Shown here one piece after another: positions 1-64,000 of a stretch of 64,000 nucleotides of DNA. The stretch comes from Armatimonadota bacterium (GTDB lineage Bacteria; Armatimonadota; SYMT01). Every line of letters begins with the position of its first letter. The first letter of the stretch is position 1. The DNA lies in NCBI GenBank assembly GCA_046292385.1, contig JBKBRF010000026.1, positions 33,023 to 97,022 of the forward strand, in the 5' to 3' direction. The notes under the pieces are model-generated. The model worked only from the letters and a program-made list of their open reading frames with translations. It did no database searches and was not told the DNA's origin. Position numbers and translations under genes: made by a program.

Positions 1-28
1 CGCTGGGTTGGCCGGACCCCGCGAATTC

Positions 29-187
29 GTCATTCTGAACGCAGTGAAGAATCTCGGCAGCCGTCCTGGCTCGAATTACGCATCCGCGTGACGAGGAGTC
101 GGCCGGGCGGGGCGCTCCCGAACGTGGGGGCTGACCGTGTTCCCGGAGAGCCGAGTAACGGAGATCCTTCACTCCGTTCAGGATGAC
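29..187. repeat. REPIN/MITE-like element, copy 1
   Basis: Imperfect terminal inverted repeats GTCATTCTGAACGCAGTGAAGAATCTC ... GAGATCCTTCACTCCGTTCAGGATGAC; a homologous copy lies at 63691-63850. Confidence 0.85.
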
Positions 188-285
188 TGGGGTTGGGAAC
201 GGGCGCTGCCGCATTCGTCACGGGCTTCGGACGGGATCGCCTGTCAGGTGCCGGAGCTAGAGTGCAGGTCAGGAGGTGAGCAGAC

Positions 286-1413
286 ATGAGTGACACACAG
301 GCCCTCTTCACCGAGCGGGTAAACCGGGCCGCCGCCGCGCTGCGGGAGTCCGGGGTCGACGCGCTGCTGCTGACCCCCGGCGCCGACCTCCTCCACCTGA
401 CCGGCCTCTCGCACGGGCACGCGGGCGAGAGGCTGCTGGCCTACGTAGTGCGGCCGGACGGCTCCGGGGCGTGGATCTCCCCGGCGATGAACGCGGAGCA
501 GGTGCGGGGGCGTCTGCTGCCGGGGAACAGCCTGCGCGCCTGGACCGACGCCGAGACCTACCTGCCGGCGCTGCGGGAGACGCTGCAGGGCGCGCGGTCG
601 GTCGCCTTCGACGACGAGACCCGCGCCGGGTTCCTGCTCGACCTGCTCTCCGCCCTCCCGGAGGTCCAGGTGCGCCGCGCGAGCGACGTGACCCGCGGGC
701 TCCGGATCCGGAAGGACGAGTCGGAGCTCGGCCTGATGCGGGCCGCGGCCGAGATGGTTGACACCACGATTCCGAAGGCGCTCTCCTTCTGCCGGATCGG
801 CCGCACCGAGTCCGAGATTGCGGCGGACCTCCGGACTGCGCTGGTGCCGTCCGCGGCGGCGGGGGAGGAGGTGGGGGTGGCCTTCACGATCGTGGCGGGC
901 GGACCCAACTCCGCGCTGCCGCACCACGACACCGGCTCCCGGGCGCTGCAGCGGGGCGACGTGGTGATCCTCGACTTCGGCACCCGCTTCCACGGCTACC
1001 ACAGCGACATCACCGTCACCGGCTCCGTCGGCGAGCCGGCCGATCCGGAGGTGCGGAAGGTCTACCGGGTGGTCTGGGAGGCGCAGCAGAAGGCGCTGGA
1101 AGCGGTGCGCCCCGGCGTCACCTGCGAGGCGCTCGACCGTGCCGCGCGAGAGCAGATCACGGCGGCCGGTTACGGCGAGTACTTCCTCCACCGCACCGGT
1201 CACGGCCTGGGTCTGCAGGTCCACGAGCCGCCCTACCTCGTGTCCGGCAACACGGAGCGGCTGGAAGAGGGGATGACCTTCAGCGTCGAGCCCGGCATCT
1301 ACCTCGCCGGCCGCATCGGCGTGCGGCTGGAGGTGATCGCCGCCGTCACCGCCGACGGGGTGAGCCTCATCAACGCCCCCAGCGCGCCCGAGCTGCCGGT
1401 GGTAGAACAATAG
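286..1413 (+). CDS. Xaa-Pro peptidase (M24B family)
   Basis: Creatinase-like N domain plus LDFG, YHSDIT, HRTGHGLG, HEPP, SVEPG motifs; GGAGG RBS. Confidence 0.92.
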   Translation: MSDTQALFTERVNRAAAALRESGVDALLLTPGADLLHLTGLSHGHAGERLLAYVVRPDGSGAWISPAMNAEQVRGRLLPGNSLRAWTDAETYLPALRETLQGARSVAFDDETRAGFLLDLLSALPEVQVRRASDVTRGLRIRKDESELGLMRAAAEMVDTTIPKALSFCRIGRTESEIAADLRTALVPSAAAGEEVGVAFTIVAGGPNSALPHHDTGSRALQRGDVVILDFGTRFHGYHSDITVTGSVGEPADPEVRKVYRVVWEAQQKALEAVRPGVTCEALDRAAREQITAAGYGEYFLHRTGHGLGLQVHEPPYLVSGNTERLEEGMTFSVEPGIYLAGRIGVRLEVIAAVTADGVSLINAPSAPELPVVEQ

Positions 1414-1474
1414 CGTTCGGTGAGCGGGGGAGCGGCCGGCGCGGAAGCGGGCCTGGAGATCTGGAGGCGACGGG

Positions 1475-2488
1475 ATGGTGCGGGATCTGCTGGGGAGACT
1501 GGTGGAAGGGCGGAGCCTGGACGAGGAAGAGGCGTCGTTCCTGATGGGCCACATGATGTCCGGCGAGGCATCCCCGGCCCTCATCGCCGCGGTGCTGACC
1601 GCTCTCCGGATCAAGGGCGAGACCCCGGAAGAGGTGACCGGCTTCGCGCGGGCCATGCGGGAGCACTCGGTCCGCATCGAGCCCCGCTGCGAGCGGCTGG
1701 TCGATACCTGCGGCACCGGCGGCGGTAAGGTGACCACCTTCAACATCAGCACGGCGGCGGCGTTCGTGGTGGCGGGAGCCGGGATCTCCGTCGCCAAGCA
1801 CGGAAACCGCGCGATGACCTCTGCCTGCGGGAGCGCCGACGTGCTGGAGGCGCTCGGCGTGCGGATCGACCTCCCGGCGGAGCGGGTCTGCGCCTGCGTG
1901 GAGGAGGTGGGGATCGGCTTCATGTTCGCGCAGGCGCATCATCCGGCGATGAAGCACGTGGCGCCGGTGCGCAAGGAGCTGCCGTTCCGGACCGTGTTCA
2001 ACTGCCTCGGCCCGCTCACCAATCCCGCGGGCGCGGCGTCGCAGGTGGTGGGGGTCTACGAGCGGAGGCTGGTGCCGCTGGTGGCGGAGGTGCTGCGACG
2101 CCTCGGCTGCGAGCGGGCGCTGGTGGTCCACGGCGAGGACGGCCTGGACGAGCTTTCCACGCTGGGACTGACCTACCTGGCGGAGGTGCGGGACAACGCG
2201 GTGCACGAGCGGGAGATCAGCCCGGACCAGGTCGGCCTCCACCGGGCGCTGCCGGAGGAGATCGGGCCCGGCGAGAGCCCGGCGGAGAACGCCGAAATCA
2301 TCCGCGGCATCCTGCGCGGCGCCCCCGGCCCGCGCCGGGACATCGTGCTCCTGAACGCCGCGGCGGCGCTCGTCGCGGCAGGCGCCGCCGACGACCTCCG
2401 AGAAGCGATCCCCCTCGCCGCCCGCAGCATCGACACCGGCGCCGCCCTCCGCAAGCTCGAGGCACTGGTCGCTTTTACGAACCGCTAG
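1475..2488 (+). CDS. trpD: anthranilate phosphoribosyltransferase
   Basis: DTCGTGG, TFNISTA, KHGNR, GSADVLEALG, FNCLGPLTNP, DGLDE motifs. Confidence 0.97.
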   Translation: MVRDLLGRLVEGRSLDEEEASFLMGHMMSGEASPALIAAVLTALRIKGETPEEVTGFARAMREHSVRIEPRCERLVDTCGTGGGKVTTFNISTAAAFVVAGAGISVAKHGNRAMTSACGSADVLEALGVRIDLPAERVCACVEEVGIGFMFAQAHHPAMKHVAPVRKELPFRTVFNCLGPLTNPAGAASQVVGVYERRLVPLVAEVLRRLGCERALVVHGEDGLDELSTLGLTYLAEVRDNAVHEREISPDQVGLHRALPEEIGPGESPAENAEIIRGILRGAPGPRRDIVLLNAAAALVAAGAADDLREAIPLAARSIDTGAALRKLEALVAFTNR

Positions 2489-2568
2489 GGACCAGGAGTC
2501 CGTTCCGCCTACGGCACCACGACTGATCCCTGACCCCTGACCCCTGAAACCTGATCCCTCTACGAGAT

Positions 2569-3363
2569 ATGTCCGTCCCCTCCATCCTGCAGAAGATCGT
2601 CGCGCACAAGCGGCAAGAGGTCGCGGTGCGCAAAGCCGCGCGGCCGGTCGTCTCGCTCGCGGACGCTCCGCCGGTCCGCGACTTCGCCGCCGCGCTCCGC
2701 GGTGAGACCGTGCGCCTGATCGCGGAAGTGAAGCAGTCCTCGCCGTCGAAAGGCGTCATTCAGTCGGATTTCGATCCGGTCGCCATCGCCCGCACCTACG
2801 CGCAGAACGGCGCCGCCGCGATCTCCGTGCTGACCGACGAGGAGTTCTTCAAGGGGCACGACCGGTACCTGCAGGCGGTCCGCGGCGCGGTCGACGTCCC
2901 GCTCCTGCGCAAGGAATTCCTGGTCGACCCGTGGCAGATCGACGAGTCGCGGGCCCTCGGCGCGGACGCCGTGCTGCTGATCGTGGCGATCCTCTCGCCG
3001 GAAGAGCTGCGCCACTTCCAGCGCCGCGCGCACGAGCTCGGCATGGCGGCGCTGGTGGAGACCCACACGGAAGAGGAGCTGCGCGTGGCGCTCGAGATCG
3101 ACGCGCCGCTGATCGGGGTCAACAACCGCAATCTTCACACCTTCGAGACAACGCTGGAGACGACGGAGCGCCTGGCCGCCCTGGCCGGCGACCTGAGCGG
3201 GCGCACCCTGGTCAGCGAAAGTGGGATCTACACGGCCGCCGACGTGGCCCAGGTGGCGTCCCGCGGGGCCCGCGCCGTGCTGGTGGGAGAGGCGCTCATG
3301 CGCGACCGCGACCCCGCCGCCCGCGTCCGGGAGCTTGCCGGCGTTTCGATTGCCTCGCGTTGA
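2569..3363 (+). CDS. trpC: indole-3-glycerol phosphate synthase
   Basis: IAEVKQSSPSKG, ISVLTD, LLRKEF, GVNNRNL, SESGI motifs; follows trpD. Confidence 0.97.
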   Translation: MSVPSILQKIVAHKRQEVAVRKAARPVVSLADAPPVRDFAAALRGETVRLIAEVKQSSPSKGVIQSDFDPVAIARTYAQNGAAAISVLTDEEFFKGHDRYLQAVRGAVDVPLLRKEFLVDPWQIDESRALGADAVLLIVAILSPEELRHFQRRAHELGMAALVETHTEEELRVALEIDAPLIGVNNRNLHTFETTLETTERLAALAGDLSGRTLVSESGIYTAADVAQVASRGARAVLVGEALMRDRDPAARVRELAGVSIASR

Positions 3364-3386
3364 CCGGCTAACGAGTGCGGCGACCC

Positions 3387-3881
3387 CTACTGGGACGGCC
3401 GGTCAGGTGAGTCGGCTGTGTGGACCTGGAGGAACGCGACCGGATCGAGGATAGTCAGAGTAGGAAATCGAGCCCGGAACTCCCTGCCCTCATCCCGTTC
3501 AGCGTCCATCAGGTGGAGCAAGTCGTTGTCTCTGGTCACGAGGTAATCGGCCTTCGCCGCCAGCGCCAGATCTAGATAGGCCTCATCCTTCGGGTCCCTG
3601 GGCAGTGCGACCTGGTGAGGCACGTCAGTAATCAGGATGGCATTCTCGGCGATCAGCTCAAGAAGAGCTTCGACTCGCTCGGGCGTGAGCTGCTGGAACT
3701 TTCGGCGCAGCTCCGGTCGGCTCAGCACATCCCGGAGCTCAGAAAGCGTAGCGGAGCTCAGAACCAGCGAGATCTCTCCCGTTTGGAACAGCCGAATGCA
3801 CGCCCCCGCCGGGCCTCGAACGTTAATCAAGCCCTGCAGAAAGGTGTTGCAGTCAAATACGACCACTGGCGGGTCGCGCAT
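3387..3881 (-). CDS. PIN-domain toxin (putative TA toxin)
   Basis: VVFDCN...E...RDPKDEAYLDLA...ADYLVTRDNDLL PIN signature; start overlaps the upstream stop. Confidence 0.88.
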   Translation of the reverse strand: MRDPPVVVFDCNTFLQGLINVRGPAGACIRLFQTGEISLVLSSATLSELRDVLSRPELRRKFQQLTPERVEALLELIAENAILITDVPHQVALPRDPKDEAYLDLALAAKADYLVTRDNDLLHLMDAERDEGREFRARFPTLTILDPVAFLQVHTADSPDRPSQ

Positions 3882-4135
3882 CAGGATGCGCGACCTGGAC
3901 GCTCCTCATAGGCGGCGTCTCGAGCAGTCTCGATCAGGTGGTCGAGCTCGGATTCGGACATCCCACTCTGATCGAACTCCTGGCGGAGAGGCGCCAGGAT
4001 CTCGTCCAGGTCGGGGCGTGTGAGGCCGCGCTCGATGAGCCCGCGAGCGAAGTCGGCGGGGTCCTGTCCCTGGCGAGCCGCGCGCTCGCGTAGCTGGCTC
4101 TCCTGCTCGGGGGATAGCTGGATCGTGATGGTCAC
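3881..4135 (-). CDS. putative antitoxin (RHH-like N-terminus)
   Basis: 84 aa, MTITIQLSPEQESQLRERAARQG; coupled directly upstream of the PIN gene. Confidence 0.8.
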   Translation of the reverse strand: MTITIQLSPEQESQLRERAARQGQDPADFARGLIERGLTRPDLDEILAPLRQEFDQSGMSESELDHLIETARDAAYEERPGRAS

Positions 4136-4226
4136 CGCTCGGCCTCCTCTCGTACCATTTGCAGTTCATTCTAGCCGGACTGCCTGTCCGGTGCGACCAA
4201 GCTCCGCGCCTGGAAAGAATCCCCCC

Positions 4227-5114
4227 ATGCTGACTCCTGCCGAGCTCTACGGTCCGTGGCCCGTGGAAGGGTACGTCGTTCGGATCGACTTCGAGGACGG
4301 CGTGCGCCTGGTGGCGGAGCGGGAGGGGCAGCGGCTGGCGTCGCTGCCGGCGGCGGTGCGGGCGAGCGGGGAGATGGCGTGGATCCGCCTGGCGAAGGAG
4401 GCGGCGGAGCAGCACCAGCGGCAGCTCAAGGCGCTGCTGGAGAACGCGATGGTGGAGGGGATCCCGTTCACCGCGGAAGACCTGGCGACCCTGGCGCTCG
4501 ATCCGCTCGGCCGCAGCCTGATGGGCCGGATCCTCTTCGAGCGGGATCGGGTGGTCGGTGTGCCGGTGCCGGACGACTGGCTGATGTTGACGCTGGAGGG
4601 CCACCTGCTCCCCCTGGAGTCGCCGCTGAAGGTGGTGCACCCGGTCCTGCTCCGCTCCATGGGTCGACTGGACGGGTGGAACGCCTGGCTGAACCGGGCG
4701 CCGTTCACGCAGCCGATCAAGCAGCTCCGCCGGGAGCTGTACGGCATCTCCCCGCGCGACCGGGAGACGCCCGGCTGCACCGCCCGGCTGGCCGGCGAGC
4801 AGGTGCGGTGGGACCAGTCGCGCGCGCTGCTGGAAGGGCGCGGCTGGTACCGCGTGACCAAGACCGGCGCGGAGCGGCAGTTCCGGAGCGCGCGCCTGAC
4901 GGCCTTTCTGGAGTTTCGCACCCCTGCGGCGAGGGGATTCAGCAAAGAGGACGTCGTCCTCGGCCGGCTCTACTTTCTGCCTGCCGGCGAGCGCGTGGTG
5001 AACCGCGCCCGCCCCGGCCTCCCGCTCGAGCGAGTGCCCGCGGTCGTGCTCTCGGAGGCGCTGCGAGACGCCTCCCTGGTGGCGCAGGTGGCCGGCACGA
5101 TCCGCGAGACGTAA
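4227..5114 (+). CDS. DUF4132-like domain protein
   Basis: LENAMV...HPV...W...QPIKQLRRELY...VPAVVLSEALRD motifs; ATG at 4227 chosen over the longer ORF, which overlaps the antitoxin. Confidence 0.7.
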   Translation: MLTPAELYGPWPVEGYVVRIDFEDGVRLVAEREGQRLASLPAAVRASGEMAWIRLAKEAAEQHQRQLKALLENAMVEGIPFTAEDLATLALDPLGRSLMGRILFERDRVVGVPVPDDWLMLTLEGHLLPLESPLKVVHPVLLRSMGRLDGWNAWLNRAPFTQPIKQLRRELYGISPRDRETPGCTARLAGEQVRWDQSRALLEGRGWYRVTKTGAERQFRSARLTAFLEFRTPAARGFSKEDVVLGRLYFLPAGERVVNRARPGLPLERVPAVVLSEALRDASLVAQVAGTIRET

Positions 5115-5318
5115 CGAGTCAGGACTGAGTGGGGGAGTGGGGGCAAGGGAGAGTCGGAGAAATTGTCTGCGAGAGCGGCGCTGTTTTGCCGGGGACACCG
5201 ACCTTCCCGGAGCCCATCTGAGAACGAGAAGGAGAAGGAGAAAGAGAAGGAGCCCTGGTACGGATGGTTTGGGTTCATCCCTCATCGTTCCGCCCTCATC
5301 CCTGACTTCGGAGGCGCT

Positions 5319-6629
5319 ATGAGCAGCTACCTGATCGAGAGAGAGCCCCTTGCCCCGATCGCGGAGGGGCTGCGCGGGGGGGAGCTGGATCTGCTCACCT
5401 ACCTGGGCGACCGGCTGGACCGTCTCCAGGCCGTCGACCCGGAGATCCTGGCCGTGCTGCCGGAGCCAGACCGGCGTGAGCGACTGCAGCGGGAGGCGGA
5501 GGCGCTGCTGGAGCGCTGGCCGGATCCGGCGGGGCGGCCGCCGCTCTGGGGGGTCCCGGTGGGCGTGAAGGACATCTTTCGGGTGGACGGCTTCCCCACC
5601 CGCGCCGGCTCCACTCTGCCGCCGGAGTTCTTCGACAGGGCGGAAGCGGCGGCGGTGCGCCGGCTGCGGGAGGCGGGCGCGCTGGTGCTCGGCAAGACGG
5701 TGACGACCGAGTTCGCTTTCATCGAGCCGGGGCCGACTCGCAACCCGCACGCACCGGACCATACCCCCGGCGGGTCCAGCAGCGGCTCCGCGGCGGCGGT
5801 GGCGGCGGGGATCTGCCCGCTGGCGCTGGGAAGCCAGACGGTCGGCTCCACGCTGCGTCCGGCCGCCTTCTGCGGAGTGGTCGGCTTCAAGCCGACTTAC
5901 GGCCTGATCCCGCTCGACGGCGTCGTGCCGCTCGCTCCGTCGTTCGACCACGCCGGGATCTTGACCCAGGACGCCGCCGGGGCCGCACTCGCCGCCTCGG
6001 TGCTGGTGGACGGGTGGAGCGACCAGCCGGAGCCCTCCGTGCCGGCGCGGCTCGGGATCCCTGCGGGCCCGTTCCTGGAGCAGGCGTCGCCGGAGGGTCT
6101 CGCCGCGTTCCGCCTGCAGGTAGAGGCGCTGAAGCGCGCCGGCTGGAGCGTGGAGGAGGTGCCGGCGCTGGAGGAGATCGAGGCGATCGGCGCGCGGCAC
6201 CGGCGCTTGATGGCGGCGGAAGCGGCCGCGGGCCACGCCGGTTGGGTGCGCGAGCACGCCGACCGGTACCGCCCCCGCACCCTCGCGCTGATCCGGGAGG
6301 GCGAGCAGGTGGACCCCTCCGAGCTGCCGGCGCTGCGGGAGAGCCGGGAGACGCTGCGGCGGGAGCTGGAGCGGCGGATGGACGAGGCGGGGATCAATCT
6401 CTGGGTCTGCCCCGCGGCAAGCGGTCCGGCACCGGAAGGACTCGACTTCACCGGCGCTCCGCAGATGCAGCTTCCGTGGACGCACGCCGGCCTGCCGGCG
6501 ATCTCCCTCCCTGGCGCCGAATCCGGAAGCGGCCTGCCGCTCGGGCTGCAGCTCATCGCGCGCAGCAGGGCCGACCGTGCCCTGCTGCGGTGGGCGGAGC
6601 AGCTCGAGCCGGTCCTGCGCCGTGGTTAG
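5319..6629 (+). CDS. amidase-signature family protein
   Basis: GVKD, PGGSSSGSAAAVA, GSQTVGS, RPAAFCG motifs; GGAGG RBS. Confidence 0.92.
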   Translation: MSSYLIEREPLAPIAEGLRGGELDLLTYLGDRLDRLQAVDPEILAVLPEPDRRERLQREAEALLERWPDPAGRPPLWGVPVGVKDIFRVDGFPTRAGSTLPPEFFDRAEAAAVRRLREAGALVLGKTVTTEFAFIEPGPTRNPHAPDHTPGGSSSGSAAAVAAGICPLALGSQTVGSTLRPAAFCGVVGFKPTYGLIPLDGVVPLAPSFDHAGILTQDAAGAALAASVLVDGWSDQPEPSVPARLGIPAGPFLEQASPEGLAAFRLQVEALKRAGWSVEEVPALEEIEAIGARHRRLMAAEAAAGHAGWVREHADRYRPRTLALIREGEQVDPSELPALRESRETLRRELERRMDEAGINLWVCPAASGPAPEGLDFTGAPQMQLPWTHAGLPAISLPGAESGSGLPLGLQLIARSRADRALLRWAEQLEPVLRRG

Positions 6630-6710
6630 AGCCTGTCCGGACAGGCTCGGTTGCTAGCGAAGCCGAGCTCGCAGCCGGCTGCAGCCAGGCAGGCCGGTTC
6701 GGATAGGCTC
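6629..6710. mobile_element. 82-bp MITE with TTA direct repeats
   Basis: TTA[GAGCCTGTCCG...CGGATAGGCTC]TTA; inverted repeat matches at 10/11 positions. Confidence 0.6.
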
Positions 6711-6956
6711 TTAACTCCAGCGGGAGCGGTCGCGAGGGACGCCTCCGGAGATCCACGCCGTGCTGTTCAGCGGCGTCGCGCTGGAGAGCTGATCGGCCAG
6801 CACCTCCAGCTTGCGCGCCCAGCGCCAGCCGCGCACCCACAGCCCGTGCAGCGGCTCTTCCGGCGAATAGGGATTCGCCGCCTCCGCCAACCCGCGGGAG
6901 TAGGCGAGGACGCCTTCTCGCTCCGCGTTGAGTTCTCGTGCGTTGGATGTAATCAC
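6711..6956 (-). CDS. small protein with Rmf/CrpP-like motif
   Basis: A..EG..A...G.....NPY........W..GWR.A pattern resembles ribosome modulation factor. Confidence 0.55.
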   Translation of the reverse strand: MITSNARELNAEREGVLAYSRGLAEAANPYSPEEPLHGLWVRGWRWARKLEVLADQLSSATPLNSTAWISGGVPRDRSRWS

Positions 6957-7180
6957 AGCCGATTCTTCGGAGGGTGCCGGAACGCTTTACATCCAACTTT
7001 CGGATGACCCGCGCCATCCCGCGGCGGCTCGGAGGTGTCAGAGCGTGGCACGCTGCCGACGGCCGACCTTGCAATCCTCCGCGCGCGGCAAGGGGAGTTC
7101 GCCCCGGACGCCGAATGTGATGAAAGTGATTCCGGTTATGTCCGCGAGCGGCCTCCGCGCCGCTCCGGGAGAGAGACACG

Positions 7181-7933
7181 ATGCAGATGAAGAAGGCATG
7201 GAGCTGGGCCGCGGCCCTAGTGCTCGCGGCGGCGGTGCTGCCGGCCGGCGCGCAGGCTCCGGAAGGCGGGCGGGGCAATCGCCCGCGGGGCTTCCAGCGG
7301 CTTTTCAATGGCCGAGACCTGACCAACTGGCAGGGGCTGATCGATATCAAGCGGCGCGCCACCCTTACGCCGGAGCAGCTCAAGGAAGAGCAGGCGAAGG
7401 CGGACGAGAAGATGCGCGCCCACTGGAGCGTGGAGAACGGGGTGCTGGTCTTCGACGGCAAGGGCGACAGCCTGCAGACCGTCAAGGACTACGGCAACTT
7501 CGAGATGTACGTCGACTGGAAGATCCTGCCCAAGGGCGACAGCGGCATCTACGTGCGCGGCAATCCGCAGATCCAGATCTGGGACCACACGGAGAACCCG
7601 GTCGGCTCCGGCGGCCTCTTCAACAACGAGAAGAACCCCAGCAAGCCGCTCGTCGTGGCGGACAACCCGGTGGGAGAGTGGAACACCTTCTTCATCCGGA
7701 TGGTCGGCGACCGCGTGACGGTGAAGCTGAACGACAAGGTAGTGGTCGACAACACCCCGCTGGAGAACTTCTGGGAGCGCGGCAAGCCGCTGCCGGAGAA
7801 GGGTCCGATCGAGCTCCAGAACCACGGCAACCGCCTGGAGTTCCGGAACATCTACCTCCGCGAGCTGGACGAGCAGGGCAACCCGGTTCCCCGCCAGCGC
7901 CGGAACCGCGACGCCAATCCCAACCGGCAGTAG
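7181..7933 (+). CDS. DUF1080 (3-keto-disaccharide hydrolase-like) secreted protein
   Basis: Signal peptide; LFNGRDLTNW, GDSGIY, GEWN, GPIELQNHG, FRNI motifs. Confidence 0.9.
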   Translation: MQMKKAWSWAAALVLAAAVLPAGAQAPEGGRGNRPRGFQRLFNGRDLTNWQGLIDIKRRATLTPEQLKEEQAKADEKMRAHWSVENGVLVFDGKGDSLQTVKDYGNFEMYVDWKILPKGDSGIYVRGNPQIQIWDHTENPVGSGGLFNNEKNPSKPLVVADNPVGEWNTFFIRMVGDRVTVKLNDKVVVDNTPLENFWERGKPLPEKGPIELQNHGNRLEFRNIYLRELDEQGNPVPRQRRNRDANPNRQ

Positions 7934-8010
7934 CCCGAGCCGGGCAAGCTGCCCCAGACGCAACGAAGCGCTCCCCCGGTGCGGGCGGAGCGCTTCACGC
8001 GTTTCTGGAG

Positions 8011-8081
8011 TTCCCGGACAAGGATTCGAACCTCGATTCACGGCTCCAAAGGCCGCTGTCCTACCATTAGACGATCCGGGA
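8011..8081 (-). tRNA. tRNA-Gln(TTG)
   Basis: TCCCGGATCGTCTAATGGTAGGACAGCGGCCTTTGGAGCCGTGAATCGAGGTTCGAATCCTTGTCCGGGAA folds as a cloverleaf; U1-A72 pair; CCA is not directly encoded. Confidence 0.95.
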
Positions 8082-8409
8082 CCGGTCCGGCCGAGCCGGA
8101 GCCAGCCCAGTATACCGTCCGCCCGCGGGGGAGCGCAACACCGGCGGGAGTGGGATGAACAATGAGGGGTCCAGGCCGAGCCAGGCACAACGGGCGGCGA
8201 GACCGAGCCGTGGTGACCGGCAAGACCCTGCTTCGGCCTGGGAGCCTACTACGGGAATGGCCGGCTCCCCAAAACAGCAGCAAGCTGCCGCACTCCACAG
8301 ACCGGCCCGCGTGCTCGTCCCGCTTCACCGGCAGAGTGATCCCGACCGGCGACGCCTCCCGGTTCCGCGGCGGCCTACACCCTATCCCCTAAACCCTAGA
8401 CCCTGATTG

Positions 8410-8583
8410 CTAAAAGCCGTCGCCGAGGGAGAAGACGGTCAGGCCGAAGCCGCCGGCGAGGATCACCATGAAGGCGGCGAGCACCAGGAGCAGGCCGCTC
8501 TTGCGGGCGACCCCGGTGGCTCCCAGGGCGACGGCAGCGGTGGCGGAGACGGCGAGGACGGCGTTGAGCGAGTCGGGAAACAT
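8410..8583 (-). CDS. small two-TM membrane protein (57 aa, below the ORF-track cutoff)
   Basis: MFPDSLNAVLAVSATAAVALGATGVARKSGLLLVLAAFMVILAGGFGLTVFSLGDGF*; purine-rich RBS; GC-rich third codon positions. Confidence 0.6.
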   Translation of the reverse strand: MFPDSLNAVLAVSATAAVALGATGVARKSGLLLVLAAFMVILAGGFGLTVFSLGDGF

Positions 8584-8831
8584 GGCGGGACCCTTTCCTC
8601 GTAGGGTAGACGATAGGGGGGACGGAGGGCGAGCGCGGCGATGGAACCGGATCGTCCCTCAGGGTGTCGGCATGTCGGCCGGAGGGCGTTAGAGCACTTT
8701 TCCGGCGCCTGTCGCGGTTGACCCTGCGGAGCGACGCCGGTACCATAAACCGGTTCGCCCCCAGGCTGCCGTCGGCCGCCGTCCGCCGGCTGTTCTGTGC
8801 GGCCGGGAGGTCTCCACCGGAAAGGTTGTTG

Positions 8832-10385
8832 ATGATGAGCTGTCCGCTCCGCGCGCTGCCGGCGCTGCTGCTGGCCCTCGCTTCCGTCTCGCTGCTGCCC
8901 GGCTCGCCGCGCCCGGCGGCCGCACAGGGGAGCTTCCGGGTAGAGGTGTTCAATACCCGGCGGGAGCTTTCCGGAGAGCTCTGGGGCGCCGGGCAGTGGG
9001 TCGCCTTCGCCGTCGATGAGGAAGAGCGAGACCTGAACGGGGACAAGGACGTGGAAGACAGCGTCCTGCACCTCTTCAACATCCGCTCGCTCGATACCAC
9101 CAATACCGGGGTGGCGATCGACTACAGCCTGCAGGACGAGGAGGAGAACTGGGCGGTCGCCGTGTCGGACAATCTCATCGCGCTGCAGGTTTCGGAGCTG
9201 GATAACGGCGGGCGAGACATGAACGGCAACGGCACGGCGGAAGACAACGTCCTCTGCGTCTACAACCCGCTCAGCAAGCAGCTCACCTCCCTGGGGGTGA
9301 TGGGGGGCCAGCCGCGCTTCCTGAACGGAAAGCTCTACTTCGTGCGGCCGGAGGCGGATGCGAAGAAGGACTTGAACGGCGACGGAGACATGCAGGACGC
9401 GGTGCTCTGCAGCTACGATCCGGCGACTCGGCAGATCGACAGCCTGGGCATGGAAGCGGCGAACGGTTACCAGGTGGCGGGCGACTGGATCGCGGTCGCC
9501 GCCAGCGAGGCGGGGCAGTTCGCGCGGGACCAGAACCTCGACAACGACGTCTCCGACGTGATCGCGCACCTCTACCAGGTCTCTACCAAGAAGTGGACGA
9601 GCACCGCCTGGGACTGCTCCTACGGCATGGCGCTCACGCCGAAGCTGCTGGCGGTGGGCGTGGAAGAGCAGCGGCAGGGCAACCGGGACCTGAACGCAGA
9701 CAAGGACTCCCAGGACGTGGTGGCCCACGTCTGGAACCTGGCCGCGGGGACCGGGATGAGCCTGGCGCGCGACTGCAGCGGAGACCTGGTGGCGGATGAC
9801 GACCTGGTCGGCTTCATCACCCTGGAGGAGGCGCAGGGCAACCAGGACCTCAACGGTGACAAGGATACCGACGACGAGGTCGCTTCGTCCTACGTGCTCG
9901 GCGCCGCCGGTCCCACCAACCTCACGCGAGACGCCTCCGGCGGGATCGCGATCGGCGGCGGCAAGCTCGCCTTTGCCTGCTCCGAAGCGGACCAGGCCAA
10001 CCGGGACCTGAACAACGACCGCGATACGGACGACTACGTGCTGATGATCTACGATCCGGCGAAGAACCACATCAGCAACTCCGGCTGGGCGGTCGACGCG
10101 GTGCTGGAAGCGAAGGAAGGCTACCTCGCCTGGACGGTGCTGGAAGAGGACCAGAAGGGCCAGGACCTGAACCGCGACCGCGACGTGGAGGATAGCATCC
10201 TGTTCGCCATGGACCTGCGGACGCTCAACATAGCCCCGACGAGTACCGCCGCGACCGACTACGTCGCCATCACCAGCGAGGGGATCGCCTTCGGGACGCC
10301 GGAGTTTGACCAGGGCAACCGGGACCTGAACATGGACGGCGACACCGAAGACGAGATCGTGCAGGTGGCGCGCTTCAAGAAGTGA
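8832..10385 (+). CDS. secreted repeat protein with nine DLNGDGD-type Ca-binding loops (probable beta-propeller)
   Basis: Signal peptide; about 55-aa repeats, each containing D(L/M/Q)NxDxD. Confidence 0.8.
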   Translation: MMSCPLRALPALLLALASVSLLPGSPRPAAAQGSFRVEVFNTRRELSGELWGAGQWVAFAVDEEERDLNGDKDVEDSVLHLFNIRSLDTTNTGVAIDYSLQDEEENWAVAVSDNLIALQVSELDNGGRDMNGNGTAEDNVLCVYNPLSKQLTSLGVMGGQPRFLNGKLYFVRPEADAKKDLNGDGDMQDAVLCSYDPATRQIDSLGMEAANGYQVAGDWIAVAASEAGQFARDQNLDNDVSDVIAHLYQVSTKKWTSTAWDCSYGMALTPKLLAVGVEEQRQGNRDLNADKDSQDVVAHVWNLAAGTGMSLARDCSGDLVADDDLVGFITLEEAQGNQDLNGDKDTDDEVASSYVLGAAGPTNLTRDASGGIAIGGGKLAFACSEADQANRDLNNDRDTDDYVLMIYDPAKNHISNSGWAVDAVLEAKEGYLAWTVLEEDQKGQDLNRDRDVEDSILFAMDLRTLNIAPTSTAATDYVAITSEGIAFGTPEFDQGNRDLNMDGDTEDEIVQVARFKK

Positions 10386-10408
10386 CGCCTCACCCTCTCA
10401 GACACGCG

Positions 10409-10452
10409 AAGAGGAGCCGCCGGCCGTGATAGGCTGGCGGCTCCTCTTGTTG
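10409..10452. terminator. bidirectional hairpin terminator
   Basis: AAGAGGAGCCGCC...GGCGGCTCCTCTT between convergent genes. Confidence 0.75.
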
Positions 10453-10474
10453 CTGTGGGGGACTGGATGCGGTG

Positions 10475-10717
10475 TCAGGCGCCGACGATGTCCCCCTCTA
10501 CGGGGGCTACCTGCACTCCCTGCTCGCGCAGGTAGTTGACGCCGCCTTCCAGCGCCGTCTCGTCACCTTCCAGCTCCACCACCATCTCCGCCACCGAGTC
10601 GGTCACCCGCGCCCGACGGATGTTCGGCATCACGTCGAACTGCTTGACCATGCGGAAGAGCAGCGGCTCCCGGATGAGCTGCTCCGGATACGTCAGCGTG
10701 ACCTTGCGTGTCGCCAT
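10475..10717 (-). CDS. NIL-domain protein
   Basis: LTYP...EPLL...FDVMPNIRRA...VELEG...YLREQGVQV pattern. Confidence 0.85.
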   Translation of the reverse strand: MATRKVTLTYPEQLIREPLLFRMVKQFDVMPNIRRARVTDSVAEMVVELEGDETALEGGVNYLREQGVQVAPVEGDIVGA

Positions 10718-10811
10718 CGTCTGGATCTCCCGATCTGCGGTCCGTCGCCAATCGTCGGTCCCGGCCGCCGCCGCCGGCGTCCGGGGCAAGAGCCTCTCGG
10801 AACCGGTCTGC

Positions 10812-11090
10812 TTACCGGCCGCCGGCCACGGCGGGCACGATGGAGAGCTCGTCCCCGTCTTTCACGGGGGTCTCCTCGTTCTGCGCGAAGCGGATGTCCT
10901 CGCTGTTCACGTACACGTTCGCGAAGCGCCGCAGGTTGCCGTTGGCGTCGCACAGCCGCTCCTTGATGCCGGGGAACTGCTGCTCCAGGCTATTGATCAC
11001 TTCCCGCACCGTGCCGCCGTCGGCCTGCAGCTCCGCCTGGCCGTTGGTCATCTTCTGCAGCGGCGTCGGGATCAGTACCGTTACTGCCAT
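10812..11090 (-). CDS. MoaD/ThiS/CysO-family sulfur carrier
   Basis: Beta-grasp motifs IPTPL, NVYVNSEDIR, DGDELSIVPAVAGG-R. Confidence 0.92.
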   Translation of the reverse strand: MAVTVLIPTPLQKMTNGQAELQADGGTVREVINSLEQQFPGIKERLCDANGNLRRFANVYVNSEDIRFAQNEETPVKDGDELSIVPAVAGGR

Positions 11091-11231
11091 GTCGTGGATT
11101 CTCTCCTACCCATTCAGGGTGTAGCGGTTAGAGGGTAGCGTGTAGGGCTTCCGAGGGGCGGCTGCGCCATCCGGACCTGGCTCCTACTCCTACTCCTACT
11201 CGTTCTCACACTCTTGATCGAGGGCTGCCTC

Positions 11232-12491
11232 TTACGCGGCCGCACCCCCGGCGCCGGCCAGGACGCGCTCCTCGAAGCTGCTGAGCGTCGGCGCGATCGT
11301 GGTGGGAGCGCCGATGCGGTCTTTCACCGCCTCCAGCGTCTTGAGGCCGTTCCCGGTGATGCAGACCACCGTGGAGCCGTCCGGATCGATCTTGCCCTGC
11401 TCGATCAGCTTCTTCGCCACCGCCAGCGTGGTGCCGCCCGCGGTCTCCGTCCAGATCCCCTCCGTGCGGGCGAGGAGCTGGATGGCGGCGATGATCTCGT
11501 CGTTGCTCGCCATCTCCGCCCAGCCGCCGCTCTCCTTCACGGCGTGGACCACGTACGGCCCGTCCGCGGGGTTCCCGATGCGGAGGGAGGTATCGACGCT
11601 CTCGCTCACCGGGCGCGGCTTCACCGGCCGGATGATGTCGGTCTCCTGGTGGATCGCCTGCACCACCGGCGCGCACGCCTCCGCCTGCGCGGCGAAGACC
11701 CGCGTGGTCACTTCCGGGATCAGCCCCAGGTTCTGGAGCTCCTGCAAGCCGCGCCAGATCTTCGGCAGGATGGTGCCGCCGGCCACCGGGCAGACCAGGT
11801 GGTCCGGCGTGCGCCAGCCGAGCTGCTCCGCGATCTCGAAGCCGTAGGTCTTGGCGCCCTCGGTGTAGTAGGGCCGCATGTTCACATTGACGAACGCCCA
11901 CCGGTACTTGCTGGCGATCTCGCTGCAGAGCCGATTGACGTCGTCGTAGTTCCCTTCTACGGCCACCAGGTTCGGCTGGTAGATGAGTGAGCCGACTACC
12001 TTACCCGGCTCCAGGTCGTTCGGAATGAAGATGAACCGCTTCAGGCCGGCCTTCGCCCCATGCGCCGACACCGAATTGGCGAGGTTCCCGGTGGAAGCGC
12101 ATCCCACTGTATCGAACCCCAGCTCCTTCGCCTTGGAGAGGGCGACCGGCACCACGCGGTCCTTGTAGGACAGCGTGGGGAAGTTCACCCCGTCGTTCTT
12201 CACCCACAGCTCCCGCACGCCCAGCTCCCGCGCCAGGTTATCGGCGCGCACGAGCGGCGTGAAGCCGGACATCAGCCCATCGGTCGGGTCGCCGTCCAGG
12301 GGGAGCAGCTCGCGGTACCGCCAGAGGTTGCGAGGCCGGGACATGATTACGTCCTGCGAGATCCGCCCGGACATGCGCTCGTAGTCGTACGCGACTTCGA
12401 GCGGTCCGAAACAGAACTCGCAGACGTAAGTGGCCTCCTTCGGGTACTCGCGTCCACACTCCTTACACTTCAGCCCCAGGACCAGCGACAT
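11232..12491 (-). CDS. thrC: threonine synthase-like PLP enzyme
   Basis: N-terminal CxxC...CxxC; PTLSYKDR, CASTGN, NMRPYYTEGAKT, ITGNGLK motifs; GGGAGG RBS. Confidence 0.85.
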   Translation of the reverse strand: MSLVLGLKCKECGREYPKEATYVCEFCFGPLEVAYDYERMSGRISQDVIMSRPRNLWRYRELLPLDGDPTDGLMSGFTPLVRADNLARELGVRELWVKNDGVNFPTLSYKDRVVPVALSKAKELGFDTVGCASTGNLANSVSAHGAKAGLKRFIFIPNDLEPGKVVGSLIYQPNLVAVEGNYDDVNRLCSEIASKYRWAFVNVNMRPYYTEGAKTYGFEIAEQLGWRTPDHLVCPVAGGTILPKIWRGLQELQNLGLIPEVTTRVFAAQAEACAPVVQAIHQETDIIRPVKPRPVSESVDTSLRIGNPADGPYVVHAVKESGGWAEMASNDEIIAAIQLLARTEGIWTETAGGTTLAVAKKLIEQGKIDPDGSTVVCITGNGLKTLEAVKDRIGAPTTIAPTLSSFEERVLAGAGGAAA

Positions 12492-12734
12492 CCTGACCTC
12501 CCGTCCGGCGCGGCCGGACACTCACAGACAACGTAGGGATTACGAGCCGATCCCCTCCGCGAGAGCAGCCTGCAGCTACCCGGTGGGATCGGCTCCGGAC
12601 CCGGCGGGGCGTGCCGGGCCGTGCTAACATTCTTATCACCAATGCCTGAAGGCCGACCCGCGCCTCCCCCGCTCCGCCACCCCGAGGCGGCCGGCGCCGC
12701 TCCGGCCGACCGCCGACCCTGGGGGACTGGATCC

Positions 12735-13913
12735 GTGGAGCCCGAGCTGCACCTGGAGACGCTGTGCGCGACCGCGCGGGAAGACGTGCCGAGCGAGTCC
12801 CGCCCGCTGGTGGCGCCGATCTACCAGAGCGCGGTCTGGGCCCTCGACTCGCCGGAGCAGTGCGAGGCGATCTACCAGGGGGAGACGCCGGGCTACATCT
12901 ACACCCGCGACGCCAACCCGAACCACACCGCCCTCGAGGGGGTGATCGCGTCGCTGGAGCGGGCGGAGGCGGCGGTGGTGTTCGGCTCCGGCATGGCGGC
13001 CCTGGCCGCCCCGCTTACCGCGCTCTCCCGCGCCGGCGGGCGGGTGGTCGCCGCGCGCCAGCTCTACGGCGCCACCGCGCGGCTGCTGGACGGGGAGCTC
13101 TCCCGGTTCGGCGTGACGACCGAGTGGGTCGACATGACCCGCCTCTCCCACGTGGAGGCGGCACTCCAGGGCGGCGCCGACCTGCTGCTGGTGGAGACCC
13201 TGGCGAACCCGCTGGTGGAGGTGGCCGATCTCCCCCGCCTGGCGCGGATCTGCCGCCAGACCGGCACGCTGCTGGCGGTCGACAACACCTTCGCCTCTCC
13301 CGCCTGCTGCCGGCCACTGGAGCGGGGGGCGGATCTGGTGTTGCACAGTGTCACCAGTTTTTGGGGAGGCCACAGCGACGTCACGCTCGGCGCCGCGGCC
13401 GGCCGCGCGGAGCTGATGGAGAAGCTGCGCCGGCAGGCGCGCCTCTTCGGCGGCGCCGCCAACCCGTTCGAGTGCTGGCTGGCGCTGCGGGGCGTGACCA
13501 CCTTTCCCCTGCGGATGGAGCGAAGCTGCGCCAACGCCCTGGAGCTGGCCCAGCGGCTGGAGGCGCACCCGCGGGTGCGGCGGACCTTCTACCCGGGCCT
13601 CCCGTCTCACTCGCAGCACCGGCTGGCGGAGGCGCTACTGGATTCTTACGGCGCCATGCTCGCCTTCGAGCTGGAAACGGCGGACGACGCCCGCGAGCTC
13701 CTGCGGCGCCTCCGGCACGTCCGCTTCGCCCCGAGCCTGGGGGACGTGGCGACCACCATCTCCTACCCCGTCGCCACCTCCCACCGCGGCTTCGCTCCCG
13801 AAGAGCTCGCCGCCCTCGGCATCACCCCCGCCGTGCTGCGCCTCTCCGTCGGCATCGACCACGTAGACGACGTCTGGGCGGATCTTCTTGAGGGCATAGG
13901 GTCTAGGGGATAG
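12735..13913 (+). CDS. Cys/Met metabolism PLP enzyme (cystathionine gamma-synthase/MetZ-like)
   Basis: YTRDANP, SGMAA, ETLANP, VDNTFASP, GGHSD, SLG, RLSVGI motifs; PLP lysine reads as S in this sequence; start uncertain. Confidence 0.85.
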   Translation: MEPELHLETLCATAREDVPSESRPLVAPIYQSAVWALDSPEQCEAIYQGETPGYIYTRDANPNHTALEGVIASLERAEAAVVFGSGMAALAAPLTALSRAGGRVVAARQLYGATARLLDGELSRFGVTTEWVDMTRLSHVEAALQGGADLLLVETLANPLVEVADLPRLARICRQTGTLLAVDNTFASPACCRPLERGADLVLHSVTSFWGGHSDVTLGAAAGRAELMEKLRRQARLFGGAANPFECWLALRGVTTFPLRMERSCANALELAQRLEAHPRVRRTFYPGLPSHSQHRLAEALLDSYGAMLAFELETADDARELLRRLRHVRFAPSLGDVATTISYPVATSHRGFAPEELAALGITPAVLRLSVGIDHVDDVWADLLEGIGSRG

Positions 13914-13932
13914 GGTTTAGTCCAGGCGAGCG

Positions 13933-13981
13933 CTGAGCCCGGAGGCGGGCTTCGCGCTCTGTAACCTCGACTTTAGTCCGA
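13933..13981. repeat. REP-like element
   Basis: AGCCCG..GCGGGCTTCGC...CCTCGACTTTAGTCCG; reverse-complement copy at 58521-58571. Confidence 0.75.
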
Positions 13982-14052
13982 TGTCACAGCGCGGCTCGCC
14001 GCACGGCCGACCACACCCTAAACCCTAAACCCTATCCCCTAGACCCTGGAAC

Positions 14053-14814
14053 CTATCCCCTTCCCACTCGCTTCATCACCTCGGGGCGGGCTGCGTCGAG
14101 CCGCTTCTCGGAGACGCCGAGGGCGCGGAGGGCGGTGCGTGCCATCAACTCGTCGCCGGCGGGGGCCAGGTGGACCTGGTCCGAGGTGAGCTTGCCGCCG
14201 CCGGACTGGCGGCTGCGGGCCCACGCGTCCATAAAGGCGGCGTTCTGGTCCGCCAGCGTCACGTCGTGCTGCTTCGCCAGGCGGCGGAGCGCGTCGTTGT
14301 AGGAGGCGATGCGGAGGTTGCGGATGCTCTCCGGCTCGTCCTCGAAGATGGTGGTGGTGAAGAGCACCACCTTCGCGCCCGCGTCTTTGGCGCGGCGGAT
14401 CATCTCCTCCACGTTCCGCTCGTAATCGGCGAGCGGGATACGGCGCGGGCCGTAGCCGGCGGGATGCTCGGGCGTGAAGCCGTGCCAGACGTCATTGATG
14501 CCGACGCTGATCGTCACCACGTCCGGCTTGCGGTCCAGGACGTCCTTCTGGAACCGGGCCAGCATGTCGTTGCTCTTGTGGCCGCTGATGCCGGCGTTCA
14601 CGATCTCGATCTTGCGCTGGGGGTAAAGGACCTGGAGGTAGTGGTCGATCAGCCAGACGTAGCCGCCCGGCCGGGCGCCGCCCTGCGTGATGCTGTCGCC
14701 CAGGGTGACGATGCGGTCTACCTTCTTCAGGTCGATCTCCTGGGCCGCCGCGGCGGGCAGGGCGGCGGCGAGGCACGCCGCGGCGCCGCTGAGGAGAAGA
14801 GTGCGTCTGTCCAT
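14053..14814 (-). CDS. SGNH/GDSL hydrolase
   Basis: LGDSIT, NAGISG, GIND, DQVH blocks; RR-containing signal peptide. Confidence 0.92.
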   Translation of the reverse strand: MDRRTLLLSGAAACLAAALPAAAAQEIDLKKVDRIVTLGDSITQGGARPGGYVWLIDHYLQVLYPQRKIEIVNAGISGHKSNDMLARFQKDVLDRKPDVVTISVGINDVWHGFTPEHPAGYGPRRIPLADYERNVEEMIRRAKDAGAKVVLFTTTIFEDEPESIRNLRIASYNDALRRLAKQHDVTLADQNAAFMDAWARSRQSGGGKLTSDQVHLAPAGDELMARTALRALGVSEKRLDAARPEVMKRVGRG

Positions 14815-15182
14815 CAAGCTTCCTTCGCTAGAGATCCGGTGCTGAAAGTCTGGAGCGGGCGGAGAGAGCCGCCCCTGCGCATGTCGGGCGCGGGGGCGGC
14901 GGCTTCCTCCTTCGGTGGGGCCGCCTGCCGCATGCGGCGAACACGGGTCTTGGGCCAGGGGAACCGCTTCAGAACAGAAGCTGCGGCAGGTTTATGGGAC
15001 GCCGCGGCGAGGGCAGCTTGGGGTGCGCCGCCGGGGAGGCCGGGCTGTCGGGCTCCCGGTGCGGCAGAGTAGCCTCACCCCTCCTGTCGGCGGCCTCGCG
15101 AGGGTTGCCCACCCGTGTCTCCACCTCGTGGGGCCGCCGACTCTTTTCCGATCGGCCGCGCCGGCTCCGGGCCGGGCGACGA

Positions 15183-15506
15183 TTATTCGTCGTCGGTCTG
15201 CGGATCGTAGCGGGCGCAGAAGTCGTCGATCACCTCTCGCCAGCAGGCGACGAGGGACGGCGCCCACGGCTCACCGTCGATCAGCCGCTGCTCGGCGTGG
15301 ATCAAGCCGCGCAGCAGCACCGCGTATCCCAGCGCGACCTTGTCCCGCGCCACCCACTCGCGGGCATCGGCCACGCGCATCGCCAGGATGCGGATCTCCT
15401 CGTCGGGAATGGCCGACCGTCCGGCCCGGGCCGTCTCCCGGTCGAGACCACTCCCCACTAGAGTCCCGCTCCGCGCTCCTCCCTCTGCCTCATATCTCCT
15501 CATCAT
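15183..15506 (-). CDS. hypothetical protein
   Basis: 107-aa ORF with ATG and GGAAGG upstream; fills the spacer. Confidence 0.55.
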   Translation of the reverse strand: MMRRYEAEGGARSGTLVGSGLDRETARAGRSAIPDEEIRILAMRVADAREWVARDKVALGYAVLLRGLIHAEQRLIDGEPWAPSLVACWREVIDDFCARYDPQTDDE

Positions 15507-15613
15507 GTACCTTCCGCCATGCCATCTCGCCGGTGCCGACGGTATGTACTCCCCGAGGAGTTACGGTAGCAAACCCTCCGGAGCTGCGAGTGCGGGGAGA
15601 AAGGGAGAGTGGG

Positions 15614-18244
15614 CTAGGTTTCGCTGGGGAAGAGGGTGCGGCGGAGGCGCTCCGGGTCGACCGGCTTCACGAGGTGCAGGTCGATGCCCGCCTCCTGCGA
15701 CTGGCGGCGGTCTTCCGCCTGACCGTAGCCGGTCAGGGCGACGAGACGGGTGCGATGCATGCCGGGGAGGCGGCGGAGGCGGCGGGCCACCTCGTAGCCG
15801 TCGATCCCCGGCAGCCCGATGTCGAGGAGCACCAGGTCGAACGGGAGCTCTTCTGCTGCCGCCACGGCGGAGGGGCCGTCCCGCACCACCCGCACCGCTA
15901 CGTTCCAGAGCGTCAGGATCTCGGCCAGCGTCTCGGCGGCGTCCGGGTTGTCCTCCACCACCAGCACCCGCAGCGCCGCGTGAGATTCCGGCGCGCGGCT
16001 CTCCGCCTCCGCTGCCCCTGCTGCCTGCGGCGGGTGCTGGTCCGGCAGCAGCGGCAGGCGGACTACGAACTCGCTCCCCGCCCCGATTCCCTGGCTGAAG
16101 GCCCGGACCGTTCCGCCGTGCAGCTCCACCAGCCGGTGCACGAGCGTGAGACCGATCCCCAGCCCGCCGGGGGCGCGGTCCAGTTTCTGCTCCGCCTGGA
16201 TGAACAGCTCGAAGATGTGGGGAAGCAGCTCCGGCGCGATGCCGATGCCGTTGTCGCGCACGCGGAGCACCACCTGTGCATCGTCGCGGGTCACCGCCAG
16301 GGAGATGTGGCCGCCCGGGTCGGTGTACTTTGCCGCGTTGTTAAGCAGGTTGTTCACCACCTGCTCCAGGCGAGTCGGGTCTCCCAGAACCCAGATCGGC
16401 TCCGCCGGTAGGGTGCCGGAGAGCTCGTGGAGGCGGGTCTGGATGAACGGGCGGGTCGTCTCGATCGCTTGCCGGATCACCGCAGCGAAGTCGACCGGCT
16501 CCCGGCGCAGCTCGATCTTTCCGTGGGTGATGCGGGAGAGGTCGAGCAGGTCGTCGACCATCCGGGAGAGGTGCTCGGTCTGGCGGCGAATCACGCCGCG
16601 GAGCCGGGGACGCTGCTCGTCCGCCACGGGGATCTGGTCGAGCACGTAGGTAGCGTTGGCAATGCCGGCGAGCGGGTTGCGCAGCTCGTGCGCGAGGGTG
16701 GCGAGGAACTCGTCCTTACGGCGGTCGGCCTCCTCCAGCGCCAGCGCGCGCCGCTCCAGCTCCTGGGAGAGCCGGACCCGCTCCAGGGCGGCGGCGACCT
16801 GATCGCAGACCGTGCCGAGCAGCTCCAGGTCTTCCGGGGTAAAAGCCGGCTTGCGGGAAGTTCCGAACGAGAGCGTGCCGATCAGGCGCTCCGCGGCGAT
16901 AAGCGGGTGACAGGCGTAGGCGGTGAGGCCGAGATCCCGCATCAGCTCCGTTTCGGGACGCAAGTCACTCCTCAGACCGGAGAGCACGCTCGCCTTCCGG
17001 CTGCGAGCCACGGTGCCGCAGACCGCCTCTCCGAACCGCAGCCGCTTCAACCGGGAGACCATCTCCTCCGGGAGACCCCGGTGGGCCTCTAACTCCAGCG
17101 CGTCACCCTGCTCCGCGACGGCGTAGTGGAGGTAGAGCTCCACGCCCAGGTGAGCTGCCAGCCGCGGGAAAAGACGGTCGAGGAACTGATGCGGCTCGTC
17201 CGAGAGCAGCAGCCCGTTCGCCGCCTCGGAGAGCAGGTGGAGGCGGTCGAGGCGCCGCTCTCCTTCTTCGTAGAGCCGGGCGCGCTCGATGCCGCGGGCG
17301 GCGCGCTCCGCCACCAGCTCCAGGAGATGCACCGCTTCCGGGCTGATCGGCCCCGGCTGAAAGCAGCCGACGTGCAGCACGCCCAGGATCTCCTCTCCGA
17401 CTCGCAGCGGCACACCGCTGAGCGAGCGAATGCCGGACTCCCGCAGGATCTGGCTGTGGACCGGAAAGCTCCGCAGGTCCTCCACCAGGAGCGGCCGGCC
17501 TTCCGCGGCGATCCGGCCGGCGAAGCCCGCCCCGAGCGGGACGCGCACTCCCTGTTCCACTTCGGCTTCGAGGCCCCGCGCTGCCCGCACCACCAGCTCG
17601 TCGCCCTCGAGGAGAAGGACCGCGGCCGCGTCTACGTGGAGCGCGCCCTGGATGCGGAGCAGCAGCTCCTCCAGCAACTCGTCCACGCCGAGGTGGTCGA
17701 GCGCGATGTCGGTCACCAGCTGGAGACGGCGGTACTCCTCGATGCTCCGCTCCGCCTCCGCGCGAGCGTGCCGCTCGCTCGCCAGCAGGCGGTCGCGCTC
17801 CTCTTCCACGCACCGGCGCCGGGTGGCGTCGCGGAAGACCTTGGCGAAGCGATACGGCCGCTCCCCGCGGTTCGCGAGCATCACTCCGGAAGCGAAGTAC
17901 CGGCTGCCGTCTTTGCGGAGCTGCCAGCGCTCGTCCGGCGCGCGGCCGGTGCGGTCCGCCTCAGCCATCTCCCACTGGGGGACCCCGGCGGCGCGGTCCT
18001 CCGGCGTGAAAAGCAGGGACACGTGGCGGCCGAGGGTGTCCGCGGCGGTAAAGCCGGTGACCTGCTCGGCTCCCGGAGACCAGGAGAGGATCAGGCCGTC
18101 CGCGTCGAGCGTCAGGATCGCGTAGTCGCGGGCGCTCTCGATCAGAATCTCGAGATCGCGCTGTGCATCGAGCGACGCAGCAGCTTCCCTGGATAGTGCT
18201 TCCCGACTAGTTGACACGCCCTGCGCGCGCTCGTCTTCCCCCAC
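15614..18244 (-). CDS. hybrid sensor histidine kinase (PAS-GAF-GAF-HisKA-HATPase-REC)
   Basis: RKDGSR PAS, LAHELRNPL, NNAAKYT, DNGIG, GLGIGL, DIGLP, KP motifs; start uncertain. Confidence 0.92.
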   Translation of the reverse strand: MGEDERAQGVSTSREALSREAAASLDAQRDLEILIESARDYAILTLDADGLILSWSPGAEQVTGFTAADTLGRHVSLLFTPEDRAAGVPQWEMAEADRTGRAPDERWQLRKDGSRYFASGVMLANRGERPYRFAKVFRDATRRRCVEEERDRLLASERHARAEAERSIEEYRRLQLVTDIALDHLGVDELLEELLLRIQGALHVDAAAVLLLEGDELVVRAARGLEAEVEQGVRVPLGAGFAGRIAAEGRPLLVEDLRSFPVHSQILRESGIRSLSGVPLRVGEEILGVLHVGCFQPGPISPEAVHLLELVAERAARGIERARLYEEGERRLDRLHLLSEAANGLLLSDEPHQFLDRLFPRLAAHLGVELYLHYAVAEQGDALELEAHRGLPEEMVSRLKRLRFGEAVCGTVARSRKASVLSGLRSDLRPETELMRDLGLTAYACHPLIAAERLIGTLSFGTSRKPAFTPEDLELLGTVCDQVAAALERVRLSQELERRALALEEADRRKDEFLATLAHELRNPLAGIANATYVLDQIPVADEQRPRLRGVIRRQTEHLSRMVDDLLDLSRITHGKIELRREPVDFAAVIRQAIETTRPFIQTRLHELSGTLPAEPIWVLGDPTRLEQVVNNLLNNAAKYTDPGGHISLAVTRDDAQVVLRVRDNGIGIAPELLPHIFELFIQAEQKLDRAPGGLGIGLTLVHRLVELHGGTVRAFSQGIGAGSEFVVRLPLLPDQHPPQAAGAAEAESRAPESHAALRVLVVEDNPDAAETLAEILTLWNVAVRVVRDGPSAVAAAEELPFDLVLLDIGLPGIDGYEVARRLRRLPGMHRTRLVALTGYGQAEDRRQSQEAGIDLHLVKPVDPERLRRTLFPSET

Positions 18245-18418
18245 GCCCAGCACCTCCAGGCGAGTATCTACCCCCTGCGGAGGCGGCGTAACCCGGTCAA
18301 CGAACTGAGTGGGAAGGAGGCTTGTTGCAGGTTGCAGGTTGCAGGTTGGCAGGTCTTGAGCCCTATCCCACGTTAGCAAGTCCGCTAACCGGAACCTGGA
18401 ACCTGCAACCGGGGCTCG

Positions 18419-19330
18419 CTAAGGAGCCGAGCCGGCGCGGCGGCGCATGATGTAGCTGATCGTCTTGTAGACCAGCTTGGCGGCAGTGAAGTCGGGCGCG
18501 TGGAAACCGGGGATCGGCGCCAGCTCCACGCAGTCGAAGCCGATCACGTCTCCCGCCTCCGCCACGGCGCGCACCTGGGCCAGCACGTCGTGCCAGCGCA
18601 GGCCGCCCGGCTCCGGCGTACCGGTCGACGGCATGATCGAGGCGTCGAAAACGTCGAGGTCGAGCGTCAGGAAGACACGCTTCCCTGCCACCAGCTCGCC
18701 GACCTGGCGGGCGACCCCCTGCGGATCGCTCAGCACGTCCTCCGCCCAGAAGGTGCGGACCCGCTCCGGCTGCTCGCGGATGAACTCCATCTCGGTGACG
18801 TCGAGCGAGCGGATCCCGACCTGGATCACCGGCGAGAATTTCGAGATGCGCGCGGCGGCGCAGGCGTGGCTGTGCGGAGTGCCCTCGTACTCCGCGCGGA
18901 GATCGGCATGGGCGTCGAGCTGGACGGTGACGAAGTCGCCGAACACGCGGTGCAGCCCCCGTGCCACCCCCGGGCTGATGCTGTGCTCTCCGCCCAGGAT
19001 CACCGGCAGCTTTCCGGAGCGGGCCAGCTCCTCGACCGCCGCGGCGATCGCGTCGGTCGCCGCCTCCGGCGAGCGCAGCTCCCGCGCCAGCGGCGGCAGC
19101 GTGTGGACCCCCCACCGGAGCGCCGGCTCATCGTCCAGCTCCCGGTCGTACAGCTCCACCTGCGCGGAAGCCTCGATCAGCGCCGCCGGCCCCCGCCGCG
19201 TGCCGCCGCCGTAGCTGGTCGAAAGCTCGAACGGCACCGGCAGCACCACCACGCCCGCCCGTTCCCAGGCGGTGTACTCCGCGGGCAGATTGAGAAAGCC
19301 GCCGGGCGGCTCCAGTTCATACGCAGCCAT
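18419..19330 (-). CDS. speB: agmatinase (ureohydrolase family)
   Basis: GGEHS, DAHADL, SHAC, DLDVFD, TGTPEPGG motifs. Confidence 0.92.
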   Translation of the reverse strand: MAAYELEPPGGFLNLPAEYTAWERAGVVVLPVPFELSTSYGGGTRRGPAALIEASAQVELYDRELDDEPALRWGVHTLPPLARELRSPEAATDAIAAAVEELARSGKLPVILGGEHSISPGVARGLHRVFGDFVTVQLDAHADLRAEYEGTPHSHACAAARISKFSPVIQVGIRSLDVTEMEFIREQPERVRTFWAEDVLSDPQGVARQVGELVAGKRVFLTLDLDVFDASIMPSTGTPEPGGLRWHDVLAQVRAVAEAGDVIGFDCVELAPIPGFHAPDFTAAKLVYKTISYIMRRRAGSAP

Positions 19331-19577
19331 CGGATGGAACCCTTTTCACCACATAGCGCACAGAGGACACGGAGAGGAACCGGAACGGGAATTCATCGCG
19401 GAGAGCGCAAAGGACGCAGAGAGGGGAACCAGAAGGAGAAACTCCGGGGCCGCTCACGGACTCGTCAGCGGATCAGGCCCACACCTCTCTGATTCCCCTC
19501 TGCGTTCCCTCTGCGCTCTCCGCGTCCTCTGCGGTGAATCAGGTTCGGACTCTCTGTGTCCTCTGTGGGCTCTGTGG

Positions 19578-20663
19578 TTAGTCAGAACCCGACGCGGATT
19601 GATGCGCGGCGAGCATTGCCTGGACCAGCTCTTCGCGGCGGTCGTAGAGGCGGCGGTGTGGGCGGCGCGCTGCGTTGGCCAGGCAGTAGGAGGTGACGAT
19701 CGGGAGCACCACGGTGCTGTCGACGTAGCAGACCACGGTGTCCGGAAGCTGCTCCGGATCGATCTTGCCCCACGTCATCGCCTCGCTCGGCGTGGCGCCG
19801 GAGAGGCCGCCGGTATCCGGCCGGGCGTCGGTGAACTGGATGAAGTAGTCGTGCCCCGCTTCCGGGATCCCGAGGATCTCCTGGAGGTGCGGCTCCGTCT
19901 GCAGCGCGAAGTTCTTGGGACTGCCGCCGCCGTAGATCACCACCGCGCTCCGACCGCCGGTGCTCTTGGCGTGGTAGACCAGCGCCGCCGTCTCGTTGAC
20001 GTCCTGCTCCGGGTCGAGCGCGAGCTGGCTGCCGGAGAGGCGCTTCGCCGCCACGTTCATTCCGATGCTGGAGTCGCCGGGGCTGGAGGTATAGACCGGC
20101 ACCCCGGCCTCGTAGGCCGCGCCGAGCACGGAGCGATGCGTGATGCCGGTCACCCGCTCCCGCTCCCGGAGGTACTTGCCGAGCAGGTAGTGGAACTGGG
20201 CGGTGCCCATCCGCTGCTGGAACTCCGGCGCCTCGATCACCTTGCGGATGTAGGCGTCGGTTTCGTAGAGCACGTCCGACTCGAACAGGATGTCGTAGAT
20301 CCGGATCAGGCCCTGCTCCCGCAGCTCCCGGTCGTCGACCAGCGGCGAAGAGCCGTGCAGCTCCAGCCCGAGCGACCGGTGCATGTCGTGGTAGAGGTTC
20401 GCCCCGGTGCTGACGACCCAGTCGACGAAGCCGGCCTGGATGAGCGGCACGATCGCCGCCATGCCGAGGCCCGTGGGGGTCAGCGCGCCCGAGAGGGTCA
20501 CGCCGACCACCACGTCCGGATTCAGGACTTTGCGCGCCAGGAGCTGGCACGCCTCTCGCAGGCGCCCGGCGTTGTAGGAGAGCAGGAACTCATCCACCAG
20601 GCGCGTGACCGTGATCTCGCCCGGGATCGATTCCGGGTCGAGCTTGCGTCCGTAAGCCGCCAT
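19578..20663 (-). CDS. deoxyhypusine synthase-like / homospermidine synthase
   Basis: [41 protein letters not shown] motifs. Confidence 0.92.
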
Positions 20664-20678
20664 TTGCCCCGGCGCTCC

Positions 20679-21239
20679 CTAGGCTTCCGGGAGGACGAAG
20701 ACGGCCGCCGCCACCACGGTGGTCCAGTTGCCTTCCGCGTCGATGGTCGCTTCCTGGGCAATGCTCAGGGTGCCGCGCACCATGTCCGGGAGCTCGGACG
20801 GATCGAGCGGCTCGGCCGCCACCTTGAGGCTGAACGGCTCACCCACGGCGGTGGAGAGCATCGCCACCGACTGGCGCTCCGTGTACCAGCAGGCCTGCTG
20901 CTCGGTCATGCCGGAGTCGTGATGCTCCGCAATGTAGCCATGGCGGTTGCGGTTCTCCGGCACCGCCATGCCGACCGAGGCGGCAATGGTGCGGCCGGGA
21001 TCGTTGCTCTCGTTGCGGGAGAGCACGCAGAAGACGATCTCTCCGGGAGAGAGATGGCGGAGCCCTTCTTCGGGCTCGACCTGCACGCAGTTAGGGGGCA
21101 GGATCGACGAAACCGTCACCAGGTTGAACTGCGGAACCTGCGCATCCCGCAGAGCCATTTCGAAGCTGACCAGCCGGTCCTGGTGAACACCTACCCCGCG
21201 GGTGAGAAAGAACTTACGCGGTACGAACTGTGATGGCAA
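20679..21239 (-). CDS. pdaD: pyruvoyl-dependent arginine decarboxylase
   Basis: SFEMALRDA, NLVTVSSILP self-cleavage site, GYIAEH, WTTVVAAAV; TTG start after GGAG. Confidence 0.9.
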   Translation of the reverse strand: MPSQFVPRKFFLTRGVGVHQDRLVSFEMALRDAQVPQFNLVTVSSILPPNCVQVEPEEGLRHLSPGEIVFCVLSRNESNDPGRTIAASVGMAVPENRNRHGYIAEHHDSGMTEQQACWYTERQSVAMLSTAVGEPFSLKVAAEPLDPSELPDMVRGTLSIAQEATIDAEGNWTTVVAAAVFVLPEA

Positions 21240-21410
21240 TTTAGGTCTCCAGGACTCCGCCTAGCTGACGCTCGCTGCGTCGGTGGGGGGAGTGCGCGTC
21301 GCGCGAGACGCTTGTTGCCACCACTCCCGCCTCGGGACGACTACTCCAAATGAGGCTTGAGTAATCGCCGGTTTTTGTGACGCTCCCCCTTCCAGTGCGG
21401 AACCCGGAGC

Positions 21411-21439
21411 ATAGTATCCGCTAGCTACCGGAAAGTCTA
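21411..21439 (-). promoter_or_regulatory. sigma70-like promoter of the polyamine operon
   Basis: TAGACT-17 bp-TACTAT on the minus strand. Confidence 0.55.
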
Positions 21440-21531
21440 GAGGTGATTTTTCTGACGAGTTGAGGGGGAGACACCGCGCGGAGCGAGGTGCCGTGAGGGA
21501 GCCGCCGGGCGGGCCGGGGCTGCGGTGCCGC

Positions 21532-22185
21532 TCAGCTCCGGGCGAGCGGGTGGTGCGCCTCCGGGGGCGGCGTATAGCAGCTCGTCTCGCCGCCGAACGG
21601 GCCCTTGTAGGTGGCCGGGCAGCCGAGGAGCTGGCCGAGCGTGCGGCAGGCGTACTCCGCCAGCCGCTCGTCGGTACCGGGGAAGATCAGGACCGGCACG
21701 GTGGTGCCGTCAGCGAAGACCAGGTCGATCACGGTGCGCGGGTCCCAGCCCTGCGTCTCGTAAACCCCGCGCAGCCTCGCAGCCCGGTCCAGCGGCAGGG
21801 ACAGCTCCGGAGCGAGCGCCGTAGGGGTGAGCCGTCCAGCCGCTGTATCGATCTCCAGAAGGCGCGCCGCGCGGATTTGTCCCGGCGCCAGCGCGGCGAG
21901 GAGCAGGCCCACGGGCGCCGCGAGCCAGCCCCACGGGGAAAAGAGGGCTCCGGCGGTAGCCCCGGCGGCGAGCGCCAGCATGCCGCCCGCCCGGACCAGG
22001 ATCCGCGTGCGGCGGACATACGCCGTGCCGGTCCAGAAGACCAGCCGCAGCCCCTCGTCCCGCACCAGCAGCGGCGCCGCGGGACTGTTCAGCTCCGCCT
22101 CCGCCGCCCGATACCGCTCCCAAACTGCCTGGACCGACATCGCGCTCCGCTTCCCTTCTCCCGGCAGCGGCTCAAAGCCGCTCAC
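21532..22185 (-). CDS. hypothetical membrane protein
   Basis: Two adjacent hydrophobic segments followed by a beta-rich region; start may be the internal ATG (MSVQAV). Confidence 0.65.
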   Translation of the reverse strand: MSGFEPLPGEGKRSAMSVQAVWERYRAAEAELNSPAAPLLVRDEGLRLVFWTGTAYVRRTRILVRAGGMLALAAGATAGALFSPWGWLAAPVGLLLAALAPGQIRAARLLEIDTAAGRLTPTALAPELSLPLDRAARLRGVYETQGWDPRTVIDLVFADGTTVPVLIFPGTDERLAEYACRTLGQLLGCPATYKGPFGGETSCYTPPPEAHHPLARS

Positions 22186-22375
22186 CCATGAGGACGGAAG
22201 GAGCGCCGGGGGATGACGCAGAGGGGCGGGGTTCAGGTTTCAGGGACCAGGCTTCAGCCGGCCCGCCGTCCTGGATCGAGCTCCCGGGGACGTGCCGGAT
22301 GCCCGCGGTCGCCAGCGAGCAAGAGCAAGAGCAGGACCCCCCGCTAACGGAGGGTTCGGCTTTTGCCTTCTGCCT

Positions 22376-23845
22376 TTAGCCTTTTGCCTTCTGCTTTCCG
22401 GGTCCGAGCTGCTTCAGGAGGTTGAGAAGTCGGTCGGTGATCTTGCGGGAGGCGTCGACTTCCAGGTAGCTGGAGCGGGCGCGCCAGGTTTCGTAGCCGC
22501 CGAGGGCGTGGTGCTCGGGCGTGGGGAGGTAGCCGTTGTAGCCGTTGGCGAGGGAGATGGTGAAGGTGGGGCGGATCGGGCTGCGGCGCTTCAGCTCCAG
22601 GCCGATCTCCACGAAGACCTCGCACGGAACGGCGGTGATCGCCAGGTCGCCGATGCGCAGGGCCTGGAGGAAGAGCGGGACCTCTTCCGGGTAGTCGGCC
22701 ATCAGCACCGTCTCACGGGCGTAGACCTGGTCCCGCTCGTGGAGGACGCCGGGCTTCGCCTTCGCGAGGATCTCCCGCGCGCGGGCGACCTCCTCCGGCT
22801 GCGGCTTGCGGACCCGGAGCGTGAGCTCCGACTGCGCCGCGGCGAGGAGCGCCCGGTCCTGGTGCCGCACGTTCCGGAGCGCCGCGTGCACCGCGCCCGC
22901 CACCCGGTGGGCCACCTGCCGCATCTTCTCGTACGGCTTTGCCGGCGGGCCGGGTGTCCCGCGGAAGTTGATGTTGTTCACGTCGCCGCTGGTGCCGTTG
23001 GTCATCATGGCGACGAACGGCGGCTCCTGGCGATCCGCCTTCAACAGCTCCTGCACGCGGTCGGCGAAGACGCCGAAGTAGTCGGCGGAGAGGTGGCTGG
23101 CCTCCACGCCGCCGACGTAGTGGAGCGAGTAGTTGGCGAGCAGCGCCACGGGACGGCCCTCCGGCGTCCGGACGGAAAGGAACGCGACCTCCGGGTCGGT
23201 CGGCCCCGCCGGCTCCACCAGGTTCGGGCTCCCGACACCGGGGTTCATCTGCACCTGGTCCTGGCCGCCGAACGGGTTGGGCGGAATGGTGCCCGGCTTC
23301 ATCCGCCAGCGGCGGTTGAAGACCTCCTCCGGCACGCTGGCGCTGCCCCAGCCGATCTGCGCGGGCGCCAGGTTCACCACCGCGCGCCGCACCCCGTCCG
23401 CGATCCGCCTTGCGACGAAGCGGGGGTACTCCGGGTCCGGCTCGCTCTGGAAGACCGGCGCGCAGGTGCCGGCGGAGTGGGAGTGGGTGGCGGAGATCAG
23501 GAGGCGCTCCGGCGGCAGCTGGATCTCTCGCCGCAGCAGCTCCCGCGCGGCGTCGGTGATCTCCCGCGGGAGCATGCAGGCATCGACTACGGCGAAGGCG
23601 AGGTAGCCCCGGCCATCGTCCAGCACCAGGCAGCGCGCCTGGAGCTCGTCGTGGACGTACTCCGCGCGCCGGTCGACGAACCCGCCGTTGATCGAGGTGC
23701 CCAGCGGAGGCGTGAGGTTGCTGGTGGCGGCGCCGGCCCGGAAAACCCGCTCTCCCTGCGCCTGCCCGGAAGCGGCGACACAGGCGAGTGCCAGGAGCGG
23801 CAGGAGCAGGCGCCGCACACGCGGCGGCGAGAGGAGCGAAGGCAT
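22376..23845 (-). CDS. neutral/alkaline ceramidase N-terminal domain protein
   Basis: HDELQARCLVL, SATHSHSA, NYSLHY, SADYFG, NGTSGD, PCEVF, NGYNGYLPT motifs. Confidence 0.85.
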   Translation of the reverse strand: MPSLLSPPRVRRLLLPLLALACVAASGQAQGERVFRAGAATSNLTPPLGTSINGGFVDRRAEYVHDELQARCLVLDDGRGYLAFAVVDACMLPREITDAARELLRREIQLPPERLLISATHSHSAGTCAPVFQSEPDPEYPRFVARRIADGVRRAVVNLAPAQIGWGSASVPEEVFNRRWRMKPGTIPPNPFGGQDQVQMNPGVGSPNLVEPAGPTDPEVAFLSVRTPEGRPVALLANYSLHYVGGVEASHLSADYFGVFADRVQELLKADRQEPPFVAMMTNGTSGDVNNINFRGTPGPPAKPYEKMRQVAHRVAGAVHAALRNVRHQDRALLAAAQSELTLRVRKPQPEEVARAREILAKAKPGVLHERDQVYARETVLMADYPEEVPLFLQALRIGDLAITAVPCEVFVEIGLELKRRSPIRPTFTISLANGYNGYLPTPEHHALGGYETWRARSSYLEVDASRKITDRLLNLLKQLGPGKQKAKG

Positions 23846-24008
23846 GGCGCGGATCCTCACGGGTTGGATGTACAGGAGGTTCGCCGCTGCAGGGTCCGCT
23901 TGCCTTCTCCAGAACCTCGTTAGCAGGTTGCAGGTTGAGCCCTCCGCAGATGGGAGTTCGGAACCTGTAAACCTGCTAACCTGCAACCTGCCAACAGTCG
24001 CGAGGCGA

Positions 24009-25175
24009 CTATCGCGCGGCGGCAGCCGCGGGGCGGCGGCGGGCGCGCTCGCGGGCCTGGCTCTTCCCGGTGACCCGGTGGATCACGCGGACTTCCTCTT
24101 CCACGTACGGGGTGCCGTCCGCGCGGAAGATCTCGTGGAACCAGACCGGCGGCTCCGCGGTGTAGTGCTTGTTCCAGCTATCCCACGGGTAGTTGGTGTT
24201 GGTTTTCCCCGCCACGAAGCCCCAGTTGTAGGCGCTCACGTTCTGCTCTCGCAGGTAGGGGAGCACGTCCTGGAAGGTGCTGCCCATCGGCCGCGCCATG
24301 TACTCCGTGCAGAGGAGCGGCCGGTTGTAGCGCCGCAGCCACCGGACGCGATCTTCCTGGTGCTCCCGCGGGCCGTAGTTGTGGTAGCTGATGACGTCCG
24401 ACTCGGTCAGCATCACCCGGTCCCACGGCTTCAGCTTGTCATCGCTCGACCACTCGCCGATCCAGACGCCGGAGGTGAGCGGCTGGTCCGGGTTCGCTTC
24501 CTGCGCCCAGGCGAAGACCTTCTTCAGCAGCGGCAGCACCAGCTCCGCCTTGTTCGGCGGCTCCCAGGCGCGATAGCTGTTGCCGTTGTTGTTGTCCGGC
24601 TCGTTCCAGAGGTCCCACACCTGCACACGGCGGTCTTTCCCGAAGCGGCGAAGGATGCCCTGCACGTAGCCCTTCAGCTCGTCGTGGCGGGACGGGTCGC
24701 GCAGGATCTCCGCGCCGGGGCTCTGCACCCAGCCGGAGTTGTGGAGGTGCGGCGTCGGCTTGCGCTGGCGCCCCAGGTGCGGGTGGGGGTCCCAGACGCT
24801 GTCGAACAGCACGAACATAACGCCGATCTTGTGCCGGTCCGCGATGCGGAGGAACTCCTCCATCCGCTGCGTGAGGCCCCGGGGATCGTCTTTCCAGAGG
24901 AGGTCGTGCAGGAAGACGCGGACGCTGTTGAAGCCGAGGCTCTCCGCCCAGCCGAGCTCCTGGTCGATCGTCTTCGGATCCCAGGTCTCTTTCTGCCACA
25001 TCTCCAGCTGATTGATGGCGGTGCGCGGCGCGTAGTTGCAGCCGACGAGCCATCCGGTCTTCCGGTACCACTCGTTCGCCTGCTCCGGCGACCACCGGGC
25101 CTCCGCGCCGGCGGGGCGCGCCAGCAGCAGCAAGCCGGCGGCAAGGGCGAGAACGGTTGCGAAACGTGATTTCAT
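24009..25175 (-). CDS. clan GH-A glycoside hydrolase (GH5-like)
   Basis: Signal peptide; RVFLH, WDLWNEP acid/base, YHNY, CTEY nucleophile. Confidence 0.88.
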   Translation of the reverse strand: MKSRFATVLALAAGLLLLARPAGAEARWSPEQANEWYRKTGWLVGCNYAPRTAINQLEMWQKETWDPKTIDQELGWAESLGFNSVRVFLHDLLWKDDPRGLTQRMEEFLRIADRHKIGVMFVLFDSVWDPHPHLGRQRKPTPHLHNSGWVQSPGAEILRDPSRHDELKGYVQGILRRFGKDRRVQVWDLWNEPDNNNGNSYRAWEPPNKAELVLPLLKKVFAWAQEANPDQPLTSGVWIGEWSSDDKLKPWDRVMLTESDVISYHNYGPREHQEDRVRWLRRYNRPLLCTEYMARPMGSTFQDVLPYLREQNVSAYNWGFVAGKTNTNYPWDSWNKHYTAEPPVWFHEIFRADGTPYVEEEVRVIHRVTGKSQARERARRRPAAAAAR

Positions 25176-25422
25176 AGTGCTCCTTTGCTCTCCAGCCAGA
25201 TCACTTCGACGCGTGGGGAGGCGTTGCCTTCCCCGCGCGCCGGTGGTCCGTGGGAGCCGAGCGAGTCGTATCACGCCGGGCGGCGAGCGAAGCGGTGGAT
25301 CCGTTCTGGGCCTTCATCCTTTCGTCATGACCGGGGCGTCCGGGGGTGCAGAGCCGGGGACGGGAGCCGCCACACCGGCGGGGACGAGCCGCTCCCCGAA
25401 GCCACAGTCGAGGGTCAACCAG

Positions 25423-26169
25423 ATGAAACGCCGAGCTTTCTGTCTCACCGCACTGAGCGCGCTGATCTCCCTGCCGGCCCTGGCGCAGGGCCCCGGCGGT
25501 CCGGGTGGTCCGGGCCGGCCAGGCGGTCCGCCTCCCGGGGGACCGCCTCCCGGAGGGCCGATGTTCCTGCTCTCCATGCCGGAAGTGCAGCAGGAGCTGC
25601 GCCTCACCGCGGAGCAGCGGGAGAAGCTGGCCCAGCTCCGTCCCGGTCCAGGCGGTCCAGGCGGTCCCGGCGGCCCTGGCGGCCCCGGCGGCCCTGGCGG
25701 GCGTGGTGCGGGTGGCCCCGGCGGACCCGGTGGGCCGGGTGGCCCCGGGGGACCCGAGAACGACGCCCGCCGCCGCGAGATGGAGCGGAAGCTGGCGGAG
25801 GTGCTGGACACCCGGCAGCTCGCCCGTCTGAAGCAGCTCACGCTGCAGCACGCCGGCCTCCGCGCGCTGGGCCGGCCGGACGTGTCGGACGAGCTGAAGC
25901 TGACGCAGGCCCAGCGGGACCGGGTCCGCGCGGCGATGGAGGGCGAGCGTGACGCGATGCGCCGGCTCTTCGAGGAGAACCGCGGGCAGCGCCCCGATCC
26001 GGCGGTGATGCGCGGGCGCGTGGAGCAGATCCGCTCGACCGCCGACACCGCTCTCGGTGGGATCCTCACCGAAGCCCAGAAGCGGCAGTGGCAGGGCATG
26101 CAGGGCGCCCCGTTCCGGTTCCCCGAGCCGCCCGCCCCCCGTGGACCCCGCGGGCCGCGGGAAGCCTGA
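25423..26169 (+). CDS. Spy/CpxP-like periplasmic protein with GPG repeats
   Basis: Signal peptide; ELRLTAEQ, ELKLTQAQ, LTEAQ (LTxxQ) motifs. Confidence 0.75.
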   Translation: MKRRAFCLTALSALISLPALAQGPGGPGGPGRPGGPPPGGPPPGGPMFLLSMPEVQQELRLTAEQREKLAQLRPGPGGPGGPGGPGGPGGPGGRGAGGPGGPGGPGGPGGPENDARRREMERKLAEVLDTRQLARLKQLTLQHAGLRALGRPDVSDELKLTQAQRDRVRAAMEGERDAMRRLFEENRGQRPDPAVMRGRVEQIRSTADTALGGILTEAQKRQWQGMQGAPFRFPEPPAPRGPRGPREA

Positions 26170-26593
26170 GAAGGGCGGAGTGCAGAGGGCGGAGTGCGGA
26201 ATTCGAACCCTGCACACGAGGGGCTCGGTTCTCTGCACCCCGTCCTCAGACTGGCTCCTACTCTTACTCGTTCTCCTACTCTTACTCAGGAGGCCGGCCG
26301 TACCGGGACCAGCCGAGCGTAAAGCGGCCGGCCCCATCGCGCCAGAGGTTCGGCCTCATACCCGCTTACCTCCAGCGATCGCCGACAGTTGACTGCCGGC
26401 GGCCCCAACCGCGGAGTTCACTCCGCCCGGCTCGTCGCTCCCGCCACGAACTTCCGACTGTATTGGCTTGCCGAGACCGGGCCGGAAGTACAGGGTCGCC
26501 AGCGAGCAGGAGCAGGAGTAAGAGCAGGAGCAGGAGTTCCCGTCCACGGGGGGCTCGGTCCTCTGCACTCCGCCCTCTGCACTCCGCCCTCAG
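26167..26593. repeat. nested fold-back repeat element
   Basis: Outer GGGCGGAGTGCAGA arms and inner CTCCTA/CTCTTA vs GAGCAG/GAGTAA arms in inverted orientation. Confidence 0.7.
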
Positions 26594-26721
26594 ATCTGCA
26601 CTCCGTCCTCAGATCGGAATCTCCCCCCGTTCTCTACGCTCCGCCCGTCAAGCTGCCGACTTCCGGAGAGGTGGGAGCGTGAGCGCTTCCGCCGGTCGGC
26701 GTTTCGCTTTCCGGATCCACG

Positions 26722-27561
26722 ATGTCACGCAACAGAGCGCCGCGGGGTCGTCGAAGTCAGCTTGCGCTGCTGGCGCGGCAGGTGGCCACCGTGCCCGGTC
26801 GGCTCGACCGCTGGCTCTATCTGGCCGGGCTGCGGTCCGCCCGCGGCCTCACCCTACCTCACTTCCTGGGGATCGGGGCGCAGAAAGCGGGCACGAGCTG
26901 GCTGGACCGGAACCTGCGGTACCACCCGGAGCTCTTCTTGCCGGAAGAGAAGGAGCTCCACTACTTCGACCGCCACTGGGGCCGCTCGCTGCGCTGGTAC
27001 GCCCGCTGGTTCGAGGCGGCCGGCGACCGCCTCCCGGGGGAGATCACGCCGGCGTACGGCGTGCTGCCGCCGGACCGGATACGATTGGTACGGTCGCTCT
27101 TGCCGGACGCGCGGTTGATCTTCATCATGAGAGACCCGGTAGAGCGGGCGTGGTCTCACGTCCAGATGCACTACTGGATGCGCCGGCGGAAGAAGGTGGA
27201 AGAGATTGGCCGGGCGCGCCTGCTGAAGGCGCTGCAGCGGCCCGGTCTTATCGCGCGGAGCAGCTACTCGGAGACGCTGGACCAGTGGACTGCGGTCTAC
27301 CCGGCGGAGCAGCTCTACGTCGGCTTCTTCGACGACATCGCGGAGCGGCCGCAGGAGCTGCTTCGCGAGATCTTCCGCCACCTGGGGGTGCGCGAGGAGA
27401 TCGAGTGGGAGCGGCTGCCGCTGCGAGAAGTGGTGCGCCGCGGCGGCGGCGCGCCGATGCCGCCGGAAGTGAGAGAGCTCCTGGAGGCGCGCTGCGCCCC
27501 GGAGCTGGAACGGCTCGAGGCCCGCTTCGGCGCCCGCGTGGGGCGGTGGCGAAGCTCCTGA
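26722..27561 (+). CDS. sulfotransferase
   Basis: GAQKAGTS (5'-PSB), KELHYF, GEITPAY, RDPVERAWS (3'-PB) motifs. Confidence 0.92.
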   Translation: MSRNRAPRGRRSQLALLARQVATVPGRLDRWLYLAGLRSARGLTLPHFLGIGAQKAGTSWLDRNLRYHPELFLPEEKELHYFDRHWGRSLRWYARWFEAAGDRLPGEITPAYGVLPPDRIRLVRSLLPDARLIFIMRDPVERAWSHVQMHYWMRRRKKVEEIGRARLLKALQRPGLIARSSYSETLDQWTAVYPAEQLYVGFFDDIAERPQELLREIFRHLGVREEIEWERLPLREVVRRGGGAPMPPEVRELLEARCAPELERLEARFGARVGRWRSS

Positions 27562-27579
27562 TGTACCCGGTAACTCTGC

Positions 27580-29502
27580 ATGGCCCGAAATAACAGACGA
27601 CGCCGCTGGCGCGCATTCCAGCCGATTCAGGGCGAGCTCGGTCGGAAGGAAGCGTTCCGGCACCTCTTCGCCTACATGAAGCCGCTGCGGGGCGTCCTCT
27701 GTCTCGCCCTGCTCGCCACCACGCTCTGGGTGGGGATCAACATCGGCTCCGGCTACCTGCTCAAGGGTCTGTTCGACATCCTTCAGCAGGCCGGTAAGAA
27801 GGGCGTCGCGGCAGACATCAGCCGGATCAACTGGCTGATCGGGATGCTGGTGCTGGTCTACGCCGTGCGGGTGGTGCTCTTCTTCGCGATGCAGTACTCC
27901 TGGGCCTACTCGTCCAACCGGCTTACGCTGCGGATGCGGAACGACATCTTCGCCCACCTGCAGCGGATGTCGTTCTCTTTCTTCGACCGGCGCAAGACCG
28001 GCCAGTTGATGTCGAGCCTGAGCAGCGACGTGCCCCAGGTCTCGGACGTGCTCGACGCGCTGAAGGACGCCATCAACGCCCCGCTCACGCTGGTCGGCGG
28101 CACGCTCCTGCTCTTCTGGCTCAACTGGAAGCTCGCGTTCGTGGCGCTGATCTGCGTCCCCGCCATCGCCTTCCTGATCCGGCAGGCGACCAAGCGCGTG
28201 GAGAAGTACGTCACGTCGCTGCAGGACAGCCGCGCCCGGGTGCTCGACGTGGCGGAAGAGGCGCTCTCCTCCGTGCGGACGGTGCAGTGCTTCGGGAACG
28301 AGGAGCACGAGATCGCCAAGTTCCGGCACCACAGTCACGAGGTGGCGCGCAACGTGCTCCGCAACGTGCGGGTGCGCAGCATCATGAAGCCGACGGTGGA
28401 GTTCACCGGCATGCTGGCGCTGCTGGTGATCGTCTGGATCGGCAGCATCCAGGCGGTCCGCAACCCCGAGCAGCTCACGTTCGGCGACCTCGTCTGGTTC
28501 TTGATGGTGCTGAAGCAAGTCACCGACGGCGCGAAGGACTGCGGCAACATCAGCCTGCACCTCAGCGTGGTTACCGTGGCGGCGGACCGCGTCTTCACGC
28601 TCCTCAACATGAAGAGCGAGATCCAGGACCGCCCGGACGCCCGCGAAATGGTGAACCCCGCGGGCCGGGTGGAGTTCGAGCACGTCGACTTTGCCTACCA
28701 GCCCTCCCGGCCGGTGCTGAAGGACGTCAGCTTCTCCATGGAGCGGGGGCAGGTGGTGGCGGTGGTCGGCCCTACCGGCGCCGGCAAGACGACGATCGCC
28801 GCGCTGATCCCGCGCTTCTACGACGTCACCGGCGGCGCGGTCAGGATCGACGGGCTCGACATCCGGCAGTACCAGCTCGCGTCGCTGCGCAAGCACATCG
28901 GGATCGTGCCGCAGGATACCGTCCTCTTCGCCGGCAGCCTGCGGGACAACATCGCCTACGGCCGGGTCGACGCCACGCTGGAGGAGATCACCGCCGCGGC
29001 GAAGGCGGCGAACGCGTGGGAGTTCATCGAGAAGCTGCCGAGGGGGCTGAATACGATGGTCGGCGAGCGCGGCGTGATGCTCTCCGGCGGACAGCGCCAG
29101 CGGATCGCCATCGCCCGCGCCATCCTGCGCAACCCGACGATCCTGATCCTGGACGAGGCGACCTCCTCCCTCGACAACCGCTCCGAGCGGCTGGTGCAGG
29201 ACGCGCTGCAGCGCTTGATGCAGCACCGCACCACCCTGGTGATCGCTCACCGCCTTTCCACGGTGCGCAACGCCGACCTGATCATCGTGTTGAAGGACGG
29301 CGAGGTGGTGGAGCGCGGGCGCCACGACGAGCTGATCGCGGCGGACGGTCTCTACGCCACGCTCTACCAGTCGCAGTTCCTCTCTCGCGAGGCGGAGGCG
29401 CTGGAAGACGCCGCCGGGGCGCTGGTCGAGGACGCGCTGGCGCCGGAGCGTTCCCGGCCTTCCGGCGGCGAGCCGGAGAAGGCGGTCCAGAGCGTCTTCT
29501 GA
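27580..29502 (+). CDS. ABC exporter, fused TMD-NBD (MsbA-like)
   Basis: Membrane domain plus GPTGAGKT, LSGGQ, ILDEATS, AHRLST. Confidence 0.95.
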   Translation: MARNNRRRRWRAFQPIQGELGRKEAFRHLFAYMKPLRGVLCLALLATTLWVGINIGSGYLLKGLFDILQQAGKKGVAADISRINWLIGMLVLVYAVRVVLFFAMQYSWAYSSNRLTLRMRNDIFAHLQRMSFSFFDRRKTGQLMSSLSSDVPQVSDVLDALKDAINAPLTLVGGTLLLFWLNWKLAFVALICVPAIAFLIRQATKRVEKYVTSLQDSRARVLDVAEEALSSVRTVQCFGNEEHEIAKFRHHSHEVARNVLRNVRVRSIMKPTVEFTGMLALLVIVWIGSIQAVRNPEQLTFGDLVWFLMVLKQVTDGAKDCGNISLHLSVVTVAADRVFTLLNMKSEIQDRPDAREMVNPAGRVEFEHVDFAYQPSRPVLKDVSFSMERGQVVAVVGPTGAGKTTIAALIPRFYDVTGGAVRIDGLDIRQYQLASLRKHIGIVPQDTVLFAGSLRDNIAYGRVDATLEEITAAAKAANAWEFIEKLPRGLNTMVGERGVMLSGGQRQRIAIARAILRNPTILILDEATSSLDNRSERLVQDALQRLMQHRTTLVIAHRLSTVRNADLIIVLKDGEVVERGRHDELIAADGLYATLYQSQFLSREAEALEDAAGALVEDALAPERSRPSGGEPEKAVQSVF

Positions 29503-29651
29503 GGAGAGTCGGTTACTAAAGCCGAGAGCTCTGGGAGGAGGCGGCGAGGCATTGAAATACCTCGCTGGACGGCCTGCGGCCAAGCGTCCTCCGGACGCCC
29601 GAACCAGGCCCTTCACAGTCCCCGCAGGGGGTCCCCCGTCCAGGGGATAAA

Positions 29652-29688
29652 ACTTCGTGCCGTGGTTGCCGCGGTTTCAACCGCCCGG
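29652..29688. repeat. REP-like element
   Basis: ACTTCGTGC..GTTGCCGCGGTTTCAACCGCCCGG; reverse-complement copy at 50657-50710. Confidence 0.75.
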
Positions 29689-29930
29689 CATCGCGTAATC
29701 CCCGGGCGTTTTCCGGGCTTTCGATCAGGGAGCCCAGCGCGCTGAGCGTGTCAACCGGATTCCACGGAATCCTCGTCTAGCCCCGAAAACCGGCTGATTC
29801 CACGAATGAACCACTAAAACTCGCCGTGCAACTGTTCCGAGGCACTCATTGCCACCCCGGGTCGGGTTAGCCGTGCGATAGCGCGGATACGATCAGACTC
29901 GCCGGGCGTGTCCGTCCGGCAGAGGTGGTT

Positions 29931-30194
29931 ATGGTGTATCGAATCTCTCTGGTAACGAGCGATACGACGCTGCTGGAAGTACCGGTAGCGGCGTTTCCGT
30001 CTTCCGCAACGGCACTCAGTATCGCGGCGCGGCAGGCGCGGCGGCACGCCCGCTCCGGCAGCCCCGTGCTGCTGACCGGGCCAGACGTGGAGGTGGTCTA
30101 CTGGCTCGACCCGGCCACGCGCCGGATCCAGCCGTTCGACGGAAACGGCCGCCCCTGGCGCAAGCCCCGCACCCGGGAAGAGCTGCCGCACTAA
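29931..30194 (+). CDS. hypothetical protein
   Basis: GAGGTGG RBS before ATG; first gene of a run of + strand genes. Confidence 0.55.
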   Translation: MVYRISLVTSDTTLLEVPVAAFPSSATALSIAARQARRHARSGSPVLLTGPDVEVVYWLDPATRRIQPFDGNGRPWRKPRTREELPH

Positions 30195-30216
30195 CCCCTG
30201 GCTAGGGCCGGCTGCG

Positions 30217-30753
30217 ATGATCCGGATCAAGCAGAGCGGAACAGACCGCGACCTCCTGCGGGTCAGCGGGCGGACGCTGGTGGAGGCGGACCTGAGCTTT
30301 CGCACGCTGCGTGAGGGCGATCTGGTGGGCCGCACCCTCGACGGAGCGGCGCTCGACGGCGCGGACCTCCACCGGGCGCACCTGCTGCGCGCGTCCCTGC
30401 GCGGCGCTTCCCTCGTTGGCGCCTCGTTGATCTGCGCGGAGTTGGGGGAGGCGGACCTGCGCGGGGCGGACCTGACCTTCGCTGCCCTGGAGGCCGCGGA
30501 CCTGCGCGGCGCCGACCTGCGGGAGAGCTGCCTGGACCGTGCCCGGCTGTACGGCGCCAACCTGCAGCGGGCACGCCTGGAAGGAGCCGACCTGCGTTGG
30601 GCGCGCCTGAACGGGGCGGACTTGTTGGGCGCCCGCGCGGACCAGCACACCCTCTGGCCGGACGGCTTCGAGCCCCACGCCGCGGGGGTGTTGGTGGCCC
30701 CCACGGACGCGGACGCCGGGGGCTCCCCGGGCGGCGAGCCCCCGGCGGGGTAA
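30217..30753 (+). CDS. pentapeptide repeat protein
   Basis: Tandem A(D/N)LxG repeats; C-terminal WPDGF. Confidence 0.92.
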   Translation: MIRIKQSGTDRDLLRVSGRTLVEADLSFRTLREGDLVGRTLDGAALDGADLHRAHLLRASLRGASLVGASLICAELGEADLRGADLTFAALEAADLRGADLRESCLDRARLYGANLQRARLEGADLRWARLNGADLLGARADQHTLWPDGFEPHAAGVLVAPTDADAGGSPGGEPPAG

Positions 30754-30759
30754 CGGTCG

Positions 30760-32301
30760 ATGCCCCTGGAAGAGTACCGCCGCAAGCGGGACTTCACCCG
30801 CTCTCCGGAGCCGGGTCCGGAGCCGGCCGCGGAGCCGCCCGCGCCTCGCTTCGTGGTGCAGGAGCATCACGCGCGGCGGCTGCACTACGACTTCCGCCTG
30901 GAGATGGGCGGGGTCCTGAAGAGCTGGGCCGTCCCGAAAGGCCCCTCGCTCGATCCCCGCGTCCGCCGCCTGGCCGTGGAGGTGGAGGACCACCCCGTCG
31001 ACTACCTCACCTTCGAGGGCCGCATTCCGGAGGGGAGCTACGGCGCGGGGAGCGTCTTCGTCTGGGATCTCGGCGAGTACCGCCTGCGGGAGGCGGATCC
31101 GCTCGCGGCCTGGGAGCGAGGGCGGCTGCACCTGACGCTCTTCGGAGAGCGCCTGCGGGGCGACTGGCGTCTCTTCCGCACCCAGGGGGGCGAAAAGCCG
31201 CAGTGGCTGCTGCAGAAGGTGGACGACGAGCACGCGCAGCCGGGCCACGCCGCGGAGAAGATCGGCTCCCGCGAGCCCGCCGGCGCCGGCAGCGCCGAGC
31301 CGCCGTTCTTGCCGGTGGAGGCGCGGATCACGCGCACCGCCGCCCCCTCCGCGCGCGGAGCTCTCTCGCCGGAGGAGCTTCTTTCCCGGAAAGAGCTGCG
31401 CGGCGACGTGGTTCTGGAGCTGGAGAGCGGCCGGGTCCGCCTCACCAGCCTGGACCGCCCCTACTGGCCGGAGCTCGGCCTCACCAAGGGAGACCTGCTT
31501 CGCTACTACCTCCGCGCGGCGCCGTACCTGGTGCCGCTGCTGCGGGACCGGCCGGCCATCCTCCGCCGCTTTCCAGAGGGGCCGGGCGGCGCGGCGTTCT
31601 ACCAGCACGACCTCACCTCCGCGCCGGAGGGCGTGCGCGTGGTCCAGCTCCCGCGCGAGGGCGGCCGGCCGGCGAGCTACGCCGTCTACGACAGCCCGCT
31701 CGCGCTGCTCTACCTGACGAATATCGGTTGTATCGAGCACCACCCGTGGCACTCCCGCGTGCCGCACCCCGATCGGCCGGACTACTTCGCGCTCGATCTC
31801 GACCCGTTCGAAGCGGGGTGGGAGAGCGTGGTACGGGTCGCCTTCGCCGTCCGGAACGCGCTGCGTATCTTCGGGCTGGAGGCCTACGTTAAGACCTCCG
31901 GATCGCGTGGTCTGCACCTCTACGTCCCCGTGGAGCCGGTCTACACCTACCGGCAGGTGCACGACTTGGCGGAGGCGGTCGGCCGCTTCGTGGCGGAGCA
32001 GCACCCGGAGATCGCCACCGGCGAGCGTCGGATCCAGGCGCGGCGGCCGGGTCAGGTCTACGTGGACTGGGAGCAGAACGCCTACGGCAAGAGCCTGGCG
32101 AGCGCCTACAGCGTGCGCGCGGTCCCCCGCGCCACCGTCTCCTGCCCGCTGGCCTGGGAGGAGCTGGAAGCCGGGGCGCGGCTAGAAGACTTCACCGTTC
32201 CGCGCGTGTTGGAGCGCCTGGAGGCCGGGAACGAGCCCTGGGCTGGGACGCTGGAGCGGCGGCAGCGGCTGCCGTCGTATTCCGTATCGCGCAGCGCGTA
32301 G
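30760..32301 (+). CDS. ligD: LigD-type 3'-phosphoesterase + primase-polymerase (no ligase domain)
   Basis: LEEYRRKRDF, QEHHARRLHYDFRLE, EDHP (PE); TKGDL, DLDP, KTSGSRGLH, YSVR (POL). Confidence 0.9.
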   Translation: MPLEEYRRKRDFTRSPEPGPEPAAEPPAPRFVVQEHHARRLHYDFRLEMGGVLKSWAVPKGPSLDPRVRRLAVEVEDHPVDYLTFEGRIPEGSYGAGSVFVWDLGEYRLREADPLAAWERGRLHLTLFGERLRGDWRLFRTQGGEKPQWLLQKVDDEHAQPGHAAEKIGSREPAGAGSAEPPFLPVEARITRTAAPSARGALSPEELLSRKELRGDVVLELESGRVRLTSLDRPYWPELGLTKGDLLRYYLRAAPYLVPLLRDRPAILRRFPEGPGGAAFYQHDLTSAPEGVRVVQLPREGGRPASYAVYDSPLALLYLTNIGCIEHHPWHSRVPHPDRPDYFALDLDPFEAGWESVVRVAFAVRNALRIFGLEAYVKTSGSRGLHLYVPVEPVYTYRQVHDLAEAVGRFVAEQHPEIATGERRIQARRPGQVYVDWEQNAYGKSLASAYSVRAVPRATVSCPLAWEELEAGARLEDFTVPRVLERLEAGNEPWAGTLERRQRLPSYSVSRSA

Positions 32302-32458
32302 CAGACGTATTCCGTATCGCGTATTGCGTAGCGGAACGCTTTCTCCGCTTTCCCGGACGTCGTGCCGGGCGGGCGGCCTTCGCAGCGCCTCGCCCGGCAG
32401 GATGCTTCGAAATGCGGTGCCGGCACGCCGCTACGCAATACGCAATACGGGATGCGGA

Positions 32459-34105
32459 CTACAGATTCCGTGAGCGGACTCGCTCCCGCAGCGGCCAGTT
32501 GACGTCCGCGGCGGCCCAGGCGGCGATCCGCTCGTCTTCCTCGGGGGAGAAGCCGAAGGCGGCGCTGACTCTCCGCTCGATCTCCGCTTCCCACTCCTCC
32601 GCCTCGCCGGGAAGCTCCGCGCGCTCCCGGCGCCGCACCAGCTCCGCCACCTCGGCCGCCTGCGGCTCCGTCCAGCGGCCGAGCGGCACGTCGTCCAGGA
32701 ACGAGCGCAGGAAGTGAAGGTAGCCGCCGTTGACGTGCCCCCCGAAGAAGAGGTGCGAGTAGCAGAAGTGGACCGCCCGGGAGCAGAGGAGCCCCACGAG
32801 CGCGCGCGGGTGTTCCGCTAGCGGGTGCTCTACGGCCCTCGGGAGCCCGCAGAGGAAGGTGTCTTTCAGGACGTAGCCGTCCTCGTCCAGCGCGGCGCGC
32901 AGCGTGCGGCCGTTCTGGCAGATCGCGATCTTGGGGCCGGAGAACAGCGCCGGGTCCGGCAGCGCGTTGCCGTCTTCTCGCAGGCGCTCGCAGTCGTAGT
33001 CGATCCACCAGCCGTTCCAGCGGAGCTCGTAGCGTCGCACCTCGCCGTTGCCGGAGTAGGCGCCGCCGCCGAGGAATCGCCGGGCGTGGGGCGAGGCGGG
33101 CCGCTCCGGCGTGACGTACCGCTCGCGCAGCCCGCGGCGGTGAAACGAGACGGTCCAGCGGATGTCGAGCAGCTCCCCCAGGCGTCCTTCCGGCAGGCTG
33201 CGGACCATCCGCTGCAGCGCTCCCGTGAGGAGCGGGTCGGCCGGCACCGGAAAGTAGGCGCGGGAAGAGGTAAATCCGAAGAGCTCTCCCTCCACGTCCG
33301 CCAGCGGCGCCGCGCGGAACTCGTCCCCGGACCGGTCCACCTTTCGGAGTACGGCCGCCTTCCCGGCTGCGCCGGAGGCGTAGAGCACCACCGGGTAGAC
33401 CGCCGCCCCCGCGAACGCCCCCGTGTCGGTGGCAAAGTCGATCCCCGCCAGTCGCCGCTCCGCGAGCAGCCGCTCTCGGAGGGCGCGGGCATTCGCGTTG
33501 ACCAGGCACTTGTTCGGCAGCACGAAGGCGAGGAGGTCGCCCGGGCCGAGCCAGGAGAGGCAGGCGTGGAGGAAGTAGAGGTAGAGGTCCGGCGCCCCGG
33601 TGGTCGCCTCCGGGTACCGCTGCTGCAGCCGGCGCCGCTGCTCCGCGGAGAGGCGCTTTGCCTCGACGTACGGCGGGTTGCCGACTACGAGCAGCCGTCC
33701 CTCGCCGGGCGGGACGAGCGCCTGAAGCGAAGTGCGGTCCGGCAGCTCCAGCGCGTCGTAGTGCCGGAGCCCGAGTCGCTCGGGCGACAGATCCACTCCG
33801 AACGCCTCGCGGATCGCCGCCGCTACGCGCTGCCGCGCCGCTGCGACCGCCTGCGGATCGGAGTCGAGGCCGACCAGGCTCTCGGCCAGCCGGCGGGGAT
33901 CGGCGTGGGGATAGCGCGCGGCGAAGCAGCGGACGGCCTGCACCAGGAGCTCGCCGTCCCCGCAAGAGGGGTCGAGCACCGTGTCCCCGGGCCGCGGCGC
34001 GGCGCGCTCCACCACCAGGCGGGCCAGCCCGGGCGGGGTGTAGAAGCTGCCGCGAAGCTTCTCCGCGGAGGTGGCGGCCTGGAAGTGGTTCAGGGGCGCG
34101 GTCAA
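32459..34105 (-). CDS. N6-adenine DNA methyltransferase (gamma class, TaqI/Eco57I-like)
   Basis: GSFYTP, LDPSCGDG, NPPY, DLYLYF motifs; TTG start overlaps the upstream TGA. Confidence 0.85.
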   Translation of the reverse strand: MTAPLNHFQAATSAEKLRGSFYTPPGLARLVVERAAPRPGDTVLDPSCGDGELLVQAVRCFAARYPHADPRRLAESLVGLDSDPQAVAAARQRVAAAIREAFGVDLSPERLGLRHYDALELPDRTSLQALVPPGEGRLLVVGNPPYVEAKRLSAEQRRRLQQRYPEATTGAPDLYLYFLHACLSWLGPGDLLAFVLPNKCLVNANARALRERLLAERRLAGIDFATDTGAFAGAAVYPVVLYASGAAGKAAVLRKVDRSGDEFRAAPLADVEGELFGFTSSRAYFPVPADPLLTGALQRMVRSLPEGRLGELLDIRWTVSFHRRGLRERYVTPERPASPHARRFLGGGAYSGNGEVRRYELRWNGWWIDYDCERLREDGNALPDPALFSGPKIAICQNGRTLRAALDEDGYVLKDTFLCGLPRAVEHPLAEHPRALVGLLCSRAVHFCYSHLFFGGHVNGGYLHFLRSFLDDVPLGRWTEPQAAEVAELVRRRERAELPGEAEEWEAEIERRVSAAFGFSPEEDERIAAWAAADVNWPLRERVRSRNL

Positions 34106-34356
34106 TGGGGGTCTCGGTCTGGGGCGGGAGGGGCAGGGACGAAGCAGTCGGCGTCCCAATGGTAGGCGCCGCCGCTGGGGAACTCGACGGAGAGCTGCGC
34201 GGGCAGGTCGTCCTCCGGCGGGAAGTAGTCGACCACCTCGCCCACCTCCGCGCGGGAGAGCGCGGTGTGGAGCCCCCATGCCTCCGGCATGGAGCGGACC
34301 TTCGCCTCGCCCAGCGGGCTGAAGCAGACCCGGTCGCCCTCGCAGAATGCAGCCAT
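34102..34356 (-). CDS. small hypothetical protein (SH3/Tudor-like pattern)
   Basis: F.EGDRV...VGEVV...LSVEF pattern; coupled to the MTase. Confidence 0.6.
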   Translation of the reverse strand: MAAFCEGDRVCFSPLGEAKVRSMPEAWGLHTALSRAEVGEVVDYFPPEDDLPAQLSVEFPSGGAYHWDADCFVPAPPAPDRDPH

Positions 34357-34695
34357 CTCGTGAGACTGTAACCGGGGAGAGGCCCTGCCGTCCGGCGCTC
34401 CGATTCGATTCGGGTTTGTCGGACGAGATCGCCCGTCTCGGCTCTCGCAATCTCGCCGGAAAATGGTGATTGACACACCCCCAGGTAGTTGTGTGTAAAA
34501 TGACGCGGTTTCGCGCAGTCGGCGCGTATCGCTTGCTTCCCTGGCCTGCCAGGCAGCCGGATTGGCCCGTAAAGACGGGAGGGTCCGGCGCCGCTCCGCA
34601 GGTGGAGAAGGGGAAGGGGGCGGTCGCCCCGCGGACCGGAAGTTTTCTAGCGATGGCAGACGGACGGGGGGCCCTGTGGGGATCAACCGTCGAGT

Positions 34696-34745
34696 AGGTC
34701 ATCCTGAGTCGGGTGCTGTCCCCGGGCTTGGGATGGCCTTTTTTG
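34696..34745 (+). terminator. intrinsic terminator/attenuator in the 5' leader of the APC permease
   Basis: AGGTCATCCTGAG...CTTGGGATGGCCT followed by a T-run, about 40 nt before the ATG. Confidence 0.7.
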
Positions 34746-34786
34746 CGTACGGGACGCCGGAGCAGGCGCCCGGTGGGGTGAACGAA

Positions 34787-36949
34787 ATGGCGAATATGCT
34801 CCGCCGCCTGATCTTCGGCCGGCCGTTCGAGACGGCCAAGGCGCACCACACGCGGCTGCCGAACGCCCTGGCCCTGCCGGTGTTCGCGTCGGACGCGCTG
34901 TCGTCGGTGAGTTATGCCACCGAGGAGATTCTGCTAGTGCTGGTACTCGCTGGGGCCAGCGTCAGCGTACTAAGCAAGTCCTGGCCGGTCGCCCTAGCTA
35001 TTGCTCTGCTGCTCGCGATCGTGGCGACGTCGTACCGGCAGACGATCCACGCCTACCCCCAGGGCGGCGGTGCCTACCGGGTCTCCCGGGAGAACCTCGG
35101 GCCCTTCTGGGGCGTAATGGCCGGCGCCTCGCTGTTGATCGACTACGTACTCACCGTCGCGGTGAGTATCTCGGCTGGGGTGGCGGCCATCACCTCTGCA
35201 TGGCCAACGCTGGCTCCCTACGCGGTCTGGCTGGCGGTGGCGTTTATCGTCTTTGTCGGCCTGGCGAACTTGCGCGGGGCGAAGGAGTCGGGGCTGCTCT
35301 TCGCGGTGCCGACCTACCTCTTCATCGGGTCGATCTTTACGATGCTGGGAGTCGGCTTCTTCAAGCTCCTCACCAACCAGCCGATGACCCCCCCGGTGCC
35401 ACCCACCGATACGTGGGCCAACACGACGGAGAGCCTGACGCTCTTCCTGATCCTGCGCGCCTTCTCCTCCGGCTGCACCGCGCTGACCGGGATCGAGGCG
35501 GTGACCGACGGCGTGCCCGCCTTTCGCCCGCCGGAGGCGAAGAACGCCGCGAAGGTGCTGGCGATCCTCGGCGTCATTCTGATCACCATGTTCGTAGGGA
35601 TCACCTACCTGGCGCACCGGCTGGAGGTAGTGCCGTTCCCTGCGGAGTTCGAGGGGCCGAACCACGAGCACCGGCATACGGTCGTGTCGCAGATCGCCTA
35701 CGCGGTCTTCGGGCAGACCCCCTTCTACTACGTGCTCCAGGCGGCAACCGCGGTGATCCTGATCCTGGCGGCGAACACGGCGTTCGTCGACTTCCCGCGC
35801 CTGAGCATGTTCCTCGCGCAGGATAAACTCCTGCCGCGGCAGCTGGCGAACGTGGGGGATCGGCTGGTCTATTCCAACGGCATCATCGGCCTGTCGGTCC
35901 TTTCCATCCTGACGGTGGTCGCCTTCAACGCCAGCACCCACCACCTGATCCCGCTCTATGCGCTGGGCGTGTTCCTCTCGTTCACCCTCAGCCAGTCCGG
36001 CATGGTGGTGCGCTGGCTGCGGCTGCGACCGCGCGGGTGGCAGATGGGCGCGGCAGTCAGCGGGGTGGGGGCACTCGCCACCTTCGTGGTGCTGATCATC
36101 ATCGGGGTGACCAAGTTCATGGCGGGCGACCCGGTGAGCCTCTGGCCGGTCACCACCCCGCTCGGGCTCTGGCTGGTGCTGACGCTCGGGAGCTTCGTGC
36201 TGATCTCCATGTGGCACCGCTGGATGGGGCGCTGGCTGCTCGCCCTCTCCACGCTCGGCTTCGCCGCCTGGGCGCTCGCCGCGCAGCCTGACCTATTGCG
36301 GTCGTTCGAAGTGCGTCTCGGCGCCTGGCTGGTGATGGTGGCGATTCCCACCGTGATCTGGATGTGCTTCCGGATCAACGCGCACTACGACGATGTTGCC
36401 GGCAAGCTGACGATGGAGCGCTACCAGCCGCCGCGGAAGTTCCGGCATACCGTGCTGGTCTCGGTGCCGGGGGTCCACCGCGGCATCATGCCGGCACTGG
36501 AGTACGCCCGCTCGATCGGGGGCGACGTCCGCGGGGTCTACGTGGAGATCGACCCCGCCAGAACGCCGCAAGCGCTGGAGCGGTGGCGGAAGTGGGTGCC
36601 CGACATCCCGCTGGTGGTGCTCGACTCCCCCTACCGCGCACTGACCACGCCGCTGCTGGAGTACATCGACCAGGTGGAGCGGGAGCGGGATGATGACGTG
36701 GTGACGGTGATCCTGCCGGAGTTCGTGCCGGAGAAGTGGTGGACCGTGCTGCTCCACAATCAGACCGGCTTGATGCTCAAGTGGGCGCTGCTCTTCAAGA
36801 AGGGCGTGGTGCTCACCAACATCCGCTACCACCTGCAGGACTGGGAAGAAGAAGCCCTGGGAGCGCACCCGCTGCTCTGCGACACCAATGATCCGGACTG
36901 CCGTCCGGCTTCGACGTCGGAAGCCGAAGAGCTAGGCACGGGAAGGTAG
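34787..36949 (+). CDS. APC-family permease, KimA/YdaO-like K+ transporter
   Basis: SDALSSVSYATEE, YPQGGGAY, LLIDYVLTVAVS, ALTGIEA; cytoplasmic SPYR, LPEF, LHNQ. Confidence 0.88.
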   Translation: MANMLRRLIFGRPFETAKAHHTRLPNALALPVFASDALSSVSYATEEILLVLVLAGASVSVLSKSWPVALAIALLLAIVATSYRQTIHAYPQGGGAYRVSRENLGPFWGVMAGASLLIDYVLTVAVSISAGVAAITSAWPTLAPYAVWLAVAFIVFVGLANLRGAKESGLLFAVPTYLFIGSIFTMLGVGFFKLLTNQPMTPPVPPTDTWANTTESLTLFLILRAFSSGCTALTGIEAVTDGVPAFRPPEAKNAAKVLAILGVILITMFVGITYLAHRLEVVPFPAEFEGPNHEHRHTVVSQIAYAVFGQTPFYYVLQAATAVILILAANTAFVDFPRLSMFLAQDKLLPRQLANVGDRLVYSNGIIGLSVLSILTVVAFNASTHHLIPLYALGVFLSFTLSQSGMVVRWLRLRPRGWQMGAAVSGVGALATFVVLIIIGVTKFMAGDPVSLWPVTTPLGLWLVLTLGSFVLISMWHRWMGRWLLALSTLGFAAWALAAQPDLLRSFEVRLGAWLVMVAIPTVIWMCFRINAHYDDVAGKLTMERYQPPRKFRHTVLVSVPGVHRGIMPALEYARSIGGDVRGVYVEIDPARTPQALERWRKWVPDIPLVVLDSPYRALTTPLLEYIDQVERERDDDVVTVILPEFVPEKWWTVLLHNQTGLMLKWALLFKKGVVLTNIRYHLQDWEEEALGAHPLLCDTNDPDCRPASTSEAEELGTGR

Positions 36950-36961
36950 TCAAACGCGCGA

Positions 36962-36988
36962 AGGGGACCCTCGCCGCAGGGTCCCCTC
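36962..36988. terminator. hairpin between convergent genes
   Basis: AGGGGACCCT-cgccgc-AGGGTCCCCT. Confidence 0.65.
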
Positions 36989-37002
36989 TCAACATCTACG
37001 GT

Positions 37003-38307
37003 TTACGGAGGCCGGGTTCCGACCTCCGGCGGGGTGTAGTCGCCCAGCTCAGTGGAGAAGCCGGGCTCCAGCTCCACCACCCCTTCTCCCTCGCCCGGCG
37101 TACCGATGAGCGGCCGGAACGTCTGGAGGATGAACGGCGGCGCCAGGAGGGTGGTCGCCACCGCCATGAAGAGGACCACGGCGTAGAGATCGGCGTTCAG
37201 GATCCCCATGCTCATGCCGAGCTGGGCGACCACGATGCCGACCTCTCCCCGCGGCACCATGCCCCAGCCGACCTGCAGCGCGAGCGTGCGCCCGGAGCGG
37301 AGGAGCGGCAGGCCGCTGCCGACGAGCTTGCCTATTACCGCCAGGACGGTGATGCCGGCGCAGAGGGCGAGGACGTACGGCTTGGCGAGACTGGTCAGCT
37401 CGAGCTGCATGCCGATCGACACGAGGAAGAACGGCAGGAAGAACTCGGTCAGGTTCTCGATCCGGTGGTGCAGGCCGGTTTCCTCGGAGAACTCCGCGAA
37501 CGCCGTCCCCGCCAGGAACGCCCCGATGATCGGCGCGATCCCCGCTACGGAGGCGCCGACCGCCAGTCCCAGGCAGAGCGCCACCGCGCCGACGAAGAGC
37601 GCGTGCCCGATGCGCATCCGCTCGATCAGCGGGCGCGCTCGCCCGAGCACCCGTCCCCCCAGCACCAGCATCACCCCCACGAAGAGCAGCGAGGTGACTA
37701 CGGTGACGCCGATACCCGCCAGGTCGAGGCCGCCCTGCGCGAAGCCGCTCACTACCGCCAGCGCCAGCAAGCCGAGGATGTCGTCCAGGATCGCCGCCCC
37801 CAGGATGATGCGGCTGGGCAGCACCGTCAGCAGCCCCAGCGGCGCCAGGATGCGGGCGGTGATGCCGACGCTCGTGGCAACCATCGCCGTGCCGACGAAG
37901 AGGGCAACCGGCTGGGTGGCTCCCAGCATCAACATCAGCGCGTATCCAAGCAGGAACGGCACGATCACGCCGCCGACCGCCGCGGTGACCGCCGGCTTGC
38001 CCACGCGGCGGAGCTCCGAGGGACGGGTCTCCAGACCTACGGAGAAGAGCAGGAAGAGCACGCCCAGCTCCGAGAGCACGTGCACGATCTCGCTCGGACG
38101 CACGAGGCCGAGCACCTGCGGGCCGATCACCACGCCGGCCAGGATCTCGCCGACCACCGCCGGCTGCCGGAGCCGCTCGAAGATCTCCGCCGCGATCTTT
38201 GCAGAGATGAAGATCAGGAGCAGCGGCAGGAACAGTCCCAGCGCGTCGTGCGCGGCGCCTCCGCCCTCGGGAGCCGCCGCCAGGGGAAGCAGTTCAAAAG
38301 GATTCAT
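37003..38307 (-). CDS. cation:proton antiporter (CPA2/NapA-like)
   Basis: PAVVGEILAG, GLET, ATSVGIT, LDD, GAFLAG, PRGEVG motifs. Confidence 0.93.
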   Translation of the reverse strand: MNPFELLPLAAAPEGGGAAHDALGLFLPLLLIFISAKIAAEIFERLRQPAVVGEILAGVVIGPQVLGLVRPSEIVHVLSELGVLFLLFSVGLETRPSELRRVGKPAVTAAVGGVIVPFLLGYALMLMLGATQPVALFVGTAMVATSVGITARILAPLGLLTVLPSRIILGAAILDDILGLLALAVVSGFAQGGLDLAGIGVTVVTSLLFVGVMLVLGGRVLGRARPLIERMRIGHALFVGAVALCLGLAVGASVAGIAPIIGAFLAGTAFAEFSEETGLHHRIENLTEFFLPFFLVSIGMQLELTSLAKPYVLALCAGITVLAVIGKLVGSGLPLLRSGRTLALQVGWGMVPRGEVGIVVAQLGMSMGILNADLYAVVLFMAVATTLLAPPFILQTFRPLIGTPGEGEGVVELEPGFSTELGDYTPPEVGTRPP

Positions 38308-38841
38308 TATGATCGTGCGGTCTCCCGCAAAAGACTCCGGTCCGGACCGAGGACAACCGGCCCTGCGCAATGATATCCGGGCCGTGCGGGGAGCTTCAGG
38401 GTAGCCGCTGCTGCTCTCCGCGATGCTGGAGAACGCAACCACGCTCGGAAAGTATTTCGCTTCGGCTTCGCGCCGGGAAGGATTGCTCGCTCACATTCTT
38501 GAAGCTATGAGGAAGAGTGGTTGCAGGGCAGCCGAGAGCCGGTTGGCTGCTCGGTCTCCGGGCAATCAGCTTCCTCCGTTGGGCGGATTTTTTAACCTGC
38601 GTGGATCAGCCTAAAGGATGGGTCCCGAGGGCCGATAATGTATCCGAACTGGCTGTCCGTGAAGCGAACGAGCGACTGGCACGCTTCTTGTAGTCTCCTG
38701 CAGCAACGTCCTCCGCCGAAGGGACCGCCGGCGCCTCCCGGCATTGCGGTCCGGAACTAACCTTCGCCGCCGGCAGCGGCTCGAGTGCGATCGCGAGCCG
38801 GACTGCTTGATCTCTGGGGCGAGGTGCGAATCGACCGGCGC

Positions 38842-40785
38842 ATGGTGTACCCGATCCTGGAAGTAGCTGGAATCGGAGCGGAATCCCCTCAAGGCTCAGC
38901 TTCTCCCCACCTGGCGGAGCTGCTGCGGGGGACGATTGCCGCGCTGCCGACTCCCCTGCTGGTGACCTGCCTGCAGCGGGAAACGCTCGTCGTCGCCAAC
39001 CCGGCGTGCGAGGGCCTCTGGTCCACGGAGGCGATCGGCTCGCTCGCCAACCTGGAGCGGGCGATGCGGCAGGCCGCGGCGGACGGGGACCTGGTCTCCC
39101 GCCTCTGGCAGCAGCGCCGGGAGCTGGACCCGGATGAGTCCGGCGTCATCGCGTACCTCCTGCTGCAGGACGGTCGCCAGCTCCTCTGGAAGACGCTGCC
39201 GCTGCCCCAGAAGATCGACGGCGCTTCCCTCGAGCTGCACCTGTTCGAGGCCGCGGCTCCCGTGCCGGCCCAGTCCGCGCAGCGGGAGACCGACAGCCTT
39301 TTCCGCCTGAGCTTCGAAAAGGCGGCGGTCGGGATGACGCTCATCTCCTCCGACCTCCGCATCCTCCGGGCGAACGGCTCTTTCTGCGAGATGCTCGGCT
39401 TCCGCGAGGCGGAGCTGCTGGGCCGCTCCATCGCGTCGCTGGTGGAAGACGAGCAGGCGACCAACGAGGAGTGGCGGCAGCTCACCGCGGACCAGGAGAC
39501 GTTTCACCTGGAGCGCACCTTCCGCCGCTGGGACGGTCACTCGGTCTGGGTCTACCTCTCCGTCTCCGTAGTGCGGGACTCCCGGGGGCAGCCGATCTAC
39601 TTCATCGCGATGGCGGAAGATATCACCGCCCGCCGCCGGGAGGACGAGGAGCAGGCCCGCATCACCCAGGAGTTGATGGCGCTCGCCAGCACCGACGCGC
39701 TGACCGGCCTTTACAACCACCGCTCCATGCAGGAGCTGCTGGAGAACCGGGTGCTGCAGGCGCGGAAGAGCGGCCAGGTGCTTTCCGTCCTGATGCTGGA
39801 CCTCGACTTCTTCCGTCAGTGGAACGGTCGCTACGGACACGATGCCGGCGACCGCGCGCTCCGGACCGTGGCCGAATCGATGCGGCAATCGCTGCGCGGG
39901 CACGACCTCGCCTGTCGCTACGGCGGCGAGGAGTTCGTGATGATTCTCTCCGGCGCACACTTCGAGGCGGCGCTGCAGGCCGCCGAGCGCGTGCGGCGCC
40001 GGCTCAAGGACGCGCCGCCGATCGTTCCCGGCGCGGGGCCCGTCACCTGCTCCGTCGGCGTCGCTTCGTATCCCGCGCACGCTTCCACCGCGCAGTCGCT
40101 GCTCAAGGCGGCCGACATGGCGCTGCTGCAGGCGAAGCGCTCCGGCAAAGACCGCGTCTGCGGCTTCCGCCCGGATCTCTTCCAGGGACCCTGCGATAGT
40201 GTCGACCTGCTGAGCTCCGGCCTCCAGGGCGCCTCTCCGGAGGCGGTGAACGCCCTGGTGACCGCCATCGACCTGCGGGACCGCTACACCGGCGCCCACT
40301 GCCAGCGCGTGGGCCGCGTGGCGGTCACCATCGCGGAGCACCTGGGCTGCTCTCCGGAGGAGCTGGAGATCCTGCGGACCGGCGCCTCGCTGCTCGACGT
40401 GGGCAAGATCGGGCTGCCGGACGAGCTGCTGGTCAAGCCGGACCATCTTTCCCCCGCGGAGTGGGAGCTGATGCGCCAGCACCCCGTCTGGGGCGAGCAG
40501 CTCCTGCGCCGCTCCGCCCTGCCGGAAGGAGTGCAGCAGCTCGTGCGCTGGCACCACGAGCGCCTGGACGGGAGCGGCTACCCGGATGGGCTCTCCGGCG
40601 ACGCCCTCCCGCGGGTCGTCCGCATCGTCAACGTGGTCGACGTCGCCGTGGCGCTCCGCGGAGACCGTCCGCACCGCCGCGCCTGGCCCCGCGCCCGGGT
40701 GCAGCAGCACCTCCGGGATCTGGCCGGCACCCAGCTCGACCCGGTGGTGGTCGAGGCCTACTGCCACCTCTTCCCCGCCGATTGA
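38842..40785 (+). CDS. PAS-GGDEF-HD-GYP protein
   Basis: PAS/PAC, DALTGLYN, RGHD I-site, GGEEF, HHERLDGSGYP; the HD motif is degenerate. Confidence 0.9.
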   Translation: MVYPILEVAGIGAESPQGSASPHLAELLRGTIAALPTPLLVTCLQRETLVVANPACEGLWSTEAIGSLANLERAMRQAAADGDLVSRLWQQRRELDPDESGVIAYLLLQDGRQLLWKTLPLPQKIDGASLELHLFEAAAPVPAQSAQRETDSLFRLSFEKAAVGMTLISSDLRILRANGSFCEMLGFREAELLGRSIASLVEDEQATNEEWRQLTADQETFHLERTFRRWDGHSVWVYLSVSVVRDSRGQPIYFIAMAEDITARRREDEEQARITQELMALASTDALTGLYNHRSMQELLENRVLQARKSGQVLSVLMLDLDFFRQWNGRYGHDAGDRALRTVAESMRQSLRGHDLACRYGGEEFVMILSGAHFEAALQAAERVRRRLKDAPPIVPGAGPVTCSVGVASYPAHASTAQSLLKAADMALLQAKRSGKDRVCGFRPDLFQGPCDSVDLLSSGLQGASPEAVNALVTAIDLRDRYTGAHCQRVGRVAVTIAEHLGCSPEELEILRTGASLLDVGKIGLPDELLVKPDHLSPAEWELMRQHPVWGEQLLRRSALPEGVQQLVRWHHERLDGSGYPDGLSGDALPRVVRIVNVVDVAVALRGDRPHRRAWPRARVQQHLRDLAGTQLDPVVVEAYCHLFPAD

Positions 40786-40996
40786 GCTCCTCCGTCGCCG
40801 GTCGGCCGGGGTGGTCTCCGACCTTGCGATTCCTTCTGTCCACGGTGAGTTTTGGCCGGCTCTCCGCCCGGGCAGAGTAGCGTGGACTTGCCCGGGACTT
40901 GCGGCGCAGAGCCGGCGCCGCTCCCCTGACCCGGGTACCCCGTTACTCCCGAAGCGGTCCGGCTCATCTCGAGCCGGGGAAGGAGACGCACTACCG

Positions 40997-41503
40997 ATGA
41001 ATGAGTTGCGCGACGCCTACATCATGGAGCTCCAGGATCTCTATGACGCGGAGCAGCAGATCCTCCAGGCCCTCCCGCAGATGGCGCAGGCTGCCTCGCA
41101 CGACGAGCTGCGGCGGGCGCTGCAGGAGCACGAGCAGCAGACGCGGGGGCAGGTGCGGCGCCTGGAGCAGATCTTCCAGCGCCTCGGACAGGCGCCCGGA
41201 GGCCGGCAGTGCCGGATCGTCCAGGCGATGATCCAGGACGGACAGGAGAAGCTGCGCCAGGGCGGGGCCCCGGATACTCTCGACGCGCTGATCATTGCGA
41301 CCCAGCAGAAGATCGAGCATTACGAGATAGCCGGCTACGGGACGGCGCGCTCCTGGGCGGTCCACATGAACGAGCTGGACGCGGCCGAGCTGCTGCAGCA
41401 GACGGCAGACGAGGAGGGCGAGACCGACAAGCGCCTCACCCGCCTGGCGGAGAGCCGCATCAACCGGGAGGCGATGTCCCGGCCTCGGGCCGCGGCCGCC
41501 TGA
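40997..41503 (+). CDS. DUF892 (YciE/YciF) ferritin-like protein
   Basis: ELQDLYDAEQQ, H..QT..QV.RLE, QKIEHYEIAGYG, EE..TD motifs. Confidence 0.92.
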   Translation: MNELRDAYIMELQDLYDAEQQILQALPQMAQAASHDELRRALQEHEQQTRGQVRRLEQIFQRLGQAPGGRQCRIVQAMIQDGQEKLRQGGAPDTLDALIIATQQKIEHYEIAGYGTARSWAVHMNELDAAELLQQTADEEGETDKRLTRLAESRINREAMSRPRAAAA

Positions 41504-41635
41504 TTCCCTCCGGTGAACCGGAGGCAGCATGCACCGGGGCCGGGCGAGATCTCGCCCGGCCCCGGCTCGTGGATCTGGGCAGAGTGCGCGCCCTGCGCCT
41601 GCCACAGACCGGCCGGGCTCCGCGGAGCTCGGCGG

Positions 41636-42373
41636 CTACTGTTGGGCTCCGTTTCCGTTCTGCCCGTTCAGACCCGCGAGGCCGCGGGACGTGCGCAAGT
41701 GCTCCCGCAGCGGCGGCAGGCTCTCCGAGGCGAAGGCGCGGACATCGGGATCGGTGGAATGCCGCGCGTGGAACTCGAAGTCTGCCACGGTCTTGGCGTG
41801 GTGCTTGAGCTGCTCTCCGACCCAGGCCTGGTCGAACTGGGAGCCGGAGAGGCGCCCCAGTACCGAGCGGATCTCGCGGTGCTGGACCGGCATGAACTGC
41901 AGCCCGAGCTGGCTCAAGTTGCCCCGCATCTCCTGTACCCGGATCGTCTCCGGCGCGGCGCCGCCGCCGGCACCCTGCGGTGCGGCTCCAGCGCCGTTCC
42001 GCGCGGGCATGGGATCGGGGAGCTCGATCCCCTTGGACTCGGCGAGTGCCCGCACCCGGGTGCTGTGTGCCTGGTGGTCCTGCACCAGGCGCTGCGCGAA
42101 GCTGCGCACGTTGTCGCTGCTGCCTCGCTGCTGCGCCATCTGGGACAAGTCGATCTCCATCATGTCTCCGAGGGCGGAGGCGACCACGAACCGCCGGTCC
42201 ATCATGGAGACGCGGCCTTCATTTCCGGGTTGACCGGCCGCGGCGTCCGGTTGCCCCGGCTGCCGGTCCGGCTCTGGCTGCGGTCCGGCGATCGACACCT
42301 GCGCCAGTAATGCGGAGGCGGCGATCAGCAACCCGACGACACGCAGATGGGTGCTCTGACCTGTAGTGGCCAT
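41636..42373 (-). CDS. DUF4142 domain protein
   Basis: DRRFV...EI..SQ.A...VRSFAQRLVQDH...FD..W...H...LP.LREHL. Confidence 0.85.
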   Translation of the reverse strand: MATTGQSTHLRVVGLLIAASALLAQVSIAGPQPEPDRQPGQPDAAAGQPGNEGRVSMMDRRFVVASALGDMMEIDLSQMAQQRGSSDNVRSFAQRLVQDHQAHSTRVRALAESKGIELPDPMPARNGAGAAPQGAGGGAAPETIRVQEMRGNLSQLGLQFMPVQHREIRSVLGRLSGSQFDQAWVGEQLKHHAKTVADFEFHARHSTDPDVRAFASESLPPLREHLRTSRGLAGLNGQNGNGAQQ

Positions 42374-42630
42374 CGATACTACTCCTGTGCTTGCGTTCGA
42401 GCACGGTTGGCTGCGAGCCGAACTTTGCTTCGGTTCAGGGCCCGGCCGCCGGCTGCGACTCATCGGGCCCGTTCGGATCGGCTCTCAGGTCTTGCAGGTG
42501 TTCCAGAGCTCCCCGGCGCCGGGGAGCTCTCCGTCGCGTCGATATGCCCGCGGTGTTCCGGCGCCGACACCTTTCCGCCGCACGATTTCTGTAGGGGAAA
42601 GGATCGGAGTGCCCGGAAGCGGCCGACGTT

Positions 42631-43356
42631 TCAGGGTGAGCCGGCGGTGAGCCAGGCGGCGGCTTCCCGGGAGATCTCCGGTGGGATGGTGTGGGGGCCG
42701 TCGAATTCGCGGTAGCGCACGTCGTATCCGGCGCGCTCCAGCTGGGGCACGATCCGCCGGCTGCACGGGTCGATCCGCAGGATGTCGTCGCGGATGCCGT
42801 GGGAGATATAGATCCGTGGGGCGCCTTCCTGGCGCGGCGGGGCCATGAATCCGGGCGAAAAGGCTACGACGTGGCTGAACAGGTCGCCGTTGCCGATCCC
42901 GAGGGAGAGCGCGTAGGAGGCGCCGTCCGAGAAGCCGCCGATCGCGACGCGGCAAGGGTCGACGGCGCACCGTGAAAACGCGTGCTCCAGCGCCGCGTTG
43001 ATGAAGAGGACGTCCGGCCCGTACTCGTCCAGCAGCACGTCCCAGGTCCGCCCCCGGGAGTCGACCGCCAGGAGAACCAGGCCAAAGTCTTCCGCCAGGT
43101 ACCGGAGCAGCGAGAGGCCGTGCTCCGCGTTCCCGCCCGCCCCGTGCAGCAGCAGCGCGAATGGGGCGGGGCGGTCGCGCCGGTAGGAAGCCGGCAGGTA
43201 GAGGAGCCCGTCCCGGCGACCGTCCAGGCCGAGCCGGTGCTGCCCCGGCTCCAGCGTCCGGGCTTCGGGAGGCGCCGGCTCCGGACGGGCCGTGATCCGC
43301 CCCTTCTCCGCCGCACTCCGATCGATCCCGCGATCGCCGCTGAGTCGCATCTGCAC
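42631..43356 (-). CDS. phospholipase/carboxylesterase (alpha/beta hydrolase)
   Basis: LHGAGG, GFSDG nucleophile elbow, SHG..D, FDGPH. Confidence 0.88.
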   Translation of the reverse strand: MQMRLSGDRGIDRSAAEKGRITARPEPAPPEARTLEPGQHRLGLDGRRDGLLYLPASYRRDRPAPFALLLHGAGGNAEHGLSLLRYLAEDFGLVLLAVDSRGRTWDVLLDEYGPDVLFINAALEHAFSRCAVDPCRVAIGGFSDGASYALSLGIGNGDLFSHVVAFSPGFMAPPRQEGAPRIYISHGIRDDILRIDPCSRRIVPQLERAGYDVRYREFDGPHTIPPEISREAAAWLTAGSP

Positions 43357-43516
43357 GTCTCCCCTCCCGGCTCCTGTTGCATGCGAGCCATGCCCGTGCC
43401 GGAGCGATGCAAATCCGTCCCGAGCGCCGGGCAGTTAAGCTCGGCAAGCGGGCCGTTGTCTCCGTATAGTTAGCTGGAGGGAGCGGCACGGTGCCGCCCG
43501 CTCTGGGAGCCTTCCG

Positions 43517-45043
43517 ATGCGCCGACTTCTCTGCACCCTGAGCCTGGCCTTCTTGAGCCTCTTCCTGCTCCGTCCGGCGGCCGCGCTGCCGCGCGTCACG
43601 TTGAAGCTGGAGGGGGTGGGAGTGCACGAGGCGCTGCGCCGCGTCTCCAGCGAGACCGGCTGGAGGCTGGCGCTTGACGACGTCGACGTCAACGATCCCC
43701 AGCCCCGTGCCCGACCGGAGAAGGCGGGCGCCACCGCCAGCTTCGATTGGAGCAACGCGCCGCTCGGCAAGGTCTGCCGCGACCTTGCCGCCGCCTACGG
43801 CTACGCCTTCGAGGCGGAGGAGTTGGAGACGCACGAGGTGCGGTTCTTCGCGCCGGAGCAGAAGGCTCCCGCCGCGCCGAAGTGGGCGGCGCGCGTGCCC
43901 GGGCTGACCTGCTACGTCGGCGAGATCGCGCGCACCGAAACCCGGGTGCTGACCCCGGAAGGGGAGGATCTGGAGGCGGAAACGAGCGTGCGCCTGCACG
44001 TCCGCCCGGACGACGCCGATCCGGACGCGATCCGCGCGATCGAGAATCTCCGCGTCACCGACGACCGCGGCAAGGTGCTGGAGCTGGAGCCGGTACGCCG
44101 CAACTGGTGGGGAGAGCGGCCGGATGAGTGGGTCTCGGAGGTGTACCTCGACGAGCTGCGGCCGCGGGTCCGGCGGATCGCCCGGCTGGACGGGGAAGTG
44201 GTGCTCTACCGGGTGGTGGAGACCCGGCGGCTGGAGGTGCCGGTCCGCGGCCAGACCCTGCCGCTGGACCGCAGCCTGCAGCCACTTGAAATCAACATCA
44301 GCCGGCTGGAGTACTCCCCCACGGTCCCGTTTGGGCGGCTGGGCGTAGCGCTGGAGGCGACCTGGCCGGCGGAAGGCCCGGACCTGGTCACCGATCTGGA
44401 AGAGCAGGGCTGGCCGGCTCCGGCGGTGCGGTTGAGCTCCGGGAAGCTGGTGACGCCGGACTGGCGCGCCGTGATCTTCCCCCGCCAGGACAGGCAGGTG
44501 GCGCAGGTCGACATCTCGCTGCGGGTCTCTCCGGACGATCCCCCGCAGGCACTGGTCTGGGACATGGTGGTCCGCTCGCAGCCTTCCCAGCGGGTGCCGT
44601 TCTCCATCCAGGATATCCCGCTTCCGGGCGGTCGCGGGGCGCCGGAGCCGGCCCCGGAGGCGCCTCCCGCGCGCGGGAAGCCGAACCTGGACCCGCAGGC
44701 TCCCCCCGTGGGGGAAGCGATTACCGGCCTGGCCGGCGCCGTGCTGATCGACGACCGTCCCGCCGTCCAGGGCGAGCTGGCGGTGGGCCTTCGCAAGAAG
44801 AACGGGGACGGCGGTTGGGGGCCGGTCCGCTGGCGGTACTTACCCCTGGACCGGAACGGCCAGGCCCGGCTGGAGGGGGTCGCCCCGGGGGAGTACCGGG
44901 TGGTGCGTGAGTACCGCACCCGCGGCGCGGACGGCCGGCTGCAGCCCGCCTCCGGGAAATGGGCGCCGGTCGAAGTGACCGTACAGATCGAGCGGGGGAA
45001 GGTGACCCCCCTTCCCCCGCTCCGAAAACTCCCGGACCGCTGA
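43517..45043 (+). CDS. secreted hypothetical protein
   Basis: Signal peptide; long GC3-biased ORF; beta-sandwich-like C-terminus. Confidence 0.75.
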   Translation: MRRLLCTLSLAFLSLFLLRPAAALPRVTLKLEGVGVHEALRRVSSETGWRLALDDVDVNDPQPRARPEKAGATASFDWSNAPLGKVCRDLAAAYGYAFEAEELETHEVRFFAPEQKAPAAPKWAARVPGLTCYVGEIARTETRVLTPEGEDLEAETSVRLHVRPDDADPDAIRAIENLRVTDDRGKVLELEPVRRNWWGERPDEWVSEVYLDELRPRVRRIARLDGEVVLYRVVETRRLEVPVRGQTLPLDRSLQPLEINISRLEYSPTVPFGRLGVALEATWPAEGPDLVTDLEEQGWPAPAVRLSSGKLVTPDWRAVIFPRQDRQVAQVDISLRVSPDDPPQALVWDMVVRSQPSQRVPFSIQDIPLPGGRGAPEPAPEAPPARGKPNLDPQAPPVGEAITGLAGAVLIDDRPAVQGELAVGLRKKNGDGGWGPVRWRYLPLDRNGQARLEGVAPGEYRVVREYRTRGADGRLQPASGKWAPVEVTVQIERGKVTPLPPLRKLPDR

Positions 45044-45051
45044 TCGAGCCG

Positions 45052-45513
45052 CTACCCCGCGATCGAGTAGGCGGACTCCCTCTCGGCGCTGGCGCTGATC
45101 TGGGTCAGGATGGTGCGGGTGATCTCGCGTTCATGTCGGTTCTGCGCCAGGCGGGCCGCATCGCTTCCATATCGCTCCGCTTCGGACAGGTCCGCCGGCT
45201 GCACCAGCGCGCGGGCGTCATTGCCCAGCTCCTCTACCAGCCGTTCCGTGGCGGTGTGCAGCTTGCGGATCCGGAATGCCAGCCAGAAGTTGGTGCTCCA
45301 CGTGTGCGGCGCGTCGCGATGGCGGATCCGGGCCTCATCCACGAGCGCCTCTTCGCGACGGGCCACCGCCAGGAAGCACTCCGCCCGCGTTTCAGCCTGC
45401 TGCTCCCGCTTCGTGGCCGCGCTCTCGGCCTTCGCCAGGTACGGCAGGCCGATCCCGGCAGTCGCTACCACACATCCCATCACGCACATCCATCGCTTCA
45501 GATTCGCTTGCAT
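45052..45513 (-). CDS. hypothetical protein
   Basis: ORF with an N-terminal hydrophobic segment and a helical remainder; start uncertain. Confidence 0.5.
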   Translation of the reverse strand: MQANLKRWMCVMGCVVATAGIGLPYLAKAESAATKREQQAETRAECFLAVARREEALVDEARIRHRDAPHTWSTNFWLAFRIRKLHTATERLVEELGNDARALVQPADLSEAERYGSDAARLAQNRHEREITRTILTQISASAERESAYSIAG

Positions 45514-45927
45514 CGTTGCCAACTCCGTGAAAGCATCCGGCGCTTCCATCCTGTAAACGTTAGAGCCGGGCAAAGTCGTGCACCGATAGCAGGCAAGGGG
45601 AGATGTTTTTTCTGTTGAGCGCCGGGCAGGCAAGCTGAGGGCGGACCCGCAACCACCCAAACCACTGCCTGGTGATATGTCCCGGTACCTCTACTCTGTT
45701 GGAGTAGGAGCAAGGGAGAGAGGGGGAGTAGGAGAGCCGCTCCCGTAAGTAGCTTCTCAAGCTCGCCCTCTCGCCCACTCTCCCTTGCCAAATCGACTCA
45801 TCAATCTCGGGCTGACGGAGTCCTAGCCGGAACTGCCACAGCCTGGCACCGGAGTCGAGACTGTCCGGCATTGCTTGCCGGGTAGGCGAGTCTCGCGGAG
45901 GCGCCGCGGATCAGGGGCGGCGCGGGA

Positions 45928-46788
45928 GTGAGGCGGATGGTACGTGCGATCTGGACCGGGGCGATCTCGTTTGGGCTGGTGGCGATTCCCGTGAAGGCGG
46001 TGCCGGCGCAGAGCGGCAAGGACATCCGCTTCTCCCTGATCCACCAGCCGTGCCACACCCGCATCAGCACGCGGAAGTACTGCCCGCACTGCGAGCGCGA
46101 GGTCTCCGGCGACGAGCTGGTGCGCGGCTTCGAGTACACCAAGGGCGAGTACGTGCTGGTGGAGGACGAGGAGCTGCAGGGGCTCGCAACCCCCGCGAAG
46201 CACACCCTCCAGATTCTGGACTTCGTGGAGATGTCGCAGGTCGACCCGGTCTACTTCGAGCGGCCGTACTACCTGCAGCCGGGTGCCGGGGGAGACCGCA
46301 CCTATGCCTTGCTGCACCAGGCGATGACCGAGAGCGGGCGGGTCGGCGTGGGTAAGGTGGCGCTGCGCGACCGGGAGCACCTGGCGCTGGTACGGCCGAT
46401 GAAGCACGCCCTGGTGATGGAGCTGATCTCCTTCCCGGACGAAGTCCGGAGCGTGGAGGAAGTGGTAGCGCCGCCGGAGGTGCGGGTCGACGAGCGCGAG
46501 CTGAAGATGGCGGAGTTCCTGATCGAGAGCATGAGCGCGCCGTTCGAGCCGGAGAAGTACCGCGACGACTACCGTGAGGAGCTGACCCGCTTAATCGAGG
46601 CGAAGGTGGAAGGCGGCACCGTCCGCGCGCGGAAGGCGCCGGACCGGGAGACGCGCGGTGAAGTGGTCGACCTGCTCGACGTCCTCCGCCGGAGCGTAGA
46701 GGCGGCGGGCGGCGGCGCGGAGGGCGCGTCGGAGCTCGCGGAAGAGAGGAAGCCGGCGAAGCGGCAGCGGACGAAGAAGGCGGCGTAG
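45928..46788 (+). CDS. ku: Ku protein (NHEJ)
   Basis: RAIWTGAISFGLVAIPV, RGFEY, YFERPYYL, VVDLLDVLRRSV; basic tail. Confidence 0.96.
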   Translation: MRRMVRAIWTGAISFGLVAIPVKAVPAQSGKDIRFSLIHQPCHTRISTRKYCPHCEREVSGDELVRGFEYTKGEYVLVEDEELQGLATPAKHTLQILDFVEMSQVDPVYFERPYYLQPGAGGDRTYALLHQAMTESGRVGVGKVALRDREHLALVRPMKHALVMELISFPDEVRSVEEVVAPPEVRVDERELKMAEFLIESMSAPFEPEKYRDDYREELTRLIEAKVEGGTVRARKAPDRETRGEVVDLLDVLRRSVEAAGGGAEGASELAEERKPAKRQRTKKAA

Positions 46789-46789
46789 C

Positions 46790-47785
46790 GTGCCGGTTTC
46801 CGCGCCCGCTTCCCGGATCATCCCGGCGTCGCTGCGGCCGATGCTCGCCACCGCCGCGGAGGGGCCGCTCGACTCGCCGGAGCTGGCCTACGAGGTGAAG
46901 TGGGACGGCATCCGGGTGCTGGTCGGCGTGCGCGGGGAGAGGGTGGAGCTGCTCACCCGCAACGGGATCGAGTGTGCGGCTCGCTTTCCGGAGCTCTCCG
47001 CCGTCTGCAGCCGCCTGCGCCGGCCGGACGCGCTGCTGGATGGCGAGGTGCTCCGCCTGGAGCAGGGCCGGCCTTCGTTCTGGGCGCTCCAGCGGCGCCT
47101 TCACACCACCGACAGCCGCCGCATCGCCGCGCTGGCCCGAGAGGAGCCGTGTGTGCTGATGCTGTTCGACATCCTGCGCCGGGGGGACGAGCCGCTGACC
47201 GGCCGCCCCTGGCAGGAGCGGCGCCGGATCCTGGAAGAGGAGGTGGAGGCCGAAGCGCGGGTCCAGCTCTCCCCGGTCTGGCCGTCCGGAGAGAAGCTCT
47301 GGGAGGTGGCGAGCCGGTTGGAGCTGGAAGGGGTGCTCGCCAAGCGGAGGAGCGGGCTCTACCATCCGGGGAAGCGGACGGCCGACTGGCTCAAGATCAA
47401 GGTCCACCACACGCTCGACACGGTGGTGGTCGGCTGGACCGAAGGCGCGGGAGAGCGGCGCGGCCTGCCCGGCGCGCTGCTGCTGGCGCTGAACACCCCC
47501 GCGGGGCTGATCGGCGTGGGGCACGTCGGCACCGGATTCGACCGCCGGGCGCTCGCGGAGGCGCTCGCCTTGCTCCAGCCGCTCGAAGTGCCGCGCTGCC
47601 CCCTCCCGGAGACCCCCAGAACGAATGCGCGGGCCCACTGGGTGCGGCCGGAGCGGGTCTGCGAGGTGCGCCACCAGGGCTGGAGCGCCGGCGGAAAGCT
47701 CCGCGCCCCGGTCTTCCTGCGCTGGCGGCCCGACAAGTCGCCGGAGGAGTGCCGCGCGTCCGTAGGCGCCAGCCATGCGGACTGA
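46790..47785 (+). CDS. ATP-dependent DNA ligase (LigD ligase domain / LigC-like)
   Basis: PMLA, EVKWDG, DGE, FD, EGVLAK, WLKIK, LRAPVF motifs. Confidence 0.93.
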   Translation: MPVSAPASRIIPASLRPMLATAAEGPLDSPELAYEVKWDGIRVLVGVRGERVELLTRNGIECAARFPELSAVCSRLRRPDALLDGEVLRLEQGRPSFWALQRRLHTTDSRRIAALAREEPCVLMLFDILRRGDEPLTGRPWQERRRILEEEVEAEARVQLSPVWPSGEKLWEVASRLELEGVLAKRRSGLYHPGKRTADWLKIKVHHTLDTVVVGWTEGAGERRGLPGALLLALNTPAGLIGVGHVGTGFDRRALAEALALLQPLEVPRCPLPETPRTNARAHWVRPERVCEVRHQGWSAGGKLRAPVFLRWRPDKSPEECRASVGASHAD

Positions 47786-47957
47786 CCTGCCCCCTCCGCG
47801 GGGCGCCGGCACCGCGCGGAAACGAGGCTTGGAGCGGGCGGAGACGCGGGTAGCTTTGATCGCGTTCCGGCTGCGCCGCCGGGATGGCTCGCTCGCCGTG
47901 CCCGCATGCGGGCACCGTACCCGGCTTTCTGGGCAGGGCCGCGCGAAAGGGGATTGG

Positions 47958-48356
47958 ATGTCAGGTTACGTCATCAACATCGAAGAGAAGTCGCTGGAGA
48001 ACGGCTACTTCCGGGAAGTGCTCTTCACCGCGCCGCACAGTCAGCTCGTGGTGATGGCGCTCCAGCCGGGCGAGGAGATCGGACTGGAGGTGCATGACGG
48101 CATCGACCAGTTCCTCCGGGTGGAGAGCGGCGAGGGGAAGGCGATCCTCAACGGGGAGGAGCACGTCCTGGCGGACGGGTCGGCGGTCGTCGTCCCCGCG
48201 GGGACCGAGCACAACGTCGTCAACACCTCCACCTCCCAGCCCCTGAAGCTCTACACGCTCTACACCCCGCCGGAGCATCCGGACGGCACGGTGCACAAGA
48301 CGCGGGCGGAGGCGATGGAGTACGAGGCGCACCACCACGGCTCGAGCCGGGGCTGA
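47958..48356 (+). CDS. cupin domain protein
   Basis: EIGLEVH..IDQF...VPAGTEHNV, YTPPEH. Confidence 0.9.
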   Translation: MSGYVINIEEKSLENGYFREVLFTAPHSQLVVMALQPGEEIGLEVHDGIDQFLRVESGEGKAILNGEEHVLADGSAVVVPAGTEHNVVNTSTSQPLKLYTLYTPPEHPDGTVHKTRAEAMEYEAHHHGSSRG

Positions 48357-48439
48357 CCGGAGCCGCGGTACGCCTGGTCGGCCGGCCTGGAGGGGGCGGG
48401 GAGGCTCTCGCGAGCATCCCCGCGGGCACGGCCGCTTCG

Positions 48440-50473
48440 CTACCGGATCTTCGCTCCGGCCGGCAGGTCCTGGTCCGGCTGCAGGAGGCTGACGCGGCCG
48501 TCCTCGCTCTCCGCGGCGAGCAGCATCCCCTGGGAAACGAGACCGCGCATCTTCCGCGGCGCGAGGTTGGCGACCATGATCACCTTGCGCCCGACCAGCG
48601 TCTCCGGCTCGTAGTACTCCGCCATCCCAGCCAGGACGGTCCGCTCCTCGTCGCCCAAGCTCACCCGCAGGTGGAGCAGCTTGTCCGCCTTGGGGACCCG
48701 CTCCGCGGAGAGCACCTCCGCCACGCGGAGTTCCACCTTGATGAAGTCTTCGATCCCAATGGTAGCGCTCGCTTCTTCCGCCGCGGCATCGCCGCCAGCG
48801 GGCGGCGCTCCGACCGCGGACGCGGGGGCCGGCGGAAACTGGGTGGTAGTGGTCGGGCACCGGTCCGCGGACGGAGCGGGCTCGACGTTCTTCAGCGCTT
48901 CTTCCATAGCTTTCTTATCGATCCTCGGGAAGATGGGGGAGGGCGCTTCCACGGCCGCTCCCGGTTGTAGATAGCCCCACACCTCCGCCTGCTGCCACGC
49001 GGGGGCGCGCTCCAGCCCAAGCTGGCGCTGCATCTCCTGCGCGACCCGCGGCATGAACGGCGCGAGCCAGGTCGTTACCACGCGCACCCCTTCCAGCGCG
49101 TGGTAGAGAATGCCGCCGACCTCCTCCCGCTTTCCCTCTTTAGCGAGCTTCCACGGGGCGCGGTCGCCCAGGTACCGGTTGATCTCCGCCACGTACTGCC
49201 AGATGGCGATCAGCGCCGCCTGCAGCTCCACTCGCTCCAGCGCGGTCGTGATCCGCGGGTGCAGCTCTCGCGCCAGCTCCGCCAGCCGGGTCTCCGTCTC
49301 GGCCGGCGGCGGCACCACGGGGCCGAAGTTCTGCAGCGTGAGGGAGAGCGAGCGGTTGAGCGCGTTGCCCAGGTCGTTCGCCAGGTCGCCGTTGAAGCGG
49401 CCGCAGAGCGACTGGCGCGTGAAGTTGCCGTCTTCGCCGAACGGCATCTCCCGGAAGAGGAAGTACCGGATCGCGTCGACCGCCACCGGCTTGCTCGCGC
49501 CGGAGAGCTCCGCCAGCCAATCGGACAGCTTGAGCGGCTCGATCATGTTGCCGAGGCTCTTGGAGATCTTCTTCCCCTCGCTCAGCCAGAAGCCGTGCCC
49601 GAAGACGGAGCGCGGCAGCGGCAGCCCGGCGGCCATCAGCATGGCGGGCCAGAGGGTGCAGTGGAACCGCACGTAGATGTCCTTGCCCACCAGGTGCAGA
49701 TCGGCCGGCCACCACTTCTCGAAGGTCTCCCGGTCGTCCGGGTAGCCGATCAGCGTGATGTAGTTGATCAGCGCGTCGAACCAGACGTAGACCACCTGCG
49801 ACGGATCGCCCGGTACCGGGATGCCCCAGCCGGTGGCGCCGCGGCTGATGCAGACGTCGCGCAGCCCCTGCTGGATAAACGAGACCACCTCGTTGCGGCG
49901 GAACTCCGGCTGCAGGAACTCCGGGTGCGCCTCGATGTGCTGGAGCAGCCGGTCCGCGTAGCGGGTGAGCGCGAAGAAGTAGTTCGTCTCCTGCACCAGC
50001 CGCAGCGGCGGGTGCTCCGGGATGTTCGGGCAGCGGCGCTCTCCCTCCGTCTCCGGCGCTTCTTCCGGGCTGAAGTAGGTCTCGCAGGAGATGCAGTACC
50101 AGCCCTCATAGGGGCCCTGGTAGATGTCGCCGCGCTCCTGCAGCGTCTTCACGAAGGTGCTGACCGCGTGCTTGTGCCGCGGCTCCGTGGTGCGGATGAA
50201 GACATCGTGCTCCACGTTCAGCTCGGCCCACGCCTGGCGGAAGCGGCCCGCCATCTCATCCACGAACTCCTGCGGGTCCCGTCCCCGCGCCGCGGCCGCC
50301 TCCGCCACCTTCGGCGCGTTCTCGTCGGTCCCGGTGGCGAAGAGCACCTCTTCGCCCCGCTGCCGGTGGAACCGCGCCAGGATATCGGCGGCCACGGTGG
50401 TGTACGACGTCCCGATGTGCGGGATGTCGTTGACGTAGTAGATCGGCGTGGTCAGGTAGTAGCGCTGCGGCAC
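48440..50473 (-). CDS. metG: methionyl-tRNA synthetase with C-terminal tRNA-binding domain
   Basis: TTPIYY, HIGT, GTDE, YVWFDAL, GKDI, KISKS; OB-fold ANLAPRKMRG. Confidence 0.96.
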   Translation of the reverse strand: MPQRYYLTTPIYYVNDIPHIGTSYTTVAADILARFHRQRGEEVLFATGTDENAPKVAEAAAARGRDPQEFVDEMAGRFRQAWAELNVEHDVFIRTTEPRHKHAVSTFVKTLQERGDIYQGPYEGWYCISCETYFSPEEAPETEGERRCPNIPEHPPLRLVQETNYFFALTRYADRLLQHIEAHPEFLQPEFRRNEVVSFIQQGLRDVCISRGATGWGIPVPGDPSQVVYVWFDALINYITLIGYPDDRETFEKWWPADLHLVGKDIYVRFHCTLWPAMLMAAGLPLPRSVFGHGFWLSEGKKISKSLGNMIEPLKLSDWLAELSGASKPVAVDAIRYFLFREMPFGEDGNFTRQSLCGRFNGDLANDLGNALNRSLSLTLQNFGPVVPPPAETETRLAELARELHPRITTALERVELQAALIAIWQYVAEINRYLGDRAPWKLAKEGKREEVGGILYHALEGVRVVTTWLAPFMPRVAQEMQRQLGLERAPAWQQAEVWGYLQPGAAVEAPSPIFPRIDKKAMEEALKNVEPAPSADRCPTTTTQFPPAPASAVGAPPAGGDAAAEEASATIGIEDFIKVELRVAEVLSAERVPKADKLLHLRVSLGDEERTVLAGMAEYYEPETLVGRKVIMVANLAPRKMRGLVSQGMLLAAESEDGRVSLLQPDQDLPAGAKIR

Positions 50474-50656
50474 CGGAAGCTCCCGCGGACGCACTGGAAT
50501 GAGAAGGACGCCCGCAGGAGTTCGTATACCACAAGACCCGACTCCGGGGACAGCCTTGACCGTCGAGAGACGGAGAGACGGAGAGACGGAGAGACGGAGA
50601 GACGGAGAGACAGAGGGATGGAGGGATGGAGCGAACGCGGGCGGCTCTCTGGGCCA

Positions 50657-50710
50657 CCGGGCGGTTGAAACCGCGGCAACAACAGCACGAAGTCCGCCTC
50701 CGCGGACTGA
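50657..50710. repeat. REP-like element bracketed by inverted 8-mer arrays
   Basis: GGGCGGTTGAAACCGC...AGTCCGCCTCCGCGGACT between (GGAGAGAC)n at about 50565-50630 and (CTCTGTCC)n at about 50845-50880. Confidence 0.75.
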
Positions 50711-50890
50711 GCCCGGCCCCGGGCGTGGCTCGCCCCGGTACGCGGCTGTTTAACAAACCCTCCTCAGCGTCCCTTTGCCGAAGCCGCAGGCGGTCGTTTA
50801 CGGCCCGACGCGAAGACCGGCCACCGCGCTTCGAGTGCAGTTCGCTCTGTCCCTCTGTCCCTCTGTCCCTCTGTCTCTCCGTCAGGCTGT

Positions 50891-51862
50891 TCAGAGCCAT
50901 CGCAGGCGGCGGAGCGCCGCCAGCACCGCGGCGGAGAGGAGCAGGGCGAAGCCGATGACCAGCCAGAAGGTGGTGGGGGAGCCGCGGCCGGGGAGATGCT
51001 CCAGGTTCATCCCGAGGAAGCTGGTGAGAAAGGTGGCGGGGAGCGCCACGGTGGCGAGCACCGCCAGGCCCTTCATCACGTTGTTGGTCCGGTTGGAGAC
51101 CTGGGTCAGGTAACACTGCATCGCGCCGGTCAGCATCTCGCGGGAGACCTGCACCCGCTCGTGGATCCGCTGCAGGTGGTCGTAGACGTCCCGGAAGTAG
51201 GCGAGGTCTTCCGACTCGACCTCCGGAAAGCGGCCGGAGGAGAGCGCGCCGAGGACGTCGAGCTGCGGATGGATCAGCCGCTGGACCGTCAGGAAGCGGC
51301 GCTGGAGCTGGAGCATCCGCTCCAGCAGCTCGGTGCCGCCGTCCTGGAAGAGCTGCTCTTCGATCTGGTCGAGCTCCGCCTCCAGCCGTTCCAGGATCGG
51401 GAAGTAGTGGTCGACCACTGCGTCGACGATGTGGTGCAGCACCGTGTCGACCCCGCCACGTGTCAGAAACCGGGGATCCCGCTGCAGGCGCTCCTGCGTG
51501 GCGCGGATGCTGGAGCTCGGCTTGTTATGGACGGTGACCAGGTGTCCCTTCCAGAGGAAGATCTTGAACTCTACCGTGTCGAGCGCGTCGGCCCCTTCGT
51601 TGTGGTTGATGCCGTGGAGCACCAGGTAGAGGTGCCGCTCGAACTGCTCGATCTTGGGGCGGACCCCGGTGTGGTCACACTCTTCCAGCGCCAGGGGGTG
51701 CAGGCCGAACCGCTCTCCCAGCTCGGAAAGCTGCTCCGCCGTCGGCTCCGGGAGATCGATCCAGAGCTGCTCCGGCGCGTGCTCCAGCCAGCCGGAGAGC
51801 AGCCGGGAGGTGACACGCGCCTCGTGGCGGGTCTTACCTTCGTGAACCGCAGCCGCGTACAT
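50891..51862 (-). CDS. corA: CorA-family Mg/Co transporter
   Basis: WIDL, LHPLALE, RPKIE, FRDVYDH, NNVMK, GMN and two C-terminal TM helices. Confidence 0.92.
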   Translation of the reverse strand: MYAAAVHEGKTRHEARVTSRLLSGWLEHAPEQLWIDLPEPTAEQLSELGERFGLHPLALEECDHTGVRPKIEQFERHLYLVLHGINHNEGADALDTVEFKIFLWKGHLVTVHNKPSSSIRATQERLQRDPRFLTRGGVDTVLHHIVDAVVDHYFPILERLEAELDQIEEQLFQDGGTELLERMLQLQRRFLTVQRLIHPQLDVLGALSSGRFPEVESEDLAYFRDVYDHLQRIHERVQVSREMLTGAMQCYLTQVSNRTNNVMKGLAVLATVALPATFLTSFLGMNLEHLPGRGSPTTFWLVIGFALLLSAAVLAALRRLRWL

Positions 51863-52154
51863 TCAGGGGGTGGTCCTTTCAGGGGCGACGGTACCGCGGA
51901 ATCCCGCCCGGTGGGTGATCTGCAAACAATTGAGGTGATGCAGGCTTATACTCCTCTCGTATTCCTCTTTGTAGCTATCAACGGCCGGTCGGCCGGAGAC
52001 GGTGCGCAGGGCAAGCCGTCGTTTCCCTGACGGTCGGGATGGGAAGACACCGTTTGAGCGCAGTGCCGCCCGGGATCCGGGGCGGCTCGGCCGAGAGCGC
52101 CGGAGGTGGGGGCCGCTCACCGCTCCACTCCCTCCAACACAGAAGGCAGTATCG

Positions 52155-52736
52155 ATGAGTGCATTGGAGATGACCGGAGGCGCGGAAGCCGGCCCGGTCG
52201 ACTGCGGCACGCTGCAGCGCGAGCTGCTGCGCGCCGCCACGGATGGGCGGCTGGAGCTGCTGCCGCCAGACGCCGAGCCGGAGGGCGGTCGCCTGATCGC
52301 CGAGCTGCAGGTCCGGGACACCCAGGGCTACGCCGCCGCGCGTGTGGCGATCGCCCAGGCGGCGGAGCTGGCCGGAATGCCGCCGGAGGGGACGACCGAC
52401 CTCCTCCTGGCGACCGGCGAGGCGATCTCGAACGCGATGAAGTACGGCGGCGGCGCGGAGTGCCTGGTCTTCCTGCGCGAAGGCCGCGTGGTGGTGCGGG
52501 TGCGGGATCGCGGCCCCGGGATTCCCACCCTGGACCTGCCGGCGGCGGTACTGCTGCCCGGCTTCTCCACCGCCATCTCCCTCGGACTCGGCTACGAGAT
52601 GATGCTCAAGCTGGTCGACTGCGTGCGCCTGCGCACCGGGCCGGACGGGACCCTGGTCCAGCTCGAGAAGTGGGTGGGAGAGCCGGAGGCGCCGCCGCGG
52701 GAGCCGGACTACTCCCTGGCCACGGCGGCCGCCTGA
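52155..52736 (+). CDS. anti-sigma-factor-like ATP-binding protein (RsbW/HATPase_c_2)
   Basis: EAISNAMKYG, DRGPGI, SLGLGY, GT motifs. Confidence 0.82.
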   Translation: MSALEMTGGAEAGPVDCGTLQRELLRAATDGRLELLPPDAEPEGGRLIAELQVRDTQGYAAARVAIAQAAELAGMPPEGTTDLLLATGEAISNAMKYGGGAECLVFLREGRVVVRVRDRGPGIPTLDLPAAVLLPGFSTAISLGLGYEMMLKLVDCVRLRTGPDGTLVQLEKWVGEPEAPPREPDYSLATAAA

Positions 52737-52760
52737 GGCAACGCCGACCGGTTTCCACCG

Positions 52761-52796
52761 CGCGCCCCTCCGATTCGGAGGGGCGCGTATTTTTTC
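52761..52796 (+). terminator. intrinsic terminator
   Basis: CGCGCCCCTCCGA-T-TCGGAGGGGCGCG followed by TATTTTTT. Confidence 0.8.
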
Positions 52797-52852
52797 TTGA
52801 CGGGCGAGCAAGGGCTTTGATATTAAATACCCGACTTCTCCGATAGGGTATT
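52797..52852 (+). promoter_or_regulatory. promoter plus palindromic Rrf2-type operator
   Basis: TTGACG ... TATTAA, then AATACCCGACTTCTCCGATAGGGTATT (IscR/CymR-like palindrome). Confidence 0.7.
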
Positions 52853-52868
52853 CGGACTTCACTGCTGA

Positions 52869-53327
52869 ATGCTATCAAGCCGAGCGAAATACGCCACCCG
52901 AGCTCTCCTGGACCTGACGATTCACGGCGGCGATCAGCCGATCCCGATCCACGAAACGGCGGAACGACAGGAGATTCCCCTCAAGTTCCTGGAGCAGGTG
53001 ATGCTCTCGTTGAAGCGGCACGGCTTCGTCCAGAGTCGCAAGGGGCCGGGGGGAGGCTATCTGCTGGCGCGGGCGCCGGAGGAGATCACGTTGGGGTCCG
53101 TGGTGCGGGCGATGGACGGTCCGCTGGCTCCGATGAGCTGCGTGAGCGTCTCCGGCTATATGGAATGCGGGTGTCCGGACCCGGAGACGTGTGGGCTGAG
53201 AGCGGCATGGAAGGAAGCGCGGGACGCCCTGGCGGGTGTTCTGGACGGAACGACCTTCGCCGATATCCAGGCGCGATCGGCGCGCCTGCGGGCGGAGCAC
53301 GGCAGCGTGCTGGATTACGTCATCTGA
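52869..53327 (+). CDS. Rrf2-family transcriptional regulator (CymR/IscR-like)
   Basis: YA.RAL, FLEQ, SRKGPGGGYLLA, Cys cluster C..CGC..C. Confidence 0.93.
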   Translation: MLSSRAKYATRALLDLTIHGGDQPIPIHETAERQEIPLKFLEQVMLSLKRHGFVQSRKGPGGGYLLARAPEEITLGSVVRAMDGPLAPMSCVSVSGYMECGCPDPETCGLRAAWKEARDALAGVLDGTTFADIQARSARLRAEHGSVLDYVI

Positions 53328-53338
53328 AGGGCAACGTG

Positions 53339-53509
53339 ATGGACAAGAAGACAGCACCGCGGCCGGAGCGGCCGTCCGCGGAGCCCGAGATTCCCCTGGA
53401 GCGCATCCAGGAAGCGGTCCGCAGCGTCCGCTTCGGGGTGGTGCAGGTGATCATTCAGGATGGGCGCGTGGTTCAGATCGAGCGGACGGAGAAGATCCGC
53501 CTCACCTGA
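53339..53509 (+). CDS. DUF2292 / YezD / OscA-like small protein
   Basis: VRFGVVQVIIQDGRVVQIERTEKIRL signature; sulfur-operon context. Confidence 0.88.
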   Translation: MDKKTAPRPERPSAEPEIPLERIQEAVRSVRFGVVQVIIQDGRVVQIERTEKIRLT

Positions 53510-53559
53510 CCCCTCTCGGGAGTCCCGGTGCTCCGGGTGACCTCCCCAATCTCATAGCG

Positions 53560-53623
53560 GGCTGACCAGACGACTGGAGGCCGGGACTCTCTCGCAGCGG
53601 GCGGGGAGACCCGGCCTTTTCTG
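53560..53623 (+). promoter_or_regulatory. conserved 23-nt RNA hairpin overlapping a terminator, copy 1
   Basis: GGCTGACCAGACGACTGGAGGCC, then AGGCCGGG...CCCGGCCT-TTTCTG. Confidence 0.75.
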
Positions 53624-53673
53624 TCTGGGGCGGTCCCGGAAAGCGGCGCAGACCGCGGCGAAGGGAGTGGAAG

Positions 53674-54723
53674 TTGACACGAGCGAGAGGATGGACGCAG
53701 TTTGCCTGGCCCGCGGCGGCCCTGGGGCTGCTGATCGGCGGGGCGCTGGTGTTTGGACGGATTGAGCCGGAGGTGACCGGCAAGCGAGTCCGCGTGGCGT
53801 TCTTCCCGAACGTGACCCACGCGCCGGCCCTGGCGGCCTCCGCGCGCGGCGAGCTGGACCGGGCGCTGCCCGCGGGCACGTCGCTCGACGTGAAGGTCTT
53901 CAACGCCGGGCCGGAGGCGATGGAGGCGCTCCTGGCGGGGGAGATCGACGTGAGCTACGTCGGGCCGAGCCCGGCGATCAACACCTACCTGAAGTCCGGC
54001 GGCCGGGCACTGCGCGTCCTCGCCGGGGCGTGCAGCGGCGGGGCCGCGCTGGTGGCCCGCGCCGAGGTCCCGATCGCCGCGGTGAAGGATCTCGACGGCA
54101 AGCGGGTGGCGGTGCCGCAGCTGGGTGGGACGCAGGATGTCTCCCTCCGTCACTTCCTGGCGCGGGAGGGGCTGAAGCCCTGGGAGAAGGGCGGCTCGGT
54201 GGAGATCGTCACCGCCAAGAACCCGGATATCCTGGCGCTGATCCAGCGGAAGCAGGTCGACGCGGCCTGGGTCCCGGAGCCGTGGGCGAGCCGACTGGTC
54301 CACGACGCCGGCGCAACGGTGGCGGTGGACGAGCGGTCGCTCTGGGAAGGCGGGCGGTTCACCACCACCGTGCTGGTGGCGCGGACGAAGTTTCTGGAAG
54401 AGCAGCCGGAGACGGTTCAGGCGATCCTTCGCGCCCACCTGCAGAGCATCGACTGGCTCAAGGCGCAGCCGGAGGCAGGCAAGAAGCTGGTCAACGCCGA
54501 GCTGAAGCGGTTGACCGGCAAGGAGCTCTCGGAGCAGGTGCTCGACGAGGCGTGGGCCCGCGTGGAGTTCACTTCGGACCCGCACCAGGCCAGCATCGAG
54601 ACGTTTGCCGACGCGGCGGTGCAGGCCGGCTACCTCCCGCGCGGGAGCAGCGCCCTCGCCGGGTTGTTCCACCTGGAGCCGCTGCAGAACGCCCTCCAAC
54701 GCGTGGCCGTCCGGCCGAACTAG
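53674..54723 (+). CDS. sulfonate/nitrate-type ABC substrate-binding protein (SsuA-like)
   Basis: FFPNVTHAPA, FNAGP, YVGPSP, PQLGGTQD, WVPEPW motifs. Confidence 0.9.
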   Translation: MTRARGWTQFAWPAAALGLLIGGALVFGRIEPEVTGKRVRVAFFPNVTHAPALAASARGELDRALPAGTSLDVKVFNAGPEAMEALLAGEIDVSYVGPSPAINTYLKSGGRALRVLAGACSGGAALVARAEVPIAAVKDLDGKRVAVPQLGGTQDVSLRHFLAREGLKPWEKGGSVEIVTAKNPDILALIQRKQVDAAWVPEPWASRLVHDAGATVAVDERSLWEGGRFTTTVLVARTKFLEEQPETVQAILRAHLQSIDWLKAQPEAGKKLVNAELKRLTGKELSEQVLDEAWARVEFTSDPHQASIETFADAAVQAGYLPRGSSALAGLFHLEPLQNALQRVAVRPN

Positions 54724-54734
54724 GGAGCCTCACT

Positions 54735-55589
54735 ATGGCAAAGCTATCGATCCGAAATGTCTCCAAGCGGTTCCAGGGCCGCAGCGGCGAGGTCCACGCG
54801 CTGGAGAACGTCTCCCTCGACGTTCAGGACGGGGAGCTGCTGGTGCTGGTGGGCCCCTCCGGCTGCGGAAAGTCGACCCTCCTCAACCTGATCGCGGGGC
54901 TGGACCGCGCGGATGCCGGCGAGCTGCTGGAGGACGGGCGGAAGATCACAGGACCGGGCCGGGACCGCAGCGTGGTGTTCCAGGACGGGGCGCTCTTCCC
55001 CTGGCTGACGGCGCGGGGAAACGTGGAGTTCGGGCTGAAGCAGATGGGCCTGCCCCGGCGGGAGCGGACCGAGCGGGCGGACCACTTCCTGCGGATGGTC
55101 CACCTGGGCAACTTTCGGGACAGCTACCCGCACGAGCTCTCCGGGGGCATGCGGCAGCGGGTGGCGATTGCCCGGGCGCTGGCGCTGGAGCCGGAGGTGC
55201 TGCTGATGGACGAGCCGTTCTCCGCGCTCGACGCCCAGACGCGCGAGGACCTCTACGGGCAGCTCGTGGAGATCTGGGAGGAGACGGGGAAGACGATCGT
55301 CTTCGTGACACACAACGTCCGGGAAGCGGTCTGTCTGGCGAACCGGGTGGTGCTCTTCTCCGCCCACCCGGGGCGGGTGGCGGCGGAGTTCCCCGTCTAC
55401 CTGGACCGCCCCCGGTTCCCGGACGACTCGGACGTGGCGCGGCTGGCGCAGGAGATCTCTCACGCCCTCCGGGGCGACCGGAAGCGCGACCCGAAGCGGG
55501 CGCGCAGGAGTGAAATCGATGCAGAGTGGGATCTGGCGGCGGGTGATCTTCTTCCTGCTGCTCCTGGGAGCGTGGGAGACCGTTTGTAG
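54735..55589 (+). CDS. ABC ATP-binding protein (SsuB/TauB-like)
   Basis: GPSGCGKS, LFPWLT, LSGGM, MDEPF, VTH motifs. Confidence 0.93.
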   Translation: MAKLSIRNVSKRFQGRSGEVHALENVSLDVQDGELLVLVGPSGCGKSTLLNLIAGLDRADAGELLEDGRKITGPGRDRSVVFQDGALFPWLTARGNVEFGLKQMGLPRRERTERADHFLRMVHLGNFRDSYPHELSGGMRQRVAIARALALEPEVLLMDEPFSALDAQTREDLYGQLVEIWEETGKTIVFVTHNVREAVCLANRVVLFSAHPGRVAAEFPVYLDRPRFPDDSDVARLAQEISHALRGDRKRDPKRARRSEIDAEWDLAAGDLLPAAPGSVGDRL

Positions 55590-56283
55590 GCTCGGTGTCT
55601 GGGAAGCGACGCTCTTCCCGTCGCCGCTCCAGGTGCTGCAGTCGCTCTGGCGGACGATCGAGGACCGCTCGCTGCTGCTCGCCACCGGGGTGAGCCTGCG
55701 GCGGATCCTGATCGGCTACGGCCTCTCCCTGGTACTGGGAGTGACGCTGGGCGTGCTGCTGGCGCGCTTCCGGTGGCTGGACGAGACGGTCGGCTCGCTG
55801 GTGATGGGGCTGCAGACGCTGCCGAGCATCTGCTGGCTGCCGCTGGCGCTGCTCTGGTTCGGGCTCAACGACCGGGCGATCCTGTTCGTGATCGTGATGG
55901 GCTCGCTCCTGGCGGTCACCGTGGCGGTGCAGGACGGGGTGCGCAACCTGCCGCCGGTCTACTTCCGGGCGGCGCAGACAATGGGCACGCGGCCGCTGGC
56001 GCTCTACACGCAGGTGTTGATCCCGGCCTCGCTGCCCGCGATCCTCACCGGCGCGAAGCTGGGCTGGTCGTTCGCCTGGAGATCGCTGATGGCCGGCGAG
56101 CTGCTCTTCGTGAGCATGGGGCTCGGCCACCTGCTGATGATGGGCCGCGAGCTGGCGGACATGAGCCAGGTGATGGCCGTGATGCTGGTGATCGTGGCGC
56201 TCGGGCTCCTGACTGACCGCGCCATTTTCGGAGCGCTGGAGCAGCGCGTCCGGGAGCAGTGGGGGCTCTCCCACTCCGGATAG
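55519..56283 (+). CDS. ABC permease (SsuC/TauC-like)
   Basis: [28 protein letters not shown] motifs. Confidence 0.92.
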
Positions 56284-56298
56284 GACCGTTTACAAGCT

Positions 56299-56363
56299 GG
56301 CTGACTCGACGACGAGAGGCCCTGCCCCGAAGGCATTCGGGACGGGGCCTCTCCCGTTTTCTG
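56299..56363 (+). promoter_or_regulatory. conserved 23-nt RNA hairpin overlapping a terminator, copy 2
   Basis: GGCTGACTCGACGACGAGAGGCC, then GAGAGGCCC...GGGCCTCTC-CCGTTTTCTG. Confidence 0.75.
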
Positions 56364-56386
56364 TGCTGAAGAAAGGAACCGTGACC

Positions 56387-57139
56387 GTGATTTACCGACG
56401 TCTCCGCAGCCGGGGTTTCACCCTGATCGAGCTGCTGGTGGTGATTGCCATCATCGCCATCCTCGCCGCAATTCTCTTCCCCGTCTTCGCCCAGGCCCGG
56501 GAGAAGGCGCGGGCGACCCAATGCCTCTCCAACGTGCGGCAGCTCGGGAGCGCCTACATGATGTACCTGCAGGACTTCGACGAGACGTTTCCGCCGCACG
56601 TGACGGAGCGCACCGCGCCGCCCGGAACGCCGGACACGCTGGAGGGCCGCGCGCCGTTCACCTACAAGACCAAGCTGCAGCCGTACGTGAAGAACGCGGA
56701 GGTCTTCCGGTGCCCTTCCGCCCCGAAGTGGCCCGACGCCGCCCCGGGGCGCTGGTACACCACCGACTACGGGAACAACCACAACGAGGCGAACCTGGCC
56801 TCGGCGAGCCAGCGGGCGTGGTACCAGGCGAACCCGGACTTCGGCTTCAACGAGACGACCACCCTGGCGACGCTGGCCGCTCCGGCGCAGTTCATCCTGC
56901 TGGGTGACGCGGGCCGCGCGAGCGGGCTCCCCTCCCGGGGCGGCATGTATCCGCAGCCGTGGGTCTTCAACGATGCCGCCCTGCCGGACGGCCAGCAGCA
57001 GGCCCGCTTCCTGCCGCGTCACCTGGGCGGCGGGCACATCGCCTACGCCGACGGCCACGTGAAGTGGACCCGGCCGGAGAAGACGTTCCGCACGCTGCTC
57101 GACAACGACTGGCGCCGGAACCCTTCCCCGGGTCTGTAG
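56387..57139 (+). CDS. DUF1559 prepilin-type N-cleavage/methylation protein
   Basis: [33 protein letters not shown]...C.SN; C-terminal H-X9-DG. Confidence 0.92.
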
Positions 57140-57253
57140 CCGGTTAGCCGGCCAGACAGGTTTCGGGTTGACAGGTTTCAGGTTGGCAAGTTGGCAGGTT
57201 GGGAACCCCACCCCGCGTGAGCACGGGGTTCCCAACCTGGAACCTGAAACCTG

Positions 57254-58111
57254 TTAACCTGGAACAGCGAGCTCTCCGCTCTCGATTGTCCGCCCTCCGT
57301 GTTCCAGGAACGCGGGTCGGTCGAGGTGGAGCGTGAGGCACTTGGCGCTGCCGCCCGCTTTCAGGAACTCGTCGAGCGGCGTGGCGTGGGGGACGAAGCC
57401 GCGCTCTCGGAGCTGCGCTTCGAACTGCGGACAGCCGGTGTTGAGCGCCACGTGGCGGCCGAGGACCAGCGCGTTGCAGGCGAAGCGCTGCGCCTCGTCC
57501 GGCACCACCTCGACTGTCTCCCGTGCGTTGGCGCGGATCACCTCGCGGCCGTAGTCGTCGAACGCACCGGGATAGTAGGCGACCGTTTCCGCGTCGAGCG
57601 GGCAGAAGCAGGTGTCGAGGTGGTAGAAGTGCGGGTCGACGAGCCGCAGCGAGAGGGTGCGCACCCCCAGGATCTCCTCCACCGCCCGGTGGGCGCGGAC
57701 GTCGGTGCGCCACTGGTACCCGGCGAAAAGCGTGTCGTCCAGGAAGAGCGCGTCGCCCTCGCCTTCGAAGAAGCAGTCGGCGGGCAGCTCCACCACCCGG
57801 AAGCTGCGCTCCGCGAACCAGCGCGCGAAGTGCGGCGCCTCGCCCTGGCGCTCCAGGTGCCGGAAGCGGCTGACGATGGCGGTCTCTCCCAGCACCAGGC
57901 CGGCGTTGGCGGTGAAGACCATGTCCGGCAGCCCCGGCTGCGGCTCCGCCAGGTGGACTACCGCCCCCATCTCCTCCGTGAGCACCCGGCGGAGGCCCTC
58001 CCACTGGCCGGCCGCCGCCTCCTGCGAGACGGCGCGGACCCGGTTCATCCAGGGGTTGATCTCGTACGCCACCGTGTAGTGGGCCGGCGGGACCATCAGG
58101 AGCTCGCGCAT
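57254..58111 (-). CDS. amidinotransferase/pentein-fold enzyme (arginine dihydrolase-like)
   Basis: INPWM, DMVFTAN, FEGEGD, YHLDT, GGSAKCL motifs. Confidence 0.9.
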   Translation of the reverse strand: MRELLMVPPAHYTVAYEINPWMNRVRAVSQEAAAGQWEGLRRVLTEEMGAVVHLAEPQPGLPDMVFTANAGLVLGETAIVSRFRHLERQGEAPHFARWFAERSFRVVELPADCFFEGEGDALFLDDTLFAGYQWRTDVRAHRAVEEILGVRTLSLRLVDPHFYHLDTCFCPLDAETVAYYPGAFDDYGREVIRANARETVEVVPDEAQRFACNALVLGRHVALNTGCPQFEAQLRERGFVPHATPLDEFLKAGGSAKCLTLHLDRPAFLEHGGRTIESGELAVPG

Positions 58112-58204
58112 GGTACTATCCTACCCGCGCGAGCTCGCGGTGTTCATCAGAGCGCCCGCAGCCCGCCACACCGACAACTGAATCGCGTGCTGCCGTGGCG
58201 GACT

Positions 58205-58465
58205 CTAACGCCGGTCCTTTGGCCGCCTCGAAGCCTTGCGCTGTGGAGTGGATCTCCACACACCCGCGAGACATGCCGGGACGATGACTACGGAGAGGAA
58301 GCGCAGCTCGGCGGATAGTCGGGCGTCGCTGGTCAACAGAGACATGAGCAAGAGTCCGAATCCCGCTGCGGCGCCGAGCGGTCCTACCTTGCGTGAGAAA
58401 ACACCCCATCCCGCGAACAGCAGTATTCCGATAATCGAAAAGTAGACGGCGTGATCGGTGCTCAT
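58205..58465 (-). CDS. small hypothetical membrane protein
   Basis: 86 aa with three hydrophobic stretches; lower-GC codon usage. Confidence 0.45.
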   Translation of the reverse strand: MSTDHAVYFSIIGILLFAGWGVFSRKVGPLGAAAGFGLLLMSLLTSDARLSAELRFLSVVIVPACLAGVWRSTPQRKASRRPKDRR

Positions 58466-58520
58466 AGAGCTTAGTCTGTGAAGTGATTCCGTACGCGGGA
58501 AGTTCTGCGGGATTCGCGCC

Positions 58521-58571
58521 TCGGACTAAAGTCGAGGCTACTGAGAGCGAAGCCCGCCTGCGCGGGCTCAG
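58521..58571. repeat. REP-like element
   Basis: Reverse complement of the element at 13933-13981. Confidence 0.75.
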
Positions 58572-58651
58572 ACCTACCGGTCCGGAAAAACTCCGCAACG
58601 GCTCAGAACTCTCACGTCTGTTATAGGAGTTCGCAGAGATCGATACCGAGA

Positions 58652-59074
58652 TCAGTCAGTGGGACTGGCTGGGTCAGACAACCGGGAGAAAGGGTTTTCG
58701 ACCAATGATTTGCGTTCAACCTCGCTGCGCCTCCCGTCATCAATCCCAATCTCGCGCTCAACTTGTCGGGCGAAGTCGGACCGATACCGATCCTTCAGAT
58801 CTCGGTCCACCGGAGCTCCGGACAGCTCATCGAGACGCAATCGATAGAGCCGAATGCCACTCGCACCGAGCGCGCCGACACTCGGCTCCAGTGCTGTCAG
58901 CACGCTGCGCACCCAGTCCAGGCCGAGCGCTTCCCAACGATGCACCATTAGCAAGACTACTGTCATTCCGTGGCGCGAGGAGAAGAACGCGGAACTGACT
59001 CGCGGATGCATCAATACCCGTTCCAGGTAGCGGGTGAACTCCTGATAGCGGCCTCGTGAGAGTAGGCTGCCCAT
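58652..59074 (-). CDS. hypothetical protein
   Basis: ATG preceded by GAGGAGAGG; atypical codon usage. Confidence 0.5.
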   Translation of the reverse strand: MGSLLSRGRYQEFTRYLERVLMHPRVSSAFFSSRHGMTVVLLMVHRWEALGLDWVRSVLTALEPSVGALGASGIRLYRLRLDELSGAPVDRDLKDRYRSDFARQVEREIGIDDGRRSEVERKSLVENPFSRLSDPASPTD

Positions 59075-59206
59075 CCTCTCCTCGAGTTGCTCCCCGCGCT
59101 TCGTACCGGAGAGGCTTCTTGCTTTACTCTGGTGAGACACCGCTGCAATACCTCGCGCTTGCGTTTCGGACCGCCTGGTCGGCGGTCACCTTCTTCAGGA
59201 TCCGGC

Positions 59207-60427
59207 TCAGCGTGGGTCGAGGTGCCCCAGCAGCTCGTGGAAGAACGGCTCTACGTCGGTGACGATGCCGACGGCCTGGAAGCTCCCGCGGTCGGCGAGC
59301 TTGGTGACGACCCCGGCGTTGATGTCGACGCAGGCGATGCGGCAGGTGGCCGGCAGCAGGTTGCCGGTGGCGATGCTGTGGAGCATCGTGGCGACCATCA
59401 GCGCGAAGCCGACGTCGTGGACCTTCTCCGCCATCGTGAGCTGGGCCTGGATCACGTCGGTAATCACCTCCGGCAGCGGGCCATCGTCCCGCACGCTGCC
59501 GCCGAGGACGAAGTCGACCCCGTGCCGGACGCAGGCGTGCATGATCCCGCCTTTCAGGAGGCCCTGCTCCACGGCGGGCCGGATGCCGCCCGCGGCGCGG
59601 ATCCGGTTGATGGCGTGGAGGTGGTGCTGGTGGCCCGATTCCATGGGGTAGCCGTGCTCCAGGTGCACGCCCAGGGCGGTGCCGTAGAGGTCCCGCTCGA
59701 TGTCGTGCACCGCCAGCGCGTTGCCGGCGAAGAGGCGCTGCACGTAGCCGAGCTCGATCAACCGCACCACGTGCGGCACCGCGCCGGTGTGTACCACCGC
59801 CGGTCCCGCCACCAGGAGCAGCTTCTTCCCCGCGTCGCGCAGCTCGCGCATCGTCTCCGCGACGGCGCGGATGGCGACCGACTTCGGCTTCTCCGCGGAG
59901 ACGTCGCTCGCCATGAACTCGAAGGCGTCCCGCTTCCGCACGTCCCGCTGCAGGTGCTCCACGCGCGTGCCGCGGTGCCCCACCACCACGCGGTCCCCGG
60001 CGCGGACCTCCGGAAACCGTACCGAGCGGGCGGTCCGGGCCTGGGGATCCACCACCACGCCGCAGTCCATCCGCACCGGGTGGACCGGCAGCCAGTCGCC
60101 GCCGTGCCGCACCGCGCTGGGATGGTTGCTGGTAACGTAGAAGCCGTCCGGGAACACTCCGTCCGCCGGGGCCGGCTCCAGGCGCACGTCGCCCGCGTCG
60201 ACCAGTTCCGCGCCGTGCTCCTGGACCCGCTGCAGGATCTCCTCCAGTAGCGGGGGGTTCTCCGCCTCGATCCGGATACGGGCGTAGCTCGGGTCCTCCC
60301 GCCGCCGCCCCACGGTCAGCTCCTCGATCTCGAAGCGCGCGTCGCGCCCCGTGATCTCGTCCAGCACCCGCGGCAGCAGGAGCGAATCGACGATATGTCC
60401 GCGCAGCTCGACCTTTTCGGAGATCAT
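59207..60427 (-). CDS. TIGR00300 / LOR-SDH bifunctional family (ornithine cyclodeaminase-like)
   Basis: GHIVDS, DGVFPDGFY.TSNH, RMDC, FEFM.S.VS.EKP, GPAVVH, GNALAVHD, RDDGPLP, TMLHSIA, KL.DRG. Confidence 0.9.
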   Translation of the reverse strand: MISEKVELRGHIVDSLLLPRVLDEITGRDARFEIEELTVGRRREDPSYARIRIEAENPPLLEEILQRVQEHGAELVDAGDVRLEPAPADGVFPDGFYVTSNHPSAVRHGGDWLPVHPVRMDCGVVVDPQARTARSVRFPEVRAGDRVVVGHRGTRVEHLQRDVRKRDAFEFMASDVSAEKPKSVAIRAVAETMRELRDAGKKLLLVAGPAVVHTGAVPHVVRLIELGYVQRLFAGNALAVHDIERDLYGTALGVHLEHGYPMESGHQHHLHAINRIRAAGGIRPAVEQGLLKGGIMHACVRHGVDFVLGGSVRDDGPLPEVITDVIQAQLTMAEKVHDVGFALMVATMLHSIATGNLLPATCRIACVDINAGVVTKLADRGSFQAVGIVTDVEPFFHELLGHLDPR

Positions 60428-60937
60428 GGTGGGCCTCCCACCTCTATTATCTCCAGCCTCCTCCAATCGAGACGAGCCCGGGCCGGAAGGGACGCCCCAT
60501 GGGCGCTTCAACGGCCGGTTTCAGCCTTGGCAGCCGGGAGGGGGAGGGCGGGCGCACCGCAATTCGTCCGCCGCTCCCCGCCCTAAGGCCGGTCGAAGTG
60601 CAATCAGTGAAACTTCGACTGGCCGGGGAGCACTCAACCTGCGACAATCCCCCGCTGTAACCGGTGTGAAAGGTTGCGGAATCGTGGCAAACCGCCCCCT
60701 GATGGCCTGTACGCCAAGGAAGCGGGTCATCCGGGGGCGGTTGCGCTCGTACGACCGGCGCTCGCGGAGGTGGAAACCAGGGCTTCGAGCCCCGAATAGG
60801 CGTGCTTTCGTATCGCCTGCAAACAAACGCCCGGGGCACAACAACGTTGCAATCTAGATGTTGCGGGAACGCCCGAGAGCTTTGGGGGCCGCGATGGGAC
60901 AATCTAGGTAGCTACGCGTTGAGCGAGCGAGCAACGA

Positions 60938-63388
60938 ATGAAGACCCGATGGAAGCAGATCGCCGCAGTCGTCTGGCTGACGGTTAGCATAATCGGAGCC
61001 CTCCTTCCGGCAACGGCACAGGAGGCACCGGCCCCCGTGCTGCAGCCCGGGATCGTCGTTCGTCGCATCGTGATGAAGGACGCCGCCTCGGCCGAGGCGT
61101 TCAAGACGAAGCTCGAGCAGTTCAAGTCGACCGGCCTCTTCCGGGACGCGCTCCCCAGCTTCGACCCCAAGAAGCCGATCAATACCGAGATCAGCTTCCT
61201 CTCCAGCGGCAACTTCCTGCTGGTGATGGGCAGCCAGGAGTGGGTGGATCGGAACATTGAGGCCGTCCGCCTGATGGGCTTCCTCTTCGATCGGCCCCGC
61301 GCCCACCTGCAGCTCAACCTCCGCGTGGTCCAGCTCACCGGGCCGGCCAACGCGGAAGTGATCCAGATGTCCGAGACGGTGAAGGCGCTGGTCGACTCGC
61401 AGCGGGACGAGGTGGTGCGCGCCTTCGCGGACCTCGGCGACTACCTCCAGACGCGGCTGAAGCAGCGCCAGGGCTCCGAGCGCGCCGTGTTCGAATCGAC
61501 CAAGGAGCTGTTCCCCACGCTGGCGGACGGGACCCGGCCGATGACGGTGCCGGAGATCCTGATGCTCCTGATGCTCGACCGCACCTCGCCGTCGCCGGCC
61601 GCCCTGACGCCCAACATGCAGGCGCCGGAAGCCGACCCGGATTCCGTGCTGCTGGAGCTCTCCCGGGTGCTGGCGCACGTGGCGAAGAACCCGCGCAGCG
61701 ACGATGCCAAGGCGTTCGTGGAGATGCGCGGCGAGCTGGACGCCTGGAAGAAGGTGATCACCGCCGCCCGCGACTGGTGCGCCCACTTCGCCCAGGAGCT
61801 GGACAAGAAGCAGGGCGGCGCCAGCGTGAACGCCTTCCGCGAGGCGCTGGAGCATCCCGGCATTCCGCTCCCGGGCTGGATCGCCCGCCGGATGAAGCGC
61901 TCGCTGGAGCTGACCGACCGCCTCTACCCGAACCTGGTGCGCAAGCACACCCACCAGAGCCTGGAAGAGCTGCAGCGCCGGTTCCAGGAAGCGCTGGACC
62001 GGGTTGCCAAGATCGAAACGGCGCTGACGACTCCGGCCGCGGTAGAGCAGCCGAAGAAGGACGCCAAGGACGGAGAGGCGGCGCCGATCCCGATCGACCG
62101 CACCGGCCACAACCTGCTGGCGCTGAAGACGCTGGCGGACGAGATGGTGCCGGCCCCGCTGGCGCTCTTCGAGACGGTGGCGCTCGCCGCGGACAACTCC
62201 GCCCCCACGCCGGAGCAGGTGATCGCGATGTTCTCGCAGTACAGCGCGGAGCGCCGCCGGCTGGACGGCATCCTCTACGGCGAGCTGCCGCCCGGCTCCC
62301 AGGTGAACTATCCGAAGCTGCAGGCGCTGGAATCGGCCCTCAATCTCTGGATGCGCCGGGTGAGCGAGGGGATGGCCCGCGCCCTGGAGTCGCACTTCTA
62401 CCGCCGCTACGTGAACGAGCTGCGCCTACTGGCGAACAAGCAGCTCGGCAAGAGCAGCAACCGCGACCTCCTGCAGGAAGCGAGCATCGACGAGGTGCCG
62501 GACGTTACCCGGGACCTGCTGCTGAACGATACCGGCGTCAACATCTTCGTGACCAACAGCGTGAGCCTGCAGTTCGCGCAGGAGACGATGAACTCGGTCT
62601 CCGCCCAGGTGCAGGCCCAGCTCCCCTCCAAGCAGAGCATCCAGGAGCGGGTGCAGCAGGCGAGCCAGGCCTCCGGCGCTATCAACGCGCTGAGCCAGCA
62701 GTTCGGCATCAACGGCGAGTCGCTGGTCAAGTCGCTCCTCGCGGGGGGGCAGGCGGTACCGGTGCAGAGCGGCATCAACCTGACCGCGACGCCGTCGATC
62801 GGCTTCGACGCCGGCACCGTGGCGCTCACGCTTACCGCCAGCCAGACGCTGCAGCCGAACTCGGACAAGGTCGCGGACCGCGTCACCAACCACAGCATCA
62901 ACAACGCCACGGTCACGGCGCTCTCCTACGAGCCGATGGTGCTCTCCTCGCTCACCAGCAACGTGAGCTACTACGAGAACTCCGGCGGCATCCCGATCAT
63001 CCGCAAGATCCCGATCCTGAAGGACGTGGCGAAGGACATCCCGCTGAAGCCGTTCAAGGAAGGCAAGCGCGAGAAGGGGATCTACCAGAGCAGCGTCATC
63101 ATCCTGGAGCCGGTGGTGATCCCGACGATCGAGGACCTGGTCCGCTTCCACACCGGCTGGCGGGACGAGCTGATCGGCGCGATGATGGGCGGCCCGACGA
63201 AGGTCGACCCGGCCGCGGCCGCCGCCGCGAAGGAAGCTGAAGAGGCCGCCGCGCTCGCCGCCGCCGTCGCCGCGAAGGTGAACGGCGGAGCCGCCCCGGC
63301 CCCGATGATGCCGGCCCCCGCAGCCCCGGCGGCGCCCGCGCCGATGCCGGCCGCGATGCCCGCCCCCGCTGCCCCGCCGAAGCAGTAG
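60938..63388 (+). CDS. large secreted protein with a secretin-like C-terminus
   Basis: Signal peptide; N3-like segment (D.PRAHLQLNLRVVQ); C-terminal GIPIIRKIPIL...VIILEPVVI; Ala/Pro tail. Confidence 0.6.
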   Translation: MKTRWKQIAAVVWLTVSIIGALLPATAQEAPAPVLQPGIVVRRIVMKDAASAEAFKTKLEQFKSTGLFRDALPSFDPKKPINTEISFLSSGNFLLVMGSQEWVDRNIEAVRLMGFLFDRPRAHLQLNLRVVQLTGPANAEVIQMSETVKALVDSQRDEVVRAFADLGDYLQTRLKQRQGSERAVFESTKELFPTLADGTRPMTVPEILMLLMLDRTSPSPAALTPNMQAPEADPDSVLLELSRVLAHVAKNPRSDDAKAFVEMRGELDAWKKVITAARDWCAHFAQELDKKQGGASVNAFREALEHPGIPLPGWIARRMKRSLELTDRLYPNLVRKHTHQSLEELQRRFQEALDRVAKIETALTTPAAVEQPKKDAKDGEAAPIPIDRTGHNLLALKTLADEMVPAPLALFETVALAADNSAPTPEQVIAMFSQYSAERRRLDGILYGELPPGSQVNYPKLQALESALNLWMRRVSEGMARALESHFYRRYVNELRLLANKQLGKSSNRDLLQEASIDEVPDVTRDLLLNDTGVNIFVTNSVSLQFAQETMNSVSAQVQAQLPSKQSIQERVQQASQASGAINALSQQFGINGESLVKSLLAGGQAVPVQSGINLTATPSIGFDAGTVALTLTASQTLQPNSDKVADRVTNHSINNATVTALSYEPMVLSSLTSNVSYYENSGGIPIIRKIPILKDVAKDIPLKPFKEGKREKGIYQSSVIILEPVVIPTIEDLVRFHTGWRDELIGAMMGGPTKVDPAAAAAAKEAEEAAALAAAVAAKVNGGAAPAPMMPAPAAPAAPAPMPAAMPAPAAPPKQ

Positions 63389-63690
63389 CCACGGCGGCGC
63401 CGCCGAATCACAGAGCGCGGGAAAGGTCCCGGTGCCGCGTGCCGGCGGTCAGGGTAGCCGCTCCGAGCCAGGATTCGGAGTGCGGTGGCTCTCGTCACAC
63501 GCTGTAAGGTCAGTGCACTCGGGGCGCAGCGTAGGTTCTGCCGATGAGGACGAGCGGCCCGTCACGTGCCCCTACCTCAGTCATCCTGAGCCGCAGGCAC
63601 GGCCGAAGGCCGACCACCGCCCGAAGAAACGGGAGGTTCCCCCTGCGATCACCGTCATCCACTCCGATCGAGGCCCCTTTCACCGAATTT

Positions 63691-63850
63691 GTCATTCTGA
63701 ACGCAGTGAAGAATCTCGGCAGCCGTGTTGGTCCGGAGTACGCATCCGCGTGACGAGGTCTCGGCCTGGCGAGGCGCTCCCGAACGAAGGGGCTCATCGT
63801 GGTTACCGAAGAGTCGAGTGACGTAGATCCTTCCCTGCGGTCAGGATGAC
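63691..63850. repeat. REPIN/MITE-like element, copy 2
   Basis: Collinear homolog of 29-187 with the same terminal inverted repeats. Confidence 0.85.
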
Positions 63851-63900
63851 CGTCGGGAGCGGAGTCGTGCTCGCGTTGGGCTAACCCAAGTTCCGCAGTT

Positions 63901-63932
63901 GGTGGTGGCAGATTACTGCCACCACCTTTTTT
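63901..63932 (+). terminator. intrinsic terminator
   Basis: GGTGGTGGCAG-ATTA-CTGCCACCACC-TTTTTT. Confidence 0.8.
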
Positions 63933-64000
63933 CGTGCCTGACTGGCGGTTGCGCTACGAGGTCTCCACCGAGTTACAGGCATGGCTGCCGCCGCATTGCC

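Follow-up and report, generated by a model that had tools for sequence, protein, structure and literature searches.

The operon described here raises the question of what is achieved by two nearly identical 23-nt RNA hairpins, each merged with a transcription terminator and the first placed just behind the gene for a very small DUF2292 protein, and of which factor reads them. The operon lies in a stretch of DNA of 64,000 nucleotides, called the window below. Its parts are the following.

52840..52855, no strand assigned: candidate Rrf2 (CymR-like) operator CCGATAGGGTATTCGG, a near-palindromic box upstream of the Rrf2-DUF2292 unit
52869..53327, + strand: Rrf2-family transcriptional regulator (PF02082, 136 bits)
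53339..53509, + strand: DUF2292 (OscA/YezD-like) protein of 56 residues (PF10055), candidate trans-acting antiterminator
53560..53582, + strand: motif copy 1, putative antiterminator hairpin (covariance model R1, 38.4 bits)
53576..53624, + strand: predicted intrinsic terminator 1, with its 5' arm GGAGGCCGGG inside the 3' half of the motif, followed by UUUUCUG
53674..54723, + strand: SsuA-family aliphatic sulfonate binding protein (NMT1_2, 131 bits)
54735..55589, + strand: ABC transporter ATPase (ABC_tran, 122 bits)
55510..56283, + strand: ABC transporter permease (BPD_transp_1, 83 bits)
56299..56321, + strand: motif copy 2, putative antiterminator hairpin, with P2 CUCG/CGAG (covariance model R1, 38.0 bits)
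56314..56364, + strand: predicted intrinsic terminator 2, with its 5' arm GAGAGGCCCUG inside the 3' half of the motif, followed by CCGUUUUCUG
56363..57139, + strand: DUF1559 protein with a prepilin-type N-terminus (SBP_bac_10 (DUF1559) and N_methyl), the last gene, behind terminator 2

Pfam agrees with the gene assignments of the preliminary description (Rrf2, DUF2292, NMT1_2, ABC ATPase, permease, and DUF1559 with N_methyl). The Rrf2 protein scores above the NCBIfam cut-off for rrf2_super and below those for the CymR and IscR equivalogs. The binding protein reaches 214 bits against TIGR01728 (SsuA_fam in NCBIfam, cut-off 163.5), and the DUF1559 protein also matches the H-X9-DG C-terminal domain. 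The sequence of the box upstream of the Rrf2 gene makes it a candidate Rrf2 operator. Its pattern, CCGATA..TAT..CGG, occurs at three sites in the 7-Mb genome, and the GGGTAT form is present only in the window and on contig C9, in the leader of a cysPTWA-DUF2292-porin operon, just 5' of a third copy of the motif that is also located in this leader; the remaining site, on contig C42, has a different centre.

Both hairpins, GGCTGACCAGACGACTGGAGGCC at 53560-53582 and GGCTGACTCGACGACGAGAGGCC at 56299-56321, are found on the + strand where they had been reported. They are identical at 19 of 23 positions, and the four differences (positions 8, 9, 16 and 17) form two compensatory pairs, C-G to U-A and A-U to C-G; the sequences flanking the two copies are unrelated. 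With up to three mismatches allowed, the motif pattern matches just these two sites in the window (expectation 0.18), and 2 of 100 shuffled windows gave two or more matches. With up to two mismatches, the same two sites stand alone in the 7.04-Mb genome. Each copy on its own is folded by RNAfold as ((((..((((....)))).)))), with energies of -12.2 and -10.8 kcal/mol; in copy 1, P1 is GGCU/GGCC, P2 is CCAG/CUGG and the loop is ACGA. The four-base-pair P2 and ACGA loop of the preliminary description are retained, but its UGA/AG internal loop and GGC/GCC closing stem have to be redrawn: U4 pairs with G20, so P1 is four base pairs long and the internal loop is GA/A. In relatives, this U-G pair is exchanged for C-G. 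The 3' half of the motif includes GGAGG or GAGAGG; the start codons in the window are 40-90 nt away from GGAGG, which therefore does not work as a Shine-Dalgarno sequence there.

At both copies, the stem and U tract of an intrinsic (Rho-independent) terminator are present in the sequence. Motif positions 17/18 to 23 serve as the 5' arm of the predicted terminator, with UUUUCUG after the stem, so the two folds exclude each other, as had been claimed and as RNAfold predicts for both copies. When copy 1 is folded together with its terminator (53555-53625), the terminator fold has the minimum free energy, -35.3 kcal/mol; for copy 2 (56294-56364), the value is -37.5 kcal/mol, with z = -3.9. In either case the terminator hairpin outcompetes the motif once a further 40-45 nt downstream are included. 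The overlap is general, being found by a crude test in 18 of 24 instances collected through the neighbouring protein.

The motif is a genuine, widespread and uncatalogued cis-regulatory RNA family. No Rfam 15 family overlaps it convincingly (52500-57000, E ≤ 10), in line with the earlier failure to recognise it as a named RNA; the only overlapping rows, mir-9230 (E 2.5) and b55 (E 6.1, - strand), are at chance level, and at gathering scores tRNA is the sole match in the whole window. No description of the motif was found in the literature searched, which lay outside subscription journals. Conservation with covariation of the stems extends to other genomes of the window's phylum, to Geobacterales, to Methylomirabilis and to Rokuibacteriota. 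A genome of the same order and another family has both copies at an equal spacing of 2739 nt, with the same two stems but a UCAA loop instead of ACGA. Covariation was assessed on 48 covariance model matches from metagenome loci anchored on DUF2292: 98.1% of the cells pair, versus 87.4% after shuffling and 24-56% with the partner strand slid, and changes on both sides are seen in five of the eight pairs. Out of 40 pattern matches collected without a pairing requirement, 39 are fully paired.

Loops in relatives read UCAA, ACAA, ACCA, AAAA or UCCC, and the motif is mostly a single hairpin. Outside the stems, conservation is limited to about three unpaired positions (G5, A6 and A19) and to the loop, which loosely follows WCNA. 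Across the wider family, (C/U)GAC and GAGG on either side account for most of the conserved letters, and the stem they enclose covaries freely; P1 is frequently missing, with the single-stranded flanks alone kept. Judging by the sequences, such conserved flanks around a covarying stem are more like the binding site of a protein than the pocket of a ligand. The number of copies per genome goes up to 13. Loop "dialects" specific to a genome were considered as a sign of co-evolution; this idea was dropped because loops differ within single genomes, one of them alone containing UCCC, ACGC and ACAA. A pattern with a free loop was also scanned. In genome contigs it gave at least 121 stretches, mostly chance matches in high-G+C genomes, and was informative only for a few loci outside the window's phylum; with one mismatch in 401 genomes it was noisy and its reversed control matched as well, and the covariance model was used for counts instead.

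The motif precedes genes for transporters of sulfonate and sulfate, and for SsuD-like monooxygenases, sulfite reductases and sulfatases. It is also found before DUF1559 genes, including in other genomes of the window's phylum. Many copies are in 5' leaders, distant from any DUF2292 gene.

The tie to DUF2292, which had been proposed from the one upstream gene in the window, is strong and is found in all three samples. For a test anchored on the protein, 80 metagenome loci were chosen by DUF2292 alone. All 48 covariance model matches at E ≤ 1 are on the strand of the DUF2292 gene. Sequence of 100 nt or more follows the gene in 77 loci, and 38 of these carry the core hairpin on the gene strand within 160 nt downstream of the DUF2292 stop codon. 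The controls gave 0/77 (reverse complement) and 0/74 (upstream), and shuffling predicts 0.11. In the sample of the window's phylum, all 12 genomes with hits at E < 0.002 encode DUF2292, PF10055 being present in 13 of 151 genomes overall, and none of the 138 DUF2292-negative genomes has a strong hit; three of the 15 DUF2292 genes have no detectable motif directly downstream. Six further, weak hits in this phylum were rejected as chance matches, lacking a terminator and falling in apparently coding sequence. Among 101 Geobacterales genomes, the motif (E ≤ 0.05) occurs in 32 and DUF2292 in 46; 30 of the 32 have both, as do 16/16 at E < 0.002, and 16 of the 46 encode DUF2292 but show no detectable motif. 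The usual position of the motif is directly downstream of the DUF2292 gene. In two genomes motif and DUF2292 are on separate contigs, so the link is more than physical adjacency.

Two genomes without a PF10055 match, G401 (motif at E ≤ 0.01) and G404, have directly upstream of the motif an open reading frame that is a sub-threshold DUF2292, the sole Pfam hit, at 13 and 12.8 bits. The exceptions G452 and G454, both Geobacterales, look genuine: each has a single motif that looks authentic and overlaps a terminator, in one case ahead of a sulfite reductase gene, and at E ≤ 1 neither has a convincing DUF2292 match, G452 giving none and G454 just one of 14 bits inside a 406-residue open frame. Related genomes are not independent, and the co-occurrence could stem from a single sulfur island inherited whole. 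The recurring order is DUF2292, then the hairpin with its terminator, then the regulated genes; being upstream of the switch, the protein is outside the control of the adjacent one. Ribosome-mediated attenuation through the DUF2292 stop codon was considered and is unlikely, because the distance from stop codon to motif varies from about 16 to 256 nt and many copies lack an upstream open reading frame.

The window protein belongs to PF10055, its sole Pfam family, with 62.9 bits over residues 20-55 (gathering cut-off 22). Against NCBIfam NF033785 (sulfur_OscA) it scores 40.5 bits, below the cut-off of 85; by these scores, it is an OscA relative and not an equivalog. An AlphaFold2 model (mean pLDDT 82.7) contains a helix (residues 20-29) and a beta hairpin (33-51), a bare arrangement unlike any known RNA-binding fold, and the net charge of the protein is only slightly positive. 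Searches for solved relatives by sequence returned nothing beyond chance rows at E ≤ 1; with the model, Foldseek gave no PDB match at E ≤ 0.001, a wide VIA-align search a best Z of 2.5, and the ESM Atlas no usable match. We know of no molecular function assigned to OscA, and the literature searched, again outside subscription journals, describes no RNA partner for OscA or DUF2292. Passages of one paper (PMC2996968) report that inactivation of oscA renders P. corrugata susceptible to Cr(VI) (citing Viti et al. 2009), that oscA clusters with sulfate ABC transporter genes, and that the oscA-sbp unit is overexpressed after chromate exposure, an effect tied there to sulfate starvation. The window protein shares with this OscA its family and, as far as those passages go, its clustering with sulfate or sulfonate uptake genes (PMC2996968).

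Several known systems have a comparable layout. HutP of B. subtilis is a small, oligomeric protein that binds nascent hut RNA and prevents termination, reading UAG repeats and needing histidine. As in the hut operon, the regulator gene here comes first, followed by an intrinsic terminator and the structural genes, but DUF2292 is unrelated to the HutP family, and what it would read is a 23-nt hairpin present at several operons, not UAG repeats. The motif resembles the RAT elements of BglG, LicT and SacY in being an imperfect hairpin of less than 30 nt that has an internal loop and lends its 3' strand to the terminator as the 5' arm. RAT-type copies occur on both sides of bglG, and one genome (G141) likewise has a motif copy on either side of DUF2292. 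The RNA sequence and loop differ from RAT, however, the regulon concerns sulfur and not sugar, there is no link to the PTS, and Pfam detects no CAT or PRD domain in the eight open reading frames scanned around the motif. With the ANTAR proteins (EutV, AmiR, NasR), PyrR and TRAP, the proposed system would share a protein-controlled choice between terminator and antiterminator at several sites of a regulon; none of these proteins is related to DUF2292, the ANTAR proteins recognise a pair of hairpins with hexaloops, and PyrR and TRAP promote termination. In guanidine-II (mini-ykkC) RNAs, two hairpins occur and the ACGR loop of each is conserved. ACGA in the window would fit, but the loops of relatives vary and the motif is usually a single hairpin, which sets it apart.

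From gene order and co-occurrence we infer that DUF2292 binds the hairpin, and we consider it an even chance that it is a HutP-like RNA-binding antiterminator acting under Rrf2 repression. By default, the far more stable terminator would form, the GAGGCC 3' strand of the motif being its start, and transcription would end behind DUF2292 and, at the second terminator, behind the sulfonate ABC genes. Under sulfur shortage, the promoter would be freed of the Rrf2 (CymR-like) repressor and the Rrf2-DUF2292 message would be made. DUF2292, encoded just 5' of terminator 1, would build up and bind the hairpin, probably contacting the invariant GGCUGA/GAGGCC region and the WCNA loop. Held closed by the protein, the hairpin would block the terminator, so that RNA polymerase would continue into ssuABC and then the DUF1559 gene. 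The protein may also act in trans on the contig C9 copy in the leader of cysPTWA-DUF2292-porin. The direction of the regulation, ON at sulfur starvation, and the Rrf2 layer are likewise presumptive. HutP, TRAP and PyrR require a small-molecule co-effector, and by analogy DUF2292 might possibly need one as well.

The same RNA might instead be a very small ON riboswitch, in which a metabolite of sulfur shortage, such as O-acetylserine or N-acetylserine, or the absence of a sulfur compound, directly stabilises the hairpin and blocks the terminator; DUF2292 would then be just a regular member of the regulon. An RNA kept across at least four phylum-level groups, with as many as 13 copies before one coherent set of sulfur genes, is equally typical of riboswitches, and the many 5'-leader copies far from DUF2292 genes, together with G452 and G454, favour this reading. 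A precedent exists in the HMP-PP riboswitch (thiS motif), presented in PMC6478431 as a tiny aptamer embedded in a terminator: it too is compact, merged with the terminator and turns genes ON by suppressing termination. Its aptamer is part of the terminator stem itself and has a metabolite as ligand (PMC6478431), whereas here the hairpin is the alternative to the terminator; the models of Rfam give no match to the motif here. The few conserved unpaired positions and the loose loop leave little to build a pocket from, P1 is often dispensed with in the wider family while the single-stranded flanks persist, and Rfam matches are lacking even at E ≤ 10. A riboswitch also leaves unexplained why DUF2292 should be placed just 5' of a switch that does not control it (38/77 loci), and why strong hits are absent from the DUF2292-negative genomes of the phylum (0/138). 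We regard a riboswitch as rather unlikely, yet as a rival to be taken seriously.

That the antiterminator is read by another factor, be it a protein, a small RNA or the 30S subunit through the Shine-Dalgarno-like GGAGG, with DUF2292 having another part in sulfur starvation, for instance as a partner of Rrf2, seems quite improbable. The GGAGG or GAGAGG of the 3' half and the two motif-positive, DUF2292-negative genomes would fit, as would the adjacency of Rrf2 and DUF2292 genes in the window's order and at one Geobacteraceae locus. This adjacency is confined to few lineages, however, whereas the association with the hairpin crosses phyla; no gene besides DUF2292 tracks the motif equally, and the spacing to the start codons argues against GGAGG in the window. 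Most adjacent copies fall within the 3' region of DUF2292, as they should if there were no switching at all and the motif were a conserved 3'-end, processing or stability structure on the ordinary terminators with which DUF2292 transcripts end, or else a small dispersed repeat. Yet many copies are in 5' leaders, directly behind promoters and operator-like boxes and ahead of sulfur genes that are unrelated (L005, L031, contig C9, Geobacterales), and the terminator always borrows the 3' strand of the hairpin, so that a stable 3'-end structure cannot hold both together. Covarying stems and the strict strand bias (48/48) speak against a DNA repeat, and an arrangement without switching is very improbable.

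Returning to antitermination by DUF2292, the broader proposal is that DUF2292/OscA/YezD proteins, with a core of about 37 residues, may be an unrecognised, very small family of RNA-binding antiterminators with a cognate 23-nt hairpin, forming a post-initiation ON switch for a sulfur-scavenging regulon in at least four phyla, feed-forward on Rrf2/CymR-type repression; we hold this to be as probable as its negation. Were the RNA a riboswitch instead, it would be among the smallest aptamers known and linked to sulfur starvation, which would be equally notable. If antitermination by DUF2292 is true, an unannotated RNA family would be added to genome annotation, and the system, a 23-nt RNA and a protein of 50-60 residues, could become a small orthogonal switch. 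A widespread family of small proteins, which since the 2009 phenotype has gone only by the name "sulfur starvation response protein OscA / DUF2292", would gain a molecular function, and sulfur-starvation control would be seen to include an RNA-level layer in phyla whose regulation is almost unstudied.

Pfam assigned the genes around the two hairpins as follows, in keeping with the preliminary description, and both hairpin copies are present in the window sequence:

52869-53327, Rrf2 protein (putative CymR-like repressor)
53339-53509, DUF2292 protein, 62.9 bits
53560-53582, + strand, motif copy 1, GGCTGACCAGACGACTGGAGGCC
53674-54723, NMT1_2 binding protein, with SsuA_fam above cut-off
54735-55589, ABC ATPase
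55510-56283, permease
56299-56321, + strand, motif copy 2, GGCTGACTCGACGACGAGAGGCC
56363-57139, prepilin-type DUF1559 protein

As listed, the ATPase and permease frames overlap by about 80 nt (55510-55589); probably the ATPase end or the permease start differs from the mechanical ORF call. A G+C-rich hairpin with UUUUUC behind it, at 52750-52800, gives a weak Rfam match to ctRNA_pGA1 (E 0.025, below gathering). The simplest reading makes it the intrinsic terminator of the + strand gene before it, immediately upstream of the Rrf2 promoter region.

The two copies are identical at 19 of 23 positions, and all four differences are compensatory, changing two pairs of the 4-bp stem (C-G to U-A and A-U to C-G), as had been described. 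At up to three mismatches the pattern matches only these copies in the window (expectation 0.18; two or more matches in 2 of 100 shuffles), and at up to two mismatches only these in the whole 7.04-Mb genome. The covariance model of the motif detects a third copy on another contig (C9:28869-28895, 29.5 bits), with a 5-nt loop, within the leader of sbp-cysTWA; folding found no canonical terminator behind it. A loose pattern scan also brought up GACGCGAAGGCGCGAAG-type short hairpin-like repeats on contigs C5, C13, C14 and C30 of this genome, and a longer unit of three repeats about 1.5-1.9 kb apart at C2:59844-63217.

In isolation, copies 1 and 2 both fold as ((((..((((....)))).)))), at -12.2 and -10.8 kcal/mol, respectively. 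The 4-bp stem and ACGA loop first drawn are retained, but the UGA/AG internal loop becomes GA/A, since U4 pairs with G20 and the outer stem P1 is GGCU/GGCC. When the next 40-45 nt are included, the minimum-energy fold becomes a terminator hairpin of -35.3 (copy 1) or -37.5 kcal/mol (copy 2), with UUUUCUG directly 3' of the stem. The 5' arms of the terminators, GGAGGCCGGG in copy 1 and GAGAGGCCCUG in copy 2, begin within the motif; because of this shared strand the two structures are mutually exclusive, as proposed, and without other influences the terminator is expected to prevail over the hairpin at both copies. The overlap is general beyond the window: wherever a true instance has sufficient flanking sequence, the terminator starts at the motif GGCC, and a run of Us follows the GGCC that closes its 3' arm. 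Among protein-anchored matches (described below) of at least 27 bits, 18 of 24 have a terminator using the motif 3' end by a crude minimum-free-energy criterion, and of the six that fail it, at least two resemble terminators by eye.

Conservation and covariation in other genomes are likewise borne out. G007, from a different family of the same order, keeps the two copies at the identical spacing of 2739 nt, with the same two stems and UCAA loops where the window copies have ACGA. Across the phylum, the inner stem occurs as CUUG/CAAG, CCCG/CGGG, CCUG/CAGG and CCGG/CCGG. A scan of a contig collection found true instances outside it: at least two in a Candidatus Methylomirabilis MAG, at least three in one Rokuibacteriota MAG, at least two in a second (G402) and at least one in a Geobacteraceae MAG. 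The G402 genome carries an unpublished flag; two of its loci (L097 and L098) are among the 25 rows of the alignment and of the model, and beyond these only a DUF2292-like match of 19.6-19.8 bits rests on it. Rows of that alignment were chosen for pairing, which makes its covariation figures circular, and the model is short (26 positions), so that lone weak matches are unreliable.

Unbiased figures come from 80 metagenome loci picked by DUF2292 sequence alone, in which the RNA was sought only afterwards. At E ≤ 1 the model gives 48 matches in 184,776 bases, all 48 in the same orientation as the DUF2292 gene. In 38 of the 77 loci that extend at least 100 nt past the DUF2292 stop codon, the core hairpin (GA-CNNG-loop of 3-6-CNNG-A[AG]G), fully paired, lies within 160 nt downstream of that stop, against 0/77 when these stretches are reverse-complemented, 0/74 in an upstream stretch and a shuffle expectation of 0.11. 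When the pairing requirement is dropped, 39 of 40 matches are still fully paired. Across the 48 matches, which make up 42 distinct rows, the share of paired cells is 98.1%, versus 87.4% after shuffling and 24-56% with the partner slid; these values support the structure but, given an alignment fitted to the model and the relatedness of the sequences, are not probabilities. Two-sided changes occur at five of the eight pairs, and U4-G20 alternates with C-G. Loci of other DUF2292 subfamilies carry variant hairpins without P1, flanked by CCGAC...GGAGG and often in tandem, closely followed by a start codon in place of a terminator.

The motif had not been recognised as a named RNA, and Rfam 15 concurs: between 52500 and 57000 at E ≤ 10 it returned chance-level rows, none a credible match, and at gathering scores one tRNA only in the whole window. 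A literature search, with subscription journals outside its coverage, found no published description. The logic is like that of the HutP, BglG/LicT-RAT, ANTAR and PyrR systems, but the protein domains and RNA features that define each of these are not matched here. The motif is a new RNA family working by a known principle; if the proposed role holds, DUF2292 would be a new RNA-binding protein family, working by that same principle.

Motif and DUF2292 co-occur as expected. Among 151 genomes of the window's phylum, 12 have the motif at E < 0.002 and all 12 encode DUF2292 (PF10055), which 13 genomes contain; the thirteenth, G037, is a 29-bit outlier. Six weaker matches, lacking a terminator and inside apparently coding sequence, were rejected. 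The motif is at most about 130 nt downstream of 10 of 15 DUF2292 genes; G141 has one copy on either side of the gene, and G004 and G056 have gene and motif on separate contigs. Among 101 genomes of the order Geobacterales, centred on G403 (which has the most copies, 13), 32 have the motif at E ≤ 0.05 and 16 at E < 0.002, and 46 have PF10055; both are present in 30 of the 32 and in all 16 strong ones, and 16 DUF2292-positive genomes lack any match to the model. Related genomes are not independent, so these counts are given without a test statistic. G401 and G404 have no PF10055 match at E ≤ 0.01; in each, DUF2292 is the sole Pfam match of the ORF immediately 5' of a motif copy, sub-threshold at 13 and 12.8 bits, respectively.

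Genes directly behind the motif agree with the suggested position before sulfur genes: binding proteins of the SsuA family and of sulfate type, together with their ABC partners, a luciferase-like monooxygenase of SsuD type, sulfite reductases, a sulfatase accompanied by an anaerobic sulfatase maturase and, in Geobacterales, B12-binding corrinoid, CbiM, radical-SAM and NifX-like proteins. In several Geobacterales (G403, G415, G462, G480 and others) motif copies cluster in islands with corrinoid, CbiM, radical-SAM, NifX-like and NifH-like genes; such a cluster may serve the use of methylated sulfur compounds as a sulfur-starvation island, with a possible link to nitrogenase-like methylthio-alkane reductases. 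Directly behind the motif, prepilin-type DUF1559 genes (Pfam id SBP_bac_10) are found repeatedly, at window 56363-57139 and at loci L018, L020, L023 and L168. In several genera of the phylum they sit inside or beside sulfonate ABC operons, which hints that some are pilin-anchored binding proteins for sulfur compounds.

The second sulfur operon of the window's genome (C9:26500-38500, locus L286) runs from copy 3 through sbp-cysT-cysW-cysA to a divergent DUF2292 paralogue (44.5 bits), behind which come two variant hairpins (CCGAC...GGAGGC) and then a Porin_O_P gene. Different hairpin variants lie behind the two paralogues. A near-palindromic box, CCGATAGGGTAT(A)TCGG, occurs at two sites only in the 7-Mb genome, both at sulfur loci:

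window 52840-52855, upstream of the Rrf2-DUF2292 unit
contig C9:28818-28834 (L286 2319-2335), upstream of copy 3

This distribution fits a candidate Rrf2/CymR-type operator common to both loci. In G037 (L198, contig C33), the divergent 29-bit DUF2292-like ORF follows a consensus -35/-10 promoter and precedes a long hairpin-terminator; no sulfur gene was recognised among the few neighbouring ORFs inspected without a Pfam scan, which suggests that the family pairs with terminators beyond sulfur.

From the anatomy of the hairpin and terminator, the terminator would be the default state, and whatever keeps the hairpin closed would allow read-through. The best-supported candidate is DUF2292, a putative antiterminator to which we give about even chances, because the motif is confined almost entirely to DUF2292-encoding genomes, the gene typically lies immediately 5' of the terminator, which therefore does not control it, the association survives protein divergence below the Pfam cut-off, and in the wider family the conserved letters fall mostly in sequence-specific flanks, between which the stem covaries freely. 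The hutP gene likewise sits upstream of its terminator, outside that terminator's control. The AlphaFold2 model of DUF2292 (mean pLDDT 82.7) has a helix at residues 20-29 and a beta hairpin at 33-51; the protein is too small to stand alone and probably oligomerises. Sequence and structure searches found no solved fold resembling the model, and the structure therefore neither helps nor hurts the antiterminator reading. The published oscA phenotype is compatible with it: in P. corrugata, oscA inactivation is reported to cause chromate susceptibility, oscA shares a gene cluster with the sulfate ABC transporter, and exposure to chromate leads to overexpression of the oscA-sbp unit, a response that the authors connect with sulfate starvation (PMC2996968).

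That the hairpin is a direct riboswitch is a serious rival reading but seems clearly less likely to us; the regulon-like spread of the motif and the precedent of an HMP-PP aptamer embedded in a terminator (PMC6478431) speak for it. Two Geobacterales genomes also favour it, G452 and G454: a profile search at E ≤ 1 found no DUF2292 in the former and, in the latter, nothing beyond a match of 14 bits within a frame of 406 aa (completeness of neither is stated). They are not noise, since each has one clean motif overlapping a terminator, in one case preceding a sulfite reductase gene. Reading of the hairpin by another trans factor is less probable still, and a non-switching structural element is the least probable, at a very low likelihood.

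The motif and DUF2292 form a system small enough for direct testing. If the antiterminator reading is true, it would assign a function to DUF2292/OscA and add an extra regulatory layer for sulfur starvation in poorly studied phyla.
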